A stretch of 64,000 nt of DNA from Sphagnum compactum. Taxonomy: Eukaryota. Made by a program: the position numbers and the translations under genes. Below are positions 1 through 64,000 of the stretch, piece after piece; position 1 is the stretch's first letter, and each line of letters opens with the position of its first letter. A model generated the notes under the pieces. The model was not told the origin of the DNA. It did no database searches and worked only from the letters and a program-made list of their open reading frames with translations. Location: assembly GCA_965153455.1 (NCBI GenBank), contig OZ234493.1, positions 29,192,213-29,256,212 on the forward strand, given 5' to 3'.

Positions 1-40
<40 letters not shown>
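1..40. repeat. (TG)n(TA)n microsatellite
   Basis: Dinucleotide run directly visible at the window start. Confidence 0.95.
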
Positions 41-43
<3 letters not shown>

Positions 44-559
44 CTTAAATATAATTTTAATACGTACATTAAAATACACCCCTATGTCACTATAGATACC
101 GTTAGGATGCAATTGATTTGGTGACTATTATGATTTATGGGACATATTAACCTATTAATGGATGAAAATAAACTTAAAATCCATCCAACGAATTGGATGA
201 AGTTTCTAATAGTTGCATCATAGTTATGAAAATGACCAAAATAGTTGAAATTTGGTCTTGTAGTTGTAAATATTTCCCAATCTAGTCACAAACAACTACA
301 AATCGCATGTAGTCATAAATGGAGTGGTTACATTCTGGCTGATTTTTACTAGTGAGTTTACAAGTAAGCTTGAATATCCACCCATTTCTTTCATATTCAA
401 TTGTTGTGTTCCTCTCTTGCTAAGTTGAAATTATAAACTCATTTTATTCCAAGGGTCGAATGTCCTTAAGTCATACAACAAGAAAATGTTGTGAGGTTTT
501 CTCTACATTTTTGCATCCCCAACCAACACCACTGGGAGGCGGGTAATGGTTTTTCACAT

Positions 560-2300
560 GGCCTTACTGCTTGGGTATCAAATAATTTAATAGACCCGGG
601 CATTATGTGATGTTGTGGTGTCACACCTTGATTTGTAAGCCAGTTCTAATGCTCTAATAAACAATGTTACACAAAAAAAAATTCATGATCCTTATCATCA
701 GAGATGTAGAAATGATTTTCTTTGATGAACTTTTAATTCTTTTCATTAGATCCACTTGTGGGGTCCACTTTGTATGTAGTGTGCACCAAGATTGTCACTT
801 GAAATGAATGCCAATGCATTGATTGGATCTCATTCTAGATTTGAAAACTTTTAATTCTCAACAAAATCAATGTGTGATAAAATGCAATCAAAAGGTAAGG
901 TACCCATAACTAACCTACATTGTGTATCTTGCCATCTTGCAACAAACTTGCGGGTGATAAAATGTTGTAACTTAGGTCACATGTAATCCAAAAACACAAA
1001 AAAATAGTTTATTTAAATTCTTATTTAATCATTTTCTTGGGTTTGCTTTCATATGTCACCCCAATAATATCTTGTTGAAAACATCTACAAGCCACTTCCC
1101 ATGAACCACCTGTAGAACACTCATGAAAACAAATTGCCAATTGGTTCACCCCACACTGAACACAATCCCCCATGAGGTAGTCCAACTTGTGCCACTCTTC
1201 AAACTGCCCTTTTAGGCAAACACAATTCTCCCACAATGCTATCACCCCCTTATATGAATTAATATGGGCTTGACAAATGTCCTACTCAGTAGCCTTGTCT
1301 TGCCAACAGATTGCACATTGACAATTGCATGCATTTTGTACATGAGCTCCCTTCACGTCATCCCTGAAGATATTCAAGCCTTGTCACAACAAATCAATTT
1401 CAACATGGTATTTGCAGCAACAAACATTCTTATCTTTACATGGTTCCACAAAGTAAGATTTCAGGCTTTCGAATTTCCTTTATTGAATTACTACCTCTGG
1501 ATGGATAGTTATAAACCAAAGGTAGAATGAAATCTGCAAAAACCAAATTCCTCAAAAAGTTAGATGTTTACTTCACCCAAATATTACAAACACAAATACA
1601 TAATTGCTTGATTTCTGTTAGATCCTATCCATGAACTTCTTTATCTAAACTTAAAGATCTTTCTCTTAATTGAACTTTCTGTATTTAAACATAATTACTC
1701 TAAAAGAAGACTATTTCACCTCTGATTGTTGCCCAAATTGTTTGGTTTGCAATGCAATATATTAATTTGTAGAAAGCCAAAGGTCTTTAAGAAAATTGAA
1801 AGGCATCATCATTGCCCATCCAAAGTCCTATGATCCTCCCTAATCCATCACCTAATCTAAGCATAATAAGACTATAATTTAAAAAAAGTCATTGCCAACG
1901 TACTGAATCCTTATGATTGATTTAGCAAAATGCCAAACTTAGTACCAAGGTTGAACCTTACTTGAGATTCTAGTAAGAAGTGTGTTGCATATGCTTCATA
2001 CTGGTTTTGTGTAAGGTGTTTACATGTGACATTTTTTTTTGTTGAGGCTTACTTGTGTCTCAACAGTCCACCACAATATCACTAGGTTCTTTGTCTTTGT
2101 GTTCACACCCTCTTGCCTCTTCCTTCTTTCAAGGAGAGCAAATGGTGATAAACCAAAATTTTGAACTAATTGCTGTTATTCAACTATACGAGATAAATTG
2201 TGGTGGGCAATACCCAATACTTGTGAAAGTACCCATCAACAATACTTATAGCAGCTTGAAGTAATGTTCCCTTCCTTACCAACTTGGTTTTTGAGTGTGG
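560..2300 (-). mobile_element. Degenerate DNA-transposon transposase, Sola2-like DDE family
   Basis: Minus-strand translation across stops gives ordered motifs FESLKSYFVEPCKDKNVCCCKYH (~1400-1475), CLKGQFEEWHKLDYLMGDCVQCG (~1150-1225), IDFVEN..EIQSMHWHSFQVTILVH (~780-875) and HFYISDDKDH (~685-715). These resemble the CxCxxH / DFxENY..EIQSxHW / ISDxxxHD motifs of Sola2-type transposases. Boundaries are approximate. Confidence 0.6.
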
Positions 2301-4315
2301 ATTTTTCACTTTCCCTAACTCTGCCTGAAGGAAAGTTCAAAATCTCGTTGTGACTTGGCCTCATCCCAACTTGACCTCATTGGGATGGGGATAATACTCA
2401 GGTAAAGATGGGACAATGAGCTCATGCCCTAACACTTTCTCCAATATAGCAGGGCATGAAGCCAACACAGTGGCCATGGATTGAACCATAGAAATTGCCT
2501 TCCTGCAGATACTGCTAGCAGAGATATCAGGCTCAGATTGAGAGGGACAGTATCTGGTTGCATCCTTTCTGAGCCCTTACTTTTGCTCGATGTTTCTGTT
2601 CATTTGCCAACAAGGGCATATTCAAGTTCTCTATAAATTGTTACTGGAATTTGATTGAAACTAATACATTGAATGTGTTGCATGTTATTTAAGTAATGTA
2701 ACGTTATTCTAATGTCTCAGTTAACTTAGTTGTCAGAAAGTTTGTTACACCTTACGATTTATATAACATGGGAGTAAGTGCCTAGTGCATTTCATGCAAC
2801 AATGACTTTGTTGTCAAAGAGAGGATGGCGAAGCAACCCCAAAATTTCCAAGCATAAGTTAATGCTAGTCTTTATTTCTGAAGGCCGATGTGATTCCAGT
2901 ATCACTACTTATGCTCACAATCACCTCACAACTTTACAAGTCAATTCTCAAACACAAAGCTATACCAATTGTGAATAAACTTGTAGATCACTATAAAGTA
3001 ACATCTCTAATAAAAAAATGGGAATATGCGTTCTTCATATGCTCTCTAGAAAGTTCCCTAGATATATAAAATGTTCCTAAGATTTTAAATATAAATTACT
3101 TATAGATTTCTAGCCTAATTACAGTTTTTCAATTAAATGGGTTTCCATGCAACAAGAAATAAAGGCTCTATTTCAATTCCTTTCCATTAGGTTGGTGGGA
3201 TCTAATCATGATAGCCCAACTTAATGGCAACAGAGACTCAAAAAGTCACCCTTATGTACAATTAGGCTATGTGGTACATCACATGCACATCAGTCTCATG
3301 AATTTGAGGATTTTCCAATTCTTTAATCCAGTTTGCAATTTTATTTTATTCCTCTTGCTAGTTGGCAAAATAGTTGTGATCTTCATTACCTTTTCATTTC
3401 ATGTTTCTCAATGATTTTTCATCCATTTGACTTGTACACTTTTTTTCTTATGCTATTTGCCAATATGTCCCAACACTGAGGTTGCAGGCAGATGGACGTG
3501 GTAAACCATTTGGTTTTGAACCCTCCGCACCCCCCCCCCCCCCCCAACCCCCAAAGTTACATGCATGTCATACTGATTATTTCCATGAATATAAACAAAT
3601 GGACTATGTTATCCTTTCAATATTCCAATCCCATGCTTGCCTCAAAGGCTCAATGGCCCAACTTGAGCATCACTACCTAAAAGTCTGTGATTTTTCGTTT
3701 TATCTAAGTTCACACATATTATGTGTTGGAAGTAGCCATTGCGTTTTGGGCCCTTTTATACAGTAATTCTTGTACATGTTCTTTTGGCACTTGCAAGCTA
3801 TGAGGGTCACCCCTTCAGAAGTTGAGAGGGCGGGGGTGGCGTAATTTGTAGAATCTTTCTTTTCGCTTGGGAATTTTTCTTCCAGACCAATAATATATGC
3901 ACTTAAATGTCATGTTGGTTGATATTCATAGAGGCACATAGGTTGACTGGGCCAGAACGTTTCTCCTCGTGGGTTTCCGTGCCTGAAATGATGATATATA
4001 TATATTTAAATTTATATTCTCATTTTTTTCCTCCTTGTTCCCTGATGCACAGGACATTTTTTGTGCTTTGATAGACAATGTCTCGGATTATTCTTTCTTT
4101 TACCATGGGAAGTTTATTTGCATGCTAATAACATTGACTTTAATATCATGTAAAGCACTTGGAGAGGATCTGTAGTGTATTTGGATGGCACCTTATATTC
4201 ATCAATTTCCCTTCAAGAAAATCGGAGGGTTCTTACACCTATAATACCTGAATATCTCACTATTGAGGATTAGGCATAATCTCCCTTCTATGCCTCCTCA
4301 TCTTCATAGGTTTGA

Positions 4316-4811
4316 TTCATGATAAATTTTGTTTCATGCTTTATGAGATGTAAAAGCCCATGGGTGGGGGACATTCCCAAAATGCAGGGCTGGACTCAGC
4401 TATTGCTCGTCCTAGGCCCTTTATCTTGAGGATGTCCTCAGCGTAGGGCTTTACCCTACACATTACATTCACCTTTTTTATTTTAAGTAGAACTTTTTTC
4501 GCCAAACATATAGAATGGGGCTTTAAATCTCAAGTTTGCATAGTGCTAGATCCCTTGGTTCATGATAAATTTTGTTTCATGCTTTGTGATATGTAAAAAG
4601 CCCATGGGTGGGTGACATTCCCAAAATGCAGGGCTGGACTCAGCTATTGCTCATCCTAGGCCCCTTATCTTGAGGATGTCCTCACCATTGGGCTTTACCC
4701 TGCACATAATGTTCACCTTTTTTTTTAAATAGAATTTTTTTGTCAAAAATATAGATGGGGGCTTTAAATCTCAAGTTTGCATAGTTGTCACTAATCAATG
4801 CTAGATCCCTT
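4316..4811. repeat. Tandem duplication, ~243-bp unit, 2 copies
   Basis: TTCATGATAAATTTTGTTTCATGCTTT...CATTCCCAAAATGCAGGGCTGGACTCAGCTATTGCTC starts at 4316 and again at 4559. Confidence 0.93.
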
Positions 4812-5309
4812 CTGGAGATGATCCCCAACGATGTTAAATTAAGATGCATAAGAAACACATAAGTTGTATGATGAAATGTAATTAAAATAGGCTTGCCCGA
4901 CTAGAAATGAAAGACAGTATTTACCCATAATGAGCCCTTTTGGATGCCTTTTTTGAGCTTGACAACGTAAGCTCTTTGGAATTTTTGTCACAAATCTTAA
5001 AATGATCGTTTTACAAACCATGCAGGTGATAAGAACTTATAAGAAGCTTCAGGATATGCTCCAAAAAGATTGGAACAGATCTCATCAAACCAAGCAAAAA
5101 AAACAGCCTGAACTAGGATATCAACAGATGCTTATGTTCAACTTCTCCAGGTTATTCCTGAATCTGAGAAAGCAGACAAAACATTGCAATAGTGTTCATT
5201 AGTGTTCTAATGTGACTCTTGTCTTTTCCTGAACTTATTGCAAAATAATCTTTTGATAATACATTCGCTGGATAGCTTGCGTCTGCTCATAAATTTGAGC
5301 TACATGTTT

Positions 5310-5400
5310 CTATGGGGGCCTTTCAGGTTTGAGATCCTGCTATGGGGACTTGGGATCTCAAATCAGGAAGGCCCCCATAGCAGGATCTCAAATCTAAAAG
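5310..5400. repeat. Head-to-head 30-bp units forming an inverted repeat
   Basis: TTTGAGATCCTGCTATGGGG (5328-5347) is the exact reverse complement of CCCCATAGCAGGATCTCAAA (5373-5392). 5311-5337 also pairs with 5353-5379. Confidence 0.85.
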
Positions 5401-5897
5401 ACCATCGTGAAGGGACCTTCCCTTACACAAAGCAATGGTACTTTTTTCTTGCTTTTTGAAACGACTAATCATAAGACTGAATCTTGTGGAAGTTCCAGTA
5501 AAATGGAGGCAAGTCTCAAAATAAATCTGAGGTAAATCAAAGAAAGTCAAATATGACAAATTTAGACTGGAGAGTGACTTAAAAATACTCCCAAAACAAA
5601 AAAACAAAAGTGCCAATGGTTTACGGTTCGAAAAGTGGCCACTAGATCGAGGGTTAGGAGTATACGCGGAATCTTCTATCCTGATCACACCAAGTTCGAT
5701 CACCACCTCCAATTGTTGATTCCTTGGTGTGGTTGGTTTCGCTAGATGTGACGTCATGGGATCGAACCACTTGTATCTGTGTCGGATACGCAATTGTGAC
5801 ACATGTGAAAGATGCGCACACGATCAGGTCGTACTGGAGGAACTGGAAAATTGATTCTCAGAAACATTGAGTATCATCGGTATTTGTAATAACGTCT

Positions 5898-6148
5898 TTT
5901 TTTGTGGCGAATTTTCGCCACTTGGCGACAAAGAAAAAGGGCTGGCGAATCTAACAAAGGAAATTTTGGGAATTGTTTTTTAAAATTCGCCATATTTTGA
6001 GGAAAAAAAGGCTAGAAGTCGCCAGATTTAGATAGTGTGTTACTATAGATCGTCAGAACAAGGCAGGATTCCAAAAAAACAATCTACTTGTTTACCACGA
6101 CAGTCGCCATTTACTGCTAATTAATGCTGAGGGAAAAAAAACCCTGAT
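5898..6148. repeat. Copy of an abundant dispersed repeat family (TTGGCGAC.../TAGCCAAATTTGGCT-type)
   Basis: Related decayed copies at ~10170-10390, 19760-20215, 26540-26800, 39920-40050, 40300-40500, 60265-60555 and 62685-62990 share modules such as TAGCCAAA(T/A)TTGGCTA, GTGGATGAT..CCAGT..GGCTACAT and TTTTGAGGAAA. Confidence 0.65.
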
Positions 6149-6169
6149 TTGTACCGTTGGCATGACATC

Positions 6170-6176
6170 TATAAAA
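6170..6176 (+). promoter_or_regulatory. Putative TATA box of the 6.5-kb membrane-protein gene
   Basis: TATAAAA lies ~300 bp upstream of the first in-frame ATG. A TGACGTCA palindrome lies further upstream (~5748-5755). Confidence 0.4.
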
Positions 6177-6477
6177 CAGCGAGTGTTCCTCCCAAGTCTA
6201 AAGCCTCCGGTTCCCTTCCTGCGTTGTCAGTTGACGATTTAGTCATTCTTGGTCGAATTAGAGGGAGGGGAGGTTTTCGTACATGAACCCGTTTTTGGAG
6301 TGGAGGAAGAGCATTGGCTACTGTGTACTCGCGTTCGTTTTCTAGCGGTTATTGTCGAGGGAACTCCCTGCAGCTGGGGCCTAGCCTTTTCTTCGCTTGT
6401 TTGAAGCCACGAAAGAACGCGGTTGGTGTGCGAGACGAATCACCAGTAAGCTATTGCGCTGCTTACGACTAGAGAAG

Positions 6478-7858
6478 ATGATTTGGCGTTGGGGCAAGTC
6501 CGGCGTGATCTCGAATCTGGAGTTGGGAATGCTCCTGATCCTGCAATGCGTCGTTCTGGTCAGCTTCCTGTCGACTACTGTGGCTTGGCATCATTCACGT
6601 CCTGCGCCGTCTGCGCCGTCGTCAGTTCCATCACCTCCATTCTGTTCGCCGTCTGCGCAGTCGCCAGTTCCGTCTCCTCCATTCTGTCCGCGTTCGGTGG
6701 TGACCACTATCGGGAGTGCGTTTCTCGCCTTAGCCAGCCTGATGATATATGCATGGGATCAGGGTTGGGCTACGGTAGCGTTTACAAAGCAGAATGATGC
6801 TCCTCCCTTTTGGAAATTTTGGAAAAAACGCAATTTCTGCTGGAGCCTGCGTTGGACCATTGTGTTAGCACTAAATCCAATAGTTTTCACATTTTATGTT
6901 CGTGACCCGCAAATTTCGCAATATCCTCAAAATGGCAGGCATGGAGGATGGCGGCCATACTTATAAGATAGCGAAAGACATTGCAGATAGCTGGGTCGCG
7001 GTAGGGGTTAAAAACCTTGACTCCATACCCAGAAGGTACAATCAAAATTGGAAGAATGCTAACCCGCAAGCTAACCCAGAAGCTGAACCGGACCCAGATC
7101 TTGTTTTGAACCTTGCAGGTACAGGTGACCCACGAAGCGATCGGCAGTGGCCCGACGCGAGCAGTTTTCATTTCTTTCTGTTAAATTACGATGGAATGCT
7201 GGCCTTATTACGTAGTAAAGCTCTTGCGCACGCTGATCGCGAACAATTGCGGTTTTTAGGCTCTAGAACAGGTCTAGAGGTCTTCATAATTGTTCTCCAA
7301 TCAATGAGCTACATCACAGCTGTTGTATATAGGCGTATACAGCATTTACATGTGGCTCCCATAGAAGCCATAGGTTTCACCGGTAGCCTGGTGTTTCTTG
7401 TCTACGCTTTGGTACAAAAATGTTTTGGAAGTTTAAGTAATGAAGGTCTTCTAATATACCTAACCCCTGCACAAGAACAAGCAATTAAGGATTTTGGGAA
7501 GGAAAACCCACTACCTCACTGGTATGGCGGTAAGGACCCTGATCGTCGGGCGTTCAAATGGACGAGTATAGTGGGTTCTCTGGTGATTGGAGTGGCAACA
7601 TGGCTGGTATACCCGGTGTTAAAATATAGGGTGGATTTGCTGGGGCACATCATCTTTTTTGGTGACTTTCTCCTCCAGTTCATTCTCTTGTGGGTGTACT
7701 TCAAACAGCGCTCCGGACTTGGTCCATTACTGATTCCTGCGATTATTACTGTAGCTGGCGTGGTCTTGGCCATTGTTGCTACAAGTCGGCATTGGCATGA
7801 TCAAAACTTTGACATCCCCACCCCTTCACTTGGTCGCTATTTGCCTTTCATTCATTAG
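6478..7858 (+). pseudogene. Intronless multi-pass membrane protein gene with signal peptide, interrupted by one frameshift (pseudogene or assembly error)
   Basis: ORF 6397-6966 (frame 1) and ORF 6896-7858 (frame 2) overlap. Deleting one T in TTTT at 6892-6895 fuses them into ...RWTIVLALNPIVFTFMFVTRKFRN... (~442 aa from ATG 6529, ~459 aa from ATG 6478). The product has an N-terminal hydrophobic signal (MLLILQCVVLVSFLSTTVA), a Pro/Ser repeat, then about seven hydrophobic segments. The region is GC/CpG-richer than its flanks. Confidence 0.75.
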
Positions 7859-10800
7859 TCTATTAGTTTGTTCATTCCTCTGTCACAAAGTACATTGAAC
7901 GTACATAGGTGTGATGAATCTTGGGTATCAATATCTGAAGGCAAATGTTATAAGGGCTGAAATAATTGTAATCCTTATAGCCATTCATTTTCTATGCAAA
8001 ATAAATATGTTACTAAACTTGTCAAATGATTTAATAGATGATTAAAACGATCCCTCAGCATAAAATGATGGTCAGGTTTTGATGGCAGGTGCTTACATTA
8101 GTGCCTTTTTGAAGTCAGTGAGAATGTGTGCATCTGAGTGAGAACAGGGTAATTGTTAGTAAAATCATTTTTTATGTAGCAGTAAATATTTCAGGGAGTC
8201 CTGATAAATTTCTTTTATTTTGTTGTGTATCGAAATGACAATGTATCAATGCATCATATTTCATCGTGCACTATGTCATGATGCATCATGTTATATGATC
8301 AACATAAAGCCTAAAGCACATATTTATTGTGTTAAGAAAGGTGAGGAAAATGTCAAAATGATTGCATGCAAAAAGCTTTATAAATTAACATCTAAATGTT
8401 TGTAAATATTATATTATAATTATTAATGTATTAGAAATATCAATTTATTAAAATTTGAAAATACATGAATAAGATATTATCATATTTCCAAGTTTATGGG
8501 TAAGGTAAATACCTGTGAGAAAAGAAAAGAAATTTAAAAATCGTAACCCCTTTTCTCTCCCTAAATTTTCACTTATAACCTCACTGCAACCCGACCCAAC
8601 TTTTTTTTTAAAATTACACGCAGACCTATAACCTCCTATAACCTTATCCATTCAGCCAACTTTTGATTCTCCAACCTCTATACCCACTCAAAAGATGTTC
8701 CGACAATCCCTCTCTAGGACAGAGCCAATAAAATTTCCTTACTTTGCAAATACCAGTAAAAGAGAGGTTAGGAGGTGAAAGGAGGCCCAAAGGCAGGGTG
8801 AAGACAGGGTGACTTTACGGTTATGTCTATTGTCTTGAGAAGTTGAGAAGGGGGCCGGCCTCCCACAGTATAGAAGTTACTGTTGACAATTTAGGAAAAT
8901 TTAGGTAGAGAATTGTCATGAAAATGCACTGGGGAAAAAAAACCGACAGCACTTTAAGGGTGGTTATTCGCCTCCAGGTTAGATTGATTGGTTCATTTGT
9001 AGTATACATATTATAAGAAAATATTTACTAGTTTCTGAAAATTTATTTTGTTCATTTGTTTGCCTCCATTTACACAGATTGTCAAGTTCTCATTTTTCTG
9101 CCTTTGGAGCATGAACACCTTTCGACCTAAAGTGATCTCTAATGATCTTGCCTTTCCATGTCTTGAAGTTGGGCAAATTTTCAACCTTAGAAATGAAAAA
9201 AGGGAATATTATATTGAAAATTCCCAATTTCAAAGAAAAAATGCATTTGCTTTGGTAGTTGTTCCATTGTATAAAAATAATGCTACAATTGTAATCTTCA
9301 CCTTCACAAAGAGATACAACACAAACATTCAATTTGATAACTTCTTGAGCTGAAATAATTCTAATATTTTCCTTCAAAGAATCAAAAGTTGTAACACAAA
9401 GGTTGAGTGTTGGCTGCTTGAGAAAAATCCTAACCCTACCTAGAAGACACCATTAGGAATATGCACGAGGTTTTGCCCAACATCCTAAATTGATATTAGG
9501 CATGGTTTTGTAAGGTTGTGGGTACATAGGTGGGGGTACCTACTTGTATTTTTTATTTATCTAGGTATGAAGGGGTACATGCTTTTGAAATCTTTGCATT
9601 TGACTATTACTCATATACCCAGGTCAATACTCACCCAACATTGGTTTGCACTCCTAGATTATTTTCTTGGTATTTCAAAGCATCTGCTTGCATAGAAAAT
9701 GCCTTTGTCAATTAAAGGACCTTCCACCATTCAAGTAAAAAACCTTTCATACTTTACATTGGGGAAGGTTTCCTATGGAATCCCCTTAATTTTGGGCCTA
9801 ACACCCTCAAGCTACTATCTCATATTATGGGAGGCCATGGGGAGGCACATGCCTTCCTCTAGACATAGTCCTCTATACATGTATGGCTCCAATGCTCCAT
9901 ATGATGTTTCTTTAATGTATTATGGAATGGTCAAGCCCTTGCCCATCATGGGTAAGGCTCTGATGAGCCCACTAAGGCCAGAGCAATTAATCAATGCACC
10001 CAACATAATGGGCAAAGGTGAGACCATTCCATGACAATAAGGTCGAGAGTGGCAGATCAACGATTCTAAAAATCCCCATGTTCCACAGATATTTTGCAAA
10101 CATAATTGAATCACTATCCTCAAAGCCCTTTACATGACACTATACAGTACCATTTTGGCACTGGCAGCGGTTTTTTTTAATGGAAAGAAAACATTGAATT
10201 CAAGAAATCGCGTGATTTGTTTTTTAAAAATTAAGTTCCAGGCAGGTAGCAAACAATATAGAATATTGATGCATAAAAAAATTTAACTTTTTTTTTTGGG
10301 GTGGGTTATAGCCCAAATTTGGCTAAATATGGCTAGATGAATGCCATGACTTCAGCTACTACAACACAAATTTATTAAAGAAAAAAGCCTTGGGCACTGC
10401 CTCAAAAAGCCTCTCATGACACACTAGAATGAACACAGCAGCTTTTTGTTAAGAAGGCCATTACTACTTACATTCAGTTTAACTTATTGTGGTTGTCTAT
10501 TGGCAATGGAACTGGAGGAGAGATATGAGGAGACTATGGAATGATGTAGTTCTCATTTGGTCTCACATTTTGAGAATGTTTTCGTGGTTTCATCATACTC
10601 CCTGATTGGATTTGGCAACAAACTGTCGACTAATTAATTAATATTTTAAATCTTAGCTTGGGCACTTGGTTTTTCAATTCTAATTTTTTTGGCAGAAAAT
10701 GGTTATAAAAAATTAATAAATACAATCTTGTTATATTTATGGAACAATCTAATAAGTGTGTTAGACCATCTCAATCAATCTTAAGTTCAAACCTGACAAT

Positions 10801-11399
10801 CAAAAATTTGCACATTCTTAATTTTATAATAATTATAAATTGTTTTTACACAAGTAATAAATAATTCAAAAATGATGGATTGTTATGTCCAGGTCTTGGG
10901 TCTGCTGTTGTGCTTCAAAAGAAAAAGACAAAAGAAGGCATTAAACATCAAAATGACTGCTCTTGATTGGTCAAGTTGATTACATTTAAATAATCTTTCA
11001 CCTTATGTTGTCCTTTTTTCATTTAAAAAATATATGTCTCTAGGTCCCCAATTCTATTTACATGTAGAATTAGAACTAAGATATTTTATTAAAAAGTTTA
11101 ATAAAAAGGGCTTATTGAACGTGAACTAATAGTTAATTGTCAATTCATTCCATGTTACCCAGAATCAGACCGTAACTAGACTGGAACTAGCCTAGAACCA
11201 ATCTAATATGCATAACCAGAATTTATTGAATAACCATATTCTTGATTTCATTTATGTATGAAATTAAATTTGTCTAATTTATTTTTTAGAATTAGAATCG
11301 CAGGTTCTTTGTAAAATGAAAGAATTGCCCAACATTTGACATGCCCTTAGATTTGTCAAATGGTATTGAGGTAAAGAACTAGTTGATTCTTAGTTTTGC

Positions 11400-12240
11400 A
11401 ATGGAATGCAAACCTAAGATGCACTCCGTAACTCTCAAAAAAAAAGAGGGAGCTTCAAGATAGGACTATGAAAAACTCATAAGCAAAAGTTCGAGATGAA
11501 ATCAACCTACCAAAACCAAATAAAAAAACGACTAACATAAATTGGGCTCAAAATGGTGCATAGATGAGCCATGTGCTACCTAACTCACAAGATGCATCAC
11601 AACCTAGACTTGGGAGGATAATGGTAACATAATCCCTAATTGGAGATGAATTGCATCAAAATGACAAAAAGTCTTGAGATTCTATTGAATGTTTTTGAAT
11701 CCTGAATTTTTTTAATTTTGTCAAGTTACAAGGCTCACAACTTTGCAACTCATAGTTCTCACATGCAAACATCCATTGAAAAGCTTTCAAAGGAAAAGTT
11801 TTATCCCTTCAATCAAAGAGGCCTTTGTAATGCCATATTGTAAGACCAATTTAAAGGTCTTTTTGATCCCTGTTTTTTGAGTTTTAAATGATTCGGAATC
11901 AAATTGCTAATTCAACTTTTGACCATTTTTTTTGGCCATAATTTAAATGGAAAATACAAGCCCATTATTATGATTGAAAAAATTTCCAATGATTAAAAAA
12001 TAGCCCAAATTGGACATCTTTTTTATTTTCAAATTTTTCTCAAAAACTCAAAATTTATGTGAAATTTCAATTCCCATACTAAAAATACCACTATGAATGT
12101 TGCTATTCATTTTGAAGTGCTACTACCTACTTCCTTACATTCTTTCACATTTGTGGGAACATGTTTGAGTTTTGGGACATTCCTTTAAACCACATTTTCT
12201 CTCAATCTTAAAGTTTGGTTATGAGCCCAAGTGTGAAACT
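11400..12240. mobile_element. Highly decayed LTR-like repeat remnant
   Basis: Non-coding, CpG-depleted segment resembling decayed moss retrotransposon LTR sequence (ends ...TTGGTTATGAGCCCAAG). Recognised from memory only; no partner LTR in the window. Confidence 0.3.
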
Positions 12241-13262
12241 ATGAGATCCAACAACCTAAATCCCCAGCATGGTTGCCAAATGTAAAACCATAGGATTTGA
12301 TAACCTAATTATCATTAACGAAAGGTTTGCCATGTAGAAAAAAAAGACTTTTTTTTTTGTCTACCTATTGTTTTATAGTAGTTACCATCTTGTAGCAATT
12401 ACCATCTTATAATAACTATCATCTTGCAATAGTTGTCATCATGTTGCACCTACCGTCATCTACAAACTTAAAAAACCAAAGCGCCTGCAAAGTTTTTATT
12501 ACTATTGCCTCCTGTTCACAATACCCACAAACCTCTTATAATTACTACCTACCATTTACAACATCCCTTTACCTTTTATAGCTTTTAAATCCAATGGCTA
12601 TATTCCTTCTATTGTTATATATTTGGTAGCTACCTTCTTATAACAACCCTACCATAATACTATAGTGACAAGTATAAAGAATAATTTCATTGCCAAAGAA
12701 AAGAAAAATCAAATTAATAAACTAATATTCTACATATATTGAGAAAAAAATTACTATCCCTACCTTCCTAAAAATCAATGTAAATAAAAAGAAATTTCAA
12801 CTATTCTCCATTACATAACACTAAATACAACATAGTTTTTCTACCAACTCTCCCAACCTTTCCATATTTCCTCCTACCATGCTATCTTGAAAATGATGAT
12901 AATGATAATGCTAATGATCCTTTTTTTTCTTTTTCAAAGGATAAATAAAGAACCAAGGATGGTTGCCCACCACAAATGTGGGTCTCCTTATCTTCTTCTC
13001 TTCATCCTAATCTTTTTCACGCATCTCATTAATTGATTAGATAACAAATACCAATCCTTATCCTTCTTAAAAATCCTCACATGATTGGTAGATAACCACC
13101 AACCATTCATTTAACTAATCCTATTAGTTTCATCATTTAATAAAAGATGATAAATTATTATCACAAATAACCTTTTAGTTCGTAGGATGCCCATGACACT
13201 AATTAGCCTAGGAATTTGTACCTTTAACACCAAGGTTAACTCACAACAACATTGGTTCTAAC

Positions 13263-13917
13263 TAGTATTGGGTAGTTTTCACTTTGAAAAATAATTATTA
13301 ATTCCAATTCTTGCAAAAGTTTTGAAAATATCAATCTAGTTTTTTAACAAATGTTTTTTTATCAAACTTCCATATTCACCTTAGTTTTTGGACCATTTTT
13401 AAAAAAAAATTGTCAATTTTCTTTGAAAGCCAATTTTTAAATTTATTGTATTTGAATTCAATACTCCCCATTAGGAAGCTAATGTCTTAATCACAAGCCA
13501 TAACTTTTCATTTGTAATACTAATGATGTTTATTTTTATTTAAATTTCTTTTATTCCAATGTGTTTTAAAGGTAAAGCCACTGGCATGTGTAGAATTTAA
13601 ATGAAAATATTATTTTATTTTTTCAAATGTTGCTTAATGGCAAAGACATTATTTAAGATTGAAGAAGTCTTGAGTTTAAATCTCATTTACTAAGCATTTG
13701 TTTTCTTACTTATTATAGCTTCTATACTAGCTTGAAAACCAAACCCAAAAATCCTTTTGTAACCTCCCCATATGTCAAGTTGAAACCCATATGACATCTT
13801 GCTAGTTCTCACAAAGGTGATTATCAACTAAAGTGAGAACCTCCATTTTTTAATGTGAGAATCAACCTGAAAATTGGCTTGAAAACCAACCCCTTAGGTG
13901 GTACCCACCCAACATTG
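13263..13917. mobile_element. hAT-type MITE (decayed)
   Basis: Termini TAGTATTGGGT / ACCCAACATTG. Flanks GTTCTAAC (13255-13262) and TTTCTAAT (13918-13925) are a degenerate 8-bp TSD (6/8). Confidence 0.65.
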
Positions 13918-14339
13918 TTTCTAATTCTCTTGTATTATAAAAGATGGTTGTTCCATGTTAAGTCTAGATTATCATTTAATCTAATCTATGTTGTCAAAAA
14001 CTAATCATTTTCACACTCTAATTGAAAGCATGTAAACTACTTTCCAACACAAACCTAAAACATTGGTTTCAAATCCATTATGTTCTAGAAGATTAAGTCA
14101 TGCTTTTGCTTTAGTTTCGACAATCTTCAACATACATTTTTTTTGCAATCCTTTATTTTTTTGTCTTCTTTAATTTTTACTAGGAAACTTTCAAATTGAG
14201 GGAGGAAATAACATTTGCTATTATGATGAAAGTAACAAGGTTTAGAATTACGTTCAACATGTGTTTGATTTTGTGAATAATTGTCGATTTTGGGTTTTCA
14301 TATCTTTCAAAATTAGAGAATCATCAACTTTTGTTATAA

Positions 14340-15130
14340 TGAAATTTATTTACATTCCGTGTAAGTGTAGAACCATGTAAATTTATTTTTTGTCATGTAA
14401 ACTAGCATAAATGTAAAACAATTACACTTGTATGATTTTACTTGTTCAAGTGAAATAGTGTAAAAACATGTCACTCTTTTTTATGGGAAAGTGTGTTTGG
14501 GGGGGGGGAAGAGATTTAGGTTTAGAATGGTTGTGGTGATAAGCCAATCCAAATGGCCCATTGCAAAGAAAAAAAAACCCATTGAAAACATTTATACTTT
14601 GAAGTGCATGAAAATCAATTAAACTAATTAATATGAATTTTAATAAGTACCCAAGCTCTTGTAAAATCCAAAGTCAGAAATGGTGATGAACAAAGTTAGG
14701 AATAAAAATTTTACTTAAACAATTAGGTGAAGCAAAATGCACTAAAAAAATGTGCACCCAAGATATTCCCTGAAAAAACATCACAATTTGTCCCATATTC
14801 TTTGCCCATAAGTTTGGGCTTATATTGTACATAGCTGGTTAAACGGAAGCACTACCATAATCCCATATTGGTAGAAAATGCTTCTATTTGAGGAATATTC
14901 AAAACACCATGAATTTTTTTTTGTGACAGGTCAGTCAAAGTGACATGTTACAAATAATTTTTTTAAAATAAAATAAAATAAAATAAATAAATAGAGCTTT
15001 GGGATGCACCCACATTTGGATGTACTCACACCTAATTAATATGGATTGCAAGTAGGTAATAGTTAGTAAAGGTGTATAGTATATATATTTACATTTACAT
15101 GCCCCAAAACATTTACATGGAATTTATAGG
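14340..15130. repeat. Dispersed repeat modules (TGTAAATGTAAAA / GTGATAxxCCAATC...CCCATTGCAAA) shared with ~61270-62165
   Basis: GTGATAAGCCAATCCAAATGGCCCATTGCAAAG at ~14536 matches GTGATAGACCAATCAAATGACCCATTGCAAA at 61501. TGTAAA/TTTACA-rich blocks flank both. Confidence 0.65.
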
Positions 15131-15696
15131 TTATATATATGGCTATTGATACTCACAACACACACTAGTTGGTACATTCATGTTTTTGATAACTGCTCAA
15201 CACTAAATTGGAACTACCCTATAAAATCTGACCTCATGACTACTCTTATGTTTTCGTGCTCCAATTTGTTGGCCTAGCAAGGCAAGGATATTGTGTTTAG
15301 ATTCATTATAGAGTATAGTACCTTAAACGATTTTGGCCCGTAGGTAATAATAGGTCTACTTTTATACGAGGATTTTTGAAAGATGATATGTTTGCTTGTG
15401 TTGAAACTTGAGATTAGTTATATAGTTATGATATCTTGAAAGATTTTGGTTTCTTTCAGAGGATTTTGTGAAGATTATATTTTTGCATGGTGAAATATTT
15501 GAGTTTCCATAATTCTTCTTTTGCCTTCAGATACTTTTTAATGTAAATGGCAAGGCCAGAGTGTGACACACCCCTTGTTTATTCCCCATTTATGAATCAT
15601 AAGTACCATCAAGCTGATTTGATGGTCAGATTGTGATGGGGGTTGAGATGTGGGAAAGGAAGAAGGAGCCAAAGCCATGTGACTTGCTTCATAAGG

Positions 15697-16028
15697 GAGT
15701 TATCTGTAAAGTACCCCAATTTGGGGGGTACTGAACCCCAGTTTTGCCAAAAGTAATGAAATAAAAAAGTCAGGTTGAAAACCTTACACAGGAGAAAAAA
15801 AGAGGTGACCAAACTGGTTTTCTCACCCTCACATGAGCTTCACCTTCAAGTATGGATTTGCTTTACCTCCTGCGCAATACAATCCTGCAAATCTTGTGAA
15901 CTGCTACCCAGTTTTGTATGATGGTACCCAGTTTCGCTCACTTTCCACCTATACTCAAATTGGGGATGGAACAGGGATCTCATGGTCAAGCTAGGGCTCA
16001 AACACAGGGTGGCTTCAAGGGTGACTCT
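15697..16028 (+). mobile_element. MITE-like element, type B (terminus GAGTTATCTGTAAAGT)
   Basis: Collinear with 21030-21400 and, in reverse orientation, with 42993-43308. Confidence 0.7.
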
Positions 16029-16339
16029 AATAGCTGCCATGCTCACTTGTATGTTTCTTCAAAAGTACTCCTTCCGATCATGAGTTTTAGACCTCAATTC
16101 AAACTTTTTTGAGCTGTACAAAGCAAGGTTTGGTTTGCCCATTTGTACTGGAACATGAATGGTAGCCATGTAAATTGAACTGGTATTCTAAATCATATGA
16201 ATCGAACCAATACAAGTGAGTACTTTAGCGGATCTTTGTACCAAACATCAGTGAAACGTGACACTCTCAGAACACCAATAATGTTTGTGCAGTTCCGATC
16301 ATGAGTTTTGGACCTTAATTTTTGTAATAGAATATTATG

Positions 16340-16617
16340 GAGAGTAATTATAGTCGTTGTAAAAGGTAGGAGCAGTGAAAATATATGCAGCAGCAGTGGA
16401 GGCGCTCAGGAAAAATGAAAGACAGGATGAAACTCAGTTTACCACCAAAATTGGTAGAAAAAGTAGTTTGGTTACCACCAAAATTGGTGGAAAAAGTAGT
16501 TTGGGTCCCAGTTATTTTATTTTGTAAAATTTTCATTCTCGGTTAAGCGTTTGATGCCCTATTATGCCAAAACTGACTGTTCTCGCCCCGTAATCACGGG
16601 ACTTTACAGATAACTCC
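16340..16617 (-). mobile_element. MITE-like element, type A (truncated)
   Basis: GCAGCAGTGGAGGCGCTCAGG...GAAACTCAGTTTACCACCAA...ACTTTACAGATAACTCC is near-identical to ~43460-43690. Confidence 0.75.
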
Positions 16618-17299
16618 AATAAGCCTTTCAAATTGTTGGCCCTTGGGCCTTATTCCACATATTTCAGTATATCTGATCATGACAGAAATCATTTGGCTAG
16701 AGCCCAGATTTCCCAGAATCTATAGAATACAATAATGGTGTATGTTTGAGCCATTCATACCAGTGTTGGCCAGGTATTGCTTTTTCTTTTTCTTTTTCCA
16801 TAACTGGTCAGTTAGTTTTATTTATTTAATAATTTCTAATAAATAATGTCAAATTTATATTTATCAATTTTAATGTCAAAATAATTCCCCCATTGTCAAT
16901 TTACTCAGTTTTCAGAAAGTAATAATTGCCAATTATGTGTAAAAGATTCTCAAATACTTGCCTTGAGAGCCTCTGGTTAAACTACCTAAGTAGGGTAGTT
17001 TATTCACTCTCAATGTGACTTCCACCACCACTTATACAACTGAATTGAGGCTAAATAAGATTTATCAAACCAAATAAAACACAAGAGAAGACTGTCATGA
17101 CCATGTAACACAACCTATAAACCTAATGAATAGAGGGGAGGGGGGGTTTCAGAAGCTCTTGATAAAAGACAAGAAAAGACCATCATGACCACAACCACCA
17201 CATACACAGATGAAGTGAGGATGGGTAAGCTCTATAGAGTTGGACAAAAAAAAAGAAAAGACCATCATGGCCATAAATGAGCTTTGGTAAACTTTACAA

Positions 17300-17550
17300 A
17301 ACTAAGTTATTAAGCATAAGAAGTGACCATCACAATTAATAATTAAGGTGCAAAAGATTCACAAAGTTGCAATTACCATAAAACAAGACGACCACCGTTA
17401 AGAGCTAGGGTCCAAAGGATCTATAAAGTTGCAATTACCATAAGAGAAGACCATCACCATTAAAAATTAGTGTCTAAAGGTTTTACAAAACTGTAATTAC
17501 CAAAGAAAAAGATGACCACCACCATAATTTGGGTCTAACTTTTATACAAA
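17300..17550. repeat. Degenerate ~61-bp tandem repeat
   Basis: AAAGTTGCAATTACCATAA recurs at ~17363 and ~17425, with a decayed copy at ~17487, each followed by GACCA(C/T)CACC-like motifs. Confidence 0.6.
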
Positions 17551-20342
17551 GTTTTAACTCCAAAATTGTAGTACAAATTGAGGTTTTCTGAATCATTGAA
17601 TTCTATGAGCTCACACAATTGTAGGCAACATTTTAGACATTCAACTTCAAATAGAAAACAAGCTTTCAAAAAGAGAATGCCTAAAAGATCCAAACTAGTA
17701 ATTTTCCAAATGGTATTCATAATTGTTGCATTTGACAATTAAAAATGCATACCATTCCACATATTTCACCCACAATTGTATACCAAGTTTTACTTACTTG
17801 GCGTAGATGCTTGAGCATGAAATGGGTTTTAAGTAGGCATGGAAAAATATAACCTATGACATTTACATGATCAAGGAAAGGCGACAATTGGATTTCATCC
17901 AAATCTAAAATTGTAATTTAGTTGGAGGTTGAAGTTTTGGGGAATAAGGTTATAGAACTTTTTACATTCTTTGGAGGCTCACATTCAAAATGTAAGAGGG
18001 ATTGTGCTAGCCATGCACTAATTAAGGCTTGAACAAATTCACACAATTTGTGACCAAGGATGAAAAAAGACCATGAGGAAGGCCTCATAAAAGCTCAAGT
18101 AATGCATGTCACAGTTGTACAAGACATCCTTGTCTTCCCCCACTTTCTTTAAACAATTGTGATTTTTTAAAAAAAAACCTCACTTATGAAGTGTGAAACC
18201 TTTGGACCAAACCTCTCCACACTAGTTGTTTTGATTTGTCAAATCTTCCTTGTGCACAAAGCTCCAAACTATGCAGACACTTTCTTTGCTTTGCACACAT
18301 TTTTCTTTCATGAGCTCCTTTTTTCACACTCAAGCTCCCTCTCTCCCTTTTGCTCTTATGAGATTTTCAAACTTGTGTGTTCAAAGCACAATGAACACGA
18401 GCCTAAAAATACATCCAAATCTTGCAAAGGTCAAAAAATGCACATGTGATGAAATTTCTGTGACTAAAACATCAACTTAGGACCAAATTGGTTTGAGCCC
18501 AATATTTGGTGTGTAAGTGAATTTGGGTTCATCTTGACATGTTGTAACATTTTCATGCCAACTTAGGCATTTTGGCCCCTATTTTGGCTTAACACATGGT
18601 TTTGATGCACATTCTCTTGGACTTTATGAGTAATTTTAACAAAGGAAAAATTTAACAAAGTTTAGGTAGGTTAGGTTAATTTGGGATATAAATCAACTTC
18701 TAGTGTCTCCACATCAGAGGTTCTAAGTTTTGTTGCAACGACCATTGAACCTAATTGAACATTCAATTTTTTAAAAAATGGAATTAGAATTTAAACTAGG
18801 GTGTTGCCCCATGTAGGTTCTTTAGGTAAATAAGTGTGTGTGTGTATACATATACATATACATATATATATATATAAAGTTGGAAGTTATTGCATTTGAC
18901 TTATTGTATATTATCTCTATCTTGAACTGGACTAGTTGAACAAACTAGTATTACCAAAAAAGAAAAGAAAAGTTTGTTTAATTACGCGTGATGGACATGA
19001 AACCATATCTAGTCTTAAATTGAATTGGCTCTAAATTCATTGTGAAAATGATTGGAACCGAAGGTTTTAGAAATCCAAAGAATTGGTCTCAAGACTGGAC
19101 TAGAAGTTTCATATTAAATTATATTTTGAAAAGAAAAGAAAAGAAAGACTTGCACATCACATGTTCCTTTCGAAATCAAGAACCAAACAACACTAGTTCA
19201 TTCCTCTTCCTAAAATCTGTCCAACACTGATCATTACCTGTTGTAATAAGCTAGCGAGTGGTGGGCTGTAGCACAAGGATAGTACTTGGTGAGTGTTGCA
19301 GTTGCAATTAGTACTAATGCACGGGTGAAAAACCTTCATGAAATAAACAAGTTTGCACGAAAGCCTCGACATTCTACCTACTTGCACAACTCTCTCTCTC
19401 TCTCTCTCTTGTTCATACATATTTTTACAACTAAATTTACTGAATGGAATTGGTTGTGGTGATGACAGTTTTGGAGCTTTTGTCTGGCCAATTGATTATT
19501 ATTGTCGTAGCTCCTTCCAGATTCTTAGCTGCTGCCCCTAGTGTTGTTATATATATCCACGGGCGCCCTTTGGTACACTCTTACTGAAGGCTCCACTTTA
19601 TCTGCCTCACGTGCTTTCTACTTTGCAGTGCAGCATGACATGGCTGGCTATCAAGGTAATGGATGAGGGAGTAGTGCACATATCCTTCCAGCTTTAGATC
19701 CACTGCTTGCAATAGTACCACAGCTTTCAGTGCTGGGCAATGTGTGTTTTCTTAGGAATTTTCTGTTTTTTAGCCAAAGTGGCAATCATCCATAGAAAGA
19801 TTCAGAAAAAATGGCGTTCTTCCTTATGAAGATTGAGCCAAATCTGGCTATAAACCATATATGCAGTACACATATGACCATTCTAACAAGTGTTTTGGTG
19901 GTGGATTTTCGCACTGTTGTAACCCGAAAAGAAAAAACCGGTGCTAATTGTACAAGTGCTTGAAATATGGCAAAAGTTGAAATATGGCACTTGAAATACT
20001 GCAAAAGTTGCCATATTTCAAGGGAAAAAAAAGTCCCATGTCATTATATTTAGCCAATTAGTTCCTACAGGTCGCCAGAACTAGGCAGGAATCTCTAAAA
20101 AATCTACTTTAACTGTCTGACTGACCTGTAGCCAAATGTGGCTCACTCCTCTTTGTGGATGATGGCCAGTCCACCACCTAGCCTACTTGACAAAATTGAA
20201 AAAAAAAACCTTGATTCTAACTCCTGGAGATTGGATTCTGAACAGATGCAAATATTTTGTCAGATATCCTAGAAACTGTTGTTGACATATCCTGGCTAGT
20301 TAGTTGCCAGTGAGTCTTTAGACATTGCAGTCAAAAGATCAA

Positions 20343-20435
20343 TTACATAAGTTAGGAATTACATTTTTGGTTCAGAATCTTTTTTTGGGTCTCTCAAGAA
20401 TGACTGGAAATCACTAAATTCCTAACTTATGTGGT
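20343..20435 (+). other. Fold-back hairpin 1 (MIRNA-like candidate)
   Basis: ACATAAGTTAGGAATT (20345-20360) pairs perfectly with AATTCCTAACTTATGT (20417-20432). An inner G:U-rich stem extends it. Confidence 0.4.
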
Positions 20436-20580
20436 CAGCTCCACAAGCTTGATGTAACTTCTTGCAAAGATGATCCAAGATTTACAAGTCTACTTACATG
20501 AGCATGTTAAGAGGAATGAGAGAAACAAGCATCTAATTAGATCTGCTGATCTGCATACTGATCAGATGCCAAATGTGTAA

Positions 20581-20686
20581 GGTAAAGCACAAGGGTGAGG
20601 GCATTACTGAACTAATGGCTTGTGCTAGGCAGCAGCTGCGTGCTGCCTGATTTTGCTTAATGCCCTTGCCTCCTGTGTGCTTTACC
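20581..20686 (+). ncRNA. Candidate MIRNA precursor hairpin
   Basis: 20581-20606 pairs with 20658-20686 (26 pairs including two G:U, 3 bulged nt), plus an inner stem AGGCAGCA/TGCTGCCT. No known miRNA sequence recognised. Confidence 0.4.
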
Positions 20687-21029
20687 AAGAATAAAGAGCA
20701 ACCTCCGGCATTTTTCATTCATTTATTTCTTTGTGATACTCGGAGGGTACCCATTGGGTATCATGTAAAAAACAACACCAGGCTTTACAGAAACAGGATG
20801 ATCCCAAGAGCAAAACTTTGCATTTTTTGAAAAGCTTGACAGATTTTACACTTTGCAAAGCCCTCTCTAGATACACTAGAGAAACCAGAGGCCGTCTTTA
20901 TGAAATGCACAAATAACTGCACAACACTGAAAACAACTATAAAAGGTGACCATCAAGGATTGATGTTGAACAGAAGCCCAAATTGACAAAATGTAATAAG
21001 CAAGTAAGTAACAAGTCCTCTAGGTACTG

Positions 21030-21400
21030 AAATTATCGGTAAAGTACCCTAAAGGCTGGGGTGGGTACTGAGCCCCAATTTTGACAAAACTGAGGACGAA
21101 ATCAAAAGTCAGGATGGAAACAGTACACAAGAAAGAAAGGAGGGACCCAAACTGGGTTTTCTTGCTTAAGTTAGTCCTCAAATGAAATGAATTTCACCCC
21201 CAATGCCTTGCCTGTGTGTTCACTACTAATTATTTTCTTCATTAGATCAAGTCTTGTTAGAATAAAATCTTGCAAATCTTGTAAACTGATGCCCAGTTCA
21301 TTAAGTGGTATTCAATTTCATTCACTTTGCATCTACACTCAAATCAGGGATGAAAAAGGGATTATAGGGTCAAACTAAGGCTCCTACGTAAGGATAACTT
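21030..21400 (+). mobile_element. MITE-like element, type B
   Basis: Termini AAATTATCGGTAAAGT / TAAGGATAACTT; internal sequence collinear with 15697-16028. Confidence 0.7.
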
Positions 21401-22138
21401 CGTTGCATGTAACAATAGTTAGGTCATCTTTTCATGAGGCTGCTTTAAACAGAGATTCTGCCTTAACAGTAGCTTTCCATTACTTTTATTCTACCTGGCT
21501 ATGCTCACAATCACCTCATAACTCTATTAGTCAAGCATTGACCAAAACGCATGAGTAGTGAGAGCTCTAAGTCATATTGTGAATCATCTTTCATTTTTGT
21601 CATGAGAACATGTGTTTAAAAAACAATTCTCTTGAAACTTGAAATTTCCTTACAATTGCAATGTTCTCAGAGTTCTTAATGTTGATTACCTACAAAATTT
21701 CAACCCTGTTGCAATTCTCTAACAGAAAGAGCCTATCCTTGATGCAAAAAACAAAGACTCATTTCAATGATTTTCTATGATCACAGCAGACTAATGGAAA
21801 CAGACTCTTATGTTCAGACACCAAACTTCACCAGATGACCAAAAGCTGCAGGGGCCACCAAACATGATCTTTTCAACTTTTTCAGACTCCCAAACTGAGA
21901 AAAATTATAATTCTTGAGAGTCTGAAAAAGTTGAAAAGATCATGTAAGATTGGTTCTAACATGATGAGGCAAAGATGGAGATCTAAAAGTTCTGAACTCT
22001 GAACAAATGACATTGGACACAAAATCTTGTTTTTGTTTTGGAGACACTCGAATGTTGAATAGGAGGAGGAGGTGTGAGAGCATGTCCACCCACACACACC
22101 CAATTTAGGCCTTTATCAATTTATATTTAGGTCCAAAC

Positions 22139-22317
22139 CAATGTTGGAGGCTTATTTGAATTTTCAAAAAAACTGTTGGTCTTGGTTATTTCAAAATCTT
22201 CAAAAAATCCGTGGATTTCATGAAAGAACCGATGGATTTCTGGCTGGCTATTTGATTTGCTACAATTTTTTTTGAAAACCATGATTATTTATCAAAATCG
22301 GTAACTGCCTGACACTG
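22139..22317. mobile_element. hAT-type MITE, 179 bp
   Basis: Termini CAATGTTGG / CTGACACTG; 8-bp TSD GTCCAAAC (22131-22138) and GTCCAAAG (22318-22325). Confidence 0.75.
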
Positions 22318-22415
22318 GTCCAAAGTCCAAACCCAGTTAGGCTTTGAGAAGTTGATAATCACAAGAGAACAGTTCAAATAACGTTGGCAGCAAGAACTAG
22401 AGGAGGAAAGGGCTA

Positions 22416-22461
22416 GGGTGAACCAGCACCCACCTCAATGCAGGTGGGTGCTGGTTCACCC
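22416..22461. repeat. Perfect 20-bp inverted repeat with 6-nt loop
   Basis: GGGTGAACCAGCACCCACCT-caatgc-AGGTGGGTGCTGGTTCACCC. Confidence 0.95.
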
Positions 22462-23216
22462 AAGAGTGCATGAAAGAGCTTGAAATTCATGAGTACTCAC
22501 CCTCCTCCATTGCCATGGAAACCAATCTGTAAATTATTGAACTGTGGATCAAAACCTGATGGAGCAATGAAGCGGAGTCTTGAAAGTGGGCCTATAACAA
22601 TAAGTATTTCTTCTTATAACAATGGTTTCTGTACATGATTGGCATTCTTTATTAATATACAGGATGCCACTATTTGTACCGCTTGTCATTAAGCTTCCTC
22701 AGGACCAATAACAAAAGTGTGGCAATATCTGCAAATCAGATCTAAATCTCCACACATGCACACACAACACACAGAGACAGTAGGACCCATACTGGATTTC
22801 ATATGCAAAAGTTGAACAAGCTGATCCTAGTAGCCCTGCTAACAATTTGCTATTTTTGTCTGAAGATAGGAAGCAACTGCTATATAAACCCATTTTCACA
22901 GTCAAAAGTTCATGCCCAGTTTTTCTTTGCCTTGCAACTAAGAACTCTAAAGTCTAACTAACTGCCTGCTCATGCTCCCAGCTGTAAGTATGTGGTGGAA
23001 AAAAGGAACATAAGAGAGCTTCTTTGAATATCTTGCTTCAATGGAAAATCTTAGATTCCTGTCATATCCATTAAATTCATGTATTGCCATGACCGATCCA
23101 CTGTTTTCGAGAAGCAGCTATCACTTGAAAACTTTGACAAATATATCCTTTTCTCATGTGAATGCTTAGTTGACGTTCTCTTTTAGTCTTAGTCCTTGTC
23201 GCTGGTTGGTCGAAGA

Positions 23217-23330
23217 GGCAAAGTTTATCTCATGCATGCTCCTCTTTACAAGCATGATTCCATGTCTCAACCAGGCAAAGTTTATCTCATGCATCCTCCT
23301 CTCTACAAGCATGATTCCATGTCCCAACCT
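23217..23330. repeat. 57-bp tandem duplication
   Basis: GGCAAAGTTTATCTCATGCAT(G/C)CTCCTCT..ACAAGCATGATTCCATGTC occurs at 23217 and 23274. Confidence 0.9.
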
Positions 23331-23839
23331 CCCGAATTTTAAAAATTCAAATCTAACTTACTTACACCTAAACTTAATTTGAAGATTGTCCTCAACAAAT
23401 GTTAACTCGAATTTCGGATTCCCCTTAGTGCCAATCCATATGGCTATTAATGTTTATGGGTGAGAATATGATGATATTTATAACTAAAACTAATATAAAG
23501 GGAAAAAGATGTTACATACATTGGAGATGCTGGAACTAATAACTTCAAAGATGAGAATAGATTGAGATGAGAACTTAAGATTGTCATATGCGGTCAGTAA
23601 TGTTAGAATCAACTTCTCCTCCTTCCATCACTCCTCCTTTGTCTGCTCCTATATAGACACCCAAGCAAAAGGGTAGATGCAACTGCATTCCACAGGTCTG
23701 TATGTCAGACCCATTATTTTGCAATGAGATTTGGAGATTTTGTGTAGGGTAAAGCCCCAGCAGCCGAGTGGAGGAGGGCTGTGTGAAAATAAGAGACCCA
23801 AACAAGGCAAGAGCTGAGTTGGGTTTTGTCTTGCTAATA

Positions 23840-24228
23840 AAGTTATCCCTAAAGGCAGGCGATTAGGGGGCTAGAACGGCCAGTTTCGGCATAATAGGGC
23901 ATCAAATGTGTAACTGGGAATGAAATTTTACAAAACAAATTAACTGGGACCCAAACTAGTTTTTCCACCAGTTTTGGTGGTAAACTGAGTTTCATCCCCT
24001 CTTTCCTTTCTCCTTAGCGCCTCCACTACTACTACATATATTTTCACTGTTCTACCTGCAGAACTACATAATTAGTCTTGAACCTTGTGCATTAAATGCT
24101 GAGTTTCAACATTTCATACCAAGATGTAATAAAATTTCCTTACTTTGCAGATAGCTCTGAAAGAGGGAAGAGGGGGTGAAAGCAGAGGGGACAGGGGATG
24201 AAAGAGAGGATGACTTTATGCATAACTT
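23840..24228 (+). mobile_element. MITE-like element, type A (full length)
   Basis: Termini AAGTTATCCCTAAAG / CTTTATGCATAACTT, flanked by TAATA on both sides. It is the reverse-complement homologue of 43321-43690; partial copies lie at ~8730-8825 and ~61775-61960. Confidence 0.8.
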
Positions 24229-27200
24229 TAATATGTATTCATTTTTTTTCCTTAGCTTTTGAGCTGGGATTCCTTCAAAATGAAATAAGTAGGATTTTAA
24301 AACTAAGAATGAGACTTCAAAGCAGGGGAAAAAAAAAAAAAATCTTAAATCATTAAAAATTCCCAAATTTTCAGACTAGGATTATGTTATTAGCATACAA
24401 ATTTCCCATCAAAATCTATGTTCACACTAATCCTGATAAGTGCGAAACTTGCAGCCAACACATGGAATTCCCAATCAAAATCAGAATTTCCCTCCCAAGG
24501 AAATTACAGTCTTTCGACTTTAGTACAATTTTTATGGGCTAGGGCTTTACTTGCAGTAGAGTTATTTAACCCTTTGGAATGAATGTGATGAAGTGGGGGG
24601 TTTTAATTTTTTTTTCCATTGCATTTATGCCCTTGGTGTGAATGCACCTATAGCAAATGTTTATAATATCTAGCAAGATTGTTTGTGGCATGTATGTTTT
24701 AGTGAGAAGGGAGCATATTATAGATCAAGATTATGATATGTCAAATGGTTGTGTCAACTGTTAAATGTTAACAGCAATAAGAGGAGATTGATTTCTACAC
24801 TAATCTTGGGATTTAGGGTTTCAGAAAGTTGAAATAAATCTGTTACACTTTGGGATTTGTTGCTTCTTCTTGTAATTTGTAAATGCTACTGCTGCAAACC
24901 ATTATAAGAGTTTGCACCCAAAAAAATTGTTTAAGCTTAAATAGACAATAAACATTAGAAAGGTTCCTCTTTTTCTCAACCCTTGGCATGTAGTGGAGTT
25001 CAAAGTGTGAGCATAGTTGATTACTTAGTTTTAGTGACTGAAATGTACGCAATAATTAATTAAAGGATTGAAAAAGCCTTCATCCAAATGTGTAAATGGT
25101 AGCCTAACCAGAGGAGTAGGGTATCATTCTACCCATTCTTCTATGCATCTGAAGATAATATATAGCTTTCCACTTTTACCCTAAGGTGACATGACTAACA
25201 TCTTTCCATTAGGATGTTCTGATCACAGATTCTCTGATCTCAACAACTATGTTTTCCCAACTAGGGGTACTCACAGTCATGTCAGAGCTTTTACTCTACA
25301 AGCTTTCAAGTGTAACAGATTGCAGGAGCTATGAGAGTTCTGAGTTAAACTGTGAGTTATGATAATATGACATCTATCCTTTTTCTCATGAGAAAATCTG
25401 TTCCAAAAGTTTGCAACATGATAAACTACACATTTTCAACACAATTGCAGCTCCCCAATGGAAAGTGACTACGATGCAGCAAGAAACAAGGCCTTATGCC
25501 AGTGGCTTTTCATTAGGCTGCTATGATCAGAGTTACACACAGTGTTTTCATGAAGGAACTGGTAAAGAACCATCGACTACAAAGGCTGTCCCTTGAACAT
25601 TTCAATTTTGAGAACCATGGATATAGATAAGGAACTGGTGGTTCTTTTGACTTTTTGAGAACCAAGAAAGGTGATGGACCTAAGAACCTGTTCTTGATAT
25701 TGGCCCAAACACAGCTTTTACATGTTGTTGTGGAGGCACAAAGGGTCATTGGGGGTGATTCATTGTTTGGTCTAGAGGCCAATTTGGTGTATTGACTATG
25801 GGGGAGCCATTTGGGAGCCATTTGCTGGTTGCTCAACATGGGTACTTATTACGAGGATTTTGTGATGCAATTGGAGTGCGTTTTGTAAAGCTTGCTGTCA
25901 TCTTTTTCCCGTGCTACTTGGAGAGTACCCCTGGTATAATGAGAAAAGAAAATCTGTGACAATTCTTACAATATGTAAACCCCCCGGGTTGGGCTTTACC
26001 AGATAGTTAGAAAATGAGCAAAAAGCAGGCAAAATTCGAAGGCTCTGAGAAAAGGGTTTCTGAGTTTTGGCTGAAAGATGCTATGTTGTTGGGAAGCAAA
26101 GCGATTTTGGCAGCCAGGCGATTTCCTGAAAAGAACTGACAAGGAGCTTCAGAAAATCGGGTAGCCAGGTGATGATGGCTTGGGTGGAGGGCAGGGATTT
26201 TAAAATAATAATAATAATAATAATTGTGACATAATAAATTTGGTGAAATTTTCAAAAGATTTTTAAAAATTATTATATAGTTGAAAAAAATTTCTAAAAA
26301 TTTCCCAATTTTTTGTTGAAAAATCTACAAAATCTGTTGAAAAGATTTACACTTCACATTGCATGGTATGATGAATATTTACAAGTACTGTAGTCTAATA
26401 TCAACTTCCACATTGGCAAAACAAATAATTAACTTCTCTCAAAAATCAAGTTGTTTTTAAAAGTTTGATTTTTTCTTTCGGTTTCATGATCATTAATTGT
26501 CTAGTATGAAATTGTCATATAGAAACATTGTTGTTATTGTTTTTTGGGAGAATTTTCAGCACTTGGCAACCCAGAAAATCCAGTGCAACTCACACAAAGA
26601 AATTTTGTGAAAAAAAGTCACCAAATTTTGAGGAAATGTTTTATGAAATTGTCATAATTAGTAAGTATGTTTGAGTGGATCGCCAAAATATCAGGAGTCT
26701 TAAATTTCATACTTTCCTCTCTGACCTATAGCCAAATTTGGCCAATTCCTTTTGTGGATGATAGCTAGTGTGGCTACATTACAAATTTTAAAATAAAATA
26801 AGCCCCTCCATATGAGTAATGAAATTATTCAGATTGTAACTTGTGACGATTATGAAGGTTTTCACCACCTCAACATATTATTTTCAGAAAAAAAATTCAT
26901 TTCAACATTTAAAGGATTATTTAATGATGAAACTGACCTTATGGTGAGGTATTCTTAAGACTCGGTAAAGCACTTGCTCTTCTGACAACCGAGCTATAAC
27001 ATAAACCAACCGCTGCAATGTGCTCACTGAATACCTTAGCCTAGGGTTAGTTTCCACATCGACTAAACAAATAATTTATTTTTTCCGAAAAAATAATTCT
27101 TTTTTAAAATTTGAAATTATTACGATCTATTGTGATATTGTCACATGAGTACTGAATTTACTCAGAGTGTAACCTATAACATGTTGAAACTTCATATTTT

Positions 27201-27415
27201 TGCAAAAAATTATTTCACTATTTTGAGGATCATTTTATGACAAAACTGACCTTAAGATAAGGTATACCACTCCAACATGAGTGATAAGAAACTAAAAACT
27301 CTAAACCCTAAACCCTAATTTCCCAGCCCAACCCATTGCTCCCAAAGAACAAACTGATGGATGGATAGTGAGACTTTACAGAGACAATCATGCTTCAAAT
27401 GCCTTCAGTTGTCAT

Positions 27416-27690
27416 GCGGGTTTTTAATTTTGTTAATAATCCTTGAATGAGTGTTGTGGGCAGGTATTTAATGTTGTTTATAATCCTTGAATGAGTGTTG
27501 TGTGCGGGTATTTGATTTTGTTAATAATCCTTGAATGAGTGTTGTGGGTGGGTATTGAGTGTTGTTTATAATCCATGAATGAGTGTTGTGTGCGGGTATT
27601 TAATTTTGTTAGTAATCCTTGAATGAGTGTTGTGGGTGGGTATTGAGTGTTGTTTATAATCCTTGAATGAGTGTTGTGTGCGGGTATTTG
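27416..27690. repeat. 44-bp minisatellite, ~6 copies, with alternating A/B (88-bp higher-order) structure
   Basis: The core ATAATCCTTGAATGAGTGTTGTG (or a single-base variant) starts at 27436, 27480, 27524, 27568, 27612 and 27656. Confidence 0.95.
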
Positions 27691-28756
27691 TTGCCGAAGC
27701 CAATCAGAGTACAACACTAAACCTTAAAATGAGTAAGATTAGAAGCAACCAATTTTCCCTGAATTCCTATTTATTTCAAACATGAAAAGTTTGAAATTAT
27801 GTTCACATTGAAATCAATTCTTGCCCTACTTATCCTAAAGTACTTAAAATAATTAGGATAATAACATATAAATATCATAAAATTCTTGACAAACATGCCT
27901 TCAAATTACTCAATCAACCTAATTTTTACATTACAAAAAAGATGGCAAAGAATCCAATCCAAAAGCAAATCCCTCTTCACAAATAGATTACAATAATTTG
28001 AGAAATGTGCCTCAAAATCACCCAAATATAATATAATCTTAAATCAATTTATCAAGTGATCGAACTCGATCTTGATCATTGAAAGGGCGATTGGATTTGA
28101 TTTTGGCCATCCCATAGGCAATTGAAAGAGAACCCCGACCCCCCTTTTTTTTCTTGAAGCAATCAGACTGAAGTGCAATGGCGACTGAATTTTAATCTCA
28201 GCCGTCCATGTGTAAGAAATTTTAAGGAAAAAAAAAACTGGCTGCAACTCCTTTAAATTGACATGGACACAAATTAGATGTATGGTTATCAACAAAATGA
28301 TATGATTAGTAATAAAATATGTTATTCACAAAATGATGGAATTAGTAATTAATTAATTAATTAATCTCTACCCAATCTCTTATTGACAAAATAATGTAAT
28401 TAATAGTTAATTTGTACTGGATCTCTTAATGACAAAAATTATGCAAATTAGAACTTTATCTCTGGCTAATCTCTTATTGACAAAAATGACACAAGTTACC
28501 ACTAGTAGGTAGTAGTTAATCTATTGCCAACAAAATGTGATTTTAGTAGTTAATATTCTCTTTTTGTACCTATTGAACCCCTTTTTTCTTATGAAAAGTT
28601 ATAAAATCATGGAGCCACACTTTCTTTAAAAAAACTACTACCTACTAAAATGGAGTACCTATAAACTTAATCAAAACCCATAATCCAACGCACCAAGAAA
28701 AAGAAACAAATTGGAAATTGGGAGGGAGGGAGGGAGGGAGGGAGGGAGTGAGTGAG

Positions 28757-29215
28757 TTTATTATTGAAAAATCTTCAAAAATAGGTAGATTATCAAAAAT
28801 ATTTTAAAAGATGTGTATAATGATGTTTTTTTAAAAACTAGGTACATTATGAAAAATCTTCAAAACTAGGTATATTATGAAAGGTCTTTAATAGTAGATA
28901 GATTACGAAAAATCTTTAACAATAGGTAGATTATGAAAAATCTTTACTACTAGGTATATTATTGAAGATCTTTAAAAGTAGGTATATTATGGAAGATCTT
29001 TAAAAGTAGTTAGATTATGAAAACTCTTTAAAAATAGGTAGATTATGAATAATCTTTAAAACTAGGTATATTATGGAAAATCTTTAAAACTAGGTGTATT
29101 ATGGAAGATCTTTAAAAGTAGGTAGATTATGAAAGATCTTTGAAAGTAGGTAGATAATGAAAGATCTTTGAAAGTAGGTAGATTATGAAAAATCTTTAAA
29201 ACTAGGTAGATTATG
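28757..29215. repeat. ~28-bp minisatellite (AGGTAGATTATGAAAAATCTTTAAAACT-like), ~15 copies
   Basis: AGGTA(G/T)ATTATG recurs with a ~28-29-bp period. Confidence 0.92.
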
Positions 29216-29735
29216 GTGTAAATTGTGCAAAGACTTGTAACAAGTGCTGTTTCAAGATATTGTAACTCTATAACTAATCTCAAGTTCAACACAAGCCGAA
29301 ATATCAATTTTCAGAAATCCTCATATGAAAATAGACCTATTATTACCTGGGGGCCAAAATCCCTTAAGCTACTATACTCTATACTGAATCTAAACACAAT
29401 ATCCTTGCCTTGGTAGGCAAGGCCAACAAAATGTTAACTTAATTATTGTTGAGAAAGGCCAAGACAAGAAGGTGATGAAGAGGGAAGGAGTGAGGGGGGA
29501 AAGAAAGGGAAGGGGTGAAGGGTATAAAACAGACCCATACCCGTTTGAGTTTCTTCTCTATTGCAATACATGCACACACACAGACACAATAGGGACAAGC
29601 TTTCTTCTTGTGTTGTGTGAAGCAAACTGTAGCCGGCAAAGCAAGCCAGCAAGCACTGCAGCTTCTGCGTGCTTTGTGTTTCCACGCACGGACACAGCAA
29701 GTCTTTGCTTCTTGCTTCTCTCTGCAAAACTAAAA

Positions 29736-30190
29736 CTGTTTTCCTCAATATCCGGATTATTGTTAGAGTCGGGGAGTGGCGGTATTTTTGTTGTTGCATT
29801 GTGAGAGGAAGAGGGGGAGGCACAAAAAAGAGGAGGAGGAGGAGGATTGTTGAGCTTTAGGATTGCGTCTGGAAGTGAATCATATAACGGTAGAAGCAAA
29901 CCTGACGTTTGAAAATTTTGAAGAGACAGTCGAGAGACGAAAGACAGAGAGACAAAGATAGACAGAGAAACGAGAGATCTGTTTTCTCAATATTTGGATT
30001 GTCGGGGTCGGGGAGTGGTGGCATTGTTACATTTTGAGAGGAAGAGGAGGAAGCGGATTCTTGTGATTTCGGATTGCGTGTGAAGTGGATCGTATAGCGG
30101 TAGAAGCAAACTTACCTTGAAGATTTTGAAAGAGAGAGTCGAGAGAGACAGAGTGACAGAGAAAGAAAGAGAGACGAGAGACGAGAGAGA
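29736..30190 (+). repeat. Diverged tandem duplication (~210-240 bp) in the AHP 5' region
   Basis: CTGTTTT..TCAATAT at 29736/29979; GTCGGGGAGTGG, GAGAGGAAGAGG, GGATTGCGT and GGTAGAAGCAAAC (29889/30099) are repeated in the same order. Confidence 0.85.
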
Positions 30191-30257
30191 GAGCGCTGTG
30201 TGGCGGGGTTAGGAAGAAGCAAGAGAGTGTGAAAGACGGGACGAGGCAGCTTCCAAT

Positions 30258-32248
30258 ATGGGGAAGAATAGTGTGGCGGGGTTGTCAGGGAAGGAAGAAG
30301 AGGCAATGCAACTGGCAGCGGTGAAGCAGCAGTACATCGAGCACATGGATAGTCTTCGTGCAGAGGTGATGGTTTCTTGCACGCAATCCGGAAAATCATT
30401 GCAATCGATTTCAGATCCCATTGCGCTAGCATTGTAGTTTGGATATCATATCACCACGACAAGAACTTGAAAAAACGAAACGTAAACAAATGTGTTTCCC
30501 CCTGCTTCTTCTTCCTCTTCTTCCAAGCAAAGTCTTCTTCGTTTACAATTGCGTGAGTTCTAATGTCCTTTTGGCACCTGCTTCCGAACACATTCCCAAG
30601 TCAGAATAGTTGGATCTGACAATCGGTGCAAATGATGAGCAAATGGTTGGCAGGAGCTGCTAGATGATCAATTCTTGGAGCTCCAGCAATTACAGGATGA
30701 AAGCTCCCCGGACTTCGTGGAGGAGGTGGTGCTGTTGTTCATTCAGGACTCTGGAAGAATAATACAAAACTTGGCTGATTCTCTGTAAGCACCTTGTGTT
30801 TTTCTGTTAATCAATCTTTGTTGTTTGCTGCAAAGAGATATACTAGGCAGGTCACGCATGATTTGCACCTCATTGCAATAGGGGAGGGAGGCTTTGTTTG
30901 AATGCAACCTAGGGTTCAAATGGGCCTTGAAGATTCTTCAGTTGGAACTGAGCAACAAACAATCACCCATTGAAAATTTGCCCGGAAAAATTGCAAAACT
31001 ACTCCTGTCCTTGATACAGCAACAGCTTCTTCTTATTAAGAAAGAAAGGGTCACTTTGTATAACAGGGAGCAGAAGCCAGTGAACTTCAAGAAGGTGGAT
31101 GCACATGTGCATCAGTTCAAGGGCAGCAGCTCTAGGTGATGATTGCACTCATTATGTGCCCAAGTTTCACCACATCAAACAAGACAGCCATATATATTCT
31201 ATTGCACATACATATCTGAGCTTCCTCATAAAGATATATTCTCACACTGAATTACTAGACCAAACTTTGTTGTACCCAGTTGTTGTTCTTTGATCATGCA
31301 GAATGCATGTGAATTGTGCAGTCAGCTCTGTGGGATAGGATTCAGGAGTGAATGTTTTGTTTTTAGCTGTGTTTCTGTCACCAATGATGTGAGCAGGGTT
31401 TGTACACTGACTTGGGTGGATGAAAATGCTGTGCATGGAAATGTCAGCATTGGCGCAAAAAGAGTGAAAGCTGTGTGCATTATACTCCACATGTGTTGTG
31501 ACAGACAAGACCAACAAGGGTGAGAGTTCTTTCATAAATCCAAGCAGACTTTGGCTACATTTCTGTTCCTTGTATATGATATTACACTGGCATTTGTAAG
31601 CATTCTGAGCGAGTAAAATCCTGTCAATTTTTTCAAGATTGTTGTACTGCTCCTGTGCAGACCTGTGTTGAGGAGCTGAAAAGAAAGTGCTCCAGTTATT
31701 AGAAGATGGCAGTATGCTTGTGTAATTTTTGTCTGGTTCATTTGCCACTAGTTAGCTGCAGAGAGTTGCTTATTAATGCCTAACTACTGAAAGCAGTAGA
31801 ATGTTTTCCCTTTGACATCCGTACCAGGTGCCTGTTTGCATTGGAGCATGTGAAGAGAGAGTTTGATCTTATCAAGGGCAAGCTTGAGACTATGCTTGAA
31901 GTAAAGAACGAAACAAAATCCTTCCATTTTGATTCTCAGCAACAACAATGCTACACTTCCATTGCCAGTCTTAAGTTTTTCTGTAAGATGAATATGACAT
32001 TCATCAAGCAGTGTGGTGATGTTCAGTTTCATATGTATATACATACGTACTTGATCCTGGGGATATGGTGAAGACTTTCTGGTATTTTCTCAGATATATG
32101 GGATGTTGATGATCAGTGATGACTGATGCATCACTTTTGCATATGTTGTCTGCCATTCTGACTGTCACTCTAAAATCATGTGTTGGTGCAGCTGGAGAAA
32201 CAGATTGTAGCACTGGGGGGCACTCCTCCATTTCTCAACAAGTTGTAA
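30258..32248 (+). CDS. AHP: Histidine-containing phosphotransfer protein (HPt/AHP), 169 aa
   Basis: Exons 30258-30365, 30654-30784, 31067-31135, 31448-31519, 31828-31900 and 32192-32248 are all GT-AG and total 510 nt in frame. The protein contains [25 protein letters not shown] and the phospho-acceptor motif [17 protein letters not shown]. The exon layout is typical of plant AHPs. Confidence 0.96.
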
Positions 32249-34292
32249 AGCTAGCACACTCATCAGGCAAACATACAGCCAATGCAGTCACCCCTTTGTA
32301 CAGACAAATAAATGAACACCCCTATTTTTGAATCACATTGTGAGGTTGTGGCTGAGATATGTAACCCGAGTGCAATTGGTGTAGCTATCACATGGCTACC
32401 TGGGTGGCCTCTTGAAATTTGATCCAGGTGTACAGTTGAATTGGAGCTTTCGGGATTCAACATCCAGGTCAAACCAAGTTGATATAAGATAAGAATCGAA
32501 TTCGCTTTCTTCCCATCGATCCTCAAACACTCTTGCTGTCAGTTTTGAAGCTGCTTTCTTGTGCAAGCACACCTGCATACATATGTTAAGAAAGAACAAA
32601 CATGTCCATCATCAATAGTCCGAGAGAGCTTCCTGTTTCTTCTTCCTGTTTTTCGTCCTTGTCTTTTATTCAGGCACAACTCTATTTTCTTCCAGCCTCT
32701 TGGGAGGGATTTCATGTATATCTATGTTTCCCCATTTGTTTTCATATGAAGCCTGCCTGATGGCATTGTTTAAGTCTTCTATTTGCTCATGCTTGAGATA
32801 TCACGTAGACTTCTCAGACAACAGTAGTTGCCAAAGATGGCAGTTGATATTTTCTGAGTAGCAAAGAAGCTGGCCTTTCATACTCCCTTGAAAGCCAAGT
32901 TACCAGAGAGAAACAGATCATAAATTGTATTATGGAGTGTGTTGTGTTGTACAAGCCCATTATGCCTGGTGAGGTGCCTGTGAGGAATTTGGGTGAGCCT
33001 GAATTTTCAACAGGCAGTGAAACAGGCACAATGGCATGTACATGGCAGGCTCCATTGCATAATGGTTTTCATGGATTTGCATAATTAGTCATATGGATTT
33101 GGTCGTATGGATTTACATAATGGTCCTGGGGATTTTGGAGAATGGTCTTGTAGGTGATAGGTCTATGGCACCTGCCCAATTAGATCTAGTAGACTCCACA
33201 GTACTCCTCTTTTGTGCATTGTAAGGGGACCAAACTGAGGCAACAACAAAAAAAATTTGGGTCTTCCAGTTGGAAACTAGGTACTTGATCCTAGAAGTGA
33301 AAGTACATCTCCTTGTAAATCTCTCAAAATTGATCCTGTCTACAGTGGGGCTGTGTACAGAAGAATAGAATATAATAACTCTTGTGAGGAGCGAGAAATC
33401 TCCGCACTCATGATGATTAAGGGAACCAGGACCAGGCAAAAAAACCATTTCCTTTTTCAAAATCAAAGAAAAGCTCCCAGACAAGGAGTGGAAATGCGGG
33501 AAGAAGAAACGCACAGAAAGGAAAGACTAGAACAAAAAGAACAATAAAACTAGCAATATAAGAGAGAAAATATAATTATGTGGTAATTACTAATTACCCT
33601 GACAACAATCCTGTAATTATGTACATGGGGCAATGGAATTCATCTCTGCCTGAAGTCACCACAAAACTTGGGAAAACTCCTACGACATCCAACCTGTGTA
33701 ATTATTACCTTGGTGCTGGACATTGCATTTTGCAAAAACACCACCCCATGTGCAGTGCAGGGTGGACCAGTACAAAAGTTATGGTCACCATTTTTCCAGC
33801 AAGTTTTGCCCATGTGCACATGATAACAAACTCCCACATTGTCGCCTGCAAAGAAAGGCAGAATTAGTTCGATTGTATACACAAACCACCAAGAGCAGTC
33901 TCTTCAAGAAATTGCATTGAAGCCAACTGTAACAATTTCTCTTAGTGTGCCAATGACAGCCTTCCACGTAGCACAGCTCTCTGAATATCCAAGACCTATC
34001 ACCTACAAGGAACTAGTGAAAAATGTAATTACCGGTTTTGGTTCTTCAACAAGCCAGAAATTCTGTATAAATTGCATTTATACCCAGCTGCAATGGATGA
34101 TCAATGATTACATGGGTGCATAATGAGCACTCCTCTCTGTAGCTAAGCAATCAATGGAAACATAGAGCAACTAGACATTGTCTGTTAAAAAAGCAAATTA
34201 ACACATTGTATGCAACCTATCTGGAACATCCTATCTAAATTCCCTTCCCACATCTTGATGAATGAAATACAGGAAAATCCTAGAAAAATCCT

Positions 34293-37200
34293 TTACAAGC
34301 TATGGGTGTTAGCCAATCGTGCAACCCGGCGACTCTGCAAGCTCCTACTCCTTTTCAACTCTCTGCGCCTTCGCCTAGCTTCTGTAGCTGCAGCTGCTGC
34401 TCCAGATAGTCCAGGAGCTGTCACACAGTTTGCTTTAAAAGACACACCTATGCCACCAAATGATGAAAAGACACTTGGATTCACCAACTTAGACATGTGT
34501 GGCATCTGCCCAGCAGGCAGGTAGGAAGAAGTATCACCTGGATGCAATGATGAGGAAGCCCTCGGCCTACCTTCTACTTTAAAGCTTGGCTGCACCATGC
34601 CTGTAAGAGGCAAGGATTGATGGAATGCAGAATCTAATGTTTTCCTGCCTACTTGAAGCTTGGATTGCCCAATCTGTTCTTCTGACTTCACTATGCCATC
34701 CTCCAATGGTGAGCACAAAATGTGCTTCCCTCCATTATTCAGACCCATGCCAGTTTTACATCTCTTGGTCGCTCCATCAATTGTTGTGTCAGATTTTTGC
34801 AAAAAACTAGAAGGCTGAGAAGTTGATCGTGCCACAGGCATGGCTTCTGAGAGAGCAGGGACATTGAGATGCTGACCAAAATATGAAGAGCCAGATAAAT
34901 TTGCTGCAAAAGGCAACACAGAAGACATAGCTGCCCTCCGTACATCCTGGCTGATTCCAGCATTCAGTGCTGCAGTTGCTGCCATGGTAGCCGTAGCAGC
35001 CACTGAACTGTAATCTGATCCAAACCCCCTGTCAACTCTTGCTGATGAAGCTTGACTGACAGCTGCAACTTGGGCCAATGCAAAGGCCCACCAAAATTGT
35101 GGCAGGGGCAGTCTTGTGTATGGTGCAACTGGCATCATTGGTACTACAGAACCTGGCCTAGTTGAAGATGGTGACTCCTTCATGCCATTAGCAGCAAGCA
35201 GAGAAGCCTGCACAGCACAGTTATTGGTCTCAGCACAATCTCCAACACACCAGGCGGCATTAATCTCATGCTCAAGAGAGAGAAGTCAAAAGCCTCATGT
35301 ATAAGAGAGAGAGGTTTGATTGGAACACGACTGCACACAGATGTCCCACCTGCTCTTTGAGACGATGGTTCACTTCCAGTAGAGCTTTGTACTCTGCAGT
35401 CTGCAACTCCAGTTTCTGCATACATATTTAAGAACTGCATGCTTAACAAGTCCTCAAGGAGTATCCAGCTTCAAAGAACCTGAACTAAAAATGCAGTTAT
35501 AAACCAAAAAATCAACTTCAACCAAATGCTGCATCCCACCTTCTTCAAGTCTTCCTTTTCTGATGAGAGACTTGTTGCCTTCTGAACCAACTGCTCACAC
35601 AGCATCTACAAGAGCCCAGCAACTGCTCAGAGATGTCTCATTGAAGAGGCAAACAGAAAAATGAGAAATATAAAGTATGAGAATGACAGTGAGCAGAATA
35701 GACATAACTAACTCAAGAATCATTTGCACATTGGTTTACAGGGAAGCACAATCGCTCCCCACAGGTCCTACAAAATGTGAACACAGCCTTCTGCACTATT
35801 TCTGTCAGTGAGTTGAGACCCTAGCTCAGCAGGTTTCATCTTCTATCTTGATCTCAAAGACTCATTGATCTACAGCATAGAACATTCACCAAGGTGTACC
35901 TCATAACCGTAATAATTACCTGCTTTCTTCTAATGGTTTGCCTTGCAGATTCCCTATTTGCTTGCACTCGGCGAAGTCTTCGGGCCTCCTTTTCCTCCTG
36001 ATCTCAAGCAATGACAGAGTTGTGCTAATCATTTGTAACAGAAGCTTCATAACCTGTCTAATCTGATTTTCAGTCTCAAGCACTCCATAAGTCCACATGT
36101 TCTCAATATTTTGCTATCCTAGAATAAGAGCAAAATAAAGCGCTCAAAGACCTGTTCACCAAGCAATAGAGGGTTACATACAAGCATTACCTCACTCATA
36201 GCAGGCTTCAGTTTCCCTGGAACAAATGCACCTGACCTCTGCCTTTGCCTGCTCTCCAGCTTCACTGGAAAAACTTCAGCTTTGACTGCTTCATTCAAGT
36301 TAATGAGTTTAGACCCGATTTGCATTCCTGGATGTCCATACACTTCACCTCCATGAACATTTGGCAAGACCCCCAATGAGGGAATGAGTTGTAAGCCAAC
36401 ATCCTCAGTCTTCACCTGGACAGATGGCGTATCATGTTGTGGAGGTCTTGGCTTTCTTTGAATGTCTAACTTTGGAGCAACTGCCACAGGTGTCAACTCT
36501 GCAATGTTCTCCTCGACCTGAAACAAGAGGAAAAAAAAGTGAACAATTGTGAATCATCAGCACCGCAGAACATGCATCAACTTCTGCAGCAAACAAGCTC
36601 AATAACCCTAGAAGTCAACACCCCCATTGAGAGAGACAAGCTCCTGCACCTTCGGTTTGTGGAGAACAGAAAGCGTCTTGATAGGTGGCATTGCTGTGAC
36701 CTGCTGAAATGCAGAGCATGCAACAATGGTCCCCTTTTCTAACTTTGGGAGCAGGGTGGCATCTGATTTCAAAGCAGGTAATGGAGAGCTTGGACTCTCA
36801 GCACGTGAGTTGGGCTGCATTGACTCAAGGCTGGATTCTGAACTGGGCTTGTGCAGCCTGAAATCACTATCCAGGTCCATGCCCACACCTGCAGTCACTC
36901 CACTTCTTTCCTCCATCACAGTATCCTCTTCCTGTTTTGTCAAGTCATTGCCTGTCTGAATGACCTCACTACCAGGGGTGTAAGATGTCGGGAAGAGATC
37001 CAAAACAGGTGGCTTTTCAGAACATCTTGTTGAACTGTCACTCGGCTTGTCTGCACACTCTGGCTTCCTGCTTCTGCTGGATCTCTGCCTCTTCTGTGTC
37101 CAGTGCACAACATTCTTAACAGACATTACTACTGCTGCTGCTGGAATTGGAGAAGGCACCCCACCAAACAACGCATAAAGAGCCTGGGCAGCATTGAAAG

Positions 37201-37522
37201 CCTGTTCTGCATCTAGCTCAGGTGTGACTTCCTCCTCAGACACAAGTCTGGTGCTCTTTTGTTTCCTAGGACACGCTTTTATGACAACTTCATCTTTGCT
37301 TCTCACTGATTTCAATGGCACGAACCTCTCCAGACTCCTGTGTGACCAGCTAGGTTCTGGTTCAGCTAAACCTCTTTTCCTTTTCACCAGGTGGTTATGC
37401 TCTCTGTCCTTGCTTCTTCTGTTATACAGTTCCTGGTCTTCATCAGGCACAATCTCAACTGCAGTTACAGGTCCTGTTGGTGCAGGTTCCTCCTTCATTT
37501 TTGCTGCACGCTCTTCAGACAT
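34293..37522 (-). CDS. bZIP62: bZIP transcription factor, group J / AtbZIP62-like, ~757 aa
   Basis: Minus-strand coding exons 37522-36701, 36517-36191, 35997-35920, 35605-35540, 35415-35350 and 35207-34293 are all GT-AG and phase 0. Basic region EEKEARRLRRVQANRESARQTIRRKQ, zipper MLCEQLVQKATSLSSEKEDLKKKLELQTAEYKALLEVNHRLKEQ, and C-terminal AAAATEARRRRREL motif. The first-exon donor and the start codon are the least certain parts. Confidence 0.9.
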
Positions 37523-37526
37523 CAAT

Positions 37527-39286
37527 CTGAAGCACATGATCACGAGAGAAGATTTATAAAAAGACATCAATGTTCAGAGAGGGTGACAACCTTCATCTCC
37601 TCACAGGAACCTCTTTGAGGATGCAACTTAGCAAAGATACATGACTAGGGGGCAAAAGTGGAAGAAAATGCAACAAAGCAGATGATGCATTATAATCTCT
37701 ACCGCAAGTCTTGAGAAAATTTACGAGATTGGTGCTGGGCCTGTACCTTGCAACGCTAGGTGTAGTCAAAAGCCCGTGCTATCTCGTTGAAGTTGCCCCT
37801 GAGATTCCGACGTCGCCTAGAGAATGGAATCCTTTGCGGACACTGCAATTCATGTCTCGAAAACGCAAGGAGAAGACGCGGCTATGCAGACAATCGGCGA
37901 ATGACAAGTGAAGATATAATAGGCGCGCCCTGCACAACATACAGAGAACCGGCGTGATCTATGAATTGCCCTGGCAGGATGAAGACCCTAGCGTAGTAGA
38001 ACAACGGCGAAAGAACAGAGAAACTCCGGATCTGGGTAGCAGGCATATACACAGTGAGAGAGAGAGGGAGGGCCGAGGAACTCTGTCTGTAGCGACAAGT
38101 CGGCGAAGGGGAAAAACGAAGCAACTGCGCAACGCGTTTCAAAAGTCTGACCAGAAAATGCAAGGCCGACAAATGAAACCCCCGTCTTCTAAGCTTCTCA
38201 ACTCCCGGGTTTCGAAAGCCAGTTTCGAGGTTCCGAACAAATTCAGTTTCGAGATTCGCAAACACAAATGGATGCCAAATTGACCAACGACCAAAGCAGG
38301 AAAAAAACACACAGACACAGGAAAAACAAGCAGCAGCAGCAACGGCTGCACAGAAACAAGTCCGAATCTAAAACAAACGACGACGAAGAAAGGAACACAA
38401 AAGTTCCAGATCCAGCAACCACTGACTAAAAAGGCAAGGCGAGGCAAGGCGCTTCAATAGATGGCGAAAAACCAGAAGAACAACAAACCTGCGGGAGCCT
38501 TCTACCTCGTAGTCTGTCACAAAGCGACCGCACAATAATGGTCAAAATCAGAGATACAGCAGCATCAAGCTCCCTTGCGTGTTCGTCCCTCGTTCATTCG
38601 TTCGCGTTCTCGCCCTCCTTGGAAACCGCCCTGGTCTTCCTCGGCTACTCCTCCTCTCCCTCCTCCGCCTCTCTATTCCACTTGCAGAACCCAAAAGCAA
38701 GCAACAAACAGTCTACAGAGGTCAAAACGAGGGGTGAAAAAACCCGGAAAACCACAAAATTGATAACACAGCAGAGAGAAGAAGCACTCCAACGGCAGAA
38801 GCAGAAAACGGCACTTGCAGGAAATTCAAGGGAGACGATGATAGCGTGCAAAGACAACACGAGAAAACCCAGAAAAACGCGACAACGTCTTGCGCGAGAA
38901 AGAGAGATAGAGACAGAGACACACAGACGGAGACGGAGAGAGACAGAAGAGAGAAAGAGAGAGAAACGCAACAACACACAAGTGGAGCGAAAGCCTGGCC
39001 AAGCTTGCGTGGCAGGATCGAACGGACCATATCTGTCCGTCTCCCAACTTGAACGCTCCCGATCTCCCAAGGACCCCCTCAAAACTGACCCAGACCTACT
39101 TTTTTACCTCCACACGCTTTCTAATCCTCCCTGGTGTGTACCTACTTTACGTGCTTACTGGCCAATAGGAAAGTTCCAATCCTCCAGCTGGACCATCTTT
39201 GTACCCACTGACCCCTCTTTTTGGGGGGCGCGGGGGGGGGTAAATTTCCAGTCTGCCATTTTTACACACCTCCCCTGCCTCCCCTC

Positions 39287-39321
<35 letters not shown>

Positions 39322-39650
39322 CAAGTGGTCAAAAGTTACCACAAAAGTAAAATTTGATACGATACAAAAAGTCCACGGTAAAAAATTCAACACGCCACTT
39401 GGTATCTATTGGCTCCTTGGGAAACGCAGACGTGCCATTGGTTGAGTTCAAAGCCAAGGACTTCAACAGGCAAATAGGTACCTATCTACCTACCTACCTA
39501 CTTACGTGGAAGCTTGGTCGTTGGTGACAATTACAAACAGTAAAATAAGTTACCTACTAGGTAGGTAGGTAGGTAGTTAACTTTTTTTTAATGAGCGCAA
39601 GTTGCGGGGAGGGCGGTGCGCACTCTACTTCGCTCTCATTGGTCGAGAGT
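37527..39650 (-). promoter_or_regulatory. Probable 5'-UTR intron, CT-rich leader and promoter of the bZIP gene
   Basis: Acceptor TGCTTCAG lies 4 nt before the ATG, with a candidate donor GCAG|GTTTGT at ~38488. A CT-rich leader lies at ~38900-38965, and minus-strand CCAAT boxes at ~39408, 39437 and 39638. Confidence 0.45.
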
Positions 39651-41319
39651 GCAAAAGGACAATAATGGAATCCCTAGGTAGGAGGTTGGTGTCTAGGTAG
39701 GTAAGTTATTAGTAGGTGCGTATTTTGGAAGATATAATAAAATAATTATTATAATATAATTAGGGCTTTTTTTAATAAAATTTTACGAAAAGGGCTAAAA
39801 AGAGGGCGTTGACAATTTACAAGTTGATTGCCTCCTATTCGGGCCTCTATCAGTGTTTACCACATCCACTATACAGGGTTCATCACTTCATACCCCCGCC
39901 TGTAAATGGTGTCTCTTTTATTGGGCAAATTTTCACTCTTTGGTGACCAAAAACATATGGAAAAAATTTAGTGTAAATTTGGAAAAAAAATTGGAGAAAA
40001 TCACCAAACTTTTGGAAACAACAAATTCAGAAATGAAAAAAAAAATTAAATCCCCAATTTTGCCTATAAACATGAAAAAGTGGACACTTTATAGTGAATC
40101 TAATTTAAATGTCAATACCTGGACAATTAGAAACAGTTAATTTTTAATATTGACCCCCCCCAATCCACCCACCACCCAATTAAGGGCACTGTATCTGGAA
40201 CACATGTAGAGGCCTCAACTGAATTTCACACTATTTGATTGCTATATATATAACATCCAAAATATTTGACGTTGCAGGCAGGGGGTCTTTTCTTTTCTTT
40301 TTTCACACTTTTGTGATGTAGCCAAATCTGGAGATCATCCATAAGAAGATTTAACCAAATTTGGCTATAGACCAGTTATGAAAATAAATAAAAAACTTAA
40401 GAATCATTTAGTATGTTGGGTATTTGTCAGAACCTGTTGTAGAAATATGGCGAAAATTGATACATTATTTTTAAAATGATGAATTAAGGCCAATTGTTAA
40501 GTTAGCAACATTTTACAAGTGTGGATCAGATCGGTTATTTATTTTATTTCATTATATAGGTTTACACGGGGATGGGATCCGAGTCATTTATTTTATAAGA
40601 TGGTATTTTGAGTCATGTACCCAACAACGTTTGACTTGAGAATGCTGTCCAGGCATCGCAAGGACTTCCCAGTTTCAACTCCATCATGTGTTGTTTGTTC
40701 CCCATATTCGACTTTTGACAAAAATGGTCGAGTCAAGTTGAAACTTGACACAACCAGATGCGGATGACAGAACCTGATGCCGATGATGACGGCAAGGGTG
40801 TGCTTTGTGTGTCAATTGGATGTCAGGAAAAAAATTCAAACCCATTAAAAAAAGAAAACCAAGAGATTCCATAACACACTTCCATTGAGGTACCAAATCC
40901 ATCACCCGGAATCCGCGCATCCCCAAAGGATCTATCCCTTGGGGGAATTGCCGTGCTCTTAGGGAATTTTAGGCAACTGAGGTCCAAGTACTTGTATCAT
41001 CTACCCCATATTGGCCCTCCTTTCGATAATGTGCTTGTCCTTCTTGTGTCGTTGTAGATAGCATTACATAGCATAATAGGCTGGTGGGTCTTACATTTTT
41101 TAAAAAAAATCTTTTGATACCCAGGGGGTATCTGGTGGGTACCCACCAGGTATCACTAAAAAAAAATTAAAAAATCACGGCGGTCTTTCTGTCATGTAAA
41201 GTCCTTGGGGACGAGCATTGCAAGAATCCGGCTTGCGTTCGGGTCCTCCTCATGGGGCCATTATTCCAGTGGATACTCAAATCCCTCACCAGCACCACCA
41301 TGTTTGAGGAACAGCCAAA

Positions 41320-42239
41320 TTACATATAGTAAAGGACGTCGGGATGAAATGAAGCTTTCCATCCGTCCGTCCGTCATCCGTCCCGTCATCCATCCAAACA
41401 GAACAAATATATATATTGAAAACGAAAAAAACTAGAAAAAAAAAACAAAAAAACACTTTAACAATTAGAAACTTTTTGTAAACACTTAAACATGAAACAA
41501 AAAAGGGAAATACAGTAAAATAATCTTACAAGAAAATTAAAAAATAGATGACAAAAAATAAGAAACAAAACAGAGAGCAAAAGAAAGAGAAAAAAAACCA
41601 TACTTGAAAAAAAATGAGGTTTGTCTTCTTTTTCCAAACTTCAAACCTGCATCTAATCAAACAAAAATAAAAAAGTTTTATTATAAAACATATTAAAAAA
41701 ACTAGAATTTTTTGGAAAAGAAAATAGAAACTAAATAAATAAAGTAAACGCATAAAAATAGAAAACAAATGAAGATAGACAAAATAAGAATAGAAAAAAT
41801 TAAAACATGAAACAAACATAAACAAAAAAAAGTAAAAACACAAAAACTATAAAAAAGGAACGGAAACAAATGAAACAAGGAAAGGGAAATACAGTAAAAT
41901 CATTTTAAAAGAAAAAAATTACACAAAAGAAGAAAAACCCTACTAAATAAAGAGTAGAAACTAAGAAAAAATAAAACTTATAATAATGAAGAAAAACCCT
42001 ACTTGAAAAAGAATGAGGTGTGTCTTCTTTCTCCAAACTTGAAACTTGCATCCAAATAAACAAAAATACAAAAGTGAAAAAGAAACACTTTATTTTTATT
42101 ATACAAAATAATAATAAAAACATAAAACACATAAAAAAATAAAAAATAAAAAAGATAAAAGTTTTTAAAAAAAACTAAAACATGAACCAAACATTGTTGA
42201 AATAACACAACTGTTCATTAGGCACGGGGTTCAAACTAG
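41320..42239 (+). mobile_element. Non-autonomous Helitron-like element
   Basis: Begins A|TTACATATAGTAAAGGACGTCGGGATGAAATGAAGC and ends GGCACGGGGTTCAAACTAG|T (A-T target, CTAG 3' end, no TSD). The A-rich interior has a ~380-bp internal duplication. Both termini recur at 42442-42500. Confidence 0.6.
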
Positions 42240-42441
42240 TTTATAAGAAACTAGAAAATTTTGGTTCCAACCCAACATTGAAAAAAGGGCAGCCCCCATT
42301 TCGCAACTTCTCATTGGTTGCATGGAAATTCCATTCCTCAAATTGGCTGCCACTATTTTTGGCCTGGACTTAGTATATATCAGCCATACCAGATAAGAAT
42401 TTTAAAACAAAAATCCAATCATCAAGCCACATAATAATAAA

Positions 42442-42500
42442 CTAGTTTGAACCCCGTGCCTAATGCTTCATTTCATCCCCACGTCCTTTACTCTATGTAA
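42442..42500 (-). mobile_element. 59-bp minimal Helitron-like element (fused termini)
   Basis: The reverse complement reads TTACATAGAGTAAAGGACGTGGGGATGAAATGAAGC-ATTAGGCACGGGGTTCAAACTAG, i.e. the 5' and 3' ends of 41320-42239 joined directly. Confidence 0.65.
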
Positions 42501-42992
42501 TTTTTATCATACTTTATTTGTGTTATTTGGATTAAAAACTTCAAAGATTACACTGTACATGTTATACTGGTACACTACACAATAGAAATCCAAAGGGGTA
42601 TTAGAATGTAAAGCTTACCTATGCAATGATGCTCCAAGATAGATATTTTTAAACCAAGATTTTTTTTAAATAATTTTTTTTTTAAAAAAATGCTTTCCTG
42701 AATCCTGATCTGAAGGCCACACAAACAAGCACTGATTGCGTGTAAAAATCCAACTAGGAATATAATATCTTCAATTGGAATAAGAGTGTCCTTCCAAGTT
42801 GTGAACCAGGGTTTGCGGGATGGTGTATAATTGTGGTCATAGTGTAACCTTATAAGCCAGCCAAATCATGTCCACCCGAAAGGTGGAGTAACATGCTTTT
42901 CATGTATGCAACATAATACGCTCGTGAAGTACAAAAGATGCTATGCCCTTTGCTGAGATGAGAAAGTAAGCTTTTTGTGTTACATACAGTAA

Positions 42993-43308
42993 GGGTTATC
43001 TGTAAAGTCATCCTGTCTTTGGTCCATGGTCTGACTCTCTAATCCTTGTTTCATCCCCAATTCAGTGTAACTCTGAAGTGAGTGAAATTGCGTACCATTA
43101 TTTCATGAAACTGGGTATTAATTAGTTCAGAAAATTTGCAGGATCTTATTTTTAAGAAGGCTTGATTTTAATGCAGAATATGAGCCAGCAGTGAAAAGCA
43201 CAGGTAAGGCAAAATATGTGTTTTTGTAATGACTTCTCTCACTTCATCCACAGTATGGACAAAACTAGGGCCCAATACCTCCACTTTGGGGTACTTTACA
43301 GATAAACC
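42993..43308 (-). mobile_element. MITE-like element, type B
   Basis: Termini GGGTTATCTGTAAAGT / ACTTTACAGATAAACC; reverse homologue of 15697-16028 and 21030-21400. Confidence 0.75.
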
Positions 43309-43320
43309 TAGTAGTTAATA

Positions 43321-43690
43321 AAGTTGTCCATAAAGTCACCCTCTCTTTCACCCCCTATCCCCTCTTTCAGTGGTATCTGCAAAGTGATGAAATTTTTATT
43401 AAATCTCGGTATGAAATGCTAAAACTCAGCATTTAATGCACAAAGTTCGAGAGTAATTATGGTAGTTGTCCAGGTAGGAGGAGTGAAAATATATGTAGCA
43501 GCAGTGGAGGCGCTCAGGCAAAAGGAAATAGGGGGTGAAACTCAGTTTACCACCAACATTGGTGGAAAAACTAGTTTAGGTCCTAGTTATTTCGTATTGT
43601 AAAATTTCATTCCCAGTTAGGCATTTGATAGCCTATTATACCGAAACCGGCCGTTCTCGCCCCCAAATCGCCTGACTTTAGGGATAACTT
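43321..43690 (-). mobile_element. MITE-like element, type A
   Basis: Termini AAGTTGTCCATAAAGT / ACTTTAGGGATAACTT; reverse-complement homologue of 23840-24228. Confidence 0.8.
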
Positions 43691-45649
43691 GAATATCCAC
43701 TTTTTTGCTCCCCTTTTGTTTTGTCTGTGTTTTGGAGTATGCTTCATGGGGTTGATAGGCCACTTGCTTCACTGGTTTGATTGGTGCATATGTGTCTGAA
43801 CTGCACACCAGTACCAAAAATGACAAAAGGAGCAATCATAGATACTCTCACAAAATGGACTTTTGGAATGGACTTTTTCAAGGCCTGGTTGTTCAAAATA
43901 TGGTTGGAACCAGTTTTGGTTGGCCATGTTCCAAAGCAAAAAATGAGAAGGCTTCAATTCCAATCCCAACTCGAAGCTTGATACACGGCTTTTTTAGGTT
44001 TTTGTCAAACAAAACAATTTTTTTCCCAATGTTTTTAAAACATTGTTTGGGGTGGTTTCTAGTTATGTTCTTGTTAGTCTGCATAAGGAATATGAGGAGG
44101 CGTTTACGGTTATTAAAGTTATTTTCAGCTTATATTTATAACCTTGTACTATATCTTTATAAATGAAAGAATATTGATAGCCTAGAGTCTTTTTTAGCAT
44201 ACCTAAATAGCGCATTATCTGGTGTAAAAAGCTAGCGGCCTTTATAAAAAGCATAAAGCCCTCGCTCCTTAGGTCTTCTTCATTATTGTTGATTGTTGTT
44301 TGGTAGTCATATGAGTCCTCTTTGCATAAGATGTTACCTGAATTTTGTTTTTGTTGATTGTTTGCTTTTGTTTTTTTCTTTGGGTTGTGTTTACTTGCGT
44401 TCTCATTTGCCTTGTAGCTTTGGTGGATGGATTCCCATTCTTGATTTTTTTATTTATAGGGTTTTTCTTGTGAAAGAGGCCTTTACGTTTATCATAAAGC
44501 TTGCCCATTTTATTTTTTCCCTCTGATACCCGATGGGTATCTAAGTCCATCTTACTCCTGTTCTTTTGGGTTACGAAATCTAATTCAAATTACAAACGAG
44601 TCACGACAAATGAATCCATGAATATATGTAATACACAATAAAAGCCAGAAAAAAACATCAACCAAGCCTTTTAATTCTTTCTACTTGCTTTGCAACCTCA
44701 TACCATAGAAGAAATAAACTTCAAAACCACTCCCTTGAAATAAATGTGCCAAACACAAAATATGTAAAAACCCTATTCACAATGAAATGGCTCCTCACAA
44801 CAAAAGAACTCTTACATAAAATCAACTTTTTGTTTGCAATACATACCTACATTCTCTCTCATTTGCAAGCTTCCTCAATTCACTTTAGACAACAACTTCT
44901 ACTAAAAAGGGGAAAAAGAGAGAAACTATGGGATCTCGCTACAGAGTTTATCATAAAGAATAGATCTGATCTGGTTATCTTCACAACTTTGATAATAATT
45001 ATCTCTTTGATCATTTCTTTGGTGAAAATGTTGGAATTTTCAACAAATATATGAAAAACAAAGTTTTGTGAAGGAAATGGAGACAAATCAAAAACTTGTT
45101 TCCATATTTAGAGATGCACAACTCAATTCCAATGAGCATCCACACATCTAGAATATTCATGACCAGTGGTCAATATATATGATTAAAAAATCTCCCTACT
45201 AATTCTGGTTATGTCATTTGCATAAACAATGTGTCAAGTTTCATTTACTTATTTATTTAAATGTCAAGTTTCAACATGTAATGTTATTTTATTCTATTTG
45301 TTTGCATGCAATGTCATTGTAACAAATGGGGCCAAGCACAAAATGATAATACCGTGAAAACAAAAGTATAGAAACCTCATTTTGGTGTAATGTCTATTTT
45401 TTAGATTGTTTTTAATATGTTTCTTTTTTGCTTCCAAAAAATAAGTGTATTTTTGTTTTTGGATGCAAGGTCTTTTAAATAAAATTTTCACTCAGAAAAA
45501 TGGAGTATTCAAAAAAATTATTCAAATTTCCTTGATTGTATATTTTTCATTGTGGATAAGGCATAATCTGTGATTGATTTTGATTGATTTTTAGTACCTT
45601 TTATAGAGGTAGAACATGAATTTCTTGATTTGATTTTTTTCCTTCATTT

Positions 45650-48332
45650 ATCAAGCAAAATTCTACATGAAACTAAACATGGAGCAATCATCTCAGAATG
45701 AAAATAGAATAAGCAATGAAGACAGATGTGAAGTAATAATGGATGATGTAATGGAAGAAAAAAAAAAAAAGATCCATCTGAAAACCATGATAGTTTACAA
45801 ACAAACGTAAGTGAAATTTAGAAAGAAAACATGAAATGATGAAAGATAATCTCAAAAAATTGCATGTTCAAATAAATAAATGGAAAAATCACAATAGAAA
45901 TGCAATATGTTAAGCATTTTATTGTGTAAATGATAACAAAGAAGTTGATGTTAAATTCCCTCAAACTATGAAATGCATTTTTTGTTACACCAGTTTAATG
46001 TTGGTGTCTAATATAAAAACAAGCAAGGAAAGGTTTAATTTTATACAACTTAACAAATGGAATTTTTTTTTAAATGTGTTTACAATTTTAATTTTTTTTG
46101 TTACAAAAGATCCTTTTCAAAGGATGATGTGCAGCATGAACAATTTGTGGAAGATTTCACCTTATTAATTATATAAAAAAATCATTTGCCTATGCATTTT
46201 GTTGAAAGCAAATGATTAAAACATTTTAGTTTACATTTATGCCCAAAAGTTGTTTTTCATTTAGAAAAGAGTTTTCACATGAAATTTTGCTCGAGTTGAT
46301 GGAAAAACTAAACCATTATATGTGTTACCATGTTTGGTAAAATGTTTTTTTGCAACAAGTTTTGATTTTTGGATGTGAAAAAGAGTTTATGACATTTTTG
46401 CACCTATGTTAAATAATTGTTTGGGGAAGGATTGATAGCCAAAACATATTACAATTGGATTATTTGAAACCATGGACATTTTGGCCAAACTTTGGCTAAG
46501 GATTTGATTGAATTGTGGGGAAAATATAATTTGAGGGAAAAAATTATTACTACGTAAAAAATGAAAGCTCCAACCTAAACACTATGGCTATAGTTCTAAA
46601 ACAATTGTAAATTGTAATATTTTGGGTTTGTAAGAAAGTTTTCAAGGTTTTCATTTTGGTCATGCATTTTTAAAGCATGTAAGGATGCAACAATAGATGA
46701 AAAAGTTTGCAAGGGATTAAAATATTTATTTATTAAAACTACGCAATCTAATTTGCAGAAACATGTAGTCTAGTTAAAAAGTTCAAAGAAGGCAAAAAGT
46801 GGAACAAAACTTGTGATGACTCAAACCTTCCCAAAAAAAACTAAATAATTTAATAAAAACAAGGTAATACATTATTTCTATTGTAATTTTTCACGAAAGA
46901 TTATATTTAAATTTCTTTTGTAAATGTTATAAAATGAAAAAAAATTAACATTTGTTTTGATTTTATAGATTTATTAGTGAGGTCATTTTTTTCCAGGAAA
47001 TTTTATAGTTCAAGGATGCTATCGTGTTCTATTACAACAAACAAAGTTAAATGAGGATGATTTTTCAAATGCCACCTCCTTTGACTTAGCACATTTGCCA
47101 AATTATTGCTAATTTTCTCTCCCTAGTTGTAACTGCTTGTGTCTTAAATCAATATAAAGGTCACTGGTTACTAAGTGATGCACTTAATTATACCATATCC
47201 ATTAGTTTGAAATTGAGAGTAGAACCTAAAAATGCACCTTCTTTTCAAACACTAATGGAAAAGGATTCTAGTGTGGCTCTTAAGTTAATTTGTTTGGTTT
47301 CCAACATCAGAAAAGATGTTTACATTGTGTTAGATTCTTTTCTTTCATTTTTGATAAAATATGAAAAATAAATAACCCATAATATGTTATCTTTGATCTT
47401 GTAAGCAAGGTTTAAAAACCTTCATTTAGTGTCCTCTTTTGTTGGTTGTAGCCATGGATCAAGAATATGATGAAAAGTTTTTATATCCTATGTTCTTGAA
47501 ATTCTATCATCATTTGCATCTAGTGGTTGGATTTGAAAGTGAATTTGTTGAGTAGATAATGGATGCATATTACAATTTGGATATCTTCGAAATGATAACA
47601 AGATCAAAGGAGTCATCAAAAGAAATTATCAAAATAAAATTCTTAATTTTTAGGTGTTATTAGGTAGATGTTATGGAGACTAGTTGCCCTTTTTGATGGT
47701 GGGACAAACATGAAATTATGTTTCCCATAATTGGATTCTTGCCTAGCAAATTTTAAGGATTATAGGTTCATGAGTTGAGAATATTCTCTTTAGTTGGGAT
47801 TTACTAATTTAAGAAGATGTCATTTACACTTAGATAACTTAGGAAAATCGAATTTTGTGAATAAAAGTTGGCCCAACATGACCTTAGAGTTGGTTGTAAA
47901 TCCCTTTCTAGCTTGATAGAACTCATTGGGATAAATGCAAATTTGGAAGAAAAGCTAGAACAATTTGAAAGAACTTTTGAAAGATATGAAGTTGTGTATA
48001 TAAACATTTTCATAACTAAAAAATATGAAAATTTAGATTTATTTATTTTTTATCCATTTTTCTCAATTACAAATGTATTTCTTAGACTTTTTCTAATTTA
48101 CAATTTTGATATTCGAGTTGTGAAAATTGGTTAAGAAAATTGATTGTTATCAGGGTGAGAATTGTTGCCTTTGAAAACTCCATGATTTTTTTGAAAAAAC
48201 TCCCAATACCTAAGTTGGTTCTTTTAGATCCCTTGTTATTAAATAATAATAAAAATTAGGGAGGTTCTCATATAACACCCACAATAATTGAAATTGATGA
48301 CTTTTGAAAAAAAAAATAACCACCCAACATTG
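45650..48332 (+). mobile_element. Decayed hAT transposon (transposase pseudogene with right terminus)
   Basis: Ordered remnants: MKCIFCY (BED-finger-like, 45968), TSFDFWM (~46355), PKHITIGLFET, YVKNESSNL (~46551), KTR|F across an intron, and a C-terminal dimerisation domain (W)WDKHEIMFPIIGFLA...IFSLVGI..NLRRC (~47695-47830). Right terminus CCCAACATTG at 48323-48332 is followed by GTTTACAC. Many stops and frameshifts; left end not found. Confidence 0.85.
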
Positions 48333-48559
48333 GTTTACACCTTAAGTGGTGTTAATGTTGAAGCTTTGAATGAATTTTTTTCAAATAGTTAATAATATAT
48401 ATATTTAAGAAAATAATGTAATTTTTATGTTAATATAATATATCAAATATTTTATGACTATAGTCAAATATAAAAAATATGGCTTGCCAAATAAGTGTGC
48501 ATATTACAAAATTAAATAATTATATAATGCAAAATTTTAAAAAGAAAATGAATCCCCCA

Positions 48560-51010
48560 TAAAAAATCTTTATTTGCGCATGTGTTTCCTAAAAGATAGG
48601 AAGAATGACCTCCCCAAGGATAATGATAGTCCAATTTTAAAGTGGCCTTAGAAGGTTAGTGACATGGAGAGTGCTTTAGTTAAAGTTCAAACAACATAAT
48701 TGTTAGATCCTAAATTAGTAAAATTATTTAGGGGTGAATATTCCTTGATAATAGTGATATTAGCTAAGAAAAACATTTTTGGCAATTAAACAAAATGTTG
48801 CATGTGTCATAATTAGAAGCCAATGAACAAGCAAACATATTTTCACAAGTATGCCATGCCCTTACTAAAAAAAATCTTTGATGCCTTTGGGTAGGCCAAG
48901 GTTTTCAATACATTGGACCTATGCTCTAATTACCATTGAAAGATGGTGGCAAGGTCAAGACATCATTATAGGGAATAGATGCCTTTGGGAAGGATTGTTT
49001 GTACCAACGATGTTTTTATCATTTAGTTCAAAAATGTTTTTACAAAATTTTATAAAGTTATGGGTTTGGTTTTGGTAAGGTTCAACTTCACCAAGTTTAC
49101 ATCAATGATATCATTGTTTTCAACTTGATTCCATAGTAACACATATAATACATGCAAGAAATGTTTGAATGACTTAAGGGATATAACCTTAGGTTACATC
49201 CATGTAAATGTTGGTTCCTTTAAACTCATGTGGAATATTTAGATCATATCATTTATCTTGGTGGATTGAAGGTATAAAAGGCCAATGTTGAAACCACCTC
49301 ACAAGTTCCCAACCATCAAATGTTAGTTTGTAATTTTGAGCGATTTTAAGCTTGTGTAATTATTATTGAAAATTTGTCATAAGGTTCAATAACATTGCCA
49401 AAGCTTTAACTAAGTTGATAAGAATTGACGAAAAAGATATTTAAAATGAAGAACAATAGTTGGCCTTTAAGAGTTGCAGGTTAGTTTCACATTAACTCCC
49501 ATTTTGCTACAACCTATCAAAAAATGACCTTTCCAATAGCACACAAACTAGAATACTTTAAGGTTGGGGGTTCTGTTTGCTCAACTTGACAATGATGGTT
49601 GAAAGTTCATGGTGGCATATGATAATTAATACAAGAATATGATGGAAGAAAAATATCATTAATATGATGGGAAATGCATTGTTGTTATTTGGTGGTTTCA
49701 TCATTTCGGTGTTATATTTTTGATAGCGCATTCACATTGGTTACATATCACCAATCATTTAAATTTTTGATGGAATTAGATCACCTCACATGAAAGTTGG
49801 CAAGATGGGTTTTTATCCTACAAAAGTATGACTTTGACATTGTTCATAAGGTTGATAGGGTTAATCAAAATATTGATGAATTATATCGAAACCTAAATTC
49901 TAATGAAGAAAATACCATTGGGGCTTGTTGGCACAATGATGTAAATTTGTAAGTGATATTAGGATGGCACATTTCGACATACTTATGTATTTTGTTGGGG
50001 GGTTTTGTGAAGATGTACTTCAAATTAACATGAATAACAGGGACTTTCACAATGCAAACATTGAGATGGAAGGCAATGGTGCCCTGAACATATATGAGGA
50101 TGCATTTATTATTGCATATTTGCAAAAAGGTGCATGAAGTCTTAATTGAATTAACACTCGAGGAACATGACTATGTCATTCATGAGGCCAAATAGTTCAA
50201 ATGGGAAGGCAATTCCTTTTTATGAATGTGGGTAACATTTCACCCATAGTAACATGAAGGCCTTAATAACATCTTTGTAAGGAGTCGGGTCATTTTGGGG
50301 TTTGATAGACTTACAACTTACTCCAAGCTTAATATTAATGACAAAGGACGTAACTATAAGTTTAGTAGTTTGTTTTCAATGTGTAGGCATCATTTAATGT
50401 ACCTACACCTCATTTATAGCTGTTTGCCCATCATGGGACTTGGTTATTTGTGGAGTTTGATAGTATGACATAATTGATATGATTTGGTTATGATTGAACA
50501 CTTCTTGAAATGGCTAGAATTAATGCCATTGTTAGATTGCAACATTAAGCAAATTTCCTATGTGTTTTTGGACAAGTTGTTTAGAAGGCTTGGATTTTAA
50601 TTGAAGTACTCATCAATCAAAGTGCAAAATTTTGTGAGAGTTTTAAGCGTTGTGTGAAATTTAAGAGTTATGTGAAAAAAACATTTATAAATAATTGTAC
50701 AATTTCACAAAACCATTTCAAAATAAACATGTTAGTTGAACATATGGTGTAAATGATGAAGTGATGGTTGCATAAGTATGGGCTTCAAATGGACCATATT
50801 AGAGATTAAAATTTGAAACTACCATGGTTAATTATGGGGTATAAGTTTTTTCTTGCATCCTTTTCACCATACTTTTTACAATTTGGCCATGAGCCCTAGC
50901 TACTAACCTTAATTTTGTGGGATAATATAATAAAAGTGAAGTTGGATGATCCAAATGTGTGGCTTTAGGCATGTGAACAACAATCATTTTTGTTCCAATG
51001 TGTAATGTAA
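48560..51010 (+). mobile_element. Decayed Ty3/Gypsy retrotransposon pol (RT-RNase H-integrase)
   Basis: RNase H end TYHQSFKFLMELDHLT*KLARWVFILQKYDFDIVHKVDRVNQNIDELYR (~49743-49890), followed by integrase remnants VMIEHFLKWLELMPL (~50487) and EVLINQS (~50603). The RT-RH-IN order indicates Gypsy. Many stops. Confidence 0.85.
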
Positions 51011-51549
51011 TATGGGACATCTTATGCTACCATTGGAAGAAGTATTGGTTGAAAAATGTTTTGTTTTTGGTGCACAAAATAAACCTAGGAAACTATTTGT
51101 GTAGTTAAATAATCAAGAACATCTTAAGTTTTTCTCCATGATGATTGACATTTGGTTAAGGATTTAGGGGATTGTGATTAGGTGACTACCAATGCGGTTC
51201 ACATTTGCACATGTCTTATTGGTCTTCTCACCTTAGAAACCAATGTGTTCGTTCAATTTAAAAGACAAATTTTTACGTTATTATTTGGTTTAAGGGACCT
51301 TACCCCTAGATAGGAGGTGGTTTGGATGTGATGCACTATTTGGGGGTGATGTTGTATCATTTGGTTTATGTACGTCGACAATAATGGTTGTAAACACTAA
51401 CATCATATCACATGACAATTGTTGGGAATTTTATTAGTTTAAGTGATTACGTCATGGTTACATTGGGTTAAGTAGGATAAGTTGACTTGAAATTAGTTTT
51501 AATGTGAACACGATTTTCAATATTTAGATGTTTGGAGGGGGATGAACCT

Positions 51550-52450
51550 TTAAATGAAGTGTCTTAAATTCCAATTTTATGGATTTGAGATCACACCAAT
51601 CTTTTGTGTTGTACATTTTCATTATGCATTTCAACAACCAATAACTTTGACTTTGGTTTAAAACACATCACTTGCTAACATAAAACAATATATTTGATAT
51701 GGCTTGAGCGACATAGTTCAAATATGAGCAATGGGCATTCTAGAGAACAAATGTATATCTTGTTACCATTTGTAACAAATGGAGATTGCATTTTGGTATA
51801 TTCTTGAAAAACAAGATGACATAGGAAATGAATTGTAGCTTCAATGAAATTTTAAGCATTCTAATTAGTAGCCTTACAATGATACATGAATCCTTTCATT
51901 CTTGTTTCCTTTCCTCATTTTTTTGTCCATTTAATAATCTTTTGCAACATTGCTTGGGTAACCTTTAATTTCACCTTTGCAAAACCTTACATAAATTTAA
52001 TATTGTTATTGTATTTTTCAAAAACATTTTTCTAAACCTATTGATAACATATTATGTTACTTTCGATATGGCATCATCAAAACACAAGCTTACAAATAAA
52101 CATGTTAATGAAAGTGCATAACAAGATTGCACACTTAAATTGAACCCTTTGCTTTTAACACAAGTAATTATCTTGAGCAAATGAAAAATCTTCAACAAGA
52201 TTTGTACTTTATTTGCCATTGCTACCTTTGTTAGATTGGACACTCTAAATACCTTCACAATCACGTGAATGCGCTTTTGTGAATTATTGACATGAAGTTG
52301 ACAACCATGACAAATGTATTGTGATCAACATGAAACATCCATAAATCAAACAAAATAACACATGTGACATACAAAGCAAGAAAAAATAAAATTTAAATGA
52401 TTGCGATTTATTTGAAAAGGAGAGGAGGCATCGTATACCTAAGGTTCTTC
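51550..52450 (-). mobile_element. Second decayed hAT transposase fragment
   Basis: Minus strand reads FDLWMFHVDHNTFVMVVNF...HVIVKVFRVSNLTKVAMANKVQILLKIFHLLKIITCVKSKGFNL, the same FDxW...YVKDEGSNL block as at ~46350-46580. Confidence 0.7.
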
Positions 52451-52701
52451 AATTTGAGGAAACAATGTAAGTGGAAGGTGCTTCCTTTGTTGAGCTAAAA
52501 AAATCGCTAATGGAAGTTGCCTTCCATATACACTACAAAAATTCTACCAATTTTACATATTGTGGAATGGCGAAGCGCCTTAAGGGGTGAGCTTGGTGAC
52601 ACACTTGACATGATGCGCAAGACAAGGCCATTCCATAACGTCACGGTTTGGGGTGGCAGATTCAATGATCTTCCATATTTCATGTGCAATAGACACAACT
52701 A

Positions 52702-52878
52702 GGTCTCTATTATTACAAGTGTATGATCATCACCGGAAGATTATGTCGTATAATGTACTCAAGAAAATGACATTAAAGCCTATATGACCAATTATGATCA
52801 TACACTCTCAATCATCAGGTGATGATCATACATTCATAATCTGCTGGTGATGAACATACACTTGCAATAATAGTGACC
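52702..52878. mobile_element. 177-bp MITE with ~33-bp imperfect TIRs, upstream of RUS4
   Basis: Left end GGTCTCTATTATTACAAGTGTATGATCATCACC versus reverse complement of the right end GGTCACTATTATTGCAAGTGTATGTTCATCACC. TSD not intact. Confidence 0.75.
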
Positions 52879-53311
52879 AAAATGTGGACCATTTGAACAT
52901 GATTTCTTTGAAAAATCGTTGAATCTGCCACCCTACACCTTAATGGCATGGAATGGTGTCGCCCCTGCCCATTATGCGCTGTGGAATGGTCTTCTCCCTG
53001 GCCATTATGTTGGGTGCGTCGCCTGTCTTTCCCTAATGCGCCTGATCGCTCGCGCGCGCGCGCGGGCTCCGTAGCTGCGGGGCTTTCGTGGTGTAGACGT
53101 CACGTTGAAACCCTGCAGCTACTAGTCTTTTGTCCACAACTAGGGACACTGGCGGCTTGGCGCTAGTTCTCCCTTCGAGTTTGTAACAGTGGGTTTAGTT
53201 GCAGGTGTTTGTTGTTGTTGCGCAGGAGGGGCTGATGGGTTCGTAGAGGTCATAAAACGTCTGTCGTGTGGTGCAGTCGTTTTTGTTGTTGTTCTTTAGG
53301 GCAGAATCGCC

Positions 53312-53320
53312 AAACCCTAA
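53312..53320 (+). promoter_or_regulatory. Telo-box (AAACCCTAA) abutting the RUS4 start codon
   Basis: CAAACCCTAA-ATG at 53311-53323. Confidence 0.55.
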
Positions 53321-56300
53321 ATGGTACCGTCTTCTTCCTTTCTCCTTCTTCCAGAGGTTTTGGCACCGGGCTCTACTCGATGCCTGAGAAGCTGCTGCTG
53401 CTGGGTTGTGAATCCAAGGAGCAGTAGTAGACAAGAGCTTAGGATATGCTCAAGACTCGGGGGTGGTTGTTGGGTGCTTAAACGGCAGCTCAAGTGTCAG
53501 GGGTTTGTGGACCAAGAAGCGTCATCGTCGTCGGTAGCTTGTCGCGCTTTCCAAGAAGATGATGATGATGATGATGATGCTTCTAGTAGGTGCCGTGGGC
53601 ATGGACGAGAAGTTCATAGACTGCCGGTGTTGCTCCATGAGCGAGGCAGGAAGTTGCAGTATGTATACTCTGGACAGCGGATGTGGACGATCGACCCACA
53701 AGATGAGTCTCACTATAGCAAGGATGGCCGGTTCCAAGGTGGTCCCGGAGACTGGCTCCGTGAGTGCTCAGAAAAGATGGGCAGAGCTTTGCGGAGAAGC
53801 TTTGTGCCTGACCAAGTGCGACCCCACTACCTCTTATACCTCAAGTGGACAATGATCCACCGCTTCTTGAGCTCCATCAACCATGTCCACTGTACTCAGG
53901 TACTTCTTAGGTTCCCCCCCTCTCTGCCTCCTATTCTCAGGATTTTTGGTCGACTTTCGGTCTTCTACTGTCTTGTTGTCAAGATCCAATTGTTGATCCT
54001 GAACCAGCTTGTTTTCTTTCCTTTGTATAATTTGATCTTTACCAGGAGTTCCAAATTTGCTGAGATGCCTACTTGATGTGTTCTGCTATGGTAGGCAATG
54101 TTGCATGCCCTTGGTGTTGGGGGAAAGCGTGGATTACCATCTGCAGCTGCCTTGAATTGGGTGCTAAAGGATGGTCTTGGTCGTCTTGGTAGACTTATCT
54201 ATGCTGCTGGACTTGGCCGCACTTTTGACTGCAATCTCAAGGTCTGTAATTCCTTCAGTTGGGTGCTTTTCATGCACATCCCATTCTCAAGTTACTTGTT
54301 GTCCTTGTATTTTTCAAGTTCTATCTCACCTTACATTCCAAACCTGCTTTCCCTTTTCCTCCTGTCTTTTTATCTTTCAAGGCCCTACAACTATGATGTC
54401 AATATTCACAGGTCTTCTGTTGCTTGGAAGCAGAGAGTACGTTTTTCAACATCAGTGCTGTTCTGTGTGAGTCTGGGGCTTGAGATGCTGACGCCTGTTT
54501 TTCCTCATCATTTTCTGTTTCTAGCAACACTCGCCAACGTGGGCAAGTCAATAAGTCTGGCTGCCTACCTTGCCACAAGTGTGAGCATCCCTCCTCCTCT
54601 TCCCTCCTTTTTGGCCATGCTTCATATTCCAAACACGTTTTTCATGGCAGACCAAAGACTTCTATATTCATTTCTTCATGTCCTGCATGAAATCTTCAGT
54701 CTTGCCATCACAATTAATAGGAGAGGCTTTGAGCATCAAACACAGTGGTTTGTCACTAGGTTGGAGTGTATGCACTCACTTATTGTGCATGGTGGGGTGG
54801 TTGATAGTCAGCTATACACAGAAGCTTTGCTTTGGGAGATAACCTGGCGGACATATCTGCTAAAGGCCAGGTTAGCTTAGATCACTATGCCATATTAGAA
54901 ATGGAAAATTCAGAGCATAGAATTGGTCTTCAGTGGTGTAAATGTAAGGAATTAGCTCATCTTCAGAGTTACAAGCTTGTGGCATGCGTGGGTGAAACTG
55001 GTTTGTCCCAGGAAAAAAGGGACAGAGGAATCTACACCAAGAACTAACTGATTTGGACCATGTGAACTATCTTTATTGATGTAAGAGGTAAAATGGCAGG
55101 ATGCAGTGTTCACCTTGGTGTGGGTTTTGCAGGCACAGACGGTGGTTGCAGATAACCTTGGGCTAGCTGTTGCAGTTTGCATAAACTGTTTCTGTCACTA
55201 TCACCCAAGGTGTGATATTTTACCAAGTTCTGCTGTTGATAAAAATAGGCGATTTTGTAATCTTGTGCACATGCATCTCTCGATTCTTATGAGTGATATA
55301 TTTGTTCTTCAGCATTTAGAGTCTCTACAGCTAGACTTTCTGACAGTATCTGTCTGGATTGGTGGCAGATTAGGAAGAATTCTCCCTTTGGCAATGTTTC
55401 CAGTGCTGGCTCTGGTGGAACTCTTTGCTATCCGCCAACAACTTCAGGCTGTGCACTTGCAAACTCTAAACAAGGTCAACTTTCTTCTACAATCCAGTTT
55501 TATATTAAGGGTGCAGCAGTGATCAAGCAACTAATGTAAAGCATTCAGCAAATCACTTTTCTGTAGCTTGCTAGTCTACATTGCTGGGAATTAACCGACT
55601 CTCGTCAGTAAGTGCAGGAAAGGCTGGAAATTATTGTTAATCAGTGGGTGAGAGACAGTACAGTGCCAACTTTTGAAGATGTCAGCAAGGTTGAATGTGC
55701 AGGCCTTCTGTCACCTTACAGTGGTAACAACATTTCTCTTTCTTTCTTCTTCAACTGGCTGTTACCTCAGGGTGGCTTTTGAACCACGGATCAAGCTGGG
55801 AAGGATTTTTTTGGAGCTATGCAATGTGTCAAGCTACTGACAATCTAACACCTCTTTTCAGAATGTGCTAGACTTTGCTCATGCAGAACATATGCAGAAC
55901 ATGACTAGGGGTTCATTGGGAGCTTACAGATGCATTGTGGAGATGGTGCCAGGTGGCATAAGGCAGTTGCCCCTGCGAATAGGCGCCATTCCTTTGCAAT
56001 CCTGGACACCAGAAGAGCTCATGAGCACCATGAGCATGCATGACTCTCAGCGCTATGTTCTTTTGACTGAAACTTCTTTTTCATTCCCTTGGCTTGGTAA
56101 TTCGAGTGTCAGTCAGGTAGTTATACCTTTGTTGTATGGCACCCTTGTTTCTGTATCAACCAAGCTTATGTTTGTTGCTATGAGTATTCAGCTATGATTG
56201 CCAAGCTCTTATAAAAGTTTGCCCTAGGTTGCCTTGCAAATGTGATAGTCACTCCTCACTTTGCCCTCTGTTCTCTGTGCTTTTACAGCCAGGGTTGCTT

Positions 56301-57690
56301 CTGTGGCTGAATGACAAGGCAGCAGCTGAAGACATCATCATGGGAGTCCTCCAGGTGTGCTATGTGAGATTGCATGCAATTTAACAGTAGTGCTCATGAG
56401 GTTGCACCTGGAGGATGTTAAGCATTGTTGCACTTCTCAAAAGGTTTTTGGTAACCTGCACGCTTTTTTTGATGATGGTTCTCCATTAAAAACTCTGCAT
56501 GTCATGTGGTAGATAGTCTTATGGAACTCATGGGACCCAAGTGCTTGCTCCAATCCACCACTTTTTGTTTATGTCACGATGTCACATTCATGCAGGTTGT
56601 TTGTGCCATGTTTTTTGACATGAAATCTTCCTTGCAGGCAATCCATGTACAAGCTATGACCACTACAGGAACAACCCTCCCTCTCCATGGTATGATTCAA
56701 CCACTATAATTGTTTTTCGGTCAACATTATTGTATGAAATATTACCCTGGTCTAAGGGTTTAGCTCTTATAAGCTTCCAGTCACATGGAAAATTTGGCTA
56801 CTGTGGAGTACTGTCGGTTTTGACATAAGTGTAATTTACGATATGCACACTTGTTTCTGGCAGGAAAGTGTAGACAGTATGTCCACAATGTGCGCTGTCC
56901 TAATTCTTGGCAGGGTGCATGGGGAGCTTGCCTGTCGTAAATATGGACAAATAGTAAAAGAGCTTTCAATGTAGCTCCTGGGAACAATAAGGGAGCACAG
57001 CAGAGGGATTTCTGTGCCTTCAGATGTACCCCATACATTGATGCTACTATAGCTTTTAGGAAACTGTAAATCAGGCCATGACAATAATTTTTGGTCCTAC
57101 TGCAAGCGGCATTTTTTTGGGCTTTGTGATGAGATTCTAGCTGATGTGGTCTGGGAATGTGAATTCCTTTTTCTCTAGCCTGCACATGAGACTTTCCATC
57201 TCAGGTCCCTAGTGTGTCCAGTTGTTAAGAGTGTGTTGCACCCATCATGCAAGATGTCCTTGGAGGCCACAGCTTGCTCTAGACATGGGAAATTCCGCAT
57301 GGAATGTCTTGATGCACAGAATTTCTTCCAAGTTGTCTGAGTTAGTGAAGAGCATCAGTTTTCTGAGTGTGGAGTATGTGGTCTTGAACTTGATACAGCT
57401 TGAGTATCGTGGAATCAATTTCTGACAAGGTGTAAAATGTCAGACAGAATTTTGTGGCGAATGTTGAAAGAGAAATGACAGTCACTATTTGGTGTTTGGT
57501 TTCAGGGGAGAAATCCAGGATAGGAAAACATGATGAAAGGTGGCTAGCCCTTTCTGCAGAGAGTAGGAGAAGAGCAGAGGCAGGATTAGGACTTCTATTG
57601 GCAGCAATGGATGAGATTGGGTGGCAAAGAAAGCATGTGCTACTAAGCCCAATGGAGCAAAGGAGCTACAGCCTGCTTGACAACCTGTAA
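53321..57690 (+). CDS. RUS4: ROOT UVB SENSITIVE 4-like protein (DUF647), ~563 aa, probable plastid transit peptide
   Basis: Exons 53321-53899, 54095-54241, 54434-54580, 54808-54870, 55133-55209, 55369-55474, 55618-55723, 55953-56116, 56289-56354, 56638-56689 and 57506-57690 are GT-AG and total 1692 nt in frame. Motifs AAALNWVLKDGLGRLGR, FDCNLKRVRFSTSVLF, SAIHRSFALGDNLADISAKGQ and LQTLNKERLEII match the RUS4 clade. Exon 10 is the least certain. Confidence 0.93.
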
Positions 57691-59466
57691 TGTGAATAGG
57701 TGATTTCTCAAATTCTTTACCAATTCTTGTTTCAGACTTAAAACACTTTGAAGGTAGCCTTTTATGTCAGTCCTGGTGTGACCTAAACAAAAATTACAAA
57801 AATTGAGTCATAAAAGGCTTGCTCATGACCTTGAAAGTGTCATTCATGGATTTTTTAGACCTTGACACAATACAAACACAAATCTACAATTGATGAACTT
57901 TGCAACAGGTTTACTTACAAAAACACATTCAATTTCATAGTTGTTTTTTCGTGTCATTTCAATCATGTTCTTTTATGAACATCAATAAGAAGACTAAGAA
58001 AACAAAATTTAAGGACTAGGATGGAACCCATGCAATAATCTTTATCTACAACTACATGAACATTGACCTATTGTTCCTTGGGATCCATGAGTTCTATACT
58101 TAGTCCATGTGTGGATGTCTATCAAGATAGCTTACTATAGTTATTCTGGACACATTAGTGTTCTCCTCCTTAGATGTCTTCTTGAATGTTTCCTTAAGGA
58201 CACGGGTTGCAGAGTCTTATGCAAAATCCATTCCATAAAGAAGCCATTTCATGTGTATTGAAAAGTCTATCTGGATTGTGAACTGACAAGTGATTTAGAA
58301 CAATAATGTTGTAGAGATTTCAGATCCAGCAACATACCAGCAAATTGACCAGAAAAACCAGCAACATATACATGCCAACAAAACCTATCTAGGTAAATCA
58401 AAGTCCTTTGCATTCAAAATCAAACTATCATGAATGCTAGCATACAAGTCTCCGATTCAATCTCATACCCAATCATTGATCCAATTGGTTTTCCAACTGA
58501 CTAGTTCGGAAAAGTAGAAGCACCTTTATGCCAATGTTGTTCAAGCTCACAAAAGAACTTCTACACTTGGCAAGCTTTGAACTTGCAAAACAAAGTCCAA
58601 ATTTAGAAAAATTGGAGAGAAATCATGATTTGATAAACAACCTCATTAGGTTTGGAATAAAAATGTTCAGATTAATCTTGACTCTGGCCATCTGAGCTAC
58701 AAAATGTATTCTGTCACATGTATAGTTTTGTAGATTAGGGCAAATTTATTGGGTACAATAATGCATTTTACCACATCTATAGTGTTTCACATGTGTAATT
58801 TTGTACATGTGGTAGAATGCTCCATACAACACTCTTGATCAAAGTTTCTCAAAGTTTCTTACTTTAAAAACAACAAAAATGAGAAGTGGTGTGTTTGAAA
58901 AACACCTAAAACCCTAACACATTTGAGGAATCAAGTAGTGGTCCTATTGAATGTTTGGGTGAAGTTTTTGGCTGATAATTGAGGGAATTTTGGCCAACAA
59001 TGTGAAGAAGGTTATCAATATTTTATTTTACGAACTCCCAAGTCTGGAGGCAAGAGTGAGTATTGCAATTCTTAGTTTCTAAGGTGCGAAGAGCGGGCGG
59101 TCCTTGTATTTTTTCACCTCTTGGGTTATATATTGTTATACCCAAACTAAAAATTGCCGAGTATTTGACGTCAAAATAAATGCCTGCCCAACATTGGACC
59201 TTACTAACTAATTGCAAATTGACATACTCAACTATTACATAGACAAATATTTGTGTGTTGTGTTATTATAAACGAAGTCTTTAACCCAACCTACCAACCA
59301 AGTTCAAATGATGTACACTCAACTTGCTTATATTTGATGAAAGAACTAGTAAAAACAAAAAAAAAGTTGGTTGTCATCTTATCATTGCAACAAAATATGG
59401 TTTTTTCTTCTAGTTGAAGATCTTGGGTTCATAATGGGTGTGTAAGGTAAACTTTGTGGTTTCAAC

Positions 59467-60083
59467 TAGTGTTGGGTGGTTCTTGACTTTATGAAAAGAA
59501 GTTTCAATTCTGATTCTTTTTTAAATTTTTTCCAGTTCCACAAAACAATGGAAACTTAGGCTCAGTTTTGGTTTTGATTTTTGAAAGAAAAAAGGTTCCA
59601 GTTCCAGTTCTTGAAATTGGGTTATGGTTATGGTTTCAAGGAACTAGTTTGAATCAGTGGTTAATTGCTGGTTACTGTTGGTTTCAAACTTTTTCCCCTG
59701 AAAAAAAACCAAAAAGAAAATTCAAGTTCCAGTTTCGAAATCAGATCCAATTAAAAACCTCGTTCTGGTTCCCAGCCATTAAACTTGGTTCCAATTTTAT
59801 TCTAATTAATTAGAACCACAACGAGCGATTCTAATTAAGGTGTATTCACACTTGATGTTAAGCCAATGTTCAAAGAAAATCTAGGTGGCATCCTAGGTGG
59901 CACCCCAAATGTTAAATGGGCCATAGCTCAATGTTAAGTGAATGTTAGCTAAAACATAAAATTTTCATGGCAACTAGGTTTTAAGTGCTAAATGGCTAGC
60001 ATCGTCTAGGGCACTCAACCCTAGAGTCCCTAACACCAAGTGTGAATGCACCTTTACTCAAATTGTGTACCCATGCAACATTA
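59467..60083. mobile_element. hAT-type MITE with perfect 8-bp TSD, carrying a nested Tourist-like MITE
   Basis: Termini TAGTGTTG / CAACATTA; GTTTCAAC at both 59459-59466 and 60084-60091. Confidence 0.85.
59838..60053. mobile_element. PIF/Harbinger (Tourist-like) MITE, 216 bp
   Basis: TIRs AGGTGTATTCACACTTGATGTTA / TAACACCAAGTGTGAATGCACCT; TTA TSD at 59835-59837 and 60054-60056. Confidence 0.88.
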
Positions 60084-62377
60084 GTTTCAACCATTTCGAT
60101 CTAAAATATATGATATTTATCTTAGTTTGGCATGAGTGTAATGTGTTCCACATTACTATTGACAACCATACATTCCTTGTTAATTGTAGGAAAACAAACT
60201 TTGAAATGATGTAACCCCAAAAATGAATTAAGTCACATGTTGGATGACACTATTTGCTTCCATACAAGTGTTTTTTAAAAAAATTTGACAAAATTTTGTC
60301 ATTGGGAGACAAAAAAAAGTCTAGTTTGATTCATATCGAAGATTTTTATGAAAAAGATGTGCCAAAGTTATCACATTTCAAGGAAGTTTTTTTCATAAAT
60401 CATCATATTTTGACAATAGGTTCCAATTGGTCACAAAAATATAGCAGGATTTATCAAAAAAATTCTACTTTCCTCTCTAACTTGTAGCCAAAATTGGCTA
60501 ATTCCTCTTGTGGGTTGATTGCCAATGTGGCTACATCGCAAAATTAAGAAAACCATGTCCTTGTTTGCTCCAACAAAAGAAAAAAAGAAACAAAACCTCA
60601 ATTCGATACTCAACACACAAGCCCACTTAATGATTATCATTCCTTTTTTTAATGGATGATGTCAACCAACATCCACCAATGCACCATCCATTGGAAACCT
60701 GCTATGACGACGCATGGGGATGGTTAATATCAATGTTTTCCAATTCTTTACTTTTCAAGAGAACCTCCAATCCTAGTTTTATTATTTAAATAAAAAACCT
60801 AAATTGTTTGTCACACTAATATCATTTCTAACCTTGGCCATAAGGTTTTAACAAATTTATTAAAAAAAAAATCTTTTTTTTTTGGAAAATGAAGACTACA
60901 ACACTGATTAGTACATAACTAATCACTCTAGTTATATCCCACTGTGATAGGAATATGGCAAAAAAAAAATTGTTTCTTTTCCACACACCATTCATCTTGC
61001 ATGGTGTGTTGGTGAGTGTTGTGAATCATCACTTGGGCACCCACCGATGCACCATCATCCATTGGAAACCCATTAGGAATCAACCTCGTTACATTGATAA
61101 CGAATCCTGTAAGCCTTTTTATTTACCCCTCACACTCCGTTTGTAACTACCTATACAAGTGGTTAAGTATCATAGGTAAGTAGGTGGGGGAAACGTATGT
61201 GGTTATTAGTGTTATGCATGTAAATGTTTTGGGACTTACGCTTTGTCTAAATATAAATCTCATAAGGAAATTTATTTACACTCCATGTAAGTGTCTAATA
61301 TCCATTTACATTTGTGTAAATGTAGAACATGAAACATGTAAATATAAGTGTAAAATCGTATAAATTTATTTTAAACCATGTAAAACAGTGTAAATGTAAA
61401 AATCAATACATTTATATAATTTTACATGGCTATGTAAAACAATGTAAATGTAAAACAATAGTTTTTTCTGGGGGAAAAAGGGTATTTCATACTGTTTTTG
61501 GTGATAGACCAATCAAATGACCCATTGCAAAAAAAAAACCCATCAAAACATGCACCCACAATTAATTAATATGGATTTGCAAGAAGGTATGGTCATTATA
61601 GGTGTATAATAAAGATATAGTATAGTTATTTATAATAAAAAAATAACATCAGAACATTGAGTTTGGTCATAAACAGGGTGAGACTATTAGAAAAACCTGC
61701 AAAAAAATAAAATTAACATTCTTCGAGGGGGAGAAGGGGGAAACTCATAAAACCATCAATTTCTGCGACAAACTAAGTTTCATCTTGTCTTTCATTTCTC
61801 CTGAGCGCCTACACTGCTGCTACATATATTTTCATTGCTCTTACCTGTAGGACTAATATAATTAGTCTAGAACCTTATGCAAATGCTGAGTTTCAGCATT
61901 TTACACTCAGATTTAATAAAATTTCCTCACTTTCAACGTGACTTTATGAATGACCTTAAAATATACATTTACATGTCCCAACACATTTACACAGGGCCGT
62001 GTAAGTGTATTTGACAAATATTTACATTTGTCTTGTGTAAGTGTAGAAAATTATATACATGCCAGCAATGTAAGTGTAAAAAGTTTGAACATCTCAGTGT
62101 AAACGATTTACACTTACATGAGATATATATATATATATATATATCACTATTGACACTTACATGCACAGCACTGATGGTTACTATCTACCCAAATAATTAA
62201 GTAAAGCACTTGGGTGACCACACGGTGAATATATGTGTGTGGATGTTTAATACATAACTAACCACTGTGGTTAGGAATGAAAACACAATGGAAAAATGTA
62301 TTTCCTACGGAGACAGCATCCATCCTGCATGGTGCACCATAGGGGCTGATTCATTCTGGTCATGAGATATGGCTTAA

Positions 62378-62593
62378 TGGTGCATTCACACTTGATGTTA
62401 AGTCTGTGTTACATGAAAATCTAGGTGGCATCCTAGATGGCATGCAATGTTAAATGGGTGATAGCTCAATGTTAAGTGAACTTTAGCTTAACATAAAATC
62501 TTCATGGTATGTGGGTTTAAGTTGTATATGACTAACATGATGATGTTAAGGGACTCAACACTAAAATCCCTAACACCAAGCGTGAACACACTT
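62378..62593. mobile_element. Second copy of the Tourist-like MITE
   Basis: GGTGCATTCACACTTGATGTTAAG...GAAAATCTAGGTGGCATCCTAG...TAACACCAAGCGTGAACACAC is collinear with 59838-60053. Confidence 0.85.
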
Positions 62594-63397
62594 TTATTCA
62601 ACAGGAATAAAATTATGTGTCACGCGTGTTACAAGGTAAACCTTATTATGTTGTTGTGTGTCAATACCCAAGGACTTGTATTATTTTTGGGAAAATTATT
62701 TTTTGGCATGTTTTGGAACCTGAATAATATGATTTTAAGGCATGCAAAGGATTTTTTGGTGAAGAAAATGGCCCTAATTTGTCAGATTTTGAAAAAAAAT
62801 AAATTTTGAGTCACCAGATTTCTACAACAGGTTCTAGTAGCAGGTAGACCAATTTTTTTTGAAAAGGATTCTTAAATTTTTTTATTTTCATATCTGGTCT
62901 ATAGCCAAATATCTGGGCTAAATCATCTGGTGGATGATTGCCAGTTTGGCTACATCAGAAAATTAATTTAAAAAAAAAAAAAACCCTGCCAAGGAGGGTG
63001 AAGGGATGACAATGGATTTATTCATATCCTGCTACCAGAGGGCTATTAATACCCCAACTGACTATACAGTGAAAATGTGATTCCCACTCAACCATAGATT
63101 GCTGTATTTATAGAAGTAAAATTTGGGTACTCAAAATACAAATGCTGTTACTGAAACTTGAAGTTTGCAACTTAGAGTTTGCAAGGCTAGAGAATTTATT
63201 GGAAACCCAAGTTGATGTAAGTTATTAGGTCAGCAATTGTTGGTGGTGGTTGTCAAATGGTGTGATCTGCAACAACAACTCCTTGCCAAATAGCAATCTG
63301 CCAGACAATTGCGGCAAGTTAATAGTTTCATACCCATTCCTCTGGATCTGTTCAGTTGTGTAATATAGACAGACATTGCCAGGAGAGAGTTGTGGCC

Positions 63398-64000
63398 TTT
63401 GTCTAAGATTCAAGTTACAATGGACTGATTACATTGCAACTGTAAGTTTCACAATGGATCTCTTCACAAACAAAATTTTACCTTTCACAGAAAACTTATG
63501 CAGAAGGTATGGAGTAGTGCAGAACCGATTAATCAATACAAAATAATCATATACCCAAAACCCATCTGAGTTTTCTTACACCCAAGTTGGTTAAAAGATT
63601 TGAACAAATGTACAGAAGAAAACAAGTGTGCCCTTTGTCTAAAATTTAAGTTACAATGGATTACATCATTGAACTGTAAGTTTCACAATGGATCTCTTCC
63701 TTCACAAACAAAATTTATCCTTTCACAGAAAACATATGCAGGAGGTATGGAGTAGTGCAGCACCAATTAATCAATACAAAATCATCATATACCCTAAACC
63801 CATCTGAGAGTTATTACACCCAAGTTGTTAAAAACTTTGAGCAAATGTAACAGAAGAAAATGAGTGCGCCGTTTGTCTAAGATTTAAGTTACAATGGATT
63901 ACACTGAACTGTGTAAGTTTCACAATGGATCTCTTCCTTCACAAACAAAATTTATCCTTTCATCACAGAAAACATACCTTATGCAAAAGCTATGGAGTAG
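63398..64000. repeat. ~237-bp tandem repeat, at least 2.5 copies, running off the window
   Basis: TTTGTCTAA..TT.AAGTTACAATGGA starts at 63398, 63634 and 63872. Confidence 0.92.

What the first reader, a model, noticed from the sequence alone, without database searches (positions are those of the whole stretch)
6478..7858. Intronless membrane-protein gene resembling an uncharacterised fungal family: candidate fungus-to-moss HGT
Seen: no introns (all three neighbouring genes have 6-11 exons), elevated GC/CpG, a signal peptide and about seven hydrophobic segments. Motifs run C-P-RSVVTTIGSAFLAL, RWTIVLALNP and EQLRFLGSRTGLEVFIIVLQSMSYITAVVYRRIQHLHVAPIEA. Recollection: these parallel, in order, an expanded family of hypothetical fungal membrane proteins (C..RTLWxIIWSC, KWMLIALIAPE, EIxDxSKGDxLxKxxxVLQxxWFxxQxxxRxxQxLxITxLE). 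I recognise no seed-plant equivalent. Inference: a horizontally acquired surface protein, possibly involved in plant-microbe interaction.
Basis: partly seen in the sequence, partly recalled or inferred. Interest (0 to 1): 0.72.

Follow-up and report, generated by a model that had tools for sequence, protein, structure and literature searches.

The report
Broken moss copy, fungal-like membrane family
This is a recently broken peat-moss copy of a fast-evolving, unstudied membrane-protein family found in mosses, a liverwort and ferns and distantly related to a large fungal family, so any gene transfer from fungi is ancient rather than moss-specific.

Summary
The gene is real, intronless and part of the moss genome, but this copy is broken. 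It lacks 14 nt at 6901/6902, and contigs of two other samples confirm this. It is one of at least 22 family loci in this Sphagnum-type genome, 10 of them intact. Named relatives come from Sphagnum, Ceratodon, Marchantia, Adiantum and Pteridium, and the tree splits ferns from bryophytes as the species tree does. The recalled fungal family exists and is a remote homologue. One of 145 profile hits among 1.84 billion proteins was fungal. The profile-profile match has E=4e-5 over 212 colinear columns, both families share a Q-x10-R-x10-E triad, and their models have the same order of elements. No plant-fungal pair reaches BLASTP E<1, so BLAST-based HGT screens would miss the link. Seven tandem paralogues show strong diversifying selection (about 10% of codons, omega about 9) on helix faces near TM1 and TM6-TM7. 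Best reading: an ancient, probably fungal-derived family of polytopic membrane proteins evolving by birth and death, most likely in non-self sensing or defence. The direction of transfer and the function are inferred, not shown. A recent fungus-to-moss transfer is not supported.

The parts
6478..6966 (+). Frame A, 162 aa. The first 141 codons are family sequence (N-terminal leader, Ser/Pro linker, C-x-R, TM1, first part of the kinked second helix). Out-of-frame codons follow, then a stop.
6529..6585 (+). Hydrophobic, signal-peptide-like segment starting at the second Met, where four intact relatives are called to start
   Evidence: hydropathy; P0002, P0005, P0011, P0013; cleavage not tested
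6605..6691 (+). 42-nt tandem repeat (2.1 copies) encoding the Ser/Pro-rich linker; longer in P0016
6685..6756 (+). C-x-R motif and TM1; aligns with the fungal CRTL..IV.SC..TIFAC.W segment
6895..6902 (+). Frameshift: 14 nt missing between 6901 and 6902 relative to L026, where the missing stretch lies between two TGTTC copies (microhomology-type deletion, inferred)
   Evidence: contigs X4 6808-7626 and X7 6732-7475 span it with 0 differences and 0 gaps
6902..7858 (+). Frame B: rest of the family protein with no further lesion (soluble alpha/beta insert, TM3-TM7, conserved tail)
7298..7366 (+). Q-x10-R-x10-E triad (Q 7298, R 7331, E 7364) in TM3 and the TM3-TM4 turn; invariant columns of both the plant and the fungal alignment
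7553..7855 (+). TM5-TM7 and C-terminal W...FD.PT......P.I tail
6108..7916 (+). Low-depth, one-strand polyA RNA coverage (0.6-5.7x; none in bin 6711-6911), consistent with sense transcription of an allele in another individual
   Evidence: run X22, about 12% of the run read; one library only

Best explanation
SHOWN: the locus is a recently frameshifted copy of an intronless multigene family of about 420-480 aa membrane proteins. The layout is a leader, a Ser/Pro linker, TM1, a kinked second helix, a soluble alpha/beta insert, TM3-TM7 and a conserved tail. The family is in mosses, a liverwort and ferns, duplicates and decays quickly, and its intact tandem copies diversify under positive selection. 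WELL SUPPORTED (about 0.9): it is a remote sister of an expanded family of hypothetical fungal membrane proteins. INFERRED, origin (about 0.55): one fungus-to-plant transfer at or before the last common ancestor of bryophytes and vascular plants, followed by vertical descent and apparent loss or extreme divergence in seed plants. INFERRED, mechanism (about 0.45): intact members are secretory-pathway or plasma-membrane proteins of non-self surveillance. In this model a conserved polar core (Q in TM3, R and E at the TM3-TM4 turn, packed against C-x-R and the tail) forms a gated site or pore. A hypervariable helical surface (end of TM1, second helix, TM6-TM7) sets specificity or is the target of microbial factors, and the soluble insert, probably cytosolic, couples this to an output. 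This copy can make only a 162-aa stub, or a leaderless product by re-initiation, and is most likely a null allele or young pseudogene.
For: Lesion real and single. At least 22 loci in the genome, 10 with one uninterrupted frame from Met to tail; 11 lie within 0.5 Mb on C2, 7 of them intact. Taxa. Tree (quick, SH-aLRT): bryophytes 95, mosses 84, main fern group 94; 3 label changes against 15.1 shuffled. Fungal link: P0148 at E=2.7e-5 among 1.84 billion proteins. A plant HMM gives 12 of 106 fungal proteins E<1 (best 38 bits), against 5 bits at most for reversed controls. hhalign score 46.9, E=4.3e-5, 212 colinear columns, against 13-19 for reversed or column-shuffled controls and at most 37.6 for 30 block-shuffled controls. 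Q-x10-R-x10-E in 63 of 63 plant and 117 of 120 fungal sequences. Two confident models (pLDDT 83 and 85) with the same order of helices and strands. Atlas feature search: 30 hits, the three shown at 0.94 being fungal hypothetical clusters (recognition value under the tool's bar, so weak). Selection: M2a vs M1a 2dlnL=203, omega2 9.5 on 10% of codons (own code, whose M0 likelihood equals IQ-TREE's); 137 after removing gap-proximal columns. Selected columns cluster at 75-113 and 375-408 with i+3/i+4 spacing. TM6-TM7 is also the least conserved stretch in fungi. Fungal copies also cluster: 13 of 120 listed hits have near-consecutive Athelia locus tags.
Against: hhalign probability is only 69% and covers TM1-TM4 only. 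The reciprocal search, fungal HMM against plant proteins, gave 0 of 45 with E<1. No pairwise BLASTP reaches E<1 at nr scale (63 x 121 sequences). The fungal W.x.HGFF..MGG motif has no clear plant counterpart. The two models were compared only by element order, not superposed. Plant and fungal groups are joined by a 2.6-substitution branch, and only Agaricomycetes were sampled, so nesting and direction are untested. Five unnamed divergent members (P0098, P0100, P0147, P0138, P0292) could be algal, hornwort, lycophyte or seed plant. Segment trees differ, so gene conversion may inflate the selection test, and relaxed constraint contributes (overall omega about 1.1-1.2). Charge bias does not settle the topology, since the TM3-TM4 loop is also basic. 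There are no functional data.
Confidence: 0.45

Rival explanations
1. An ancient eukaryotic family inherited vertically, with relatives in algae, seed plants and protists lost or diverged beyond detection; no HGT.
For: Plant-fungal divergence is very deep. The family evolves fast, and fern members score only about 37-85 bits against the Sphagnum profile, so seed-plant or algal members could fall below threshold.
Against: Of 145 hits only one is non-plant by profile, and it is fungal. None of the 14 organism-named proteins among 30 looked up is algal, seed-plant, animal or protist. This reading needs many independent losses.
Confidence: 0.25
2. Same origin, but the proteins are solute channels, transporters or membrane-embedded enzymes (for example for lipids or secondary metabolites). 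Paralogue divergence then reflects substrate range and relaxed selection, not non-self recognition.
For: Invariant polar residues within and at the edge of the membrane (Q, R, E) are typical of transport or catalytic sites (general knowledge). One Marchantia locus was seen, which suits a housekeeping role.
Against: Omega of about 9 at about 10% of codons and frequent gene death (12 of 22 loci not intact) fit arms-race genes better. No Pfam transporter or enzyme family reached its cut-off.
Confidence: 0.3
3. Transfer went from early plants to fungi, or both received the gene from a third lineage.
For: The tree is unrooted with respect to direction.
Against: The fungal family spans Ascomycota and Basidiomycota in several Atlas clusters of 50 or more members, which implies a Dikarya-wide age at least comparable to land plants (inference from recalled dates).
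Confidence: 0.1
4. The plant-fungal likeness is convergence among helical membrane proteins.
For: Scores are weak, and block-shuffled controls reach 37.6 against 46.9. Those controls keep the best local block intact.
Against: The match is colinear across TM and soluble parts, the triad spacing is exact, and reversed controls of the same composition score at background.
Confidence: 0.07
5. Recent fungus-to-moss transfer of this gene, or contamination or mis-assembly.
For: Intronless and rich in GC and CpG relative to the flanks.
Against: Fern and liverwort members exist; there are 22 loci on six contigs; the window lies at 29.2 Mb of contig C1; independent contigs overlap gene and flanks; L026 shares gene and 3' flank at 81-88% identity; a fungal query finds no credible match in this genome.
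Confidence: 0.03

Closest known systems
Expanded family of hypothetical Dikarya membrane proteins (e.g. Fibroporia FIBRA_01501, Athelia HWV62_30713; the Atlas assigns the aligned part of one Ascomycota cluster to Pfam PF29556)
   Same: Order of elements, C-x-R before TM1, Pro-kinked second helix, L....L..G.L.P...L before TM3, Q-x10-R-x10-E, R...L.[VI][ST]..E turn, W...P[HF] tail, many clustered paralogues, variable TM6-TM7 loop.
   Different: About 15% identity, below BLAST detection. Fungal W.x.HGFF..MGG, SKGD and FG..H..AW motifs are not kept in plants. TM5-TM7 do not align by profile. No function is attached to either family in what I could search.
Fungal-derived genes of seed-free land plants: FB lectin/FBT and KP4 (passages of PMC12513842); macro2 (search listing of PMC7181705); HET-domain regions (recalled; Sun et al. 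2020 seen only as a reference line)
   Same: Shared by fungi and seed-free plants, few introns, lineage-specific expansion, suspected biotic roles.
   Different: As I recall them, those are soluble proteins with recognised domains, detectable by BLAST. This is a polytopic membrane family with no Pfam match in the held release and no BLASTP-level fungal hit.
Plant and fungal immune or allorecognition gene clusters (NLRs, RLKs, fungal het loci; recalled)
   Same: Tandem arrays, birth and death, positive selection concentrated on one surface.
   Different: No NB-ARC/NACHT, LRR, kinase, HET or HeLo domain was found. The likeness is in evolutionary pattern only.
7TM proteins (GPCRs, MLO, microbial rhodopsins)
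   Same: About seven hydrophobic helices and a probably external N-terminus.
   Different: No profile match; a roughly 100-residue soluble alpha/beta insert between helices 2 and 3; helix 2 is kinked and possibly re-entrant.

Membership tests
Fungal hypothetical TM family (P0148/P0195 type) | Colinear profile-profile match above controls | tested here: met
   E=4.3e-5, 212 columns, probability 69%; all 52 controls lower
Fungal hypothetical TM family (P0148/P0195 type) | Q-x10-R-x10-E triad | tested here: met
   63 of 63 plant and 117 of 120 fungal sequences; window Q7298, R7331, E7364
Fungal hypothetical TM family (P0148/P0195 type) | Significant score against the fungal family HMM, and the fungal-specific motifs (HGFF..MGG, SKGD, L.PEW) | tested here: not met
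   0 of 45 plant proteins with E<1; motifs not matched. The HMM was built from Agaricomycetes only. Hence a sister family, not a member.
Fungal hypothetical TM family (P0148/P0195 type) | Same three-dimensional fold | tested here: inconclusive
   Same order of secondary-structure elements in two confident models; coordinates not available for superposition
Pfam PF29556 | Match to the curated HMM | not testable with these tools
   Model not in the held Pfam copy
Fungus-to-plant HGT | Integrated in the plant genome, not contamination | tested here: met
Fungus-to-plant HGT | Recipient nested within the donor clade | tested here: inconclusive
   Two groups joined by one long branch; only Agaricomycetes sampled
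Fungus-to-plant HGT | Absent from algal sisters and other eukaryotes | tested here: inconclusive
   None named among 14 named of 30 looked up; 16 unnamed; one profile search only
Fungus-to-plant HGT | Donor hit at BLASTP E<=1e-5 (the screen used in PMC12513842) | tested here: not met
   0 pairs with E<1 among 63 x 121 at nr scale; criterion read
Moss-specific acquisition | Restricted to mosses | tested here: not met
   Marchantia, Adiantum and Pteridium members
Known 7TM receptors, channels or transporters | Pfam or NCBIfam profile match at the curated cut-off | tested here: not met
Known 7TM receptors, channels or transporters | Structural match to a solved member | tested here: inconclusive
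   see Tried and rejected
Young pseudogene or null allele | Disabling lesion present in DNA while relatives are intact | tested here: met
   intact relatives
Young pseudogene or null allele | Lesion fixed in the species | tested here: inconclusive
   Seen in two further samples of one study; RNA run X22 of another study has no reads over the site, and its three listed SNPs are synonymous

The most novel reading that the evidence does not exclude
An undescribed cross-kingdom class of membrane non-self sensors or gated pores, expanded into large clusters in mushroom-forming fungi. It was captured from fungi by the first land plants, kept and diversified under arms-race selection in mosses, liverworts and ferns, and lost in seed plants. 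It would be an unrecognised arm of seed-free plant immunity that BLAST-based HGT screens cannot see.
Probability: 0.25. Interest if true: 0.85.

Novelty: new variant of a known kind. Interest (0 to 1): 0.57.

Why it matters
Fungus-to-plant transfers into early land plants are a known class, but a large screen of them starts from BLASTP hits (PMC12513842, HGT methods section). This family falls below that threshold, so such inventories may miss old, fast-evolving membrane proteins. The family is also testable: it has a Marchantia locus for genetics, a conserved three-residue core to mutate, and a mapped hypervariable surface. A function found in either kingdom would annotate hundreds of hypothetical fungal genes and a seed-free-plant family at once. 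The window copy itself matters mainly as a pointer, because it is broken.

Tried and rejected
Profile libraries: Pfam gave no hit at a curated cut-off for the two window frames, 16 members of A1 or 17 diverse members. NCBIfam gave 0 of 7. PDB sequences gave a best E of 0.39 for A1 and nothing at E<=1 for A3.

Fold searches: Foldseek found no match at E<=0.001 in the PDB for either model or in BFVD for the plant model. VIA-align best Z was 7.1 (rmsd 3.0, 92 aligned) and 8.2 (rmsd 4.6, 99 aligned), both to a BAR domain, which is background for helical bundles. Both models list HRD1 membrane domains at Z 6.2-7.0 (rmsd 4.4-5.1, 152-158 aligned), tied with unrelated rows and not accepted. The models exceed 400 residues and single domains were not folded alone, so this does not show the fold is new.

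Homodimer prediction for P0002 residues 50-445 gave no answer (score 0.09, alignment not used).

Prokaryote and virus relatives of the fungal alignment: 0 of 36 and 0 of 9 pattern matches were confirmed; sensitivity is low. A fungal query against this genome gave one match at E=0.27 with four stops, rejected. A word search with the non-Sphagnum alignment A4 returned only 4 proteins because candidates were capped at 8000.

Automatic names for fungal members ('Wax synthase domain', 'TRP C-terminal domain') had no Pfam support in the one fungal protein scanned (P0148) and were not used. An intron rescuing the frame: no joint was listed within the gene in X22, at low depth. Hi-C run X21 had no depth over the gene or over several other unique bins, so it is uninformative. 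The careful tree did not finish; the quick tree is used. Regional selection tests used regions chosen after seeing the data and are descriptive only.

Literature: five locus ids gave 0 papers; six topic searches listed nothing that describes this family, judged from titles and abstract starts. Supplement searches found no id in 1 held file of PMC12513842 or 3 files of PMC11906373 (one further file unreadable). The HGT lists of PMC12513842 (Supplementary Data 8-11) appear not to be in the one short file held, so a listing there is not excluded. Earlier scan notes: nothing.

Full report
Observation. The region has two overlapping open frames on the + strand: frame A from the ATG at 6478 to a stop at 6964-6966 (162 aa) and frame B open from 6884 to 7858. 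GC is 0.479 and CpG o/e 0.82, above most 2-kb bins of the window, but four intact paralogues show the same. The closest proteins are from Sphagnum species or unnamed: 23 hits, 21 of them at 43-77% identity. The 382-Mb genome fits a peat moss. Intact relatives are single ORFs, most of 440-460 aa, colinear with frames A and B, so the gene has no intron in its coding part. The exon counts of the neighbours were not verified; only a split RUS-family gene at about 53-55 kb was recognised.

The break. Against the homologous locus L026 the window lacks 14 nt between 6901 and 6902. In L026 that stretch lies between two TGTTC copies, which suggests a microhomology deletion. Contigs from two other samples of one study span the site with no difference and no gap (X4 6808-7626, X7 6732-7475), so it is not an assembly error. 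No other lesion is seen, so it is young. One polyA library from another study has low one-strand coverage over most of the gene and none in bin 6711-6911. Its three listed SNPs in the gene are synonymous (64 further differences were not shown). Whether the lesion is fixed is open. The gene is linked to moss flanks by overlapping contigs and by L026, which shares gene and 3' flank at 81-88% identity.

The plant family. Two protein searches of the genome give at least 22 loci on six contigs (my count after merging split matches). Ten have one open frame from Met to the conserved tail; the rest have stops, frameshifts or truncations. Eleven lie in 0.5 Mb of C2, and seven of these are intact. A profile of 16 Sphagnum-type sequences found 145 proteins among 1.84 billion representatives. 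I looked up 30 proteins, 29 from that list and one. Fourteen carry an organism: Ceratodon 5, Marchantia 1, Adiantum 5, Pteridium 2 and Fibroporia 1. None is a seed plant or alga, but 16 are unnamed. In a quick ML tree of 53 proteins, mosses (SH-aLRT 84) group with the liverwort (95) apart from the main fern group (94). One fern row and four unnamed rows are unplaced or on long branches. The simplest reading is vertical descent since the bryophyte-tracheophyte split. The window gene belongs to a Sphagnum subfamily on a long stem.

The fungal link. Exactly 1 of the 145 hits is closer to the fungal profile (P0148, E=2.7e-5, a tandem double). Atlas clusters place the family in Ascomycota too. A plant-only HMM scores 12 of 106 fungal proteins at E<1 (best 38 bits), while reversed controls reach 5 bits. 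The reciprocal test gives 0 of 45. Profile against profile gives probability 69%, E=4.3e-5 and 212 colinear columns from C-x-R to TM4, above 2 reversed, 20 column-shuffled and 30 block-shuffled controls. The only three invariant columns of the 63-sequence plant alignment (Q258, R269, E280) have the same spacing as invariant fungal Q249, R260, E271. Independent AlphaFold2 models (pLDDT 83 and 85) show the same order of elements: TM1, Pro-kinked long helix, soluble alpha/beta insert, TM3, TM4, strand, helix, TM5-TM7 and tail. I could not superpose them. No pairwise BLASTP reaches E<1 at nr scale, though the 15 best pairs all fall in the same homologous region. I call the two remote sister families (about 0.9), not one family.

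Selection. Seven intact C2 paralogues have overall dN/dS of 1.05-1.2. A site model implemented here, whose M0 likelihood equals IQ-TREE's, strongly prefers a positively selected class: 2dlnL 203, omega 9.5, 10% of codons. The value is 137 with gap-proximal columns removed. Of 31 columns with posterior over 0.9, 25 lie at 75-113 (after TM1 and in helix 2) or 375-408 (TM6-TM7), with helical periodicity. The TM6-TM7 loop is also the least conserved part of the fungal alignment. The window copy against L026 gives dN/dS 1.2-1.4. Caveats: seven sequences, chosen for being intact; segment trees differ, so gene conversion is likely; empirical Bayes only.

How it likely works. Inferred: the leader, the Ser/Pro linker and Cys put the N-terminus outside the cell. 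Basic residues on both sides of helix 2 and after TM4 suggest helix 2 is re-entrant and the insert cytosolic, though the charge test is not clean. In that layout C-x-R, the R...P.E turn and the tail meet on the outer side around a buried Gln, and the selected residues line one helical surface on the inner side and in the bilayer. A conserved polar core, a hypervariable face, clustering and frequent gene death in both kingdoms fit a non-self sensor or gated pore best (about 0.45). A transporter or membrane enzyme is the main rival (about 0.3). Nothing functional was shown.

Origin and prior knowledge. Presence in Dikarya and seed-free land plants, with nothing named elsewhere, favours an early fungus-to-plant transfer (about 0.55) over vertical descent with losses (about 0.25) or the reverse direction (about 0.1). 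The tree cannot give direction. [quoted passage not shown] From PMC12448838 I read passages, which count about 20 well-supported fungus-to-plant events. For PMC11906373 I saw the listing and a supplement search only. Seven literature searches showed no description of this family. Supplementary HGT tables that I could not see may list it, and a newer Pfam entry (PF29556) appears to cover the fungal side.

Verdict. The locus is a broken copy. The family behind it is an uncharacterised, strongly diversifying membrane-protein family of seed-free plants with a credible remote fungal sister. Interest 0.57; new variant of a known kind.

Noticed in passing
window 5315-5400: Near-perfect inverted repeat upstream of the gene, resembling a small non-autonomous element; seen by eye.
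   Followed up: no
window 4320-4800: A unit of about 245 bp occurs twice head to tail; reads show the 4500-4700 part is a high-copy repeat.
   Followed up: no
window 6385-6477 and L026 169-420: The frame upstream of the ATG stays open and similar in L026 (open from position 169), and P0016 and P0020 start 12 codons earlier. There may be an N-terminal extension or a conserved leader; RNA coverage starts near 6108.
   Followed up: partly
L017 2394-3503 (G000 C2 about 26.551 Mb): A long ORF that looks like a DDE/hAT-type transposase (recalled resemblance, not tested) lies beside a broken family copy in the C2 cluster.
   Followed up: no
P0009, P0004, P0003: Database members of the window's subfamily are called from a Met after the second helix, as if lacking the N-terminal third. 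This could be gene-caller choice or recurrent N-terminal lesions.
   Followed up: no
P0017, P0019 (L026 463-2031), P0021: Some subfamily members carry Gln/Gly-rich or Pro-rich repeat insertions in the soluble loops.
   Followed up: no
window 6711-6911: RNA depth in X22 falls from about 4x to exactly 0 over the stretch homologous to the hypervariable TM1-helix 2 region. This could be chance at low depth or a strongly divergent allele.
   Followed up: partly
window 34296-37573 (-) and 53321-55519 (+): Two neighbouring genes: long exons on the minus strand without a Pfam hit, and a split RUS/UVB_sens_prot gene.
   Followed up: partly
P0100, P0147, P0292, P0138, P0098: Divergent unnamed members outside or at the edge of the fern and bryophyte groups; candidates for hornwort, lycophyte, gymnosperm or algal origin and the key to dating the family.
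   Followed up: partly
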